DNA of 63,767 bases, filler included, from Octopus bimaculoides (taxonomy: Eukaryota), in NCBI RefSeq assembly GCF_001194135.2. It is 10 parts of 9 records of this genome, joined end to end, with 100 filler letters (N's around TTAATTAATTAA, not from the genome) between each part and the next. Parts side by side here need not be neighbours in the genome. Positions count along the whole stretch, not along the records: positions 18,475 to 26,360 come from NC_069010.1; 9 more parts are not named here. One strand, 5' to 3'. The translations under genes and the position numbers were made by a program. A model generated the notes under the pieces. The model searched no databases and was not told the DNA's origin. It worked only from the letters and a program-made list of their open reading frames with translations. Shown here piece by piece: positions 1 through 63,767 of this stretch (the first letter of the stretch is position 1; the number at the start of each line of letters is the position of its first letter).

Positions 1-33
<33 letters not shown>

Positions 34-1564
34 GAGATATAACCACCTGTATATAATCTACTATCAACTATAGACAACTTCGTTTCTACCGAAAACTCGA
101 GTCGCCTCGCCACTTCTGCAAATGGCACATGCATTACTGCTCGGCCGCCGCCGGTGCTTCCTCCGTAATCTTCACTCGGAATATAACATTGATATAATAA
201 TGGAACGAGGACCCACCCGTATTGTCATCAATATTATCATCATTGTTTCTTACCAGAACAGCCGACATTCGTACAGTTAATTACTACTCTCATCATCACC
301 ACCATTGTTTCTATTATAACCATTACTATTGCTATAGTAACCATAATTACTACCAGCAACTAACATTACCACCAACATTGCTACTATCAATGCCACGAAG
401 TTTACTTACGTCTCCATCTACAATATTGTTAGCGCCATCACGAACACAAACATTGTCCAGCGTGCACCATCACTACTGCCAACAGCGGAGGCTCCCTTAT
501 TCCTGTCTTTGAAATCACTGAAAAAAATTAAGCTTTTCCTGCAAATACTTCTCACCTAGAAATCAATAAACACGATTGCTAGTTGCTTGGGCTCTCGAAG
601 TTCATCTGCTGTTTCTACTTCTCCTTTATGACATTCAACCCGACAAGTTAGCCACCGATCTCTTGTCCTGCATTTAAGACGTATATCTCAACTTGTCTCT
701 CAGGAATCACCACAAATCCGCAACTACTCCTGTCCCTCGCACGTCTACACCACCATTGTCTGTCCTGAATTAGCTGTTACTATCCTCATCTATCCATATA
801 CCGGATCAATTCATAAACTCTTCAAACACTCTTGATTTCTTTCTCATCTCCAAATCCAGTCTTCACTCAAACTTCGTCATTTCTGTTTTAAAGAGTTTTC
901 TTGCTCACGTATTAGTTAAAGGTATCACTCCTACCATTTTCTCATCATCTTCTGTACAGTTGCTTCTGGCGATACACACGCGTTAACCTTATACACGCTG
1001 ACAGCCTCGACTCTTTCTGCTACATATGCAATGCTTCCATGAATAGAGACCTCGAAAACATCTCGTGAATGTAACTCCATCGCAGTTTCAGCACTTCAGA
1101 GCCAGACTCACTAGACAAATGAAGGAAACTCTGCTGAAACCATCTCTCGCTACAAATGTTAGACATTTTCACAGTCCTCCATCTTTCATGGTGACACGAG
1201 ATATGTAACTTTATTAAAATTACATCACAAAAATCTAGGCTTCCTCTTTGGAGAAATTTAATAGCAATAATACTTCAGATCCGATAAGTTGCAGACCAAT
1301 GGCAAACTTAAATAAGACACACATTGAGATACTGCTCACATATTTAGAACTTTATTACACATACACACAAGTGTCCTACAACAAAGAATACCGTTGTTTG
1401 TAGGGATTCAAGACAACATGTTGACAAACAGGTTGTACTTCTTTATATAGGAAACAACAGATCCTGGTCACTGTAGCTATCCTTTGTATCTGTCAAGTTC
1501 CTGCTTTAGAGTGTTAATCGGCTGGCCTCTGTTCATATTTATTTCAGTTATTTACTTGCTTATA

Positions 1565-1905
1565 CGTAAGGTTTTGATTCCCAGACCGGGCGTTGTGAGT
1601 GTTTATTGAGCGAAGACACCTAAAGCTCCACGAAGCTCCGGCAGGGGATGGTGGCGAACCCTGCTGTACTCTTTCACCACAACTTTCTCTCGCTCTTACT
1701 TCCTGTTTCTGTTGTGACTGTAATTCAAAGGATCAGCCTTGTCACACTGTGTCACGCTGAATACCCCCCGAGAACTACGTTAAGGGTCCACGTGTCTGTG
1801 GAGTGCTCAGCCACTTGCACGTTAATTTCACGAGCAGGCTGTCCCGTTGATCAGATCAACTGGAACCCTCGACGTCGGTAGCGACGGAATGCCAACAACA
1901 ACAAA
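1565..1905 (+). mobile_element. tRNA-derived SINE (family B)
   Basis: B-box-like GGTTTTGATTCCC head. Body (CTAAAGCTCCACGA...GAGAACTACGTTAAGGG...ACTGGAACCCTCGACGTC) recurs at 17635-18022 (-), 22968-23110 and 31075-31445; CAA tail. Confidence 0.85.
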
Positions 1906-2134
1906 TAAGTAAGATGGTGTCTGACATTAACCTCTCAAGTCCTCATAACTATTTCGAATCAAGTAGTGTAGAACAGTGACCTGTGAGATTTCAAGTGTCT
2001 TATGTCCAGTGGCAGACAACAGTGTCTTAGCTATTAGATCTGTTGGATCTGTCATTCCCAATAAAATTATAATATCACGTCGTGATTTAACAGAGCTTTT
2101 TCTATCTTCATTCTATCAACAAGGTCCAACTCAA

Positions 2135-2439
2135 ATCAACCTTGAAAAGCACCAACATCGACCCCGCACACTGGGAGGATATCTCGGCAAACAGACCCCT
2201 CTGGAGACACACCATCAAAACGGGTTCAGCGGACTTCGAGAAAGCCCGAGTCGCAAGAGCTGAACTCAAGAGACGGGAGAGAAAGCAGCGCCTTCTCCTT
2301 CCCCAAACCAACCCCTTCTATCCCTTGTCCACAATGTCCCCGTATGTTTCATGCAGCCCTCGGATTGCGGAGCTATCTGCGGTTCAAACACCCAGGAAAA
2401 TGAACTGGATTGCAAGCTCGGAAACACGAGACGCAGCCA

Positions 2440-2505
<66 letters not shown>
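2135..2505 (+). mobile_element. 5'-truncated RTE (BovB-like) LINE 3' end with (TAC)n tail
   Basis: Translation IDPAHWEDISANRPLWRHTIKTGSADFEKARVARAELKRRERK resembles the RTE ORF C-terminus; a frameshifted CPQCPRMFH zinc-finger-like motif follows, then a (TAC)n tail. Confidence 0.75.
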
Positions 2506-4010
<1,505 letters not shown>

Positions 4011-4463
4011 CCATGGGTACCGCCACTTCATCTAGTCCCAGTACCTACAAAAAAAAGAAAAAAAAAAGATAGATAGATAGATAAGTTGGTGAAGAAAGTG
4101 AATTGGTGAGGGAAACGTCAGAGGGTTAAATGCAGGCAAATAGTTCCCCCCATTTATCTGTAAATGTAGGGGACACATGCTGAAGTGCCGAATGATTTTG
4201 TGTGGCGCCTTGATGGTCTAAATATAGGAAACACGTAATATGGTGTCTTTGAGAAAAATCGAGTTATAATGAGATGGAATGTCTAGATGAATGTAGTGAC
4301 TAACATGTAGTGTATAGTGACTAACATGGTGTGTATAATGACTAATAGGAACATGCTATAGAGAATGTAACCAACAGAGCAGCAAACTAATCCAACATGT
4401 ATTTACTTCTGACAAGTGGTTGTCAGAAATAACAAGGCGAGCGCCGTAAAATGAATTACGAGA

Positions 4464-4499
<36 letters not shown>

Positions 4500-4889
4500 A
4501 GAAAGAGGAGGGCGGAGATACAGGGGATGGAGGAAAAAGGGAGGATAAGGGCGGGAGATGGGGAGGGAGAGGGGGAGGGACGAAATGGAGAGGGAGGGAG
4601 GAAGAGATATACAGCAAGTGAGCGAGGAGCGACAGACAGTGAGAAATAGAGTGGGAGAGAAACTGACATAGAGAGAGAGAGGGGGGAGAGAGAGTGTAGA
4701 AAGGTATGCAAGAGAGAGAGAGAGAGAGAGAGAGAGGAATGGTGAGTGTGAGAAAAAGAGAGAGGAAATAAGCGTGGAGAATAAAAAAAAAGGGGTTTGA
4801 CAAAAACGAGCGAAAGGCAAACAATACAGAAATAGAAAAATAATGGGTGAAGGACCGGAATAGAGAGAAATGAAGCGACATTGATGTGT

Positions 4890-4934
<45 letters not shown>

Positions 4935-5544
4935 TATATATGTATATATGTATATATATGTCTATATATATGCGTATATATGTATGTATATATATATATA
5001 TATATATATATNNNNNNNNNNATATATATATATACATGCATAATACATACATACATACATACATCCTCACACGCATACATTCATGCATACAGGCAGACAG
5101 ACAGACAACCAGACAGACAGACAGACAGACAGATAGGTAGATAGATAAATATAGGTGCAGGCATGGGTGTGTGGTAAGTAGCTTGCTTCTCAACCACATG
5201 GTTCCAGGTTCAGGCCCGTTGCATAGCATATATATATACGTATATATGTATATATGCATGTATGTACACATAAATATATTTATAGATAGATATACATATA
5301 TGTCATATTTTCCTTCCCACAGGTTTAGTTTAAAGCGATGATATTTTTGTCTGTTTTGTGTAATTCATTTTAAAATACTCAGCTCTGTTCCAGGTTTTAA
5401 AACGCAGACTACGATACAGATCTAAAGTACTTAACTTCAAGTCCTTATCATGCACTCTGTGATAACTACTTATATGCCTCATTGCCTTTTTGTCCAGACG
5501 AAAACTGCCTTCTTTTTTTGGTGAACTGTATTACATATGCAATT

Positions 5545-5695
5545 CTATAATTTCTGAGATGAGGAATATATATTATGTACGCTATTCACCTCAGTCGGAC
5601 TAATATCCTCATCTTGACTGTTGCTTTTCCTGCGTTTCGGCTGTTGTACGCTCCAGCCTTCTTCAATCGAGTTCGACACAAGACACCCGAAGAAG
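5545..5695 (-). mobile_element. Retroelement 3' tail with hammerhead-like motif (relative of the 23.1-23.6 kb element)
   Basis: Minus strand reads TTGAAGA-A-GGCTG-gagcgtacaa-CAGCC-GAAACGC...AAGATGAGGATATTAGTCCG, similar to 23478-23550. Confidence 0.6.
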
Positions 5696-6011
5696 CATCA
5701 ATCAAAATGAAGACACCACCACCACCGTTTCGGCTACCGTAAATATCGTATTACATATTTCTGTTTGTTCGCAAGATTTCGTCTCACTTGCATGTTGCTG
5801 TCCTTCATATTTAAAGACTTTTCCTTTCAAATACCCATTACTATAGTGAGGTTTACTTTGTCTGGCGCATCCGGAGGTCTAGTACTGTGAGAGGAAGCCG
5901 TCAGAATAAAAAATGCACCGAAATGCATAGGGGTCACACAGCTGAGGAAACGTGTTCATGTCTAATGGTCCTTATCATCTCATTTTGATATACCACGCAC
6001 ACACACACATA

Positions 6012-6047
<36 letters not shown>

Positions 6048-6336
6048 TACACACACACACATATTTATATTCTTTTATTCTTTTATTTGTTTTAGTCATT
6101 TGACTGCAGCCATGCTGGAGCACCGCCTTTTAGTCGAACAAATCGACACCAGAACTTAGTTTGTAAGCCTAGTAAATATTCTATCATTCTCTTTTGCCGA
6201 GCCGGTAAGTTATGCCCAACTAAATCTGTGTTCTTTATAATTTGGATCGTAACAAAAATATATTCCAAATCCACAAGCTTCCATGTTTTCCTAGTGCAAC
6301 TAAACATTTAATTTATGCAAATAAAGAACTACAACA

Positions 6337-6394
<58 letters not shown>

Positions 6395-6409
6395 TCATCA
6401 TCATCATCA

Positions 6410-6468
<59 letters not shown>

Positions 6469-6803
6469 GTTCAGTAGTTTTATTTTTATAACGTGCTTTC
6501 ACTTCACTACCGAGCGCAGCTCTGTGTGCCTTGGGGATGTGCTGTGGTTTGCTGTGGTGCTCTTATGTTTACTGTATTGAAAGTGTTTTGCGTAGGATGT
6601 GTACAGTGCCCAGTAGTGCAATTTTCTGTATGTTATATATATTTGTAAGTCCTGGTGTTTTTGTTATGTATTTGTCTGAATATTTTTTTATTATACCTAA
6701 GGCACCTGATAGGAATTGTTTCTGTTTTTAGATTCCACATTCGAGTTATTTCTATTTCCAGGTCTTTGTATTTTGAAAGTTTTTCCATTTCATTTAGAGA
6801 AAC
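6469..6803 (-). mobile_element. Dong/R4-like (restriction-like endonuclease) LINE 3' fragment
   Basis: EMEKLSKYKDLEIEITRMWNLKTETIP, followed by a frameshifted QKIALLGT.HILRKTL-type C-terminus; (ATT)n on both sides. Confidence 0.85.
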
Positions 6804-6850
<47 letters not shown>

Positions 6851-6897
6851 GTAAAATGTGGGATGAAAATTTGGTGTTTAATTTTGTACTTTTTGTA

Positions 6898-7110
6898 AGG
6901 CAACGAGCTGGCAGAATCGATAGCATGCCAGGCAAAAATGCTTAGCGGCATTTCGTCCGTTTCTACGTTCTGAGTTCAAATTCCGCGAAGGCCGACTTTG
7001 CTTTTCATTCTTTCGGGGTCGATAAAATATGTACCAGTTGAATACTGGGATTGATGTAATCAACTTACTCCCTTCTCCGAAACTTCTGGCTTTGCGCCAA
7101 AATTTGAAAC
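6898..7110 (+). mobile_element. tRNA-derived SINE (family A)
   Basis: GAGCTGGCAGAA...GAGTTCAAATTCC...GACTTTGCTTTTCATTCTTTCGGGGTCGATAA. Further copies near 8280 (-), 28485, 28900, 29200 (-), 31935, 44718, 47445 and 60340-61005 (-). Confidence 0.9.
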
Positions 7111-7432
7111 CATTCTGTATTGTATTCAATAAAAAGTATTTTTCCACCAATCATCTATATTGATCTTCGATATATAAATCATAGAGTCGGGGTTCAAATC
7201 TAGTCCAAGATAAGTATTTCTTTTTATCTTTTACTTGCTTATGTCATTTTACTGCGGCCACTAGGGCACCGCCTTGAAAGGTTTTGTCGAACAAATCGAC
7301 CTTAGTACTTACTTTTAAGCATGCTTTTATTCTGTCGGTTACTTATACAAACCGCTAAGTTACGGGGATGTAAACAGACCAGAATCGGTTGTCAAGCTGT
7401 TATGGAGTTCAAACATAAACACAAAAACACAC

Positions 7433-7498
<66 letters not shown>

Positions 7499-10400
7499 GT
7501 GTATGTGTGCATATGTGTGTGTATGTGTGTGAGAGAGAGAGAGAGAGAGTGGGTGGGTGTATGTGTGTGTGTGTATGAATACATAACGACGTACTTTCGA
7601 TTTCCATACACCAAATCCACTCACATGACTTTGGTCGGTAGGGAGTTATAGTTTTAGTTTTATTTAAGCGCCCTTTTTCAAGCCTAGCCAGGCTCATGGG
7701 CCCGGTTTCCCGGTTTCTGTGGCGTATGTGTTCCCCCCTGCTGAACGGGACGCCAGTCCATCGCAGCATTACTCAAGAAACAGGAAGAAAGAGTTAGAGA
7801 AAGTTGTGGCGAAAGGGTATAACAGGGGTCACCAACACCCGCTGCCGGAACACTCACAACGCCAGATCTGGGAATCGAAACCGCGATCCTCCGACCGCGA
7901 ATCCGTTGCCCTAACCATTGGGCCATTGCGCCTCTACAGGGAGTTATAGTAGTGGTAAGAGATTCTCAAGGGAGCTGAACAACAGAAGGCCTTCAGAGAA
8001 GAAACAGCCCTCAGGAAAGTGTTTTGGCACTCTACCTACATTCTAAGGGGCCGGACCCTTAGAATGTAAAACATGACTCCTGGATTCCGTTCTTCTGACA
8101 TTTTTTAGTCGAAGACTTGTGCATTCAAATCACTTGGAGATTTCATCTAGTTGTAACTTCTCTCCATTGATTCAGCTTTCAAGCTTACGAGGTGCATTTC
8201 CAAAAGTATCCGACTTATTTTTTCCAGCCAAAACTAATGTCGCGTGAGAAAAATCCTTTGGGTGAGTGGTGAACTTTTCTAATATAGACAGAACGCCTGA
8301 AATTTGGCGGGAAGTAGTAGTCGTCTACATCGACTCCAGTACTTGAACCCGAAAGGACGAAAGGGGAAGTCAACCTCGACGGTTTTTGACTTGAAACCTA
8401 AAACCGGAAGAAAAGTCGCAAAGCGTTTTGTCCGGCATAATAACGATTCCGTCAGCTCATCGTCTTCAGGGTGATGACGATGATGATGATAATATTTATA
8501 ATATATCACAGATCGTTAGATTTATATGTGTGTGTGTGTGTGCATGTATATATGCGTGTATGTATACATATATATGTATATGCACATTATATAGACATAT
8601 ATACTTGCACAGACGCACACACAAACACACACACACATATACACATACACAGACATACACATACACACACAAACACACATACCCAAACACACACACATAC
8701 ACACTCACACACACATATACACACATACACACATACACAGACACACACATACACACACAAACACACATACCCAAAATCACACACATACACACTCACACAT
8801 ACACACTCACACAAACACACGGAAATACATATATATATGCAGTTACATATATATATGATATACGTGCGTATATACTTATATGTATATACTTCAAATATTA
8901 AGACGTTTACATGAATATATATTTCGAGCGTTTCTTGCGAAGTAGCAGGGCGTTTCATAAAAACAATTTTTTTCATCATACAAAAACATTGTTGTAGTTG
9001 TTGCTATTTTAAATCCTTTAAATTTATAACATGAAACGGTTGGAAATATTAGCAGAACTATTCCTTCATGGTCTAAGAATTGTGCACAACAAATAAAGAA
9101 GCCTACATGCTTAAATTGAGGGATAGAATATGAAAGAAGAAATGCCAATTTTTCCCACCCTACTTCATCGTTTCTAAGAAAAGTTTACGCATGCGTAGAT
9201 ATGTGCACAGGGCAAGAATTTTAAATGTCTTATATAACACTCGAGACTTTTTCCGTACAATCTCCCATCACTCGAATTTTTCGTCCTTTCATTTTCTCCC
9301 TCTCTCTTCTTCATTATCTTTCCCTATTGCCTCCTCTCTTCTGTTCTGTGATGTATACATACATACATACATACATACATGTATATATATATATATANNN
9401 NNNNNNNNNNNNNNNNNNNNNNNNNNNNNNNNNNNNNNNNNNNNNNNNNNNNNNNNNNNNNNNNNNNNNNNNNNNNNNNNNNNNNNNNNNNNNNNNNNNN
9501 NNNNNNNNNNNNNNNNNNNNNNNNNNNNNNNNNNNNNNNNNNNNNNNNNNNNNNNNNNNNNNNNNNNNNNNNNNNNNNNNNNNNNNNNNNNNNNNNNNNN
9601 NNNNNNNNNNNNNNNNNNNNNNNNNNNNNNNNNNNNNNNNNNNNNNNNNNNNNNNNNNNNNNNNNNNNNNNNNNNNNNNNNNNNNNNNNNNNNNNNNNNN
9701 NNNNNNNNNNNNNNNNNNNNNNNNNNNNNNNNNNNNNNNNNNNNNNNNNNNNNNNNNNNNNNNNNNNNNNNNNNNNNNNNNNNNNNNNNNNNNNNNNNNN
9801 NNNNNNNNNNNNNNNNNNNNNNNNNNNNNNNNNNNNNNNNNNNNNNNNNNNNNNNNNNNNNNNNNNNNNNNNNNNNNNNNNNNNNNNNNNNNNNNNNNNN
9901 NNNNNNNNNNNNNNNNNNNNNNNNNNNNNNNNNNNNNNNNNNNNNNNNNNNNNNNNNNNNNNNNNNNNNNNNNNNNNNNNNNNNNNNNNNNNNNNNNNNN
10001 NNNNNNNNNNNNNNNNNNNNNNNNNNNNNNNNNNNNNNNNNNNNNNNNNNNNNNNNNNNNNNNNNNNNNNNNNNNNNNNNNNNNNNNNNNNNNNNNNNNN
10101 NNNNNNNNNNNNNNNNNNNNNNNNNNNNNNNNNNNNNNNNNNNNNNNNNNNNNNNNNNNNNNNNNNNNNNNNNNNNNNNNNNNNNNNNNNNNNNNNNNNN
10201 NNNNNNNNNNNNNNNNNNNNNNNNNNNNNNNNNNNNNNNNNNNNNNNNNAGACAGATATGCATACATACGTGTGTACACGCGTCTGTGAGTTTCGTCTTG
10301 TTTATGAGTATATTAAAATAATGCTCTGATGTAAAGAATTTTGCTGAGCAAAGCGAAAAATATGCATTTATGTTTTACGTGTGTATGCACTGTATATAAT

Positions 10401-10906
10401 AAATATAATGCATGTATATATGCATGCATGTACGCAGTAGTATGTGTGTATATGCATATATATATATATATATATATACATCTTGTAGTTTTGTATAACA
10501 ACAGGAAATGCGTGAAAGTATTTATATATGAATGGGTGTATGGATACATACGATATATCGTATTGATATATGTACTAATGTTTATCTGTCTTTGTGTGCG
10601 TGTATTTGTGTGTTTGCGCATGCGTGTCTGCAAGTGTGTTTTTTGCGTCTGTTTTAGATATATTTTTGTATGTGCCAGGAAACGTCTATAAGTGTCTGTC
10701 TGTCTTTTGAAGTGCTGTTGGAGTGTGTGTGTGTGTACAGAAGAAGCAAAAGGAAATTAGATTACGGAATTTTAAAAAATTCATATTTTCATATCTATGA
10801 ATATTTGAATTGAGAAAATTAAGATACATGAAAGCAAACATAAACACATATACGTGTATTTAAATACACGTGTATGTATTATATGTACGTAGTATATTAA
10901 CACTTA

Positions 10907-10958
<52 letters not shown>

Positions 10959-11185
10959 TGGTTGCATGTGTTTTGAATATACATACATACATGGGTATGT
11001 ATGCCTAAATGTAAGCTTGCTATGATTATGCATATTTGTATGAAAACAAATGAAATATTAAAATGCTGGAGATGTAAAGGTGAAGATATTTCCAAACTAA
11101 AGATAATGTTTCATGCTATTCTTGCGTTTACACACTCAAACTCAACACAAACTCAAATAACATTATACACACACGCACGCACACT

Positions 11186-11216
<31 letters not shown>

Positions 11217-11484
11217 ACACACAAACACACACATGCAAACATTCATTGAGGCCTGTACAAAATAGAAAAACTTTTGTATACGTGTAGTATTATTGGAAAA
11301 TATATTTGTAGAATAGACATGATACATATTGCTAAAGATCATTACTATCTGCTATCTATCTGTCTGTATGTCTGTCTGCCTGCTTGGCTGTCTTCCTTCC
11401 TGCCTGTCTGCCTGTCTATCAATCTATCCATCAATCTATTTGTCTATATACATATGTATGTATTTACTATATATATAGGCATGT

Positions 11485-11703
11485 GTGCCACTACACATTC
11501 CTTATTTTCTCTCCTTGTTTCTTTCTTTATTTTCTCTCTTTACTCTCTTTCCTTGTTTCGTTTTGTATTCCTTTTTGTGGAAGAGCGTATGCTCGAAATG
11601 TTAAAGACTTTTTCACTTCCCGAGTGTTAAACTAATACATCTGTTTGTTGTCTACACCACCTGTCTTCGTCTTTTGTTCTTTTTGTTATGAATTCTCCCT
11701 ATA
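11485..11703 (+). mobile_element. Interspersed retroelement tail with GAAGAGC-GTAG-GCTCGAAAC stem motif, ending in (TA)n
   Basis: Closely similar copies at 47006-47165 (-) and 61615-61810 (+); the motif resembles Penelope-like 3' ends. Confidence 0.65.
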
Positions 11704-11823
11704 TNNNNNNNNNNNNNNNNNNNNNNNNNNNNNNNNNNNNNNNNNNNNNNNNNNNNNNNNNNNNNNNNNNNNNNNNNNNNNNNNNNNNNNNNNNNNNNNN
11801 NNNNNNNNNNNNNNNNNNNNNNN

Positions 11824-11854
<31 letters not shown>

Positions 11855-12900
11855 CCATATATCGCCATATATCGCCATATATATAATCCTGCAAATTTAT
11901 TATCTTCCGATAATTTTAAAATTCGATTACAAATGGAGGCTTTACTTGTTCTTGGACACAGACATCTTACCAACATCCACTACAAATCAACAAACAATGC
12001 TTACTAGGTAGATTCCACTAAGTGAACATTTAGACGTATGTGCAGCAAGCAAATCACCAAAATTCCTAAATTTCCCACTTTATCTTTGCTCTGACAAAAC
12101 CACAGATCAAATACGTATAAATGACCTATGTTTACGCGCCACAAATAAATAAACTATAAAACAGATATAATCACTATCAACTTCATCAAGACATTACACT
12201 ATTGTAATTCACACACAATCGCATAGACAACTATATACATGCATGCATACAGATATATAACATATTGACACACGTATACAAGCTAGGAACCTATTTCCTA
12301 CTCTTTTCTCTTTTTGAAACCTATTGTTCATATTGAAACAGTCTTGACATTTGGCGCAATTACTGTCCAAAACCAAGTGGCCTAATATGCGACCGCAATA
12401 CACAGCTGCTATTCATATTGCTTCATGTCACATTCACTGCAATAACACAACTTTAAATTTTGTTGCAATTATCGTTCATAGAGTCACATGACCCCGATAT
12501 ACAGACGTCACCGAGAACTAAGCAACTTCTATGCCAGACCTGGTGACCATCTTCAACCAGTCGAATGTGTCTTTACTTATTGCAATTTGAGCCATAGACT
12601 CTCCATAAATTGGGCAACATTTTCAACCTCTGATCAGAGGGGAGACAAATGCGGCTGTGATTTAGGTCCTTCTGTTTTACATCTCTTTTGTAATTGAAGA
12701 AGTCTTGACGCCGGTAAAGTAAATAAAAATAAATATTCTTAATAACTCCAGAAGTATTTTCGACTCATTTCTTTATACTCGCACAAGCGTGGAAAAACTT
12801 AGTTTCTCACACACGCTCGCATGTGTGTGTACGTATTCGTGTATGTCTATGTATGTGTGTGTGTGCGAATTATGTACATACATATATACACATATATATG

Positions 12901-12937
<37 letters not shown>

Positions 12938-13436
12938 GCATGCACGAGTACATGTACATGTATATATGTGTGTATATATGCGAGTTGTATATATATCTAA
13001 TATTTTATCTATGTATGTAAAAACATTTATATTTATGCTATATGTAATAAATAAACGTATGCTATCTCACCTAAAATCTAATATATTTATCCTTCTTACT
13101 TACAGAATTTGAAATTTTCCTGTTACTGATTCAACTATAACAGCACTATACTATCATTGGCAGCAACCCCCCCCCCCACACACATATGCCAGATATTACT
13201 GGTAGCGCGACTATTTTGCCCATTTATTTCGGCTAGAGATATTGCTTCCTTAGGGTGGGTATTTAAAACAACATTAACATTCATTTTGTACTTAATTGTA
13301 AACATATTTGTAAATGTTAACACCAAAAGTAATAAGCATGACAATTCTCAAAAGATGACGGAATATTTTTGTACAGATGAGATAGTGTTTAAAAAAGTCA
13401 TTTATTTGCACCTATCAATTTAAAATATGACGTAAC

Positions 13437-13570
13437 TATTATAAATATTCAAGAAATATATAAATATTATAAATATTCAAGAAATATATAAATATGAATA
13501 TTCAAGAAATATATAAATATTATAAATATTCAAGAAATATATAAATATTATAAATATTCAAGAAATATAT
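13437..13570. repeat. AT-rich minisatellite, ~28-nt unit (ATAAATATTCAAGAAATATATAAATATT), about 5 copies
   Basis: Direct reading. Confidence 0.9.
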
Positions 13571-14634
13571 AGTTAGATGTTAAAGTAAAAATTTTACTGT
13601 TGTTCATAGTAGGTATCATAAATATTAATTTTAGACAGAAAAGAAAAATGGGCACACTGATGGTACACGAAACACGCTCCATCTGCTAGAAATAACAGTC
13701 AAGTATATTGAAATCAGCCTACTTTCTTAAAATAAGTGAAAAGACCGGTTGAAGAATAGATTTTCTAGATGAATTACGGTGTGTGAAGAAAATCTTTACC
13801 TGGAAAAAAACGTTAGTCTATCATATTCATTTGCTCAGATTAGCATTTTCTTCTTCAAATGGTGAATGTACACTAAGTAGACTGGCCAGGCAACAGAATG
13901 TGGAATGTACAATCTACAATTATATTAGAGATACATTTGACTCAAAACGCTCGTAATTAGAAAGGCGTCTGGAAATAATGATTTGTAAAATATACACAAG
14001 TTTGAATCTTTTGACAAAAAAAAAAAAAGAAAAAAAAACAACAATTAAAAAAGCCCAGTTAATTTTATCGACTCAAAAGATGCTAAAATAATATTTAAAA
14101 AAATTCGTAATCTAAAAGAATTAAATATTGTAAGACACTGTCCGTTGTTCTATTGATTCTGCCAATCTACTGTTCTCATGTCTAGAAATATATATATATA
14201 TTAAGCATAAGAAGCAGTACAACAAATTTCCAGTAGCAACATAACTTTTAAATGCAATTAAAAAAATCATGAAGACAAAAGTTAAAATACTTCCGACGAA
14301 ATTTGTACGACATAAAAAATGTTACGGAAGAAACCATGACAACAAAAGCCAGTGCTTTTAGAAAAGTCCTAGGTACAAAAGACAATATGTTAATGAGGAA
14401 ATCATTAGTATAAAAAGTCAAAATGTTACAGAAGAAATCGCAAGAAAAAAAAAAGAAAAGAAAAAAAGATCAAAATATTACGGGAGAAATCACCTCTTGA
14501 CAACCTGTGCTAGTGAGTTTACGTCCCCGTAACATAGCGCTTCGGTAAAAGAGACCGATAGAGTAAGTACTGGGCTTAAAAGTTGTTAAGAATTGCAGTT
14601 AAATTAAGAATTGATTGCGTGTGATATGCAATAC

Positions 14635-14712
14635 AGACCTTGACACATAGACCTTGGCACACACAGACCTTGGCACACACAGACCTTGGCACACACAGAC
14701 CTTGGCACACAC
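14635..14712. repeat. 16-nt tandem repeat AGACCTTGGCACACAC, about 5 copies
   Basis: Direct reading; no spacers. Confidence 0.9.
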
Positions 14713-16156
14713 ATACGCATTATATATATTGTTGACGGCGTAGGTATTTACGAGCTTTCAGGAGAACATGCAATAATTCTTTTTGGTAGGTAGAGGAGGA
14801 GTGAGAGGGAACGGGGTCACGAAGTACATATATAGCATGTAAAATTTAGGTTAGAAATCCCTTTTGGATAGAAAAAGTCGAAGCAGCTTCGAGATCCAAT
14901 TCCCAAAAGATGTATGTATATATATATGTATGTATGCATGTATGTATGTATGTATGTATATATGTTTGTATGTATGTATGTATGTATGTATGTATGTGTG
15001 TGTTTGTGAGTGAGCATGTGCGTGTGTGTGCGCGCTTGTACCTCTGTCTATTTCTATCTATCTATATGTATGCATATGTATGAATGTAAATCCACACACA
15101 TGCATACATATATATATATATGTGTATCTGTGTGTGTGTGTGGTAGTGTGGTAGTGTGGTAGTGTGGTATATATGCTGACATACATAACACATACATATT
15201 CGTCGTTGGATGGCATATAGATATGTGTATTTCTCTGTGTTGATATCTTATTACATAGGATTTATTATTTCACTAGTTACAGTGAGGGACGTTATGAATA
15301 AAGAGGCAGCCAGAAAATAAATCACTCACTTTCGTAGCGTTTAAGATTCAGCTTTTCATATGAAAGTTAAATAAATAATGCCTCAATTTTTAGAAAAATT
15401 CTCATTTTTATTTATTTTCTCGCCTCTTCACTTCGAGTGTTGTTGTCTCTTTTCCCTCTCTTTCTCTATAATTCGCTTTTCGGGCACATTTCTTACGCCA
15501 CCTCGTTTCTTCGAATATTCTATCTTTAAATACACGTTATGTGCTAAAATAATGACGTATTGTGAATATTTTATCATTTTCGCTGACACTCTATGGATAT
15601 AACAAGCGAAAGAGAATGTTTTATGATGAATATATTTCCCAGCCGCCTCTATTTTTATCACAACTATATCTAGATAATCACATACTTCAAATTTAATAAC
15701 GACTATCGTTGTTGCTGTCTGTGCGACTGTTTTTGTAGCTATTGGTGCTGATATCATTTTTCTTCCTTCTCATAACACTTTCTGCTATATGCACAACGAT
15801 GGAAACTTTGTTGGCTACTACGTCCACTTCAGTACTCGAGTACTGTGGGAGGAATTTGAGCTCAGAAAGAAAAGTCAATAGAAAAGCTTGTAAGCATACA
15901 TAAGCACACAGTTTCACATTTAAAGAGAAAGTATAGTAGGTTAGATCAACGTTAGAACTTCAACATTCTATATGTGAAAGCAAATAAGCGCGATCAAGAA
16001 CAAAAGACAAACAGTGCTCAGCACTAGAAAGAAATATCATTTTATTGGAAGAAACTTTCACAAACCGTTATTTCCAGTTTCACGATTGCGATCTTCAGAC
16101 GAAAATGGAGTTAAGCAACGCATTTAAAGTCAACTAGAAACATCAAACAATATATA

Positions 16157-16189
<33 letters not shown>

Positions 16190-17112
16190 NNNNNNNNNNN
16201 NNNNNNNNNNNNNNNNNNNNNNNNNNNNNNNNNNNNNNNNNNNNNNNNNNNNNNNNNNNNNNNNNNNNNNNNNNNNNNNNNNNNNNNNNNNNNNNNNNNN
16301 NNNNNNNNNNNNNNNNNNNNNNNNNNNNNNNNNNNNNNNNNNNNNNNNNNNNNNNNNNNNNNNNNNNNNNNNNNNNNNNNNNNNNNNNNNNNNNNNNNNN
16401 NNNNNNNNNNNNNNNNNNNNNNNNNNNNNNNNNNNNNNNNNNNNNNNNNNNNNNNNNNNNNNNNNNNNNNNNNNNNNNNNNNNNNNNNNNNNNNNNNNNN
16501 NNNNNNNNTATATATATATATATATATATTACACTGACTGGATATATGAGATATATGCAGAGTAAAGCATGAAATAAAAGCGGTGGACAAGAGAAGCATT
16601 AATAAATAAGTATGGAATCATTAAATAGGTAATACGGGGAAATGTACGATAAAAAAAGACAAGATTCTTTCCGGAATCATAAGGACACATTAGGCTAGTT
16701 ACTTGAATTCCATGTCGCATATATTCTGCTCTGGACGGGACACCAGTCCGTCGAAGGATTACTCATTTTTGACAGCTGAATAGACTGGTGCAACATAAAA
16801 TGAAGTATATTTTCTTAAGATAACAAAGAATCGCCAGGAATCGAACACACGATCTTATGAGCATGAGTGCAATATCATAAACATCAGGACATGCGTCTCC
16901 GCACAAATATACAACAACTGGTAAAATAAGTTGAAAATAGAAAAATAAAATTGTTAAGCTCTGTACCCCAGCATGACTACAGTCTAATGGCGGAGACAGA
17001 TAAAACAGTATATATTTACACCCCCCCCCTACACATATATATTATATAGAGAGATTGATTGATAGATATAGATATTTATACGTGTACTGAACGCACACTC
17101 ATGCACATACAT

Positions 17113-17149
<37 letters not shown>

Positions 17150-17415
17150 CATAAACACACGCAAACGCACCCACATGAACACAAGCATACACTCGCAGAT
17201 GCGTATATACAGCGGGCTTCTTTTAGTTTCCATCTACCAAGACCACTCACAAACTTTTGGTCTGCTCGAGGCTATAGTAGAAGGTAAGTATGTGGTTGGG
17301 AATCAAGCTTCTTACCAGACAGTCACGTCTGCGTCTATAGAGTACATCTTGTGCGTTCAAATACATGTACGAATGCTACTACTATGCTTAATGTCTCCAT
17401 AGATCATCATGTTCC

Positions 17416-17616
17416 ACTGTGCTTCCAGTAGAGTGATTAAGTAATTAATTTACTTGGTATTATTACTAGTTATAAAATACAGAGCAAATGTAGAAAAAAT
17501 GAAGTTAAACACGAGTTCATTTTTTCCTACATTTGCTCTGTATTTTATAACTAGTAATAATACCAAGTAAATTAATTACTTAATCACTCTACTGGAAGCA
17601 CAGTTAAACACGAGTT
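17416..17616. repeat. Near-perfect 88-bp inverted duplication with duplicated spacer
   Basis: Arm 17416-17503 vs 17516-17604 differ by one 1-nt indel; GTTAAACACGAGTT occurs at 17504-17517 and again at 17603-17616. Confidence 0.95.
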
Positions 17617-17634
17617 TGTGTGATTAGTTAATAC

Positions 17635-18022
17635 GCACGTTTTTTGGCACTCCGTCACTTACGACGTCGAGGGTTCCAGTTGATCCGATCAACGGAACAG
17701 CCTGCTCGTGAAATTAACGCGCAAGTGGGTGAACACTCCACAGACACGTGTACCCTTAATGTAGTTCTCGGGGATATTCAGCGTGACAGTGTGACAAGGC
17801 TGACACTTTGAATTACAGCCACAACAGAAACAGGAAGTAAGAGCGAGAGAAAGTTGTGGTGGAAGAGTACAGCAGGGTTCGCCACCATCCCCTGCCGGAG
17901 CCTCGTGGAGCTTTAGGTGTTTTCGCTCAATAAACATTCACAGCGCCCGGTCTGGAAATCGAAACCGCGATCCTATGACCGCGAGTCCGCTGCCCTAACC
18001 ACTGGGCCATTGCGCCTCCACA
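17635..18022 (-). mobile_element. Full-length tRNA-derived SINE (family B)
   Basis: Minus strand begins GTGGAGGCGCAATGGCCCAGTGGTTAGGGCAGCGGACTC...GGTTTCGATTTCCAGACC (A/B boxes); body matches 1565-1905. Confidence 0.9.
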
Positions 18023-18217
18023 CTACGTACGTAGGAAACAGTTAAACGTATAAACTACGGTGATTAGTTATCTGTGACTTAATGTAATAAAGCGTTCGCT
18101 GGTGATCTGTTCTCGTTCATTCATATGGACTTCGAAACCTAACGTATCCTTCCAAGCAACCATAATAGTGAAACGAACGTAGGAATATGATGAACTTCTG
18201 TTTATCTTACTTTCTCA

Positions 18218-18268
<51 letters not shown>

Positions 18269-18858
18269 TAATCCCTTTTGATCGACACACCGCTATTTTT
18301 CTTTTTCCTTCCCCCTCCCAAAAAGAAAAGCTCTACATTGTATCTGTCCCATCTTTGTTGAGCCCTGTGTGGCTNNNNNNNNNNNNNNNNNNNNNNNNNN
18401 NNNNNNNNNNNNNNNNNNTTAATTAATTAANNNNNNNNNNNNNNNNNNNNNNNNNNNNNNNNNNNNNNNNNNNNATATATATGTAGATTTGTAATGGCTG
18501 TTCGTCGGAGGAGAGGAATTTCACAAGAGATACACGGAAAGAAGCACTTTCTCTCTCTCTCTCTCTCTCTCTCACAGACACAGACACACAGACACATGTA
18601 CATGCATGCATCCTCCCATCAGAGATATTTTAAGAAATGTTAATTTGTTACACCCTACGCTTCTCTCTGTCTCTATCGTGTTTTCTTGTCAAGGAACAAT
18701 CAGAAAGAGAGAACGACAAAGAGCTTGAGAGAGAGGTGTAGTGAGAGATAGAGATAGCGATAGAGAGAGAGAGGTAAGGGGGGGGCTCAGTGAAACGGGG
18801 AGACACATTGCTTGGTAGACAAACAGATGAGCATAAGCAATCATATAGTGCTCACGCC

Positions 18859-18868
18859 ATGGTGTTCA
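18859..18868 (+). CDS. Candidate first coding exon (M-V-F + 1 nt) of the orphan gene
   Basis: GCCATGG Kozak context, GTAAGT donor at 18869, and phase 1 matching the CCACCAG acceptor before 22090; a TCAGT Inr-like motif lies at ~18786. Speculative. Confidence 0.3.
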
Positions 18869-18959
18869 GTAAGTAAAAAGACATTCCTTATGCTAATTAA
18901 TTTTAAGTTTTATTGATATTTGTGATAGGAATTTTATCAATCAGTTTATTGATTTTATT

Positions 18960-19120
18960 TGTTGGTGCGGTAAGGAGCTTGCTTCCCAAAGCACATGGTT
19001 CTGGGTTCAGTTCCCCTGTGTGGCACCTTGGGCAGGCAAATGTCTTCAAAACATAGCCTCGGGCTGACCAAAGCCTTGTGAGTGGATTTGGTAGACGGAA
19101 ACTGAAAGAAGCTTGTTCTA
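18960..19120 (+). mobile_element. tRNA-derived SINE (family D)
   Basis: GGTAAGGAGCTTGCTTCC...GGGTTCAGTTCC...GAGTGGATTTGGTAGACGGAAACTGAAAGAAGC. Related copies near 5155, 7600, 17200, 20070, 26170, 46300 and 61050. Confidence 0.85.
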
Positions 19121-22089
19121 TATGTTTGTGTGTGAGTGTTATTGTCTTCTTGCCTATACTTTATGTAATGGTTGTAAAGAAGTGTCACCATTGTGAAAAT
19201 GGGGTAATTTTGCCTTTCTTTGTAATAGTCGAAGGTTGGTGCCAAAGAAGGTTGTCTCCCTGTAGATAAAGTACCTCAACACATTCCATCTGACCCCTAT
19301 AACCATACNNNNNNNNNNNNNNNNNNNNNNNNNNNNNNNNNNNNNNNNNNNNNNNNNNNNNNNNNNNNNNNNNNNNNNNNNNNNNNNNNNNNNNNNNNNN
19401 NNNNNNNNNNNNNNNNNNNNNNNNNNNNNNNNNNNNNNNNNNNNNNNNNNNNNNNNNNNNNNNNNNNNNNNNNNNNNNNNNNNNNNNNNNNNNNNNNNNN
19501 NNNNNNNNNNNNNNNNNNNNNNNNNNNNNNNNNNNNNNNNNNNNNNNNNNNNNNNNNNNNNNNNNNNNNNNNNNNNNNNNNNNNNNNNNNNNNNNNNNNN
19601 NNNNNNNNNNNNNNNNNNNNNNNNNNNNNNNNNNNNNNNNNNNNNNNNNNNNNNNNNNNNNNNNNNNNNNNNNNNNNNNNNNNNNNNNNNNNNNNNNNNN
19701 NNNNNNNNNNNNNNNNNNNNNNNNNNNNNNNNNNNNNNNNNNNNNNNNNNNNNNNNNNNNNNNNNNNNNNNNNNNNNNNNNNNNNNNNNNNNNNNNNNNN
19801 NNNNNNNNNNNNNNNNNNNNNNNNNNNNNNNNNNNNNNNNNNNNNNNNNNNNNNNNNNNNNNNNNNNNNNNNNNNNNNNNNNNNNNNNNNNNNNNNNNNN
19901 NNNNNNNNNNNNNNNNNNNNNNNNNNNNNNNNNNNNNNNNNNNNNNNNNNNNNNNNNNNNNNNNNNNNNNNNNNNNNNNNNNNNNNNNNNNNNNNNNNNN
20001 NNNNNNNNNNNNNNNNNNNNNNNNNNNNNNNNNNNNNNNNNNNNNNNNNNNNNNNNNNTATATATATATACATGGTTTCAGGTTCAGTTCCACCTCAGGC
20101 AAGTGTCTTCTACTATGGAGACAGGGGTTAACCAAAGTGAGATGGAAACTGAAAGAAGCTTGTTCTATATGTTTGTGTGTGAGTGTTATTGTCTTCTTGC
20201 CTATACTTTATGTAATGGTTGTAAAGAAGTGTCACCATTGTGAAAATGGGGTAATTTTGCCTTTCTTTGTAATAGTCGAAGGTTGGTGCCAAAGAAGGTT
20301 GTCTCCCTGTAGATAAAGTACCTCAACACATTCCATCTGACCCCTATAACCATACAAAACAATGATGGTGATGATGATTAAGATATACATTCCTACATGT
20401 GTTTATATGTATGTCATCATCATCATCATCCTTAAATATTCACATTTCGTGCTGGTATAGGCTAGATGGTTTGGGAGAAGCTAGCAAGCCAGAAGACTGG
20501 TTTGGTTTGATTTTCGTGGCTGGATGCCCTTCCTTGTACCAACCACTTTACAGAGTGTACTGGATTCTTTTTACATAGCACCAGCACCAGTGAGGTCACC
20601 AAGTGACTTGTAAAGCAAGGCCCTTCGACTGAGATGGAGAGTAGTATTGGAGGGGAGGTGGTTTTCTTGCCCAGTGATAAGAAGATAAAGTATAACAGAG
20701 GGATGAGTATAATGGAGGCTGTCTTGCAGCAGAGGAGAGACATGGCTACTCCAGTTAGAAAGAAAGAGAGAGAGATGTGTTGAGTGTACCTTCAAGCTTT
20801 AGAGAGGGTACACTAAAGGAGTTCCGACGCAAAAACGTATATAATTAAATGAATGTATTTATCTTCTTCAATATATATTTCAGTATAAAGAATTCATTAA
20901 GAGACTTAATAAATCAAAATTTCTTTACACATCTTCAGGAAAAATAAATTATTAATATAACCAAAAGGATCGATTCTTGAAGAGTCTACATACCTTCACT
21001 GTTTTTTTTTTCTGCTATTTTGGTGATTATTTTTGTTGGTAGATAATTTATAATATATTGATATATACACACACACACACANNNNNNNNNNNNNNNNNNN
21101 NNNNNNNNNNNNNNNNNNNNNNNNNNNNNNNNNNNNNNNNNNNNNNNNNNNNNNNNNNNNNNNNNNNNNNNNNNNNNNNNNNNNNNNNNNNNNNNNNNNN
21201 NNNNNNNNNNNNNNNNNNNNNNNNNNNNNNNNNNNNNNNNNNNNNNNNNNNNNNNNNNNNNNNNNNNNNNNNNNNNNNNNNNNNNNNNNNNNNNNNNNNN
21301 NNNNNNNNNNNNNNNNNNNNNNNNNNNNNNNNNNNNNNNNNNNNNNNNNNNNNNNNNNNNNNNNNNNNNNNNNNNNNNNNNNNNNNNNNNNNNNNNNNNN
21401 NNNNNNNNNNNNNNNNNNNNNNNNNNNNNNNNNNNNNNNNNNNNNNNNNNNNNNNNNNNNNNNNNNNNNNNNNNNNNNNNNNNNNNNNNNNNNNNNNNNN
21501 NNNNNNNNNNNNNNNNNNNNNNNNNNNNNNNNNNNNNNNNNNNNNNNNNNNNNNNNNNNNNNNNNNNNNNNNNNNNNNNNNNNNNNNNNNNNNNNNNNNN
21601 NNNNNNNNNNNNNNNNNNNNNNNNNNNNNNNNNNNNNNNNNNNNNNNNNNNNNNNNNNNNNNNNNNNNNNNNNNNNNNNNNNNNNNNNNNNNNNNNNNNN
21701 NNNNNNNNNNNNNNNNNNNNNNNNNNNNNNNNNNNNNNNNNNNNNNNNNNNNNNNNNNNNNNNNNNNNNNNNNNNNNNNNNNNNNNNNNNNNNNNNNNNN
21801 NNNNNNNNNNNNNNNNNNNNNNNNNNNNNNNNNNNNNNNNNNNNNNNNNNNNNNNNNNNNNNNNNNNNNNNNNNNNNNNNNCGTCTCCATATGTGTTCCA
21901 TTTTTCACGTGAACCTCAAGACAAGAAAGAATACAATTGTCGGCCAACTTCAATTTATATTATAGATATATATATATATATATATACATACATAGATATA
22001 TTTATATTAATTTCATTCTTTTCTTTTCAAAAAAAAATTCCCTAAACAAAATGGTCATAAACAACAACCAATTCTTCTTCTGCCACCAG

Positions 22090-22442
22090 TTATAATTCAG
22101 TGCTCCCTACAAGCTCAGAGCAATGCAAAGCCAAAGCCAAAGCCAAAATCTAAATCTGGGAAACCTGGAAATTCAGAACCAGAAAAGCCTACAAAGAAAG
22201 ATCATGGGGCCGAATCTCCAAAGAAACCAGAAGCTATCACACAACCTCGTGCTAATTTTCTATTGATGGCACTGGATTGGTTAAAGAACAATGTAGTCAT
22301 CTCTGACGATACTATGAAGAAGACCTGGAATACGTTTACCGATATTCTTAAGGAAGATAAAATAATGCAAAATGACAACTGGCAACAACAACTAATATTT
22401 CTTATTTCGCAGAATGCTCACCTTACTGATTTTGTTCACAAT
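22090..22442 (+). CDS. Orphan gene exon A (Lys/Pro-rich linker plus helical-looking domain)
   Basis: Frame open from 22011 to the GTAAGT donor at 22443 (phase 0): IIQCSLQAQSNAKPKPKPKSKSGKPGNSEPEKPTKKDHGAESPKKPEAITQPRANFLLMALDWLKNNVV...HLTDFVHN. The 5' boundary is uncertain (AG at 22088-89 or 22099-100). Confidence 0.7.
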
Positions 22443-22479
22443 GTAAGTATCACTATACTCTACACTCTCACTCTATTGC

Positions 22480-22957
22480 CTACACTCAACCTCCCACTCC
22501 ACTTAACCCCCCACTCCTCTTGACCTCCCGCTCCACTCAGCTTCACACTCCATTCAACCTCACTCACCTCACAGTGCACCCAACCCACACTTCACTCGGT
22601 CCCACACTCTGCTCGATCCCGCACTCCACTTGGCTCCCCCACTCCGTTCGGTCCCACATGCCACTCGATCCTACACTCAACTCGATCCTGCACTCCTCTC
22701 AGTCCCACACTCCACTCTATCCCTATACTCAACTCGATCCCGCACTCCATTCAGTCCCATACTCCACTTGACCCACACACNNNNNNNNNNCGTTCGGTCC
22801 CACATGCCACTCGATCCTACACTCAACTCGATCCTGCACTCCTCTCAGTCCCACACTCCACTCTATCCCTATACTCAACTCGATCCCGCACTCCATTCAG
22901 TCCCATACTCCACTTGACCCACACACTCCACCCTAACCCTAACCCTAACCCTAACCC
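22480..22957. repeat. C-rich minisatellite ending in (CCCTAA)4
   Basis: CCCACACTC/ACTCGATCC variant units; four telomere-type hexamers at 22931-22954. Confidence 0.85.
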
Positions 22958-23134
22958 AACATTCCACTCAACCTGTGTCACACTGAATCTCCCCGAGAAC
23001 TACGTTAAGAGTACAAGTGTCTGTGGAGTGCTCGGCCACTTGCATGTTAATTTTATGAGTAGGCTGTTCCATTGATCGGATCAACTGGATCACTTGTCGC
23101 CATGACCAACATCGTGAGAGTCAGCACCAGTGTT

Positions 23135-23565
23135 AGTTACACATCAACATTTCAGCTGGTATACCCTCCAGCCTTCATCAGGTGTCTTGTGGAAATTTCG
23201 AACCTGGGTTCTCATTCCTGAGGTATTTTTCGACGTTATTATTATTATTCAGGTCACTACCTGGAATCGAACTCATAATCTTGGAGTTAGTAGCTTGCGC
23301 TCTTAACCACTACGCCATATGCCCATGGGCATAGTGGTTAAGAGCATAGGCTACTAACCCCAAGATTCCGAGTTCGAATCTAGGCAGTGACCTGAATAAT
23401 AATAATTATAATAATAACAACAACATCGAAAAATACCCTAGGAATGAGAACCCACGTCCGAAATTTCCCCAAGACACCTGATGAAGGCTGGAGGGTATAT
23501 CAGCCGAAATGTTGCGTTAACAACAAACAAGATGAGGACAAATATCCGTCAATTGTAAATAATGT
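23135..23565. mobile_element. Head-to-head palindromic tRNA-headed SINE pair with hammerhead-like 3' parts
   Basis: Centre TATGCCCATGGGCATA (23318-23333). Each arm has an A box (TAGTGGTTAAGAGC), a B box (GAGTTCGAWTC), an (AAT)n tract, then CTGATGA-A-GGCTG..CAGCY-GAAA. Confidence 0.85.
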
Positions 23566-23676
23566 ATATATAAACTATATTTTCTATACACTCTGCTGTC
23601 CTTCACACTATGTATAAATATACTATGTTTTCTCTATGCTCTGCTATTCTGTACCCTCTTATTCTATATACCCTAG

Positions 23677-23833
23677 CTAAACAAGATGCTACATATCTAC
23701 CCTTGGTTGTTCAATGGATTAGCAATGAACCTACCTAACTACACAGTTGAACATTTCAAGCACTGGTTACATATGTCTACATCACAACTACCCTACCTGG
23801 GTTACCAGCCAGGACATGGATTGCAGCACCCTT
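23677..23833 (+). CDS. Orphan gene exon B
   Basis: Pyrimidine tract plus TAG acceptor and GTAAGT donor; phase 0 to 1; LNKMLHIYPWLFNGLAMNLPNYTVEHFKHWLHMSTSQLPYLGYQPGHGLQHP. Confidence 0.75.
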
Positions 23834-23994
23834 GTAAGTATCTACACCAGCGGTTCTCAATATTAGGGCTACCAACCCTTAAGGGGAGCATTAGGTATGT
23901 TAAAGAGGGCATTAGGCTTGAGTAGGGAATTAAAGGAACAGTGAGGTAATATAATTAATATTACTAAATTTTACCTGTTATAGTAAGTATACTC

Positions 23995-24380
23995 TCACTC
24001 GATACTCAACACTCTCACTTGACACTCAGCATTCATTTGACATTCAACACTCTCACTCAACACTCAGCCTTCATTTGACATTCAACACTCTCACTCAACA
24101 CTATATTTTCAATTTACACTCAACATTCTCACTTGACACTCAACACTCATTTCACAGTCAACACTCACTTGACATTCAACACTCTCACTCAACACTCAGC
24201 NNNNNNNNNNTTTGACATTCAACACTCTCACTCAACACTCAGCCTTCATTTGACATTCAACACTCTCACTCAACACTATATTTTCAATTTACACTCAACA
24301 TTCTCACTTGACACTCAACACTCATTTCACAGTCAACACTCACCTGACATTCAACACTCTCACTCAACACCCTCACTTCA
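23995..24380. repeat. CAACACTCTCACT-type minisatellite
   Basis: Direct reading; partly duplicated across a 10-N gap. Confidence 0.85.
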
Positions 24381-24553
24381 CACAATAACAGCCTTGACTA
24401 AACTACTTTAAAACAAACCAAAACAACCTTGGACAGTGAGGATTCTGTCTCCTGGGTCACTGACCAATAATGTTATTGGTCACTGACTCTCTCCTTGACT
24501 CTGTTATATACATGCCATCTCTGTATCTCTCTCTCTCTCTCTTTCTGTTGCAG

Positions 24554-24652
24554 ACCACCCTGGAGTATACAACCAAATGTACCAGATGCCACACAACTAC
24601 AAAATGTCTCCACATCTCTTCCACCAGAGTACCCATCACTTGAATCCAGGAA
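24554..24652 (+). CDS. Orphan gene exon C (His/Tyr/Pro/Gln-rich)
   Basis: (CT)n TTTCTGTTGCAG acceptor and GTATGT donor; 99 nt, phase 1 to 1; (Y)HPGVYNQMYQMPHNYKMSPHLFHQSTHHLNPG. Confidence 0.75.
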
Positions 24653-24795
24653 GTATGTGTAACAGTATCTATTGAGAGGGGGGATGCATGTGGCTTAGGG
24701 TCAAGGGTGTTGCATTCATGATCACAAGGTTGCGGTTTCAATTCCTGGATCAAGCAATACATTGTTTTCTTGAGAAAAAACACTTCATTTCACTA

Positions 24796-25374
24796 AAGAT
24801 TATTTGCCAACATAACATGACAGTCCTGTTTTAGGATTAATGTTGCTGTAATTTAGTCCCAGGAGACACCATCTCCAGCTGGCTATGCCAGGGGTTTTCA
24901 AACTTTTTGACTTGCGGACCCCTTTATAGTTCAGGTTTTACCTTAGGGACCCCCTTATAAACGCTTATGAAATTTATACATAAATATTTGCTTAAAATAA
25001 CATATATTTTTACATTTATTTATTTAACAGTATTTAACAAAATAGGTTTATTGTCAATTAAAAGATTTCGATTAAAAAAACATATATAAAATCAAATTGC
25101 CCATAAAAAGTATTTGCTGTCCATGGGCCCCCTGTCTTGTCCTTGCGGACCCCCTGTGGTCTGCGGACCACAGTTTGAAACCCCTGGGCTATGCGACANN
25201 NNNNNNNNNNNNNNNNNNNNNNNNNNNNNNNNNNNNNNNNNNNNNNNNNNNNNNNNNNNNNNNNNNNNNNNNNNNNNNNNNNNNNNNNNNNNNNNNNNNN
25301 NNGTCTCCTGGGGCTAAATTACAGCAACATTCGTCCTAAACCAGGACTGCCATGTTATGTTGGCAAACAATCTT
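24796..25374. mobile_element. TA-flanked MITE with long (~75 bp) terminal inverted repeats
   Basis: AAGATTATTTGCCAACATAACATG...CCCAGGAGAC is mirrored at 25303-25374; TA on both flanks. Confidence 0.75.
24889..25186. mobile_element. hAT-type MITE nested in the previous element
   Basis: TIRs CAGGGGTTTTCAAACT / AGTTTGAAACCCCTG; exact 8-bp target-site duplication GGCTATGC (24881-88 and 25187-94). Confidence 0.92.
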
Positions 25375-25544
25375 TACTACAAAGTACTGTTGCTGAATGT
25401 CTCACGTTGTGAGATTTAGAAAACAGTAGTTTTCTGCTTCATTTCACTGATGTAGAAAATAGCTGTCCCACTGAATAAAAAATCTAATGTCTGCAATCGA
25501 GGCAGTATTTAATTCAAAATAATTATCTATGCCTCATCAGATGT

Positions 25545-25775
25545 CATCATTCATTGTTATCATCACCACCACCAGCACCACCACCACCACCAGCATCATC
25601 ATCATAATTATAACCATCAGCATCAACATCGCCATGATTATAACCATCATCATTAAAATCAACTTTGTAATCATTACCACCACCATCATCATCATCGTCA
25701 TCATCATCGTTGTCATCATCATCGTTGTCATCATCATCATCCTCATCAAGCTCCTCCTCATCACCATCATCATTG
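25545..25775. repeat. Degenerate (CAT/CAC)n trinucleotide tract
   Basis: Direct reading. Confidence 0.9.
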
Positions 25776-25918
25776 TCTTTTCCCCACATTTTCCCATTTA
25801 CATTCCTTAATTGCCACTGTTAACGATATAATTTCTAAATTAAAGATTAATTCATAATGAAACTAATAACACTCACTTAACATCTCTCTCTCTCTCTCTC
25901 TTTTCTCTCTTTCACAAG

Positions 25919-26085
25919 TGACCAACAGTGGCTTCTCCAACATCAACGGCTGCCCAGTGGTCAATGTGACCTTTAACCTCCAAATCAATAGCAAAGGTCA
26001 CTGTTGGACCTCAGTAACAGCCCCACAGCAAAGTCTAAAGAATTTCTTCATTTTGGCCGCTTACCAAAACAAATGCTTCAAGTAA
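25919..26085 (+). CDS. Orphan gene exon D (probable terminal coding exon)
   Basis: (CT)n...TTTCACAAG acceptor; the phase-1 join gives (M)TNSGFSNINGCPVVNVTFNLQINSKGHCWTSVTAPQQSLKNFFILAAYQNKCFK*. TAA at 26083-85 overlaps a GTAAGT at 26082. Confidence 0.72.
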
Positions 26086-26460
26086 GTGAATGTTGTTGTT
26101 GTTTGACCTCCTCACACCAGATCACACCTGGTCAAGTAGATCTAGGATTGAAAGCGTTCCAGATATAACCATCCACATGGTTCCAGGTTCAGTCCTACCA
26201 CAACATGGGACTGAACCCCAAGCCACACCAACTCCAAAACTGTATATTATATATATATATATATATATATGAGTGGATTTGGTAGACAGAAACTGAAAGA
26301 AGTCCATTGTATATATACATACATACATACATATATATATATGTATATATATATATATATNNNNNNNNNNNNNNNNNNNNNNNNNNNNNNNNNNNNNNNN
26401 NNNNTTAATTAATTAANNNNNNNNNNNNNNNNNNNNNNNNNNNNNNNNNNNNNNNNNNNN

Positions 26461-26655
26461 TCGTGTATCACCTGGTTCGTAATACGGGTGACTAGGCTAT
26501 AGCCAACACTGCCAGATATTTTGAGCATCTCTGCAGTGATTCCTGATGGGCCGGGGGCTTTCCCGGTCTTCATACTCTTAATTGCTTTATCTACCCTGGT
26601 ACTATCAACTCGGATAGCTGGTCCCTCTATTGGGTCGACATAAGGCAGGCTCTCT
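26461..26655 (-). mobile_element. RTE-clade LINE ORF fragment
   Basis: VDKAIKSMKTGKAPGPSGITAEMLK, the typical motif upstream of the LINE RT domain. Confidence 0.85.
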
Positions 26656-26679
26656 TTCTCCCATTCATTCTCTTTATAC

Positions 26680-26718
<39 letters not shown>

Positions 26719-27771
26719 CATACACACAATGGCATTAGGAATGGCATCTAGCTGTAGAAAGCATGCCAAATCAGATTGGAACCTGGTGCAACTCTCCAGC
26801 TTGCCATTTCAGGCCAACATAGAAAGCAGACACTAACTAATGATGATGACTATGATAATGCACACACACACACACACACACACACAGACATATATGTATA
26901 TACATACAAATGTTCTGAAAAAAGTTATCAATTTAAAATTGCTCTTTTTTGTCTTTTATTAATAAAAAATCTTATAAATTATGTTTATTATATTAAAATG
27001 TAAACATCAATAAAAAATGCTTTCTCTGAAAAAAATCTTTTTTTAATATAANNNNNNNNNNNNNNNNNNNNNNNNNNNNNNNNNNNNNNNNNNNNNNNNN
27101 NNNNNNNNNNNNNNNNNNNNNNNNNNNNNNNNNNNNNNNNNNNNNNNNNNNNNNNNNNNNNNNNNNNNNNNNNNNNNNNNNNNNNNNNNNNNNNNNNNNN
27201 NNNNNNNNNNNNNNNNNNNNNNNNNNNNNNNNNNNNNNNNNNNNNNNNNNNNNNNNNNNNNNNNNNNNNNNNNNNNNNNNNNNNNNNNNNNNNNNNNNNN
27301 NNNNNNNNNNNNNNNNNNNNNNNNNNNNNNNNNNNNNNNNNNNNNNNNNNNNNNNNNNNNNNNNNNNNNNNNNNNNNNNNNNNNNNNNNNNNNNNNNNNN
27401 NNNNNNNNNNNNNNNNNNNNNNNNNNNNNNNNNNNNNNNNNNNNNNNNNNNNNNNNNNNNNNNNNNNNNNNNNNNNNNNNNNNNNNNNNNNNNNNNNNNN
27501 NNNNNNNNNNNNNNNNNNNNNNNNNNNNNNNNNNNNNNNNNNNNNNNNNNNNNNNNNNNNNNNNNNNNNNNNNNNNNNNNNNNNNNNNNNNNNNNNNNNN
27601 NNNNNNNNNNNNNNNNNNNNNNNNNNNNNNNNNNNNNNNNNNNNNNNNNNNNNNNNNNNNNNNNNNNNNNNNNNNNNNNNNNNNNNNNNNNNNNNNNNNN
27701 NNNNNNNNNNNNNNNNNNNNNNNNNNNNNNNNNNNNNNNNNNNNNNNNNNNNNNNNNNNNNNNNNNNNNNN

Positions 27772-28293
27772 GCAACAGAGATATTGTTTTCGAGAGCCAT
27801 CAAAATAGCATCAGCAGCAGACAGGCCAGCACCAACAACAACAACAGGATCAGAATCACTTGCAATCTCTTTTTTGGTAATCATTTGTTCAAAAGGTTTA
27901 AGAGAGTGTACCACATAAGGCAGATTTTCCCCGGTGGTGCCTAATCGGTTAGGTAGGTCCGTCGTACCTGTGGCTAAAACTACTGAGTTGCTTTGGAAAC
28001 AAAAGTCCTCGTGTGGTAAAGGTTCTTGGCTATCACCTCGTTTTGCATTCACTTTATGTCCACGTACTTCCCATAAGAATTTATGGTTTGCTTTAACATT
28101 TTGACAGCAAGGCATTGCTTCCCCACTCTCACAATCAATTCCTTCACAAGTGTCCAGAACTTTCTGCACAGAACTAACTAAATAACCATTGCGGAAATTC
28201 TTGTAAATGTTCTTTTCTTTTAAAAAATCGCAATAATAGTTGCGGACATCTGCAACAGTTGCACGATTGTCTTTCCTGTTTTTTTCAGACACC
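27772..28293 (-). CDS. OSGIN: OSGIN1/2-like oxidative stress-induced growth inhibitor, large exon (runs into gap)
   Basis: NRATVADVRNYY...LWEVRG...VVLATGTTDLPNRLG..GENLPYVVH...SDPVVVVGAGLSAADAIL matches OSGIN family motifs as I recall them; TTTCTTTCTTCAG acceptor above 28293. Confidence 0.92.
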
Positions 28294-30159
28294 CTGAAGA
28301 AAGAAAAAATATGAAATTTAATCAGAGTTAATGAACAAAGATACACATCAGAGAAAAGAAAAGAAAACTGACGAGCCTTAAAAAAGTTATCTCTAAATAA
28401 TTTTTGTATGTCTAGTGTTCTATGGTTCATACTGAAATTCCATACATATGAACAAACTATAAAAGTATTCTATATAAAAGTATTTAGGCAGCGAGCTGGC
28501 AGAAACGATAGCATGCCGGGCGAAATGTTTAGCGGTGTTTCGTCTGCGGTTACGTTCTGAGTTCAAATTTCGCCGAGGTCGACTTTGCCTTTCATCCTAT
28601 TGGGGTCAATAAATTAAGTACCAGTTACGCACTGGGGTCGATGTAATCGACTTAATCCCTTTGTCTGTCCTTGTTTGTCCCCTCTATGTTCAGCCCCTTG
28701 TGGGCAATAAAAAAAAAAAATATAAAAGTATTCTGCACTTATATGAAATTTATAAGGCCAAATTAACAGCCACAGAATATGAATTTTTAATATCAGATTC
28801 AAGCTGTGAAACTTGTAGACTTTGATTTTTCAGCTCTGTTCAGTAGAACATCTTTGACAAACGTCATTTTACTGGTATTATCTATCAGACAAAAAAAAGA
28901 TGGCGAGCTGGCAGAAACGTTAGCACATCAGGTGAAATGCTTAGCGGTATTTTGTCTGTCTTTACGTTCTGAGTTCAAATTCCACCGAGGTCAACTTTGC
29001 CTTCCATCCTTTCAGGGTCGATAAATTAACTACCAGTTGCGTACTGAGGTTAATCTAATCAACTGGCCCACTCCCCCAAAATTTCGGGCCTTGTGCCTAG
29101 AGTAGAAAAGATTATCTATCAGACAAACTTGTCAAAAAATAAAATTTTCTTTTCCCTTTGTTTTTCTTTTGAAAATACTAATATCTGAAAAATTGGTTTC
29201 AAATTTTGGCACAAGACCAGCAATTTTGGGAGAGTAGGGTACGTCAATTACATTGACCGCCCCAGTGCTTAACTGGTACTTTTTTTTTTATTCAACTTCG
29301 AAAGGATGAAAGGCAAAGTCAAACTTGGCAGAATTTGAACTCAGAATGTAAAGATGGACGAAGAGCCACAAAGCATTTTGCCTGGCATGCTAATGACTGT
29401 GTCAGCTCACTGTCTGTACATTTGAAATGTATCTGAAGTGTGAAGTGATCTGTACACTGTGTAACAAAATTAAAATTTCTTTGGTCTTTGGTCAGTAAGT
29501 ATTATTTCTTATTTGCTTCTATCTAGAAATCAAAGGAAATGACTACTACTCCCTTCAAACTTTGCTTTTGTGACCTGGTCATAAATGTTTTGAAACCGAC
29601 TTAGTTCCATTACATTTCAGACAGATTCAGTGCTGAGTTGCTGAAGCAGAAATATCGTTATAGTAAATATTCTGCTCAATAGCACAGATTTGCTTGTTAG
29701 TTGCTTGCCTTAATCACTTGCGTATGTCCCTTAGTGGCTGACAATATGTGCATCTCATACTGTCATCATCTCTGATGGTGAGGAGTAGTGGGGGGGGGAG
29801 CATCACAGCTATGTGTTGAAAGGGATTCATTAAAGCTTGAATAAATGTAACAGAAGCAAAGTTTGAAAGAAATATCAGCCATTTTTCATACTTCCTAGGG
29901 AGTAAGCAAATAGGAAATAACAGTTGCTACCTGGGGACAAAAGCCGTGTTATACAGTGTAATTAATTCATAAACTCCAATCATTATGTAATAGTGTCAAA
30001 CAAGGCACATAACTCTGCTTGCTTCAGTTTATTAGACAAAAAAAAATTCTACTTCTTTATGATTGAGTGATAAACATCCATCAATAATACAAAGCCATAA
30101 CAAAATAAAAACAAATAAATGATGAAACATAAAGCAAAAAAATTTCTCTTTCATAGACG

Positions 30160-30520
30160 TCATCATCGTCGTTTAATGTCTGCTTTCCATGCTAGCATGG
30201 GTTGGACGATTTGACTGAGGACTGGTGGACCAGAAGGCGACACCAGGCTCCAATCTGATTTGGCAGAGTTTCTACAGCTGGATGCCCTTTCTAACGACAA
30301 CCACTCTGAGAGTGTAGTGGGTGTTTTACGTGCCACCGGCACAAGGGCCAGTCAGGCGGTACTGGCAACGGCCATGCTCGAAATGGTGTATTTTACGTGC
30401 CACCTGCACAGGAGCCAGTCCATCGGCCCTGGCAACGATCTCGCTCGAATGTCTTTTCAATTGCCAGGGAGGCGACGTTGGTAACGATCAATGGCCACAC
30501 TCGAAATGGTGTAGTGTATC
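30160..30520 (-). mobile_element. SINE/non-autonomous retroelement (family C, GAT tail)
   Basis: CATGCTAGCATGGGTTGGACG...GGCAGAGTTTCTACAGCTGGATGCCC. Copies at 38135-38380, 39960-40140, 43822-44042 and 49295-49770. Confidence 0.9.
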
Positions 30521-30576
30521 TTATTTTACAATAGTTTAACTGATGTGTCAATGGCGAAATGACATGAAATACTTAC

Positions 30577-30671
30577 GAGGTTTTCTTTTTGTTTAGCCAT
30601 TTCTGTAAAGGCAAAGATGGTAGTTCCATCCAGTTACTAATGCTGATAGTCTGTAAGTTTCCATCCATTTG
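30577..30671 (-). CDS. OSGIN: OSGIN1/2-like upstream exon (95 nt)
   Basis: TTCTCCAG acceptor and GTAAGT donor; QMDGNLQTISISNWMELPSLPLQKWLNKKKT + TC joins the G at 28293 in frame. Resembles the vertebrate MDGSMLTISFGNWMELP segment. Confidence 0.92.
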
Positions 30672-31906
30672 CTGGAGAATAGAAAACAAAAAGACAGATT
30701 AAGAAATTGCTTGGACAATTAGGAATAAACACTATATATGTTGTTGGTTAGCCCAAGGTCAGTTGTTACAATAGCAAGATGGAAGCAGTCAAATGAACTT
30801 TGACTAGTGTTCTAGTCATGATCATCCACTCCTTTTTCAAACATAGGGTATTTAGACTACATTAACTAATGTAACACTCCTTTTTTATGATGGTGTAGTG
30901 TAATTTGAGGGAGATGTGATTGTTATTTCTAGCAGATCAGACAATTCTGTACAGACCCTTGCGATTCAGTAGTAGTAGTAGTAGTGATCATGGTGGTAGT
31001 GGTGGCCATGATGGATTCAGTGCTGATGGGGGTGTATTGTTTTTTTCTTTGGCTCCAGTTAAATAAAAAGTGAAGCCACTGCTTAGTGGTTAGAGTATTC
31101 GGCTCATGATCATAAAATCATGAATTTGATTCCCAGCAGTGCACTGTATTCTTGAGCAAGACTCAAGGATACCTCATTTTACTCCAGTTCGCTCGGCATC
31201 TTTGAACAAGACTCAAAGATACTTCAAGTTGCTCCAGATCACTCAGCTGGTAAAAATGAGTAGTACCTGCATTTCAAAGGGCCAGCCTTGTCACATTCTG
31301 TGTCACACTGAATCTCCTCGAGAACTACGTTAAAAGTATGTATGTTTGAGGAGTACTCAACCACTTACACGTTAATTCCATAAGCAGGCTGTTCCACTGA
31401 TCAGATCAATTGGAACCCTTATTATTGTAACTGACAGGGTGCCAAAACAAAAAAAAAAAGCTCCAGACTGAGCAGACTTCGGATCAAAAATGTTCCATTT
31501 AACCATCCAGCCTTTTATCCTTAGATAGCATATCAATAGTATTATTGATATGCAATCTGAATTATCAAATACATCCTTCATTTCTTCTTAAAAGCTGGTA
31601 CAGTGTGATTTAAAGGAGATTTGGCTGCTATTGTTAACAATCTGAATAACTACAAAGAAGGTTGCTCATTGGTACAACACATTCATATTGTTATTGTTTT
31701 TTGGGAAAGAATGCCACCACATCATTGTTTCACATATTGAAACATGCTTGATCCATTGGCATCTTCATATTTCATCCGCTTTTACCTTTCCCTCACAATC
31801 CCATGCTAGAACGCTTTGGAAACAGCTTCTCTGTTAAATTAGGTCCAAGTCTCCAGTGCTATCTCAACTATCCTAGAGACTAGATCAAGTTAATCTCTTC
31901 ACCTAA

Positions 31907-31937
<31 letters not shown>

Positions 31938-34900
31938 GGGTGGTGAGTTGGTAGAATTGTTAGCATGTTGGGTAAAATGCTTAGCGGCATTTCATCCATC
32001 TTCACATTCTGAGTTCAAACTTCACCATGGTTGACTTTGCCTTTCATCGTTTTGGAGTTGATAAAATAAATACCAGTTGAGTACTGGGGTCGATGTTATC
32101 GACTTACCCTCTCCACCAAACTTGCTGGCTTTGTGCCAAAATTTTGAAATCATCATCATCATTTTATTATTATCATCAACATTATTATTATCTTATAAGT
32201 ACTAGGGTTGATTTGCTTAACTAAACCCTTCAAGGTGCTCCAGCATGGCTGCTGTCCAATGACTGAAACAAGTGGTAAGAAAAAAAACAACAAAAAAAAG
32301 AACACAATGTATTCTAATGATAAAATGCAAGTTCATAAAAAAAGTATTGTTATTAATAAAAAATACTGCTGATTAAACAGTATTATAAATACACTAATCA
32401 AACTGCCTTCAAATCATCTACCCAAGTTTATCTATTTCTCTCAGCTCAATTTGCTAAATAGAGAGCAAACTTGGTAAATTAGAGACAAAGTTTCCATTCC
32501 TTTATAGTTCTTTATCCCTTCACATATTTCTTCTCTTCCCACGACCACATGAATATGTTTTGGATTCATTTCTGTTCGCTTTGAAGGACAAGGAAGTGAT
32601 AAGACATATGGTTATCTTTCTAAATAACTAGCTCTAACTAAAACATATAATGATAAGTCAGTTACTAACCACATCCTGATCAAATACCTAATAGTTTGCT
32701 GTAGTTGCCCTGTTCCCTATCCTGGTGCTTCATTCTCAATGTTGTTTCACTTCGCTTGTCTCGATGTCTTATCAGTGATTTCCCTTATCAACTAAAAACA
32801 TCTGTTCAAATTCTCTTCCTAACTTCTTTTCATTGCTTCCTCTCCCTTCTATACTCTCAATATCTCTCCTCTTGTTTTTTTGTTTTTTTTTCCTGTCTGT
32901 CCCTTTCTCTATAAATGCTATATCATCTGAAAATCTTACAAACCTGCAATCAACTATCAGAGAACCAACCTAAGAAACTCAACCTCTGCAGTAGCAGTGA
33001 AGGAATGGTAAAGAATGAACACAAATTAGAGGAGTCTCTGAGTGCTGTGACAATACAGTTAGCCTTGCTGATGCATGACCTCATTTCCACTTTTTGCCTA
33101 GTTAGTTATTAGTACAGAGTTGACACTTAATAACATCCTGATGAACAATTTCCTTTGCTTCTAGGAATTTTATCAAGGCTTCCAGTCCATTCCAATTCTC
33201 TTCCCTAACATGCAAACTACCATACATGTTATTCTTCTTATCCTCTATATATCCAAGCTACTCTCTTATATTCCAAACTTCTCTTACAGGTTGCTTAACC
33301 TGCTAGAAATACCATGCAAAAAAAACAGAAAGATACATCTCAATAAAAGATGGGACTGTTACAACTGGAATACCATTGATTATAGATTTGCTTGATCAAA
33401 ATTGACCTGAAGCTAAACAAAAATTTTACTAAACCAACACTCTCTCATTTCGATACCAAAAACAAAGATCTTCAGTGTTCTAAGATCATTTTTGTCTCTA
33501 CACTCTAAACTTTTCCAACCACTAGCAGTTGTTTTAATTTCTCTCAAACTACAGTGAAGATATCAATTTCAATTCACTTTCCTCCTGAACTCTCTTAGTA
33601 TTACAAACCATCTAGCTTGTCATGACTTCATCCATTTTATATTAACAACCCCTGATAGTAAATGTATTTCAGACTCACACCATCTAAGATGTCTGAGTGT
33701 CCAAGATCATCCTCCGAGGTATGACACTTCAAATTCTTCACACAACCAAAACCCATAGCCTCAAGTGTGTGTGTGAGAGAGAGAGAGAGAGAAACAGAGA
33801 GAGTACATGTATACCTATATATATAAATTTAATGTACAATGTATGGATTTATATAGACCAGTGGTAATCACAAAAAAAGCTCCTTTAGTGAACCTGGCTA
33901 CATACTACAATGTAAACCAACACATAGGAGGATAAGTAGAGTCTTATGAAGTTTAAATCTAATGAATCCAACCAATAAAAATTCATTCATGCGGAGTATA
34001 TACAATATAAAGAAAGTCAGGAGGTATGATAGATAAAATATATAAATGTATGTGTATATATATNNNNNNNNNNNNNNNNNNNNNNNNNNNNNNNNNNNNN
34101 NNNNNNNTTAATTAATTAANNNNNNNNNNNNNNNNNNNNNNNNNNNNNNNNNNNNNNNNNNNNATTTGCTGCCGATAAGGTAAACTGCACATAAGCGGTA
34201 AATTTTGAAAAATTAAGCATATAGGCACAAGTCATGTTTTCTATGTAGTGCCTCGTGTTTATATGTTAATCTAGGTTGTTCTGCTGATGATAGCTGACCT
34301 TGCAAAATATTTTATTTTGCTAAAATAGCTTGAAGCCATGGTTCAGAAAATAGATTGGTAAATGTTTTTATTTTTCATTCCCTTTCGAAATTATCCCTAA
34401 TTGTGGTATAGAGTTTTTGGCTGCTCTTTCTGGCAGGTTAGATGTCCTATTATAGGCATCTCTGTATTTTAAATGAATATATATATAATCAAATGAATTA
34501 TAACATACAATGGATAATTGTCAGCTCATTATTGCTGTTTCTTATGTAACTTTTTAATAAAAGAATAAGAACATTACATCATTATAAAAGACCGTAATCA
34601 TCAGATGAGAAGTAATTTCACAAAACCAAAGAATATCTCAAGAATACAGCAGGGATGTGGCTATAGTTGTTGAGGCCAACTATGAAATGGGAGAATGATC
34701 AACTATGTTGGCTGTTTAAGTTAAGAATGGAGTTCTTGAAAGTGTGATATCTAAGATCAGTGATTCAGGTGAGGAGTCTACTAGACAAGATCATAGGTAG
34801 ACTGGAGTGGAGTGTAGGAGATAATTCATTATAGTAGGCTTAGAGTAATGGTAAGTAAGGAGAGATCATAAAACAATTAAGGATAAGGGAAAAAAGAAAT

Positions 34901-35129
34901 GATTAAAAAAATTAGACTAAAGAGTGAAGGAAAATAATTAAAAGTAAAAATAAAGTGTACAAGCCAATCTGGTATAGGGGCGGGGTATATGAATCTCTAG
35001 CTAATGCTAAATGACCAAGGGAAGGGGACAGAGAAACACAGAAATTAGGGGTATTCAATGGATATTGGCCGAAAGTAGGGGTGGTATGAAGGCTATCAAA
35101 TAATAAAATCGAACTTTTATGGAAATGAT

Positions 35130-35177
<48 letters not shown>

Positions 35178-35769
35178 AAGTAGAGTGTTATGTATCAATA
35201 AGTGGTTTAAAGAAGCATATAATGAACTACACCTAGTATGAAGATAGAGGAAATAGCCAATCAGATATCAAGGAAAGCCAGCAGTGGGGAGAGGTCTAAT
35301 GATTAACTTTGGTGGTGGTGATGATGTCAAAATTGGATGGTATAATCACCTTTGTGTGAAATCGGGTGAAGCAACTCAGGACAATAATCATGGGTAAGGG
35401 GTGTTAATAGTGTGTTCTATCTATTGTATAAGAAGCGCTGCTCAAAAAACTGTATGTTGGTGTAAGGAGTACATAGCTAGCAGAAATGTCTAGGATGTGC
35501 AGGCTGCTACTAAAGTTTAGGTATCACTGTCATTGCTATTGCATAAAACTGGATACACCACAGATAGAATGGTTAGTTCCTTCAATATAGCATACTATGC
35601 AAGTATAGTAAGAGTGGTTAAAAGGTATTGGTAAAGGGAAAACAAGACTAGGAGGACTCAGAAACAAATGGGTAGATTGATAGGCTAAAGGATTAGCAAA
35701 AGAAAGAATAAATTGGATTGGACCTAGATTGGGGGCTATTATAGAGGTTGTTTAATGTCCTTAAAGTAT

Positions 35770-37284
35770 TTAAACATGCAGGTAGCCTCATGTATACAGG
35801 AAAGACAAAGGTCTAATTTATTATTTAGTAGATTTTCACTATTAGATCTCCTTAAAATTTCAAATAGCGCCATGCAGCAAAGTCTGCATCTGTATCTACT
35901 GTTTCAGTACAGTTTAACGACCCTAATGATGTACCAACTCAATGAGTTTCAACTCCTTGAGTTCCCAAATCTTCATGGCTAGGGACGTCCTGTCAACCCT
36001 ATGGCTTAATTTAAAAGATGAATAGTGGTTACATAAGCGCCTTTGAGATTTACGGAACAGCCGATATATGTATAAGCGTTGGTGTCCGTTACAACATCAC
36101 ATTTGTAAACCACTTTTTCTGTTGAATATTGACCCAAGAGCAGACAAGATGTTTTGTCGAAACAATTGCACCCAATATTTTCTAATACTTGAAATTTATT
36201 GTTACAGGTACATGATCCAACATTATTACTGTGTAATAGTTGAAGCTCGCGAGAGTTACTGGTGTTCACATAGTAGTTACTGGGGTTTATATTACTATGA
36301 TCAATACTATTATTATTAAAATTAGTTGCTGAGCCCTGGGTCGGAGATTGTTAGTACTGAGTGTTGACATAAGTGATTTGGCTTTCAGATAGTGACACTA
36401 GAGGGTCGAGGGTGGGTGGTATAATGGAAAGATTACCAGCACAGGTGTTAGAGTTCTGTACATTTAGCATATTGGCAGCATAAATGCGAGTAGGATGGCT
36501 TTCATTACAGCTAGTGGAGAGTGTTGTAGAGATTGGTATTGTGTGAGCCTAAGCTAGTTGAATCCATACTGCTGCTACTATAGGTAGTTGTGACATAGTT
36601 GGTTTGGCTGCTGTCCCTATTTGTGGCTGGCTGACTTTTGTCAGAATCATAATATCTACTATCTGGAAATACTAGCTCATTGTTGTATTCTTGTACACAG
36701 TATTAGTGTCAGTAGAGATATGAGGAATATTCAGAGATTTAACATTAATACTATTAGTATTATTGCTTTTCCTACTGCGATTTTTATTGGGGGTGGTGCT
36801 GTTAGGGGTATTATTACTACTTCTGGCCATGGATAAGTGTTTCTTATTCAGGCCAGCTATAATTGTACCTATATTGGGGAGTGTTGAGTAGGAGACCCTA
36901 ATGTTTCTACGGGAGAATAAACGGTAATACTTGTGTGAGGGGAAAAGTTGCGCTTTAGTATACTAAATAATTTTCTGCTTATATTAGTATCAATTACATA
37001 ATTGAAGGGAGGGTTATACCATGTTATGTCACATCTCTTCCTGTTTTTATCTTTGTATACACTATGTTTCCTATCCCCATACGTAGATAGGGGTTTGAGT
37101 GAGGAACATTTGTTTTTATATTTATCTTCATTTTTATATTTATTTTTATTTGTGTTGTTGCCAATATAGTCGCTGTCTGTATTTTCAGCAAAGTTGTTAG
37201 TTGCCCTCTCTCATGGTGCATATTCTCCAGGCAGTATTGACTACCTGGTCAAGTTTATTATTAATATTATTATTATTATCAATA

Positions 37285-37322
<38 letters not shown>

Positions 37323-38115
37323 TAGTTTTATTTTTATCATGTACTTTCACTGCACTATCAAGTGCAGCTCTGTGTGCCTTGGGTATGTGCTGTGGTTTGT
37401 TGTGGTGCTTTTATTTTCACTGTATTGAAAGTGTTTTATGTAGGATGTGTGGAGTACCTAGTATTGCTATTTTCTGTATGTTATATATACTTGTAAGTCC
37501 TGGAGATTTTGTTATATATTTGTCTGAATGCTTTTTTTATCATACCCAATGCACCTACTATGGTAATTATTATTATTATTATTATTGTTGTTGTTGTTGT
37601 TGTTGTTGTTGTTATGATTATAATTATTTTTGTTATTATCATTATTATTATTATTATCTTTAATGTTATTACTATAGTTCTTATTATTGTTATTATTATT
37701 GTTGTTGTTGTTGTTATTGTTATTTCCATATATTATTTTCTGTTCATATCCTGCATTGGAAAGAGCCAAATCGTAGAAGTGAAAGTATGAATTGAAAATA
37801 TCTTTGTTCACCAAAAGTTGCATAATTCTACGTGAAACCCTTTTAGCTAAAGATTTAATAACAGAGGTGGGGTGGTGATTTAAGAATTTGCTATCATATC
37901 TAGTGGTTTCATCTGGTTTTCTGTAGGGATAGTAAAGTCCTGATTTTAGGTTTAATGAGACGTCTAAGAAGTCAAGAGATTTAGTCCCTAGTTCAAAGGT
38001 CAAGTAGAGGTAAAAGTTATGGAAGAATTTCCAAAATTTTTGTGAGTTCTTTCAAGTAGTCATTTGCTATTAGAGGGTATGACAAAGAGAGTGTCATCCT
38101 TATATAGATCACCAT
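35770..38115 (-). mobile_element. Decayed Penelope-like element (RT, linker, GIY-YIG)
   Basis: YKDD, DFLDVSLNLKSGLYYPYRKP and YDLALSNAGY (RT); TWYNPPFN...RVSYSTLPNIGTII (linker); CNC...VVYKC...YTYIG (GIY-YIG). Stops and frameshifts present. Confidence 0.88.
37318..37562 (-). mobile_element. Dong/R4-like LINE 3' fragment inserted in the Penelope-like element
   Basis: IVGALGMIKK and a 3' UTR homologous to 6469-6700; (ATT)n on both flanks. Confidence 0.85.
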
Positions 38116-38394
38116 GAAGATATATATATATATATCATCATCATCATCATCATCATTGTTTAACATCCACTTTCCATGCTAGCATGGGTTGGACGATTTG
38201 ACTGAGGACTGGCGAGCCAGATGGCTACACCAGGCTCCAATCTGATTTGGCAGAGTTTCTACAGCTGGATGCCCTTCCTAACGCCAACCACTCCGAGAGT
38301 GTAGTGGGTGCTTTTACGTGCCACCGGCATGAAGGCCAGTCAGGCGGTACTGGCAAATGCCACACTCAAAATGGTGTATTTTATGTATGTATGT

Positions 38395-38470
<76 letters not shown>

Positions 38471-40170
38471 GTAGACAGACAGACAGATAGATAGATAGAC
38501 AAAACACACACACACACACATTTTCAAATATATGTAAATATATGTATTTGTCTTTTATCTTTCATCTTTTACTTGTTTCACTCATTAGACTATCCACCCC
38601 CACCCCCCACACACACACATTTAGCATTGATATCAGCGTTGGTCAGTGGTACCTGGAGGAGATCCCAAGGGAATATTTACTAGAAACTGCCATCTTTAAA
38701 ACAAGAATCACAATATCCTTATACATTCACTCACAAAAACACACAAACACATATTCATGTATACATGTTTTCGTTTCCTTTTTGCTGTTGTTGTCATCAT
38801 CATTATTATTTTTGTTCAGTATCATTTCTGTTATCTTTCTAGGGAATTCTCAAGGGAATTTTATGACCAGCTTCATGAGTAAAGTTTTTAAATCTATCAT
38901 ATATTTTTGTTCTTCGTTCTTGTTTCGAGAAGAAAATTAACTTCAAGCAACTTTTTCAGATCTCTTTTTAAACATCATTTTCTAAACCACAGAGTACACC
39001 ATTGAAAAGTAGAGCAGGCGCATACCATCTAGTGATCCCTTTTGGCCACCCCATTATTGCCCCATTTTTCTTCAATGCTCCCCTTGCATTTTTGTACCAC
39101 TTTCTGGACCTTTACACCACCCCAGGGTCAGGGGCAGTACAACTCACTTGGGGAACCACTGATTTACACAATTATTTAAGGGGAAAAAAATGGTTTTAAA
39201 CTTACTCTGCTGTTGAATTGTTTCTGAAAATAAGAGGTTTGTAGAAAGAACCTCCTATAGCTTTCTTGAGAAATAAAAATTAAAAATAAACCAGAGCAAA
39301 ATTTGAACTTTGACTACTAAAGTACCTTGACCTGCTTTCTTTTGTCTATAACAAGGATATTGATATCTATAGCACAATATTCAAGTTTTCTAAGGTTGAA
39401 TTAATCTTTCCTCTAATGAAACAATAAGAATGCACATATACATGCTAAATACTATTGTTTTAAAAATTTTCCATAAAAGAACCTATTCTAAATATACTTA
39501 AAATGCATACTGTATTCTCCAACATACAAGTTGACATAGTATATAGTGTAAACATTCAAACACTATCACCATCTTTCTAAATCCTGTTGCATTTCACATG
39601 AAATTTTTGTCCTCCAAAGTCATCTAGGTGTACAAGTTGACCTACCTTTTTCTGACTGTAAATTTTGATGAGAAAAATTCAACTTGTATGCCATATAATT
39701 ATATGGCAGTTTGTATATGTATGTATTTGCTAATATTTTGCCAAATTTACTACATAAACCTGGACAAAGTATTACCATAAAAAGTTTAACATATGTGTAC
39801 ATATTTATTGTGGAGTGTTCATTCTGCAAAGCTTTGACTAGGCTTGAAGTCACTGGCGCAAGAGGAGGAACATAAATTCCATTATTGAAGCTACTGTGAA
39901 GACCACTAGGTAGCTAGAGATAAAGAAGACAGAGTTCCTGGACTAGTTCTGTACAGCCACGTAGCCAGCCGATTGCAACTATACTCTCGGAGTGGTTGGT
40001 GTTAGGAAGGGCATCCAGCTGTAGAAACTCTGCCAAATCAGATTGGAGCCTGGTGTAGCCATCTGATTCACCAGTCCTCAGTCAAATCGTCCAACCCATG
40101 CTAGCATGGGAAGCGGACGTTAAACGATGATCATGATGATGATATATATACATACATACATACATACATA

Positions 40171-41408
40171 CACGGTACGTAAGATATTTGAGGACAGATT
40201 TATGTTTATAAAAAAACAGATATATAATAACAGATAATAACTTTATTTATCAAAAAATGATATGAGGATAAAAATGAACCTTCTTTTCTATAATGTTATT
40301 CAATACAGCCACCTTCAGCTTCAACAGCTGCTTCTATATGAGATCTAAATCATCTTCATACTCAAATCAAGTGGTCCTGGTTCGTTTTGGACATTACTCT
40401 GACTATGGCAGCCTTCAAAAAATCTTTGGTGTTATAGGCATGTTCATTGACCTTTCTCTCAACAACACTCCACATGTAATAGTCCAATGGATTGAGATCT
40501 GGGATATTATGAGGTCAAATGTTAGGGGTCATGTGATCATGAAAATTTTCAGCCATTCATTCCTGTGTGATAGTGCAGAGTCTTATTGAAACACATATGG
40601 CCTTCCATTGCATACACTGTCTATCCATGGCTTAACAATTGTTTCTAGGATCTCATTGTAGGTGGCAGAGTTAACTCTAAGGCTTTGTGGAAAGAAGTGA
40701 GGAGGCATCACATGCCCTTCATTGCTGACAACCCCTAAAACTATGACAATTGCAGGAAATTTTGTATGCATAACACTTGTAACTTTAGAAGGGTTTGCAT
40801 ATAACCATCTGTCATTTCTTCTGTTAATTTTTTGATCTTAAGTTTTTCTCATTTGAGAAAAACCTAATCAAATCTTCTGCTGGATTTATCAGTTTGTTTG
40901 GGAACCTTTTAGATCTGATGTAGTGATTTTCATTTGCTTTTTCTGAAAAATTGACCTTCCTCATCATATAAGACATACACCTGATGTCTTCATGGACAAC
41001 ATTTCTGACTTCCTTCTGACACATGGAGATCTTTTGCAATTGACCTCATTGACTTTCTGGGATTGTAATCAATGGTCTGTTGAACTTGCTGGATAAATTC
41101 AAGGGTTCTTATGATTTCAGTGCATTTAGAATGCTTTTTATGCTTTGATACCAGTGATACGTTTCCATCTTCAGTTTCTAGCTCCTTACATACTTTGTAG
41201 ATGAAAGATCTGGCAACATTTAGAAACTGAGATATTTCTAAATCGCTATGCTCAACCTTTATAACCACAATAACAGCATGCTTCTTAATTTCTTGAATAA
41301 GCTGAGGGTCTGCCATTATTATTTTCTGAAACAAAGATTATACAAAGTTAGCAAAAAATACAGCAATAACCCCAAAAAGTTATATCCTCAAATACCTTAC
41401 GCACCCTG
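40171..41408 (-). mobile_element. Full-length decayed Tc1/mariner-superfamily transposon (maT/DD37D-like)
   Basis: TIRs CACGGTACGTAAGATATTTGAGGA / TCCTCAAATACCTTACGCACCCTG with TA flanks. Transposase relic 40296-41316 with NPRKSMRSIAKDL, FSNEK, GVVSNEGHVMPPHFF, RPYVFQ and PDLNPLDYYMW; frameshifted. Confidence 0.93.
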
Positions 41409-42401
41409 TATATATGTATGTATGTATATATATATATANNNNNNNNNNNNNNNNNNNNNNNNNNNNNNNNNNNNNNNNNNNNNNNNNNNNNNNNNNNNNN
41501 NNNNNNNNNNNNNNNNNNNNNNNNNNNNNNNNNNNNNNNNNNNNNNNNNNNNNNNNNNNNNNNNNNNNNNNNNNNNNNNNNNNNNNNNNNNNNNNNNNNN
41601 NNNNNNNNNNNNNNNNNNNNNNNNNNNNNNNNNNNNNNNNNNNNNNNNNNNNNNNNNNNNNNNNNNNNNNNNNNNNNNNNNNNNNNNNNNNNNNNNNNNN
41701 NNNNNNNNNNNNNNNNNNNNNNNNNNNNNNNNNNNNNNNNNNNNNNNNNNNNNNNNNNNNNNNNNNNNNNNNNNNNNNNNNNNNNNNNNNNNNNNNNNNN
41801 NNNNNNNNNNNNNNNNNNNNNNNNNNNNNNNNNNNNNNNNNNNNNNNNNNNNNNNNNNNNNNNNNNNNNNNNNNNNNNNNNNNNNNNNNNNNNNNNNNNN
41901 NNNNNNNNNNNNNNNNNNNNNNNNNNNNNNNNNNNNNNNNNNNNNNNNNNNNNNNNNNNNNNNNNNNNNNNNNNNNNNNNNNNNNNNNNNNNNNNNNNNN
42001 NNNNNNNNNNNNNNNNNNNNNNNNNNNNNNNNNNNNNNNNNNNNNNNNNNNNNNNNNNNNNNNNNNNNNNNNNNNNNNNNNNNNNNNNNNNNNNNNNNNN
42101 NNNNNNNNNNNNNNNNNNNNNNNNNNNNNNNNNNNNNNNNNNNNNNNNNNNNNNNNNNNNNNNNNNNNNNNNNNNNNNNNNNNNNNNNNNNNNNNNNNNN
42201 NNNNNNNNNNNNNNNNNNNNNNNNNNNNNNNNNNNNNNNNNNNNNNNNNNNNNNNNNNNNNNNNNNNNNNNNNNNNNNNNNNNNNNNNNNNNNNNNNNNN
42301 NNNNNNNNNNNNNNNNNNNNNNNNNNNNNNNNNNNNNNNNNNNNNNNNNNNNNNNNNNNNNNNNNNNNNNNNNNNNNNNNNNNNNNNNNNNATATATATA
42401 C

Positions 42402-42436
<35 letters not shown>

Positions 42437-42824
42437 TGTATGTATATATTTGTGTGTCTGTGTTTGTCTCCCCCACCATCACTTGACAATCGATGTTGGT
42501 GTGTTTACATCCCCGTAACTTAGCAGTTCAGCAAAAGACACTGATAGGATAAGTACCAGGCTTATAAAGAATAAGTCCTGGGGTTGATTTGTTCGACTGA
42601 AGGCAGTGCACCAGCATGGCTGCAGTCAAATGACTGAAACAAGTAAAAGAATAAGAAAATAAAAGAATATATATGTCACTTATGATTAGCAGAAATTTTT
42701 AATTGGCTTCAAGGGCCTGGAAATTCTATACATGGCACTTATACTCTGAACTCTTGAGTCACTTCATAATTTGTACTTATTAAAAAATTTAGAATACTCA
42801 GTGCTGTAAGAGTTCCAGTCTGCT

Positions 42825-42988
42825 TTATTCCCGTCAAGACCTTTGTCAGCTGCTCTCCAGTTATCTATTTAAGGCTGTATCTGGCTATGATGCGGCCACA
42901 CTTAAAATTTGTATCACCAGTCTGGAACCCCTATCTTGCTCAGGACATTGACCTCCTGGAAACTGTTCAGAGGCATACAACCAAGCAT
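42825..42988 (+). mobile_element. CR1-like LINE RT C-terminal fragment
   Basis: LYLAMMRPHLKFVSPVWNPYLAQDIDLLETVQRHTTK. Confidence 0.88.
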
Positions 42989-43635
42989 TCTTAGATGTGA
43001 CATTAGATATTAAAAATGAGACATATAGACCATATCATAAACCTTCCACTAACCTGAAATATATCAGTAAGTGGAGTAATCATCCTAGAAAAATTATCGA
43101 TAATTTAGTAAGAAATATTTCATTAAGAGTTTCTAAGTTATCTGCAAATGATAGGATTTTTGATAACGAAGCTCAATTCTATAATTCGGCATTAAATAGG
43201 GCAGGATACAAAGAGAAGGTTTACTATGTTGAACCTGACCGTAACAACATTAAGACAGATATGAATTATAAGAATAATATGAATAAGCTAAGAGGAAATA
43301 AGGAAAATAAACCCAGAGATATTCATAAACGTAACATAGGTAATTAAAATTTTTTAAAGAATTATACAAATGACTGTGATAACACTAAAGATGATAATAT
43401 ATGGTTCATAGTCCCTTTTGGTAGAAATGTTAAATCTAATTTGATTGCACAGCTTAGAGAGGTGATAAGTAGATATTTCCCAAAGAATTCACACTATGGT
43501 AAAATTATTAATACACATAGCATTAGGTTTGGTTTCTCAAACACTAAGAACTTAGCCCAAGTATTTGCAGCTCATAATTTTAAAATACTTAAATCAAAGG
43601 GAATTGGTGGGGATAGTGATGAGAACCCTGATATA
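42988..43635 (+). mobile_element. Penelope-like element fragment (RT C-terminus and linker)
   Basis: FLDVTLDIKNETYRPYHKP...SNHPRKII...FYNSALNRAGY and IWFIVPFG...RFGFSNTKNLAQ; followed by (AAT)n. Confidence 0.85.
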
Positions 43636-43699
<64 letters not shown>

Positions 43700-44960
43700 G
43701 TACTATGATTACAGTAACAGANNNNNNNNNNNNNNNNNNNNNNNNNNNNNNNNNNNNNNNNNNNNTTAATTAATTAANNNNNNNNNNNNNNNNNNNNNNN
43801 NNNNNNNNNNNNNNNNNNNNNAAAAGACACCATTTCGAGCGTGGCCGTTTTCGTGCGGGTGACACGTAAAAGCACCCACTACACTCTCTGAGTGGTTGGC
43901 GTTAGGAAGGGCATCCAGCTGTAGAAACTCTGCCAAATCAGACTGGAGCCTGGTGTTGCCATCCGGTTTCACCAGTCCTCAGTCAAATCGTCCAACCCAT
44001 GCTAGCATGGAAAGCGGACGTTAAACGATGATGATGATGATATGACATGCTTAATTATGATTTTTCATGCAAAACATTAACGTTCAATAGAGTATCCTAT
44101 GGTATGCTTTGGTTTCAAGTGCAGTTAGATGTTTTACTAGAATAACAGGAATGCATTAATTTACAAAGTTTAGGTGCACATCATTGCTTATGGATAATAT
44201 TTATTTTCAATTATGAATATTTATTTTTAATTATAAATGTTTGACTGGATTTTAATAACATTTTATTTTAATGACACTTAATTATAATAGAACAAAGGCC
44301 AGAGTCTTTTCCATATTCATATCTGAGAAATGAAGCCTGTGCTTGCTTGATACAAAGTCAGCCAGACCCATGATCTAAGATGTTTCAGTCAGGATTATCT
44401 TCTTTTTTTCTGATAATGTAATCTTAGTATCTAGGATTACTTTCTACAATCTGCCCTTCCATAGTTTTCTTTGTATTATCAATTTAGCTCAGAACATCTG
44501 GGGGTGTTCATCACTGAGAAGACCAAATTAGGTTGAAACGCCACATCTGGCAATTCACCGACATCCTGTGTTTTTAACACATGTGACTCTTTGAAAAAAA
44601 TTTCTGAGACAATAATGTTAAAACTAGAGCCAGTCTGTTATAAATTTTATACACACCAGTTTTTCAATCTGAAGCTGTTTCAAGTGAATGTATTAATTTA
44701 AACAATAAAAATATTTTGAAGGCGGTGAGCTGGCAGAAACATTAGCACGCCAGGTGAAATGCTTAACGGTACTTCGTCTGTCTTTACATTCTGAGTTCAA
44801 ATTCCACCGAGGTCGACTTTGCCTTTCATTCTTTCAGGGTCGATAAATTAAGTATCAGCTGCATACAGGGGTCAATCTAATTGACTGGCCCCTTCTCCCA
44901 AAATTTCAGGCCTTGTGCCTAGAATAGAAAAGAATAAAAATATTTTGAGTAAAACTAAAT

Positions 44961-45124
44961 GGTGCTATTTTAGTGTGTGGTTTACTGCAGTATTCATAGT
45001 CTACACTATAAAATGACCTGACCTGGGTTAGGGTTAGGAGTAGAGCTAGGGTTGGGGTTTAGGGTTAGTGTTAGATTGCATACTTAAGTGTAAATGGCCA
45101 AGTAGACTACACACTCGAGGCACC
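44961..45124. mobile_element. Small MITE-like element with internal degenerate TTAGGG repeats
   Basis: Imperfect TIRs GGTGC..AGTGTGTGGTTTACT / AGTAGACTACACACT..GCACC; AAAT on both flanks. Confidence 0.55.
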
Positions 45125-45193
45125 AAATAAATTCAATCTTTCTTCTTTTTCCTTCCTGATTTGATATTTTTCCTCTTTTATTTTCTTTATCAG

Positions 45194-45303
45194 GAATGGA
45201 TTGACGAAAATCTGAAATGGGAACCTGAAGTATACCAGGGTTTAAATATGATTGTAGTTCCTTCGGAACTCTTATGGGTACCGGACATATTTATTTTTAA
45301 CAC
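45194..45303 (+). CDS. Nicotinic acetylcholine receptor-type (Cys-loop cation channel) ligand-binding-domain exon
   Basis: TTTCTTTATCAG acceptor and GTAAGT donor; 110 nt, phase 0 to 2, like the conserved 110-nt nAChR exon; EWIDENLKWEPEVYQGLNMIVVPSELLWVPDIFIFNT. Confidence 0.93.
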
Positions 45304-45590
45304 GTAAGTAACACCTCATCATTGTCAAATTTTGTCCATGAAAACTTACTCACTTGAGATTGCATGTCATGTTGTTGTTTAGTTTTGGATCAGCAATGAT
45401 GAAGCAAATCTACAACTAAGCTATGCAATCGTTCTGATTTTAGTTCAGTCATGAGCAAACTGCAGTCTTCAGGAGCTTCTGAATTGCATGCCCAACAAAA
45501 GATTACCAAAAGTTTTTTTAGCAGTGCAGCCTATCTGATGATAACCCATCAGAAGAAAACTTTTGACGCAGTTTCAACTTTTTCAGTATT

Positions 45591-45626
<36 letters not shown>

Positions 45627-46160
45627 ATACGCATATACACATGCATACATACATATGTGTGTGAGTACTACATATATATAGGGTTTTAACTGGCCTTTTT
45701 AACATGTAAGGAGTCTTGTCAATGGTCCCCTTTGTGTATAAAAAATATTTTATACATTCTTGTATATATATATACATACATACATACATACATATATATN
45801 NNNNNNNNNNNNNNNNNNNNNNNNNNNNNNNNNNNNNNNNNNNNNNNNNNNNNNNNNNNNNNNNNNNNNNNNNNNNNNNNNNNNNNNNNNNNNNNNNNNN
45901 NNNNNNNNNNNNNNNNNNNNNNNNNNNNNNNNNNNNNNNNNNNNNNNNNNNNNNNNNNNNNNNNNNNNNNNNNNNNNNNNNNNNNNNNNNNNNNNNNNNN
46001 NNNNNNNNNNNNNNNNNNNNNNNNNNNNNNNNNNNNNNNNNNNNNNNNNNNNNNNNNNNNNNNNNNNNNNNNNNNNNNNNNNNNNNNNNNNNNNNNNNNN
46101 NNNNNNNNNNNNNNNNNNNNNNNNNNNNNNNNNNNNNNNNNNNNNNNNNNNNNNNNNNNN

Positions 46161-46199
<39 letters not shown>

Positions 46200-49100
46200 C
46201 ATGCACACACATATATATATATATATGCATATATATACATGTATATATACACACATACACACTACACTCATAAATATATACGTAAACAGTGCGTCTTACA
46301 TGTTTCTGCACAGTTTCCATCAACCCAATTTCACTCGCATGTCTCGCATCGACCCAAAAACGATATAGTGGAAGCTATTTGCTCAAGGTGCTGCGCATTG
46401 TAACTGAACCTGGAACCACGTGATAGCAAAGCTACTTTCTTAATCACAAAAAATAGCAAAAGATAGAGTGCTAGCAGTGCTCCTAATCTTCATTGATATA
46501 CGAGAATCTTGCCTGAAACTGAAGGGAATCTAAAGATTATTTAAAACTGTTCTGCTATTTCTTTACTAATTTCAATTATTGATTCAAATGGCCGTGCAGA
46601 GAAAATGGAATTGCTTTTGGCCGGGGGCGGCTCTGTGGAATTTGAGATGATAGAATGACAAAGAGAGAATTTCTTAGAATATATTTTACATAGCACATTC
46701 GGGAAATCTCTCTCTCTCTTTCGATTTATATAGACAATTTACACACGCACTCACTCACATATGATGTGCGTGTGTGTGTGTGTGTGTGTGTATTTATATA
46801 TAAATGTATAAATAATGTATAGAGTTGTAAACATATACATGTGCACATATATATATATACATACACACACACGCCCACATATATATATATATGTATATAT
46901 ATATANNNNNNNNNNNNNNNNNNNNNNNNNNNNNNNNNNNNNNNNNNNNTTAATTAATTAANNNNNNNNNNNNNNNNNNNNNNNNNNNNNNNNNNNNNNN
47001 NNNNNGGTGTAAACAACAAAAGGATGTATTAGTTTAACGCTCGGGAATAGAGAAAGTCTTTAACGTTTCGAGCTACGCTCTTCAACAGAAAGAATACGGA
47101 GAAAACAAGGAGAAAAACAGGGAGAAAAAAAATTGAATGTTTTGGTCAGCGATCAATCATGGCGATGTATATATGATTCGATTTTGTATCTCGTTTGCAA
47201 GATTCTTTATGTGAATTCGTGAATTGAAACAAATTTTCTTGTGCCTGAGTAGAGCCACACTGCCTTAATACCTAACACACTCACCAGTTCAGTTTCCAAT
47301 CATTTATTATTTATATTCTTTTTTAATATATTTTCTTCATATAAATAATAAATGAGTAGAAATTGAAGCGGAGAGTGTGTTAGATATTAAGGCAATATGA
47401 TCCCCCCACCACCAGACAACACAATATACGTGAGTATAAAAAAGCAGCGAGCTACCAGAAACATTAGGACACCGGGCGAAATGCTTAGCGGCATTTTGTC
47501 TGTCTTTACGTTCTGAGTTCAAATTCCAACGAGATTGACTTTGCCTTTCGTCATTTCGGGGTCGAAAAATTAAGTACCAGTTACGTACTAATGTCGGTCT
47601 AATCGACTGGCCCCTCCCCCAATATTTCAGGCCTTGTGTCGAGAGTAGAAAAAACATGTGTGTGTATATATACGTGTGTGTGTGCGTTCGTGCGTGTTCC
47701 CCACTACTGCTTGACAACTGGTACCGTAACTTGGCTGCTTATTGAAGGAAACCTACAGAATAGATACCGATATTAAAGAAGAAAAACAAAGTACCAGGAT
47801 CGATTTCATTCGATTAAAGATTTCTAAGGTAGTGCCCCAGCATGGTCGCAGTCTAATGACTAAAACAAGTATGAGACAAAAGAGAGACCCCTCTTGGGGG
47901 TCAATTAAACAAGTACCAGTTGAGCACTGGGTGTGATGCAATCGACTAGCCCTCTCCCATAACATCTCAGGTTTTGTGCCTATAACAAAAAGAATCGTTA
48001 TTAATAGCACCACAATCAAACAGGACAGCATGTATATGGTCCTTAGATGTGCTAGAAATAACAGCAACATCTCTCACAAAACACAGTCAACTGTCTTTCA
48101 AACAACAATACCATCAACAATCGGATCTTAGATATATATCATGTTATATGTGAATACAAATGTGATGAGTTCAAATTCCTCCGCGGTCGACTGTGCCTTT
48201 CATCCCCTCGACATTGCTGGCCTTGTGACGAAACTGTGAACCCATATACGTATAAGGCAGTGGTTCCCAACCTTTTCACTACCGAGGACCTCTTTTATTT
48301 TACATGAGGTTTCCCACTGACCCCAGGATATTGAAAGGTTTGTCAGCCTAACATGTTCACGGACCTCCAGTACTACATATACAGTACTTACACAAATATG
48401 CAGTAATGCCTAACTTTACGAGGACCAGCTGTACAAGACCTCAAGTTTACGAGTTTTATTTTTCAAGCACAAGATGCAAATTTTTAAAACTGAGTGCAAA
48501 AGTTTCAACTACCACAAGAAGCGCTTCTGCATGTTACTGAGAAGTTTATAGAGAGCGAAGAAAAGCCTCTTCTAAGCACAAAGTTATATGTGCATATATG
48601 TATCAAAGATGTTGTATCCATTCACCGTTAGACTGTGGTGACAGGGACAAACGCACACACACATATATGTATGTGTGTCTATATATATGTATATGCATAT
48701 GTATATGTGTGTGTGTGGGTATACAACCTTCAACAAAGTAACAGTCATGTATACACCTTGAACTGACACACATTTTCAGTACGTAAACATACGTTCACAT
48801 GTATATACACATGCACACACACACATAGACACGTCTACACACTTACCTAATTACACACACACATACATACATATAGGCAAACATACATACACACATACAT
48901 ACGTACATATATATATCATGAACTAACTGTTACTTTCTCAGATGCAGCACAGAATTTTGTCAGTGAACAGGTCGCGGTCTCAAAGCGACGAAAATATTTG
49001 GCAAATTAAATTTAAATGTTGAAATGAATCTAATGGTTTTTGTGTGTTTCTTAAATGGCTTATAAACACCTTCCATGCTGCAACTCTAAACTTGTTTTTT

Positions 49101-49809
49101 AAAAAGGTATTCTACAAGTCCGTCTATGAGTGCTTGTGAATGGGCGATCGCATCTACAAGTGACAGTGTGTATGAGTATAGTGCGAGTGAAAGTGATGCA
49201 GAAAACAATTATAAATAATATTTGTTATTATAAATGATCTTGACATTCTTCTTACTTTACATAAAATATTCTTTACATTCTACTGTTGTTTTCATCATCA
49301 TCATTGTTTAACGTCCGCTTTCCATGCTAGCATGGGTTGGACGATTTTACTGAGGACTGGCAAGCCAGAAGGCTGCACCAGGCTCCAATTTGATCTGGCA
49401 GAGTTTCTACAGCTGGATGCCCTTCCTAACGCTAACCACTCCGAGAGTGTAGTGGGTGATTTTACATGCCACCTGCACGGGAGCCAGTCCAACGGCACTG
49501 GCAGCGACCTCGCTCGAGTGACTTTCTAACGTGCCACCAGCACAAGTGCTAGAAGGCAACGCTGGTAACGATTACGCTCAAATGGTGCTATTTACGGGCC
49601 ACTAGCACGGAAGCCAGACAGTTGCTCTGGCAATGATCACGCTCGAACGGTGCTGTTAGTGCCCCACTGGCGCAGGTGCCAGTCATCGAGTATGGTTCAA
49701 TTACGATTTCACTTGCCCCAACAGGTCTTCGCAAGCAGGGTTTAGTGTCCAATGAAGGAGAGGTTGGCATGGGTGCCAGTCGTTGGATTCGGTTCATTGC
49801 CATTTATTT

Positions 49810-50108
49810 ACAAGTATTATAAGTTTTGTGGTGTTGTGTGCTGTGATGAGCTGTGTGTTGTGGTGGAGAGGCGTGAGGCAAACAGAGGTGAAGCCAGACC
49901 GGAAGTGTCAAATCGGAAGTCGGCGACACACGGTCGAAGGCTAGCACGTGGGGCCAGTGAGAAAACAGCGACGTTACGAGAAAGACGTGTTCTGATTAGG
50001 AGCGATCGTGTACCCCGCTGCGGTCGGCAATGTAACGTCCAACGCTTCATTCTGTCCTTTTGCTTCTTGTTGTCTTCTTCCTCCATCTCACCACAAGCTA
50101 TTTCGGCC
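49810..50108. promoter_or_regulatory. CpG-rich promoter-like segment
   Basis: Locally GC/CpG-rich; ACCGGAAGTG (49898-907), CGGAAGT (49914-20) and CACGTG (49945-50). Confidence 0.4.
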
Positions 50109-52112
50109 NNNNNNNNNNNNNNNNNNNNNNNNNNNNNNNNNNNNNNNNNNNNTTAATTAATTAANNNNNNNNNNNNNNNNNNNNNNNNNNNNNNNNNNNN
50201 NNNNNNNNAAGGAGTGGGAGAGAGGAAAGAGAGAGACAGAGAGAGACTACACCTGTGTTTGTCAAAACTGGTCAGTCTTCTCTCTCACACCACTCTTCTG
50301 TCTACCTAATTTTTGATTCACACAATTTTCCTTTGTCTTTTTAATACCCTATACCAACGCATGCACACACATGCGCCTGCGCACACACACACACACACAC
50401 ACACTCCAGGAGTACCCATGCCTACCCCTCTCCCTTCTACACACATACAACTAAATTTTCATTTATTTATACACAATCATCCAGAACTACATACAGATCA
50501 TGCCTGCTCCCCCTCCTCCCCCCACTGCCCATACACACACACTCACACACACTCACACATACAAACATATACACTTCAATGGTGTTCGGACAACACACAC
50601 ACACAGCCATTCATATCCTTGTACTTTCTGTTCAGTTTTTGGTTGTTTAAATATGTTGATTACANNNNNNNNNNNNNNNNNNNNNNNNNNNNNNNNNNNN
50701 NNNNNNNNNNNNNNNNNNNNNNNNNNNNNNNNNNNNNNNNNNNNNNNNNNNNNNNNNNNNNNNNNNNNNNNNNNNNNNNNNNNNNNNNNNNNNNNNNNNN
50801 NNNNNNNNNNNNNNNNNNNNNNNNNNNNNNNNNNNNNNNNNNNNNNNNNNNNNNNNNNNNNNNNNNNNNNNNNNNNNNNNNNNNNNNNNNNNNNNNNNNN
50901 NNNNNNNNNNNNNNNNNNNNNNNNNNNNNNNNNNNNNNNNNNNNNNNNNNNNNNNNNNNNNNNNNNNNNNNNNNNNNNNNNNNNNNNNNNNNNNNNNNNN
51001 NNNNNNNNNNNNNNNNNNNNNNNNNNNNNNNNNNNNNNNNNNNNNNNNNNNNNNNNNNNNNNNNNNNNNNNNNNNNNNNNNNNNNNNNNNNNNNNNNNNN
51101 NNNNNNNNNNNNNNNNNNNNNNNNNNNNNNNNNNNNNNNNNNNNNNNNNNNNNNNNNNNNNNNNNNNNNNNNNNNNNNNNNNNNNNNNNNNNNNNNNNNN
51201 NNNNNNNNNNNNNNNNNNNNNNNNNNNNNNNNNNNNNNNNNNNNNNNNNNNNNNNNNNNNNNNNNNNNNNNNNNNNNNNNNNNNNNNNNNNNNNNNNNNN
51301 NNNNNNNNNNNNNNNNNNNNNNNNNNNNNNNNNNNNNNNNNNNNNNNNNNNNNNNNNNNNNNNNNNNNNNNNNNNNNNNNNNNNNNNNNNNNNNNNNNNN
51401 NNNNNNNNNNNNNNNNNNNNNNNNNNNNNNNNNNNNNNNNNNNNNNNNNNNNNNNNNNNNNNNNNNNNNNNNNNNNNNNNNNNNNNNNNNNNNNNNNNNN
51501 NNNNNNNNNNNNNNNNNNNNNNNNNNNNNNCCACACATACGTAATCTGTGACAACAACATACACATTGCTCCCGTTCTCTATCTCCCCCTCTTCCTCTCT
51601 CGCTCTCGCAAACGTATACACGTGCAAGTAAACACAATCATTCACGTTCGTCAATGTGGCATAACTACAGAGTTGTACCCACCGACTTTGGAAGGTCATA
51701 ACTTTCAGAAAAATGAATATTTTTTAATGAAATTTTCTATGCATATATTATTTATTATGTAGATTCCGAATATACAAAAATTTTCAGTGAAAGTGTTTTG
51801 GGAGGAGGGTGTTGGACAATTTTCGGAAATTCCACTTAAATTCCTCTTAACTCTGTGTGTGTGTGTGTGTATGGTGGTGAGAAAGGGTCGTCTGGGTGTG
51901 CATGTATTTTTTTAATAGTTTTACTCTCTGGACCATGGCCATGCTGGAGTATTGCCTTCAGGGGGTCTTACTTTGCCTGGTGCTAATTTTAAAGATTTTG
52001 ATATAATGAATGGCTAAGTCTACCTTGGATTAAAGGGATATAACTTAGTCATGACAAATACTGCAAGATATTTTGTTCAACATACAAGTTTAAAGACAAT
52101 CCTCTAACATTA

Positions 52113-52150
<38 letters not shown>

Positions 52151-52164
52151 TAATTAAAGTTTGA

Positions 52165-52620
52165 CTAGTGACAAGCTACACCCAAATACCACATGTTCCC
52201 CCATACCCAGGGTTGGCAGCTGATGAAGAGAAGGACTGCTTTTAATGAAGCTCTTCTGTAAACTGTCTCAAAACCAGTTGGTGATGGTGACTTCTCTAAC
52301 CTAGCTGTTGATTTGGACAGACATGTTGGACAGCAGCATTTAGTGGATTCTTTAGAGGTCATGGGGGACGAGTAATGTGTATGGTACAAAAAAACAAAAC
52401 AAAAAGAGAAAGGGTCAACAATGCAGGACTTCTTTTATGCAATGGAAAGCCGAGTTCCTTTGCATAGTAGAGGCACTGGTACAATGAAAGCAATGGAAAG
52501 TCCAATGAATGGGGAGAAGTCAAAGAATTCTTCCAGTCACAGTTGTTTAAATGGTTCAAGAAATTAAGATTGACCATGGCTGCAATACAAGAGTCTGGCT
52601 GAAGTTAACAGGAAGAGAAT
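52165..52620 (+). mobile_element. Highly decayed RTE-like endonuclease relic
   Basis: Broken-frame similarity to P.VG..EEKD.F...GDF.GHVG...HGG. Confidence 0.45.
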
Positions 52621-53334
52621 AAACATCACTATCAGCGAATGCGGATTGAAAGAGATCAATTCTTGCTCAACTTATGATTCAAGATTTATAGCCCCTGGAC
52701 GGTCATTGGTCATTGATGTGTATTGACTTGCTCTGATATGTTGGTGTGAGACATGGCATTTGACACGCTTGAAAGACAACCAGCACATCCATGCATCACG
52801 CACACACACACACAGACGCACTCTCACACATTCACATACACATGTCTATGCGAGTGTGTGTGTCCTTGTGAAATTTATTTTGAAGGAAGGAAAAAGATTT
52901 ATAAGAATATTGGATTGGAAAAATGAAAGAGGCCTTCATTGCTAATTTGGAACCCCTTTTGGCTGACAGTCTCCTATGGGTGGCTGTATTTCTTCCAGAC
53001 ACAAAATGGTCACAGTACAGTGAGTCACCATTTTAGAAAAGAAAGCAAAACTGCCCCTCCATCCACCCTGCCAGCCATCGGACATAGTTGTGTCTCCATG
53101 GCTATATTGTTGTTGTTTAGAGACAAGTCAGACCAATACCTCAAGCCATTCACGACCATCCCATCTTCTTGGTTCTTCTGTATTAGTTTACCATGGAGTA
53201 TACTATCCAATGTGTCCTGTATTTAAGGTGTTGTTTGAGAGAAATCTGGCTGCTATTTCTAATAGGTCCATCAACTACATAGAGTTTCTCTCACTGGCTC
53301 ATCTTCACATGCGTGTATGTGTGTGTGCATGAGG

Positions 53335-53367
<33 letters not shown>

Positions 53368-53467
53368 NNNNNNNNNNNNNNNNNNNNNNNNNNNNNNNNN
53401 NNNNNNNNNNNTTAATTAATTAANNNNNNNNNNNNNNNNNNNNNNNNNNNNNNNNNNNNNNNNNNNN

Positions 53468-53501
<34 letters not shown>

Positions 53502-53639
53502 CTGGAAGGTCAGGGCTGGAATGTCTTTTCATCATAGCTGCTTGATCAGGACTGATCTGGAATTAAATAACAAGAACAATAACAGTGACGTTGATGAAGT
53601 TAGAAGTTAACAACTCAGTTTGGAACATATAATTATCAT

Positions 53640-55680
53640 ACCTTATCAAGAAGGTATGCCTTCTTGATAAAAGCCTTTTCTAAGCATCTCTTTCTATGTT
53701 CCTTACAAACTCTCACTCTAGTCTAGAATTCTCTGTCAATATTTTCATACTAGACCTTATCAACTCTAATCTAATAGCCCATTTTAACGCTAACCCCCTT
53801 CAGTTGTTGACGATTGCCCTTGTCTTGCATAACAAGTTCTCTAATCCGGTCTTTGCAAGTTTGGTGAGCTGGAAAATACGCGTTCAGTTTCTAGCAATCA
53901 GATTCCTGCCTATGCAGCTTATCTATTGATAGATCGACTGTACAAATCCCAAATTTGTGGTATGTGTAGCCAACTAATTTGAATTGTTGACATTCTATGC
54001 AATCCCCATCTGCCGGCCTACAACACACTTTGTCTAGATACAACACTGTTTGCTCTTGTCAACATTAGCGCATCCGGGAAACTCAGTCGGTACTTGTCAG
54101 GCAGTTGGAAACGTTTGTGTAAGTTTGCTACAGTTTTGAACCCTCTCTCCTATCATCTATCCCTACTCAGTCTAAATATCCGGGCAAACTGCTGCTGAAA
54201 ATCTGCAGTACTCCTCATGATGTCCCAAGTTCCACCGCGCATCAAAGTTGGTATTCCAATCTCATACTAACATTAAAGAATAGAATGTTCCCGGGAAATT
54301 CTCTAGACACCCAAAGAAATCTGGCTGCGTCGCCATGTCGGCGTCTAGACGGCTGCTTGGTCTGAAGGAATGGCCTTCATTGTTAGTCACCTACTTACCC
54401 TCAGGGTTCAAGAAAATAGCCTTTATTGTGAGATTAAGACCTTTCCGAAACAACACTGTGACTCCATTTTCCCATGTCAACCGACTTGGCGATGCGTCCA
54501 CCTCATAACCGACGAAGCTGAGCGCGAAAATTTTGATCTTGGTGATGGTTACCACATCTATGTAGTCATAATACAGGTAGCTTTGCTTTCAAGTTGACCC
54601 AAGGCCACGTGCATTCAGATTACCTTTCCTGGTTATGGCTATGTTGGTTGAAAGAGGCAAAGTGAGAAGAATCACTTACCTGATCCCTGTGGAAAGACAG
54701 GTGATCCGCCCTTCTGGTTACTTGTGAGAGTTATCATTAGTACAATTTTATGTATTCAGTTGTTTATTGTCCTTCAGAAATCTCCTGTTCCATTGAGATG
54801 TTTATTTCTAGTCTGTTATAGGTTACTTGTGTTGTTTTTAGGATTTTATGCCTGTTAATATATTACTTTTGATATGATGAAGTCTGTGTATAATTTTTTT
54901 TTGTCTTGAGTTATATCGATTATGAATTCCTTCTTTGTGTCTATGGACGTATAGTTTATGGTGTTTCTTTGCAGCTCTTGTTCTTGTTAATGGTTTGTGG
55001 GTAGATTAGGTTGTGCTTGTACTTGTTATAGTTTTTGCAGTGTTGATGTTGTCTGTGGTGGTTGTAATGGAGTTGGTATTTTATTCCTTTCAAATCTCTT
55101 CAAATTTCCCAGCCTTTTGTGAGAATAGATTTGTTTAGTTGTTCTCTTCTTTCTATCCCTTCTTTCGGAGAGAGTTTCTCCATTTTCCATCTTTATTGCC
55201 CTCATTGTAGGACATATCTGAGTAATGCGAAAGAGAGAAAGCTATGAGTATGTCTTGTTATGTCATTCTGCAGTCGCAAAATTTTGATGCAGATGTTGAT
55301 GTTGTTTCCATAGGTGTCATTGGCGAAGCGGGAGTTCTGCTGCTGTTTTGGTTAATACTACAGCTTCTGTCAGCGTTGCTGCTGCTGTTGCTACTTTCAC
55401 GATTGCTGCTCATTTTACTGTTGCATTTGTTTGTTGCTGTTGTTATGACTGTGGTTTCATACTGTTGTCGATGTTATTGTTGTGACTGCATGCTGTTGTT
55501 ATTGTTTACCAGGTTGTGGCGTTGACATCAGTAGAGACCTTCTCCCATTTGCGCTCTGCTGTGGGCAGAAACCCCTTAGGTGGGTGGTAGTGACACACAT
55601 GTAATATCTTGGCCTTCGATCCTCTACCGCAATGAAAGGGTTCCACCGGGCAAATAAATCGGGTGGAAGGTGGTTTCGAT
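53640..55680 (-). mobile_element. Decayed Tx1/L1-like LINE (ORF1 zinc knuckle plus APE endonuclease)
   Basis: RRPRYYMCVTTTHLRGFCP (degenerate CCHC); GVTVLFRKGLNLTIKAIFLNPEG, YLDKVCCR, GYTYHK and *KLNA (APE-like motifs). Confidence 0.7.
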
Positions 55681-55711
55681 TATCTTCTGATCCGTTTCGA
55701 TAAACAAATTT

Positions 55712-55764
55712 GTTGTTTCACCTGAGCTGTTCTAGCATCGCTAGAACAGCTCAGGTGAAACAAC
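55712..55764. repeat. Perfect 25-bp inverted repeat with a 3-nt loop
   Basis: GTTGTTTCACCTGAGCTGTTCTAGC-ATC-GCTAGAACAGCTCAGGTGAAACAAC. Confidence 0.97.
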
Positions 55765-58460
55765 GAATAGGTCCCTCTTTTTCGGTATCAGTCAGCTCAG
55801 CTGCCACCAACCAGTAAATGTTTATTTTTGGCAGCATGTTTACAACTCTTACTTTCGCCACGGTTCAGACATAATATGTGGAAAAGGTGGAAAAGAATGT
55901 TGCATTCGAGACAAAATTAGAAGTGCATTGTGACCAGCGCTGTATAACAGCATCTGATGGTTTGGTCGATACTGTGATACTAATATATATATATATATAN
56001 NNNNNNNNNNNNNNNNNNNNNNNNNNNNNNNNNNNNNNNNNNNNNNNNNNNNNNNNNNNNNNNNNNNNNNNNNNNNNNNNNNNNNNNNNNNNNNNNNNNN
56101 NNNNNNNNNNNNNNNNNNNNNNNNNNNNNNNNNNNNNNNNNNNNNNNNNNNNNNNNNNNNNNNNNNNNNNNNNNNNNNNNNNNNNNNNNNNNNNNNNNNN
56201 NNNNNNNNNNNNNNNNNNNNNNNNNNNNNNNNNNNNNNNNNNNNNNNNNNNNNNNNNNNNNNNNNNNNNNNNNNNNNNNNNNNNNNNNNNNNNNNNNNNN
56301 NNNNNNNNNNNNNNNNNNNNNNNNNNNNNNNNNNNNNNNNNNGTGTATGTGAGTGTGTATCACTGAAGCCATTCATACATACATACATACATACATACAT
56401 ACATACATACATAATTGCTCTCTCTCGGTTTTTCTCTGTCAATCACTCACACATTCACTCACTACAAAAACTGAATAAAAAATTTCAGTTATCTCTCACT
56501 CTCTCATATACACACAAACCATCAACATTACTCTCTCTGTCTCGCACACCCCATCAAACATACACACATACACATACAGACATACACACGTACATCAATT
56601 CTTCCGTCTCACGCCAACTTCAAAAGAAGTTCAGTCATAAAACTGTCCATGTTTCTTTTCATTTGACACCCACTTCAAAAGATCTCCTTTCCCCAAAACA
56701 CATTTAAAAAAATAATTTCACTTGTCCGGCCATTGATCGAGAGATAAAACACAAACCACCTCCTGCTGATTGCAAAGCTCCCGCCAAATTATCCGCAAAA
56801 AACACACACACATACACACACACACACGTCCATTTCATGTCTTTCACTTTCTCTATGATTATACACACGTCCAATACAATAGCTCTCACATACATTTTTG
56901 TCTTCAACAGATATGTATCTATTCTATAATATAAATTGTTTTTCTATAAGTGTATAACAATTACTTATTCCATACTTCTTCACTTAGCTTTTATCTTCAC
57001 TTTTCTTAAATTGGATACGTCTGCAATTAATTCTTACATACAATTTCCCCGTTAATTCTTACAGCTTCATTTTCTGTTAAAGTAATTCTTAACGTCAACA
57101 TCTTAATGCCTCTATTATTTTTTCCNNNNNNNNNNNNNNNNNNNNNNNNNNNNNNNNNNNNNNNNNNNNTTAATTAATTAANNNNNNNNNNNNNNNNNNN
57201 NNNNNNNNNNNNNNNNNNNNNNNNNCTCTCTCACTCTTACTCTCTACACTCTTACTCTCTTACTCTCTCACCCTTACTCTCTTACTCTCTTCTCTCTTTC
57301 ACTCTCTCTCACTCTCTCTCACTCTTACTCTCTACACTCTTACTCTCTTACTCTCTCACCCTTACTCTCTCACTCTCTTCTCTCCATCCCTCTCTTCTCT
57401 CCTTCCCTCTCTCTCACTCTCTTCTCTCCTTCCCTCTCTCTCACTCTCTTCTCTCTCACTCTCTTTCTCTTCCTCTCTTTCTCCCCCCATACCCACCTTC
57501 CCTCTCTTTCTTCCCCCCATACCCACAATCCCCCTCTCTCAATCCACCTTCCCTCTCTTATACCCACCCTCTCTCCTCTCTTCCTCTCTTTCTCTCCCCT
57601 CACATACCCATCTTCCCCCTTTCTTACATCCACCTTCCCCNNNNNNNNNNNNNNNNNNNNNNNNNNNNNNNNNNNNNNNNNNNNNNNNNNNNNNNNNNNN
57701 NNNNNNNNNNNNNNNNNNNNNNNNNNNNNNNNNNNNNNNNNNNNNNNNNNNNNNNNNNNNNNNNNNNNNNNNNNNNNNNNNNNNNNNNNNNNNNNNNNNN
57801 NNNNNNNNNNNNNNNNNNNNNNNNNNNNNNNNNNNNNNNNNNNNNNNNNNNNNNNNNNNNNNNNNNNNNNNNNNNNNNNNNNNNNNNNNNNNNNNNNNNN
57901 NNNNNNNNNNNNNNNNNNNNNNNNNNNNNNNNNNNNNNNNNNNNNNNNNNNNNNNNNNNNNNNNNNNNNNNNNNNNNNNNNNNNNNNNNNNNNNNNNNNN
58001 NNNNNNNNNNNNNNNNNNNNNNNNNNNNNNNNNNNNNNNNNNNNNNNNNNNNNNNNNNNNNNNNNNNNNNNNNNNNNNNNNNNNNNNNNNNNNNNNNNNN
58101 NNNNNNNNNNNNNNNNNNNNNNNNNNNNNNNNNNNNNNNNNNNNNNNNNNNNNNNNNNNNNNNNNNNNNNNNNNNNNNNNNNNNNNNNNNNNNNNNNNNN
58201 NNNNNNNNNNNNNNNNNNNNNNNNNNNNNNNNNNNNNNNNNNNNNNNNNNNNNNNNNNNNNNNNNNNNNNNNNNNNNNNNNNNNNNNNNNNNNNNNNNNN
58301 NNNNNNNNNNNNNNNNNNNNNNNNNNNNNNNNNNNNNNNNNNNNNNNNNNNNNNNNNNNNNNNNNNNNNNNNNNNNNNNNNNNNNNNNNNNNNNNNNNNN
58401 NNNNNNNNNNNNNNNNNNNNNNNNNNNNNNNNNNNNNNNNNNNNNNNNNNNNNNNNNNNN

Positions 58461-58491
<31 letters not shown>

Positions 58492-59070
58492 TATATAAGC
58501 TATCTGTCTCTGTATGTATGAATGTACATACTTACAAGCATGCTTGCTTACAAATATATATACACTCTTGCATACTTACATATATACATACATACACGCA
58601 TGTATACTTACATATATACATATATACACACATGCATACATACATACATGCATACATCCATCCATCCATCCATCCATACATACATACATACATACATACA
58701 TACATACACGCATGCATAATTGCATATATGCATACTCACATATATATATATATACATACATACTTATATAGATACATACAGAAAGACAGACAGACAGACA
58801 AACAGGCAAACATATTAAAATAAGGCCAAAGGGGAAATATATAATAGGAGGAGAGATCGTATAGTTATGATGATGCATATTTGAGAGGGGGAGAGTGGGC
58901 AGGGGGGAGCGGGATAAAGTAATACAGAAAGTGAGAGAGGGGGGAAGGGGAGTAGAGATAAATAATTTTAACTAAGGAATATTGACCTAATCTCTCCCAC
59001 ATCCGTTGATCAGTTCACCTATTTTATTGATCATATACAGATGTTACACAAAACGAACCGTTATGTATGT

Positions 59071-59109
<39 letters not shown>

Positions 59110-59174
59110 TATGTGTGTGTAACTGTACATGTATGTATATGTATTTGTATGTGTATAGGTAAATATATATATTC

Positions 59175-59205
<31 letters not shown>

Positions 59206-59414
59206 CGTGTGTGTGTGTGTGTGTGTGTGCGTGTGTGGATGTGAATATGTGTGTATACGTGTGTGCGTGGGATGTGTGTCAGTGTGTCTGCGCATGTAGG
59301 TATATATGTGTGTATTAATAAATATATATATTTATATATTTATATTTATATTTATAGATACATATGTACATATTTATATATAGATAGATAGATATATGTA
59401 TATATAACACATAT

Positions 59415-59458
<44 letters not shown>

Positions 59459-60339
59459 GGATCTGAATATGTATGTATGTGTATATATATATATATATAT
59501 ACACACATATATATATATATACATGCACACACATACACACACACACACATACACACACACACACATACACATATTTAAAATACGTACTGAGATCTATCAG
59601 TTAGACTAAGCTGTTCAAAGCAGTGCCCCAGTAAAAGAGGTCTAAGAACATATTTACTCATTTGACAAAAAGTAGAAAAAATGCTTTGGTCCAATTGTAG
59701 AACATCTGACGTGTTTAGAAAAGTTTGTTACATGAAATATAAGGGTGTTATCNNNNNNNNNNNNNNNNNNNNNNNNNNNNNNNNNNNNNNNNNNNNNNNN
59801 NNNNNNNNNNNNNNNNNNNNNNNNNNNNNNNNNNNNNNNNNNNNNNNNNNNNNNNNNNNNNNNNNNNNNNNNNNNNNNNNNNNNNNNNNNNNNNNNNNNN
59901 NNNNNNNNNNNNNNNNNNNNNNNNNNNNNNNNNNNNNNNNNNNNNNNNNNNNNNNNNNNNNNNNNNNNNNNNNNNNNNNNNNNNNNNNNNNNNNNNNNNN
60001 NNNNNNNNNNNNNNNNNNNNNNNNNNNNNNNNNNNNNNNNNNNNNNNNNNNNNNNNNNNNNNNNNNNNNNNNNNNNNNNNNNNNNNNNNNNNNNNNNNNN
60101 NNNNNNNNNNNNNNNNNNNNNNNNNNNNNNNNNNNNNNNNNNNNNNNNNNNNNNNNNNNNNNNNNNNNNNNNNNNNNNNNNNNNNNNNNNNNNNNNNNNN
60201 NNNNNNNNNNNNNNNNNNNNNNNNNNNNNNNNNNNNNNNNNNNNNNNNNNNNNNNNNNNNNNNNNNNNNNNNNNNNNNNNNNNNNGTCGCTTTCTTAACG
60301 TGGAACTCGTAATAGATTAAGCAATGTAAAATCTTTTCT

Positions 60340-61005
60340 TATTTCTTTATTGCCCAGAAGTGGCTAAACATAGAGGGGACAAACAAGGACAAAGGGATTA
60401 AGTCGGTTATATCGACCCCAGTGCGTAACTGGTACTTAATTTATCGACCCCGAAAGGATGAAAGGCAAATTCGACCTCGGCGGAATTTGAACTCAGAACG
60501 TAACGTCAGACAAAATACCGCTAAGCATTTCGCCCGGTGTTCTAACATTTCTGCCAGCTCGTTGTAAAATCCTTTCAGTTATAAGCACAAAACCTGAAAT
60601 GTTATGGGCAGCGAGCTATTCCATTACATCAACCCAGTACTTGACTGGTATTTACTTTATCTACTCCAAAAGGATGAAAGGCAAAATCGAACTCAGTGGA
60701 ATTTGAGCTCAGAACATAAAAACGGACGAAATGCCGCTAATTATTTTGTCATACGCGGTAACGGCTTTGCCAGCCCGCTATCTTAGATAAAGCAATAAGT
60801 AATGGTCTCCAATTTTTGTTCAGGACTGCAGCTTTTGAGGGGAGGGGATAGACGATTACATCGATTCCAGTACTTAATTGGTAATTTTTTATCGACTCTG
60901 AAAGGATGAAAGATAAAGTCGACCTCGACGAAATTTCGTAAAGACGGACTAAATGTCGGTAAGTATTTTTACCGGCGTGTTAATAATTCTGGCAGCTCGC
61001 CGCCT
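60340..61005 (-). mobile_element. Three consecutive family-A SINE copies
   Basis: Three diverged copies in the same orientation (~60340-60560, 60585-60780, 60810-61005). Confidence 0.85.
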
Positions 61006-61201
61006 TAGACAAATCAGTATATAGTAAAGTATAAATTGTAAAATGCTTGCTTACCACGTGGTTTTGGATTCAGTCCCATTGTGCTCTTTCTTCTACATTG
61101 TGTTCCTATCTTCTACAATAGGAACAGATTGACCTATACTTTGTGAGTGAATTTGGTAGAGTGAAATTGTGAGGAAGCATGGTGTGTATATTTTTTTTTT
61201 C

Positions 61202-61518
61202 TTATAATTAATTATATATATGATTATAACAAGGAACTGGCTATTGTGTAGACACTCGTGAATTTATGCTATGGAGTAACATTGCTGAAAATAGCAGTAG
61301 GTATAATTTCTTCTTTTTTTTTACCTTAAGCTTGAAACGGGATCTTGTAGATATTTAACCAAAAGTTTAATTCATTATCTTTCTTTTGCTTGACTACAGC
61401 CCATTTTATATTTTTGGGAGTTTTTAAGATGGTATTAGCGTCTTTTGGCGTCCATTTCTAGCGCGTGGAGAGGCTTATAGCCAATCCCTTGTTATAATTA
61501 TGCATATAATTATTATAA
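61202..61518. mobile_element. MITE with ~45-bp AT-rich TIRs
   Basis: TTATAATTAATTATATATATGATTATAACAAGGAACTGGCTAT is imperfectly mirrored at 61477-61518. Confidence 0.65.
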
Positions 61519-61805
61519 TGTTTGTAAAATTCACGGATAAGGTTTTTTTATCCTCTGACCCTTGGTAGAATCATTAATGATTTTTACCCTTTATTATAAT
61601 ATATATATAGATAGATCGCTAGCCACTACACATTCTTTTTTCTTTCCTTGTTTCTCTCCTTGTTTCTTTTCGTGTTCCTTTCCGTGGAAGAGCGTAGGCT
61701 CGAAACGTTAAAGACATTTTCACTCCCCGAGCGTTATACTAATACATCTGTTTGCTTTCTACTCCACCTGTCTTCGTCTTCTGTTTTTTTTTTGTGAATT
61801 CTCCC

Positions 61806-61873
<68 letters not shown>

Positions 61874-61877
61874 AATA

Positions 61878-62303
61878 AGGTGTGTTATGAGCATCTACGG
61901 AACACGTATCCTATATAAACTCAACAAACAAAGATGGAGAAGAGATGTTAAAAGTTTTAGAAAATGCATGCGATCGTTTCAAATAGTAACACCAACATGT
62001 AAGAAACATGGAAAAAATTAAATCAATCATAATTAAATTAATTTAATTTAATTTACCATTCTCCGCAGTGCAAAAAGAAGAATACATCAGAAAGGTAGTA
62101 TCAGAAGAATATTATGTTGCTACAAAAGACTATTTGGATATTCATAAAAATTGGATATTCATAAAATGATTATGAAAGATGAAAATATTACATGCTTAGG
62201 TAGTATTGAGTCTGATTGTGTAAGAACATCTTTTCTTCTCCATTTTTAATCATTTGTTGAGTTTATATAGGACATGTGTTCTATAACTGTTCATAACACA
62301 CTT
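61878..62303. mobile_element. TA-flanked MITE with ~75-bp TIRs
   Basis: AGGTGTGTTATGAGC...CCTATATAAACTCAACAAA is mirrored by TTTGTTGAGTTTATATAGG...CATAACACACTT; TA on both sides. Confidence 0.8.
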
Positions 62304-62450
62304 TATACTAGTAAAATTTTCATTTTTTTAAAAAAATACTTGCAATGGTAAGCTACAAATTTAATATGAAGATTCTTTATTAGAAATCTAACTTTGGACC
62401 CACCCCACAAAGTAAAAAGGATGAAATTGAACTCAACCTTTCTCATATAT

Positions 62451-62481
<31 letters not shown>

Positions 62482-62691
62482 ATGTATATATGTGTATATA
62501 TATGTGTATATATATGTATATATACATATACATATATATATATATATACATATATATACATATATGTATGTATGTGTGTATGTATGNNNNNNNNNNNNNN
62601 NNNNNNNNNNNNNNNNNNNNNNNNNNNNNNTTAATTAATTAANNNNNNNNNNNNNNNNNNNNNNNNNNNNNNNNNNNNNNNNNNNNTAATA

Positions 62692-62726
<35 letters not shown>

Positions 62727-62734
62727 AATAATTA

Positions 62735-63200
62735 TGTGTAAAAGATAGGCTACAGCAAATATTCTGCTCAATACTACGGATTTGCTTGTCAGTTGTTTGA
62801 TCTTAACGAGTTGAGCATGTCGTTTAGTGGCTGACAATATGTGCATCTTAGATCACAAACAGAAGTAGTTGGGGAATAACATGGACACGTGCTGAGAGGA
62901 ATTATTTGTGGTTTGGATAATTCACGTCTGGAAACATGGATGTTTAGTTCAATATCCTTAAACGAACCTTCTTCAGGGATCTTTGGAGTTGGATGGGCTA
63001 CTCGACCTGAAGAAAATTCAACCTGGGCTTCACCTACAAGGTCATTCGCTGTTAATCTTGATATGAGATAATCATGTAGTGTACATATGGCTGTGAAGCA
63101 TGTGTCTGGTGTACCCTTAGACGGGTAGTCAAAATGGGTATACTGATTTTCGTATATTTTACCCCAGTACACTTTGATGGCATGCACTGCTCTTTCACGC
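62735..63200. mobile_element. Interspersed repeat embedded in (AAT)n, class unclear
   Basis: A partial homologous copy lies at ~29650-29830; flanked by (AAT)n on both sides. Confidence 0.7.

Positions 63201-63767
<567 letters not shown>

What the first reader, a model, noticed from the sequence alone, without database searches (positions are those of the whole stretch)
22090..26085. Unannotated four-exon orphan gene with exact splice-phase continuity
Four segments have canonical splice signals (22090-22442, 23677-23833, 24554-24652, 25919-26085). Their phases (0, 1, 1) chain into one stop-free frame, with split codons T+AC=Tyr and A+TG=Met. The protein has a Lys/Pro-rich linker, an amphipathic Trp-containing block, a His/Tyr/Pro/Gln/Met low-complexity block, and a C-terminal region with three Cys. 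I recognise no family, so it is a candidate lineage-restricted gene. The ORF track misses it as a unit.
Basis: partly seen in the sequence, partly recalled or inferred. Interest (0 to 1): 0.82.

Follow-up and report, generated by a model that had tools for sequence, protein, structure and literature searches.

The report
Annotated octopus gene, four middle exons
The four segments are real, correctly spliced coding exons, but they are the middle of an already annotated Octopus bimaculoides gene (LOC106881805) for a secreted protein whose tail resembles the vitamin-B12-binding beta domain of transcobalamin, so this is neither an unannotated nor a complete orphan gene.

Summary
The four segments have AG/GT splice signals and chain in phases 0, 1, 1 into one stop-free frame of 257 codons.

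- **Already annotated.** The translation is 100% identical over its full length to RefSeq XP_014787807.1, "uncharacterized protein LOC106881805" of Octopus bimaculoides.
- **Conserved.** The same exons, splice sites and phases occur in O. vulgaris and Argonauta hians. Against O. vulgaris, dN/dS is 0.17 and differences by codon position are 21/16/57.
- **Incomplete at both ends.**
  - A start exon lies at 18859-18868.
  - A 45-nt signal-peptide exon, present in O. vulgaris, is missing here and is probably hidden in the N gap at 21082-21881.
  - The "stop" TAA (26083-26085) is part of the donor AA|GTAAGT. Orthologues splice on to two further exons that lie beyond the piece.
- **Gaps.** All three assembly gaps named in the finding are intronic.
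- **Family.**
  - Exons 1-3 have no detectable family outside octopods.
  - Exon 4 begins a ~120-aa C-terminal domain that is remotely homologous to the beta domain (DUF4430) of transcobalamin, intrinsic factor and haptocorrin. hhalign gives 96% probability, and the top 11 Foldseek PDB hits are all these proteins.
  - There is no alpha domain.
- **Function.** A role as a secreted corrinoid or small-ligand binder is inferred, not shown.

Interest is modest.

The parts
18859..18868 (+). Coding part of the first coding exon: ATGGTGTTCA followed by the donor gtaagt. It ends in phase 1.
   Evidence: Gives the MVF(I) N-terminus of XP_014787807.1. The O. vulgaris counterpart is ATGATGTTCA|gtaagt at L001 10001-10010. 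The surrounding 467 nt are colinear with L001 at 73% identity.
21082..21881 (.). 800-N assembly gap. It is the probable hiding place of the 45-nt signal-peptide exon (inferred).
   Evidence: O. vulgaris has this exon (MRRLFFAWIVLS, ag|ATATTCAAATG...GTCAG|gtgagt) at L001 13241-13285, between its first coding exon and exon 1. No counterpart exists in the read bases of the piece. L001 12819-14298 has no aligned partner in the piece. Because the exon is 45 nt long, the Gnomon model that skips it stays in frame.
22090..22442 (+). It encodes the end of the signal peptide (IIQCSLQA), a Lys/Pro-rich segment and the first predicted helices.
   Evidence: ccag|TT...AAT|gtaagt. The O. vulgaris counterpart at L001 14418-14773 keeps both sites and differs by one 3-nt indel; dN/dS is 0.14. 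The frame is also open in Argonauta, with an in-frame Asn/Ser-rich expansion.
23677..23833 (+). It encodes helical sequence and the start of the His/Tyr/Pro-rich segment.
   Evidence: ctag|CT...CCTT|gtaagt. The whole exon is open and 88% identical at the protein level in O. vulgaris (L001 16041-16197; dN/dS 0.21), although that species' model uses only its last 16 codons. It is present in full in Argonauta.
24554..24652 (+). It encodes the His/Tyr/Pro/Gln/Met-rich linker.
   Evidence: gcag|AC...GGAA|gtatgt. Counterparts are L001 17678-17776 and Argonauta L003 about 12002-12100, with the same phases.
25919..26081 (+). Exon 4 as corrected (163 nt, phase 1 in, phase 2 out). It encodes the first half of the transcobalamin-beta-like domain, including the invariant NVT sequon and three conserved Cys.
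   Evidence: caag|TG...TTCAA|gtaagt. The counterpart is L001 19079-19241; dN/dS is 0.11. The family alignment is. hhalign and Foldseek link the domain to the TC/IF/HC beta domain.
26082..26087 (+). Splice donor GTAAGT.
   Evidence: The O. vulgaris, Argonauta and Logan-transcript proteins all continue past ...KCF with a conserved ~80-aa sequence. In Argonauta the same site is TTCAG|gtgaga, which also gives an immediate stop if read through. The O. vulgaris downstream exons are L001 20287-20438 and 21947-22041. The piece ends at about L001 19600, before them.
22781..22790 (.). 10-N gap in intron 1.
   Evidence: 22791-22926 is an exact copy of 22645-22780, which ends at the gap. This is an unmerged overlap inside a 17/52-nt C-rich minisatellite.
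24201..24210 (.). 10-N gap in intron 2.
   Evidence: It lies inside a 38-nt minisatellite. The 133 nt after the gap repeat 24036-24168.
25199..25302 (.). 104-N gap in intron 3.
   Evidence: It is enclosed by 89-nt inverted repeats at 24779-24867 and 25303-25391. Intron length is close to that of O. vulgaris (1266 against 1302 nt).

Best explanation
The four segments are internal coding exons of the already annotated O. bimaculoides gene LOC106881805. This is an octopod gene of at least eight exons, cut off in this piece by assembly gaps upstream and by the piece's edge downstream.

**The protein, in order:**
- a signal peptide (shown in O. vulgaris; in O. bimaculoides the exon is inferred to lie in the N gap at 21082-21881);
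- a disordered Lys/Pro-rich stretch;
- about 100 residues of predicted helices;
- a His/Tyr/Pro/Gln/Met-rich flexible linker;
- a C-terminal domain of about 120 residues, remotely homologous to the beta domain (DUF4430) of the cobalamin carriers transcobalamin, intrinsic factor and haptocorrin.

Exon 4 in the window encodes the first half of that domain.

**Likely mechanism (inferred, about 25% likely).** The secreted, probably N-glycosylated protein binds a corrinoid or similar small ligand with its beta-like domain alone. The isolated transcobalamin beta domain does this.
For: **Gene and exons**
- 100% identity and coverage to XP_014787807.1.
- Splice sites and phases confirmed.
- O. vulgaris is colinear and keeps all sites and the open frame.
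- dN/dS is 0.17 (p = 3e-13), and differences fall mainly on third codon positions (21/16/57).
- Argonauta keeps the same junction phases for exons 1-6.

**Signal peptide**
- The O. vulgaris exon encodes MRRLFFAWIVLS, joined to VIIQCSLQA. The hydrophobic core has a Kyte-Doolittle mean of 2.8.
- The distant homologue P0004 also starts with a signal-like sequence.
- An NVT sequon is invariant across the family.

**True C-terminus**
- The Argonauta and Logan proteins share the O. vulgaris continuation.
- The Logan contig is an uninterrupted ORF on a 1.5-kb contig ending in an Illumina adapter, so it looks like a transcript.

**Beta-domain homology**
- Intrinsic factor is one of only 3 PDB hits of the family profile, aligned at its C-terminus, but at E = 1.
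- hhalign gives 94% probability against IF residues 328-391.
- hhalign gives 96.2% probability over 81 columns against an IF/HC/TC beta-domain alignment.
- That score is 55.6; 200 column shuffles give a mean of 11.2, SD 2.3 and maximum 20.6.
- The top 11 Foldseek PDB hits are all TC, IF or HC. The best is E = 3e-4. The isolated TC beta domain 5no0 has TM 0.55 normalised to the target. The next hit drops to E = 5e-2.
- In the hhalign alignment, the family's invariant Tyr (GEY) falls at the position of Tyr362 of TC/HC, a corrinoid-contacting bulky residue (PMC4350170).

**Precedent**
- The isolated TC beta domain retains cobalamin (PMC5599065).
- Short DUF4430-only Tcn-like proteins exist in teleosts (PMC4350170).
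Against: - No RNA evidence for O. bimaculoides was available here.
- Direct Pfam scans of all four family proteins give no DUF4430 hit even at E <= 10.
- Both AlphaFold models are of low confidence (mean pLDDT 35-36), so the Foldseek result must be read with care.
- The PDB profile hit alone is not significant (E = 1).
- The alpha domain, which supplies half of the cobalamin pocket in TC/IF/HC, is absent.
- The signal exon has not been seen in O. bimaculoides.
- The O. bimaculoides Gnomon model has a different C-terminus.
- Exons are no more conserved at the nucleotide level than the alignable intron flanks (0.896 against 0.900).
Confidence: 0.85

Rival explanations
1. One reading: a complete, self-contained four-exon orphan gene whose protein ends ...QNKCFK at the TAA of 26083-26085.
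For: The TAA is in frame and conserved in O. vulgaris. The two species' annotated models disagree about what follows.
Against: - There is no ATG at the start. 22090 follows an acceptor and enters in phase 1.
- The upstream exons are conserved.
- The TAA is part of the donor consensus AA|GTAAGT. Argonauta has AG|GTGAGA there.
- Three homologues share a conserved ~80-aa continuation that completes the beta-like domain.
Confidence: 0.05
2. The RefSeq model is right for O. bimaculoides: after 26081 the transcript splices to a species-specific terminal exon (NCCRCFALLPEV...DKPQEG), and the beta-like domain is truncated in this species.
For: XP_014787807.1 has this C-terminus. Residues 279-314 have a 64%-identical counterpart in O. 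vulgaris at L001 22693-22800, about 650 nt beyond that gene's stop.
Against: - That sequence is absent from the Argonauta and Logan proteins and would cut a conserved domain in half.
- The same model also skips the signal exon, which shows it was built across gaps.
- The O. bimaculoides DNA downstream of 26360 was not available, so this could not be tested directly.
Confidence: 0.08
3. The C-terminal domain only resembles the transcobalamin beta domain. The protein is an octopod-specific secreted protein with another role (matrix or structural, signalling, or binding of another ligand), and the His/Tyr/Pro/Met-rich region is the functional part.
For: - There is no alpha domain.
- Pfam does not recognise the domain.
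- The models are of low confidence.
- The N-terminal two thirds evolve fast and carry low-complexity expansions.
- There are three conserved Cys, an odd number.
Against: The profile-profile score lies far outside the shuffle controls. Foldseek independently returns only cobalamin carriers at the top. The Tyr362-equivalent residue is invariant. None of this shows function.
Confidence: 0.55
4. There is no gene: the open frame and splice signals arose by chance, or this is a decaying pseudogene.
For: No transcript evidence for this species was available. Exon and intron nucleotide identity are the same.
Against: The frame and all splice sites are kept in three octopod species. dN/dS is 0.17, and differences fall mainly on third positions. 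There is only one 3-nt length difference in 771 nt of coding sequence, against 26 non-multiple-of-3 gap events in 1088 nt of intron.
Confidence: 0.02

Closest known systems
XP_014787807.1, uncharacterized protein LOC106881805 (Octopus bimaculoides, RefSeq Gnomon model)
   Different: The model adds MVF+I from 18859-18868, skips the signal-peptide exon, and splices at 26081 into a C-terminus that no orthologue shares.
Octopus vulgaris hypothetical protein (P0002, on OX597843.1) and Argonauta hians GAB1599631.1 (P0003)
   Same: Both are orthologues with the same exon positions and phases. O. vulgaris is about 86% identical over the four exons once exon 2 is read in full.
   Different: The O. vulgaris model under-calls exon 2, using an AG created by a CAA>CAG change. 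The Argonauta entry is partial (it starts in exon 2), and that species' genomic exon 1 carries a ~110-codon Asn/Ser/Asp-rich expansion.
Beta domain of transcobalamin, intrinsic factor and haptocorrin (Pfam PF14478, DUF4430; e.g. PDB 5no0, 2pmv, 4kki)
   Same: The C-terminal ~120 residues align with it. Shared motifs include FKF-ETT, S-INNIAE against S-NGI-ET, the conserved Trp, and the Y/F-x-P...IT..F tail. hhalign gives 96% probability. These proteins fill the top Foldseek ranks. The predicted strand and helix order (beta-beta-alpha, then five to six strands) is compatible with that fold.
   Different: Identity is only about 23%. There is no Pfam hit. Three conserved Cys and an NVT sequon are specific to this family. 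Cobalamin binding is untested.
Short DUF4430-only Tcn-like proteins of teleosts (described in PMC4350170)
   Same: They are secreted-type proteins that carry the beta domain without the alpha6/alpha6 barrel.
   Different: No direct sequence comparison was made here. The octopod proteins have an unrelated ~200-residue N-terminal part with helices and a low-complexity linker.
Logan RNA-seq transcript protein P0004 (SRR27666077, organism unknown)
   Same: It has the same layout: signal peptide, helical part, Pro/Tyr/His/Met-rich low-complexity stretch, and a homologous C-terminal domain (37% identity to the O. vulgaris domain).
   Different: Its N-terminal two thirds show no detectable sequence similarity to the octopus protein.

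Membership tests
Spliced protein-coding gene (GT-AG introns) | Canonical acceptor and donor at every junction, with compatible phases | tested here: met
   The sites are conserved in O. vulgaris and Argonauta.
Spliced protein-coding gene (GT-AG introns) | Purifying selection in the proposed frame | tested here: met
   dN/dS is 0.17 (p = 3e-13). Differences by codon position are 21/16/57.
Spliced protein-coding gene (GT-AG introns) | Transcript evidence for the junctions in O. bimaculoides | not testable with these tools
   No octopus RNA-seq or EST data could be reached. Only a distant homologue has a transcript contig.
Taxonomically restricted (orphan) gene | No homologue outside the lineage over the whole protein | tested here: not met
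   Exons 1-3 have relatives only in Octopus and Argonauta. The C-terminal domain, however, has a distant homologue of unknown origin (P0004) and a remote relation to the TC/IF/HC beta domain.
Unannotated gene | Absent from public gene sets | tested here: not met
   XP_014787807.1 / LOC106881805 matches at 100% identity and coverage.
Eukaryotic cobalamin carriers (TC/IF/HC) | N-terminal alpha6/alpha6-barrel alpha domain (Pfam PF01122) | tested here: not met
   No Pfam hit. Foldseek alignments to full-length TC/IF cover only ~110 columns. The N-terminal profile finds no carrier in PDB.
Eukaryotic cobalamin carriers (TC/IF/HC) | C-terminal beta domain: homology by profile and fold | tested here: met
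   hhalign 96.2% probability over 81 columns; score 55.6 against a shuffle maximum of 20.6. The top 11 Foldseek hits are all TC/IF/HC. Caveat: the model's pLDDT is about 35.
Eukaryotic cobalamin carriers (TC/IF/HC) | Pfam PF14478 (DUF4430) match above the gathering score | tested here: not met
   No hit at E <= 10 for P0001-P0004.
Eukaryotic cobalamin carriers (TC/IF/HC) | Bulky beta-domain residue at the Trp359/Tyr362 positions that contacts the corrinoid | tested here: inconclusive
   In the hhalign alignment the invariant Tyr of GEY falls at the Tyr362 position. Numbering follows PMC4350170 and the 4kki sequence. The mapping rests on a remote alignment.
Eukaryotic cobalamin carriers (TC/IF/HC) | Binds cobalamin | not testable with these tools
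   This needs a binding assay.
Secreted protein | N-terminal signal peptide | tested here: inconclusive
   Present in the O. vulgaris orthologue and in P0004, judged by sequence inspection and a hydrophobicity window. The O. bimaculoides exon was not found and is presumed to lie in the gap. No signal-peptide predictor was available.

The most novel reading that the evidence does not exclude
Octopods, and at least one other unidentified organism, make a secreted corrinoid carrier from a transcobalamin-like beta domain alone, fused to a lineage-specific helical and His/Tyr/Met-rich part. That would be a protostome vitamin-B12 binder that has gone unrecognised because Pfam does not detect the domain.
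Probability: 0.15. Interest if true: 0.55.

Novelty: new member of a known kind. Interest (0 to 1): 0.3.

Why it matters
**For the scan.** In gap-ridden assemblies a donor AA|GTAAGT can pass for a stop codon, and first and last exons can be missing.

**For annotation.** Both public models look flawed.
- The O. bimaculoides model lacks the signal exon and has a doubtful C-terminus.
- The O. vulgaris model lacks two thirds of exon 2.

**For biology.** The one mildly interesting point is a remote link between an uncharacterised octopod secreted protein and the cobalamin-binding beta domain. Cobalamin carriers outside vertebrates are poorly described, so a simple binding assay would be worth doing.

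Tried and rejected
- **Pfam on the 257-aa product and on P0001-P0004:** nothing apart from a sub-threshold DUF6263 hit (E = 0.07), rejected.
- **PDB sequence search with the mature protein:** nothing.
- **Word-indexed protein searches.** The first, with the 257-aa product, gave only the two Octopus proteins. The family domain profile found only P0003. P0004 found only itself.
- **Exhaustive profile search of 1.84 billion representatives:** four hits. One, P0005, is a 637-aa internally repetitive protein matched in 7 short stretches to the low-complexity linker; rejected as compositional.
- **Signal-peptide exon:** local DNA alignment and six-frame reading of the read bases of the piece did not find it.
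- **N-terminal part:** a profile (A5) against PDB gave only weak ribosomal L23a and C/EBP hits, rejected. BLASTP of the octopus against the Logan N-terminal parts showed no similarity.
- **Two AlphaFold runs:** both had mean pLDDT of about 35. Only the secondary-structure order and the Foldseek ranking were used.
- **tRNA and Rfam scans of the piece:** no tRNA. The only Rfam matches were far-sub-threshold miRNA-family hits on hairpin and TA repeats, rejected.
- **Literature:** no paper mentions LOC106881805 or SRR27666077.
- **Exact-sequence look-up of P0001:** not on record, so the O. bimaculoides DNA beyond 26360 could not be fetched.

Full report
**1. What is in the sequence**

The piece (18475-26360) is AT-rich animal DNA with microsatellites, SINE-like repeats and five N gaps.

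Read from 22092, they join into one stop-free frame of 257 codons. The junction phases are 0, 1 and 1, and the split codons are T+AC = Tyr and A+TG = Met.

**2. The gaps**

The three gaps inside the finding (22781-22790, 24201-24210, 25199-25302) all lie in the proposed introns, so they cannot break the frame.

- The 136 nt after the first gap are an exact copy of the 136 nt that end at the gap. This is an unmerged contig overlap inside a C-rich 17/52-nt minisatellite.
- The second gap lies in a 38-nt minisatellite.
- The third lies between 89-nt inverted repeats.

Order and orientation of the four exons are confirmed by colinearity with a chromosome-level O. vulgaris assembly (locus L001, OX597843.1). 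Its introns measure 1267, 1480 and 1302 nt, against 1234, 720 and 1266 nt here.

**3. It is annotated**

The spliced product is 100% identical over 100% of its length to XP_014787807.1, [quoted passage not shown] (316 aa). It is 73% identical to an O. vulgaris hypothetical protein of 321 aa. This identifies the organism and refutes "unannotated".

**4. It is a real coding gene**

In O. vulgaris the same four exons (L001 14418-14773, 16041-16197, 17678-17776, 19079-19245) keep every AG and GT. They differ in length by a single codon and stay open in the same frame, at about 86% amino-acid identity.

- Nei-Gojobori dN = 0.073, dS = 0.433, ratio 0.17.
- There are 51 synonymous and 43 non-synonymous differences over 155 and 616 sites (binomial p = 3e-13).
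- Differences by codon position are 21/16/57 (p = 1e-7).

Nucleotide identity alone does not separate exons from the alignable intron flanks (0.896 against 0.900). The introns, however, carry 26 gap events that are not multiples of three in 1088 nt.

In Argonauta hians (locus L003) the junction positions and phases of exons 1 to 6 are the same.

Exon 2 is coding over its whole length. It is open and 88% identical at the protein level in O. vulgaris, and present in Argonauta. The O. vulgaris model uses only its last 16 codons, via an AG created by a CAA>CAG change.

**5. It is not complete**

*Upstream.* 22090 follows an acceptor and enters in phase 1.
- The RefSeq model starts at ATGGTGTTCA|gtaagt (18859-18868). 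O. vulgaris has the same exon, ATGATGTTCA|gtaagt.
- Between it and exon 1, O. vulgaris has a 45-nt exon (L001 13241-13285) encoding ...MRRLFFAWIVLS. Joined to VIIQCSLQA at the start of exon 1, this forms a typical signal peptide: basic start, hydrophobic core with a Kyte-Doolittle mean of 2.8, and a polar end.
- That exon is not in the read bases of the piece.
- The O. vulgaris interval that contains it has no aligned partner here. Its expected place includes the 800-N gap at 21082-21881. I infer that the exon is hidden there.
- Because 45 is a multiple of three, the Gnomon model that skips it stays in frame.

- An exhaustive profile search of 1.84 billion representative proteins found only two more relatives. 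One is Argonauta hians GAB1599631.1 (partial). The other is a 385-aa protein from a Logan RNA-seq contig of an unknown organism.
- Both continue past ...CF with a sequence homologous to the O. vulgaris C-terminus: F.IETTRR...GEYV.S.NGI.ET...W....DL.LS.Y.P...I.
- In O. vulgaris this continuation is encoded by two further exons with good splice sites (L001 20287-20438 and 21947-22041).
- In Argonauta the homologous donor is TTCAG|gtgaga, which likewise gives an immediate stop if read through.
- The piece ends at about L001 19600, before these exons.
- The different C-terminus of the RefSeq model has no counterpart in the other family members. It maps about 650 nt beyond the O. vulgaris stop and is probably a prediction artefact. 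I could not fetch the O. bimaculoides DNA beyond 26360 to test this.

**6. What the protein is**

Direct searches give nothing (Pfam; PDB sequences).

The layout is: signal peptide; a Lys/Pro-rich segment; about 100 residues predicted as helices; a His/Tyr/Pro/Gln/Met-rich segment of about 50 residues; and a conserved C-terminal domain of about 120 residues with an invariant NVT sequon and three conserved Cys.

The motifs of this domain recalled the beta domain of intrinsic factor, so I tested that lead.

- A profile of the three domain sequences against all PDB sequences returned only three hits. Two were gastric intrinsic factor, aligned at its extreme C-terminus, but at E = 1.
- hhalign against that fragment gave 94% probability.
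- hhalign against an alignment of IF, haptocorrin and two transcobalamin beta domains gave 96.2% probability over 81 columns. Those sequences were taken from the PDB search output.
- The score was 55.6. Two hundred column shuffles of the template gave a mean of 11.2, SD 2.3 and maximum 20.6; the reversed template gave 10.2.
- The AlphaFold model is poor (pLDDT 35). Even so, its top 11 Foldseek PDB matches are all transcobalamin, intrinsic factor or haptocorrin. The best is E = 3e-4. The isolated TC beta domain 5no0 has TM 0.55 normalised to the target. The next hit drops to E = 5e-2.
- In the hhalign alignment, the family's invariant Tyr (GEY) falls at the position of Tyr362 of TC and haptocorrin, a bulky corrinoid-contacting residue (PMC4350170).

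I conclude, at about 80% confidence, that the C-terminal domain is a divergent member of the DUF4430 / cobalamin-carrier beta-domain superfamily. Exon 4 of the window encodes its first half.

The alpha domain of the carriers is absent. The N-terminal two thirds have no relatives outside octopods. Even the Logan protein, which has the same layout, shows no sequence similarity there.

**7. How it probably works**

*Shown:* a conserved, selectively constrained coding gene.

*Inferred:* secretion, N-glycosylation, and ligand binding by the beta-like domain.

The isolated transcobalamin beta domain holds cobalamin tightly enough to need extensive washing (PMC5599065). Beta-domain-only Tcn-like proteins exist in teleosts (PMC4350170). 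A beta-only corrinoid binder is therefore plausible, but I give it only about 25%. Another ligand or a structural role is at least as likely.

**8. Verdict**

The label is wrong: the gene is annotated, incomplete in this piece, and not wholly an orphan. Novelty lies only in the corrected gene model and the remote domain assignment. Interest is modest.

Noticed in passing
19097-19308 and 20144-20355, flanking the 750-N gap at 19309-20058: The 212 nt that end at the gap recur exactly after it. Overlapping stretches of both copies (19061-19167 and 20140-20214) map to one place in O. vulgaris (L001 12714-12818). The scaffold join is therefore probably redundant.
   Followed up: partly
22931-22954: A run of four CCCTAA units, an interstitial telomere-like repeat, lies at the end of the C-rich 17/52-nt minisatellite that fills much of intron 1.
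   Followed up: no
23145-23514: A large palindrome is made of two nested inverted-repeat pairs (105 nt at 90% and 79 nt at 87% complementarity). It contains tRNA-like (SINE-like) sequence and is conserved at 85% in O. vulgaris. ARAGORN finds no tRNA, and the only Rfam match is a far-sub-threshold MIR5380 hit.
   Followed up: partly
23960-24408: A 38-nt minisatellite in intron 2 has uncertain copy number across the 10-N gap. The array is about twice as long in O. vulgaris (L001 about 16900-17500).
   Followed up: no
24779-24867 and 25303-25391: 89-nt inverted repeats (87% complementary) enclose the 104-N gap, a MITE-like element in intron 3.
   Followed up: no
25529-25810: A degenerate (CAT/CAC)n tract in intron 3 yields spurious ORFs of 80-93 aa on both strands (Asp/Gly-rich, Ile/Thr-rich, Met-rich). 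None looks like a gene.
   Followed up: no
18965-19134 and 26270-26344: Sequence at these places (motif ...GAGTGGATTTGGTAGAC.GAAACTGAAAGAAG...) is one abundant repeat. It looks SINE-like by eye and matches many places in the 32-kb O. vulgaris locus on both strands.
   Followed up: no
L003 6417-6746 (Argonauta hians): Exon 1 of the Argonauta orthologue carries an in-frame Asn/Ser/Asp-rich trinucleotide expansion of about 110 codons. Gln/Gly-rich runs stand where Octopus has the Lys/Pro-rich linker.
   Followed up: no
Exons 22090-26081 compared with their intron flanks, against L001: Synonymous divergence (pS 0.33, dS 0.43) is three to four times the divergence of the alignable intron flanks (about 0.10). 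Overall exon identity is no higher than intron identity. Possible causes are alignment bias, transition bias (61 transitions to 33 transversions) and low-complexity sequence in exon 1. None was tested.
   Followed up: partly
L001 16149-16197 and L001 22693-22800: The O. vulgaris model omits the first 108 nt of exon 2 although they are open and conserved. The doubtful C-terminal exon of the O. bimaculoides RefSeq model has a 64%-identical counterpart about 650 nt beyond the O. vulgaris stop codon.
   Followed up: partly
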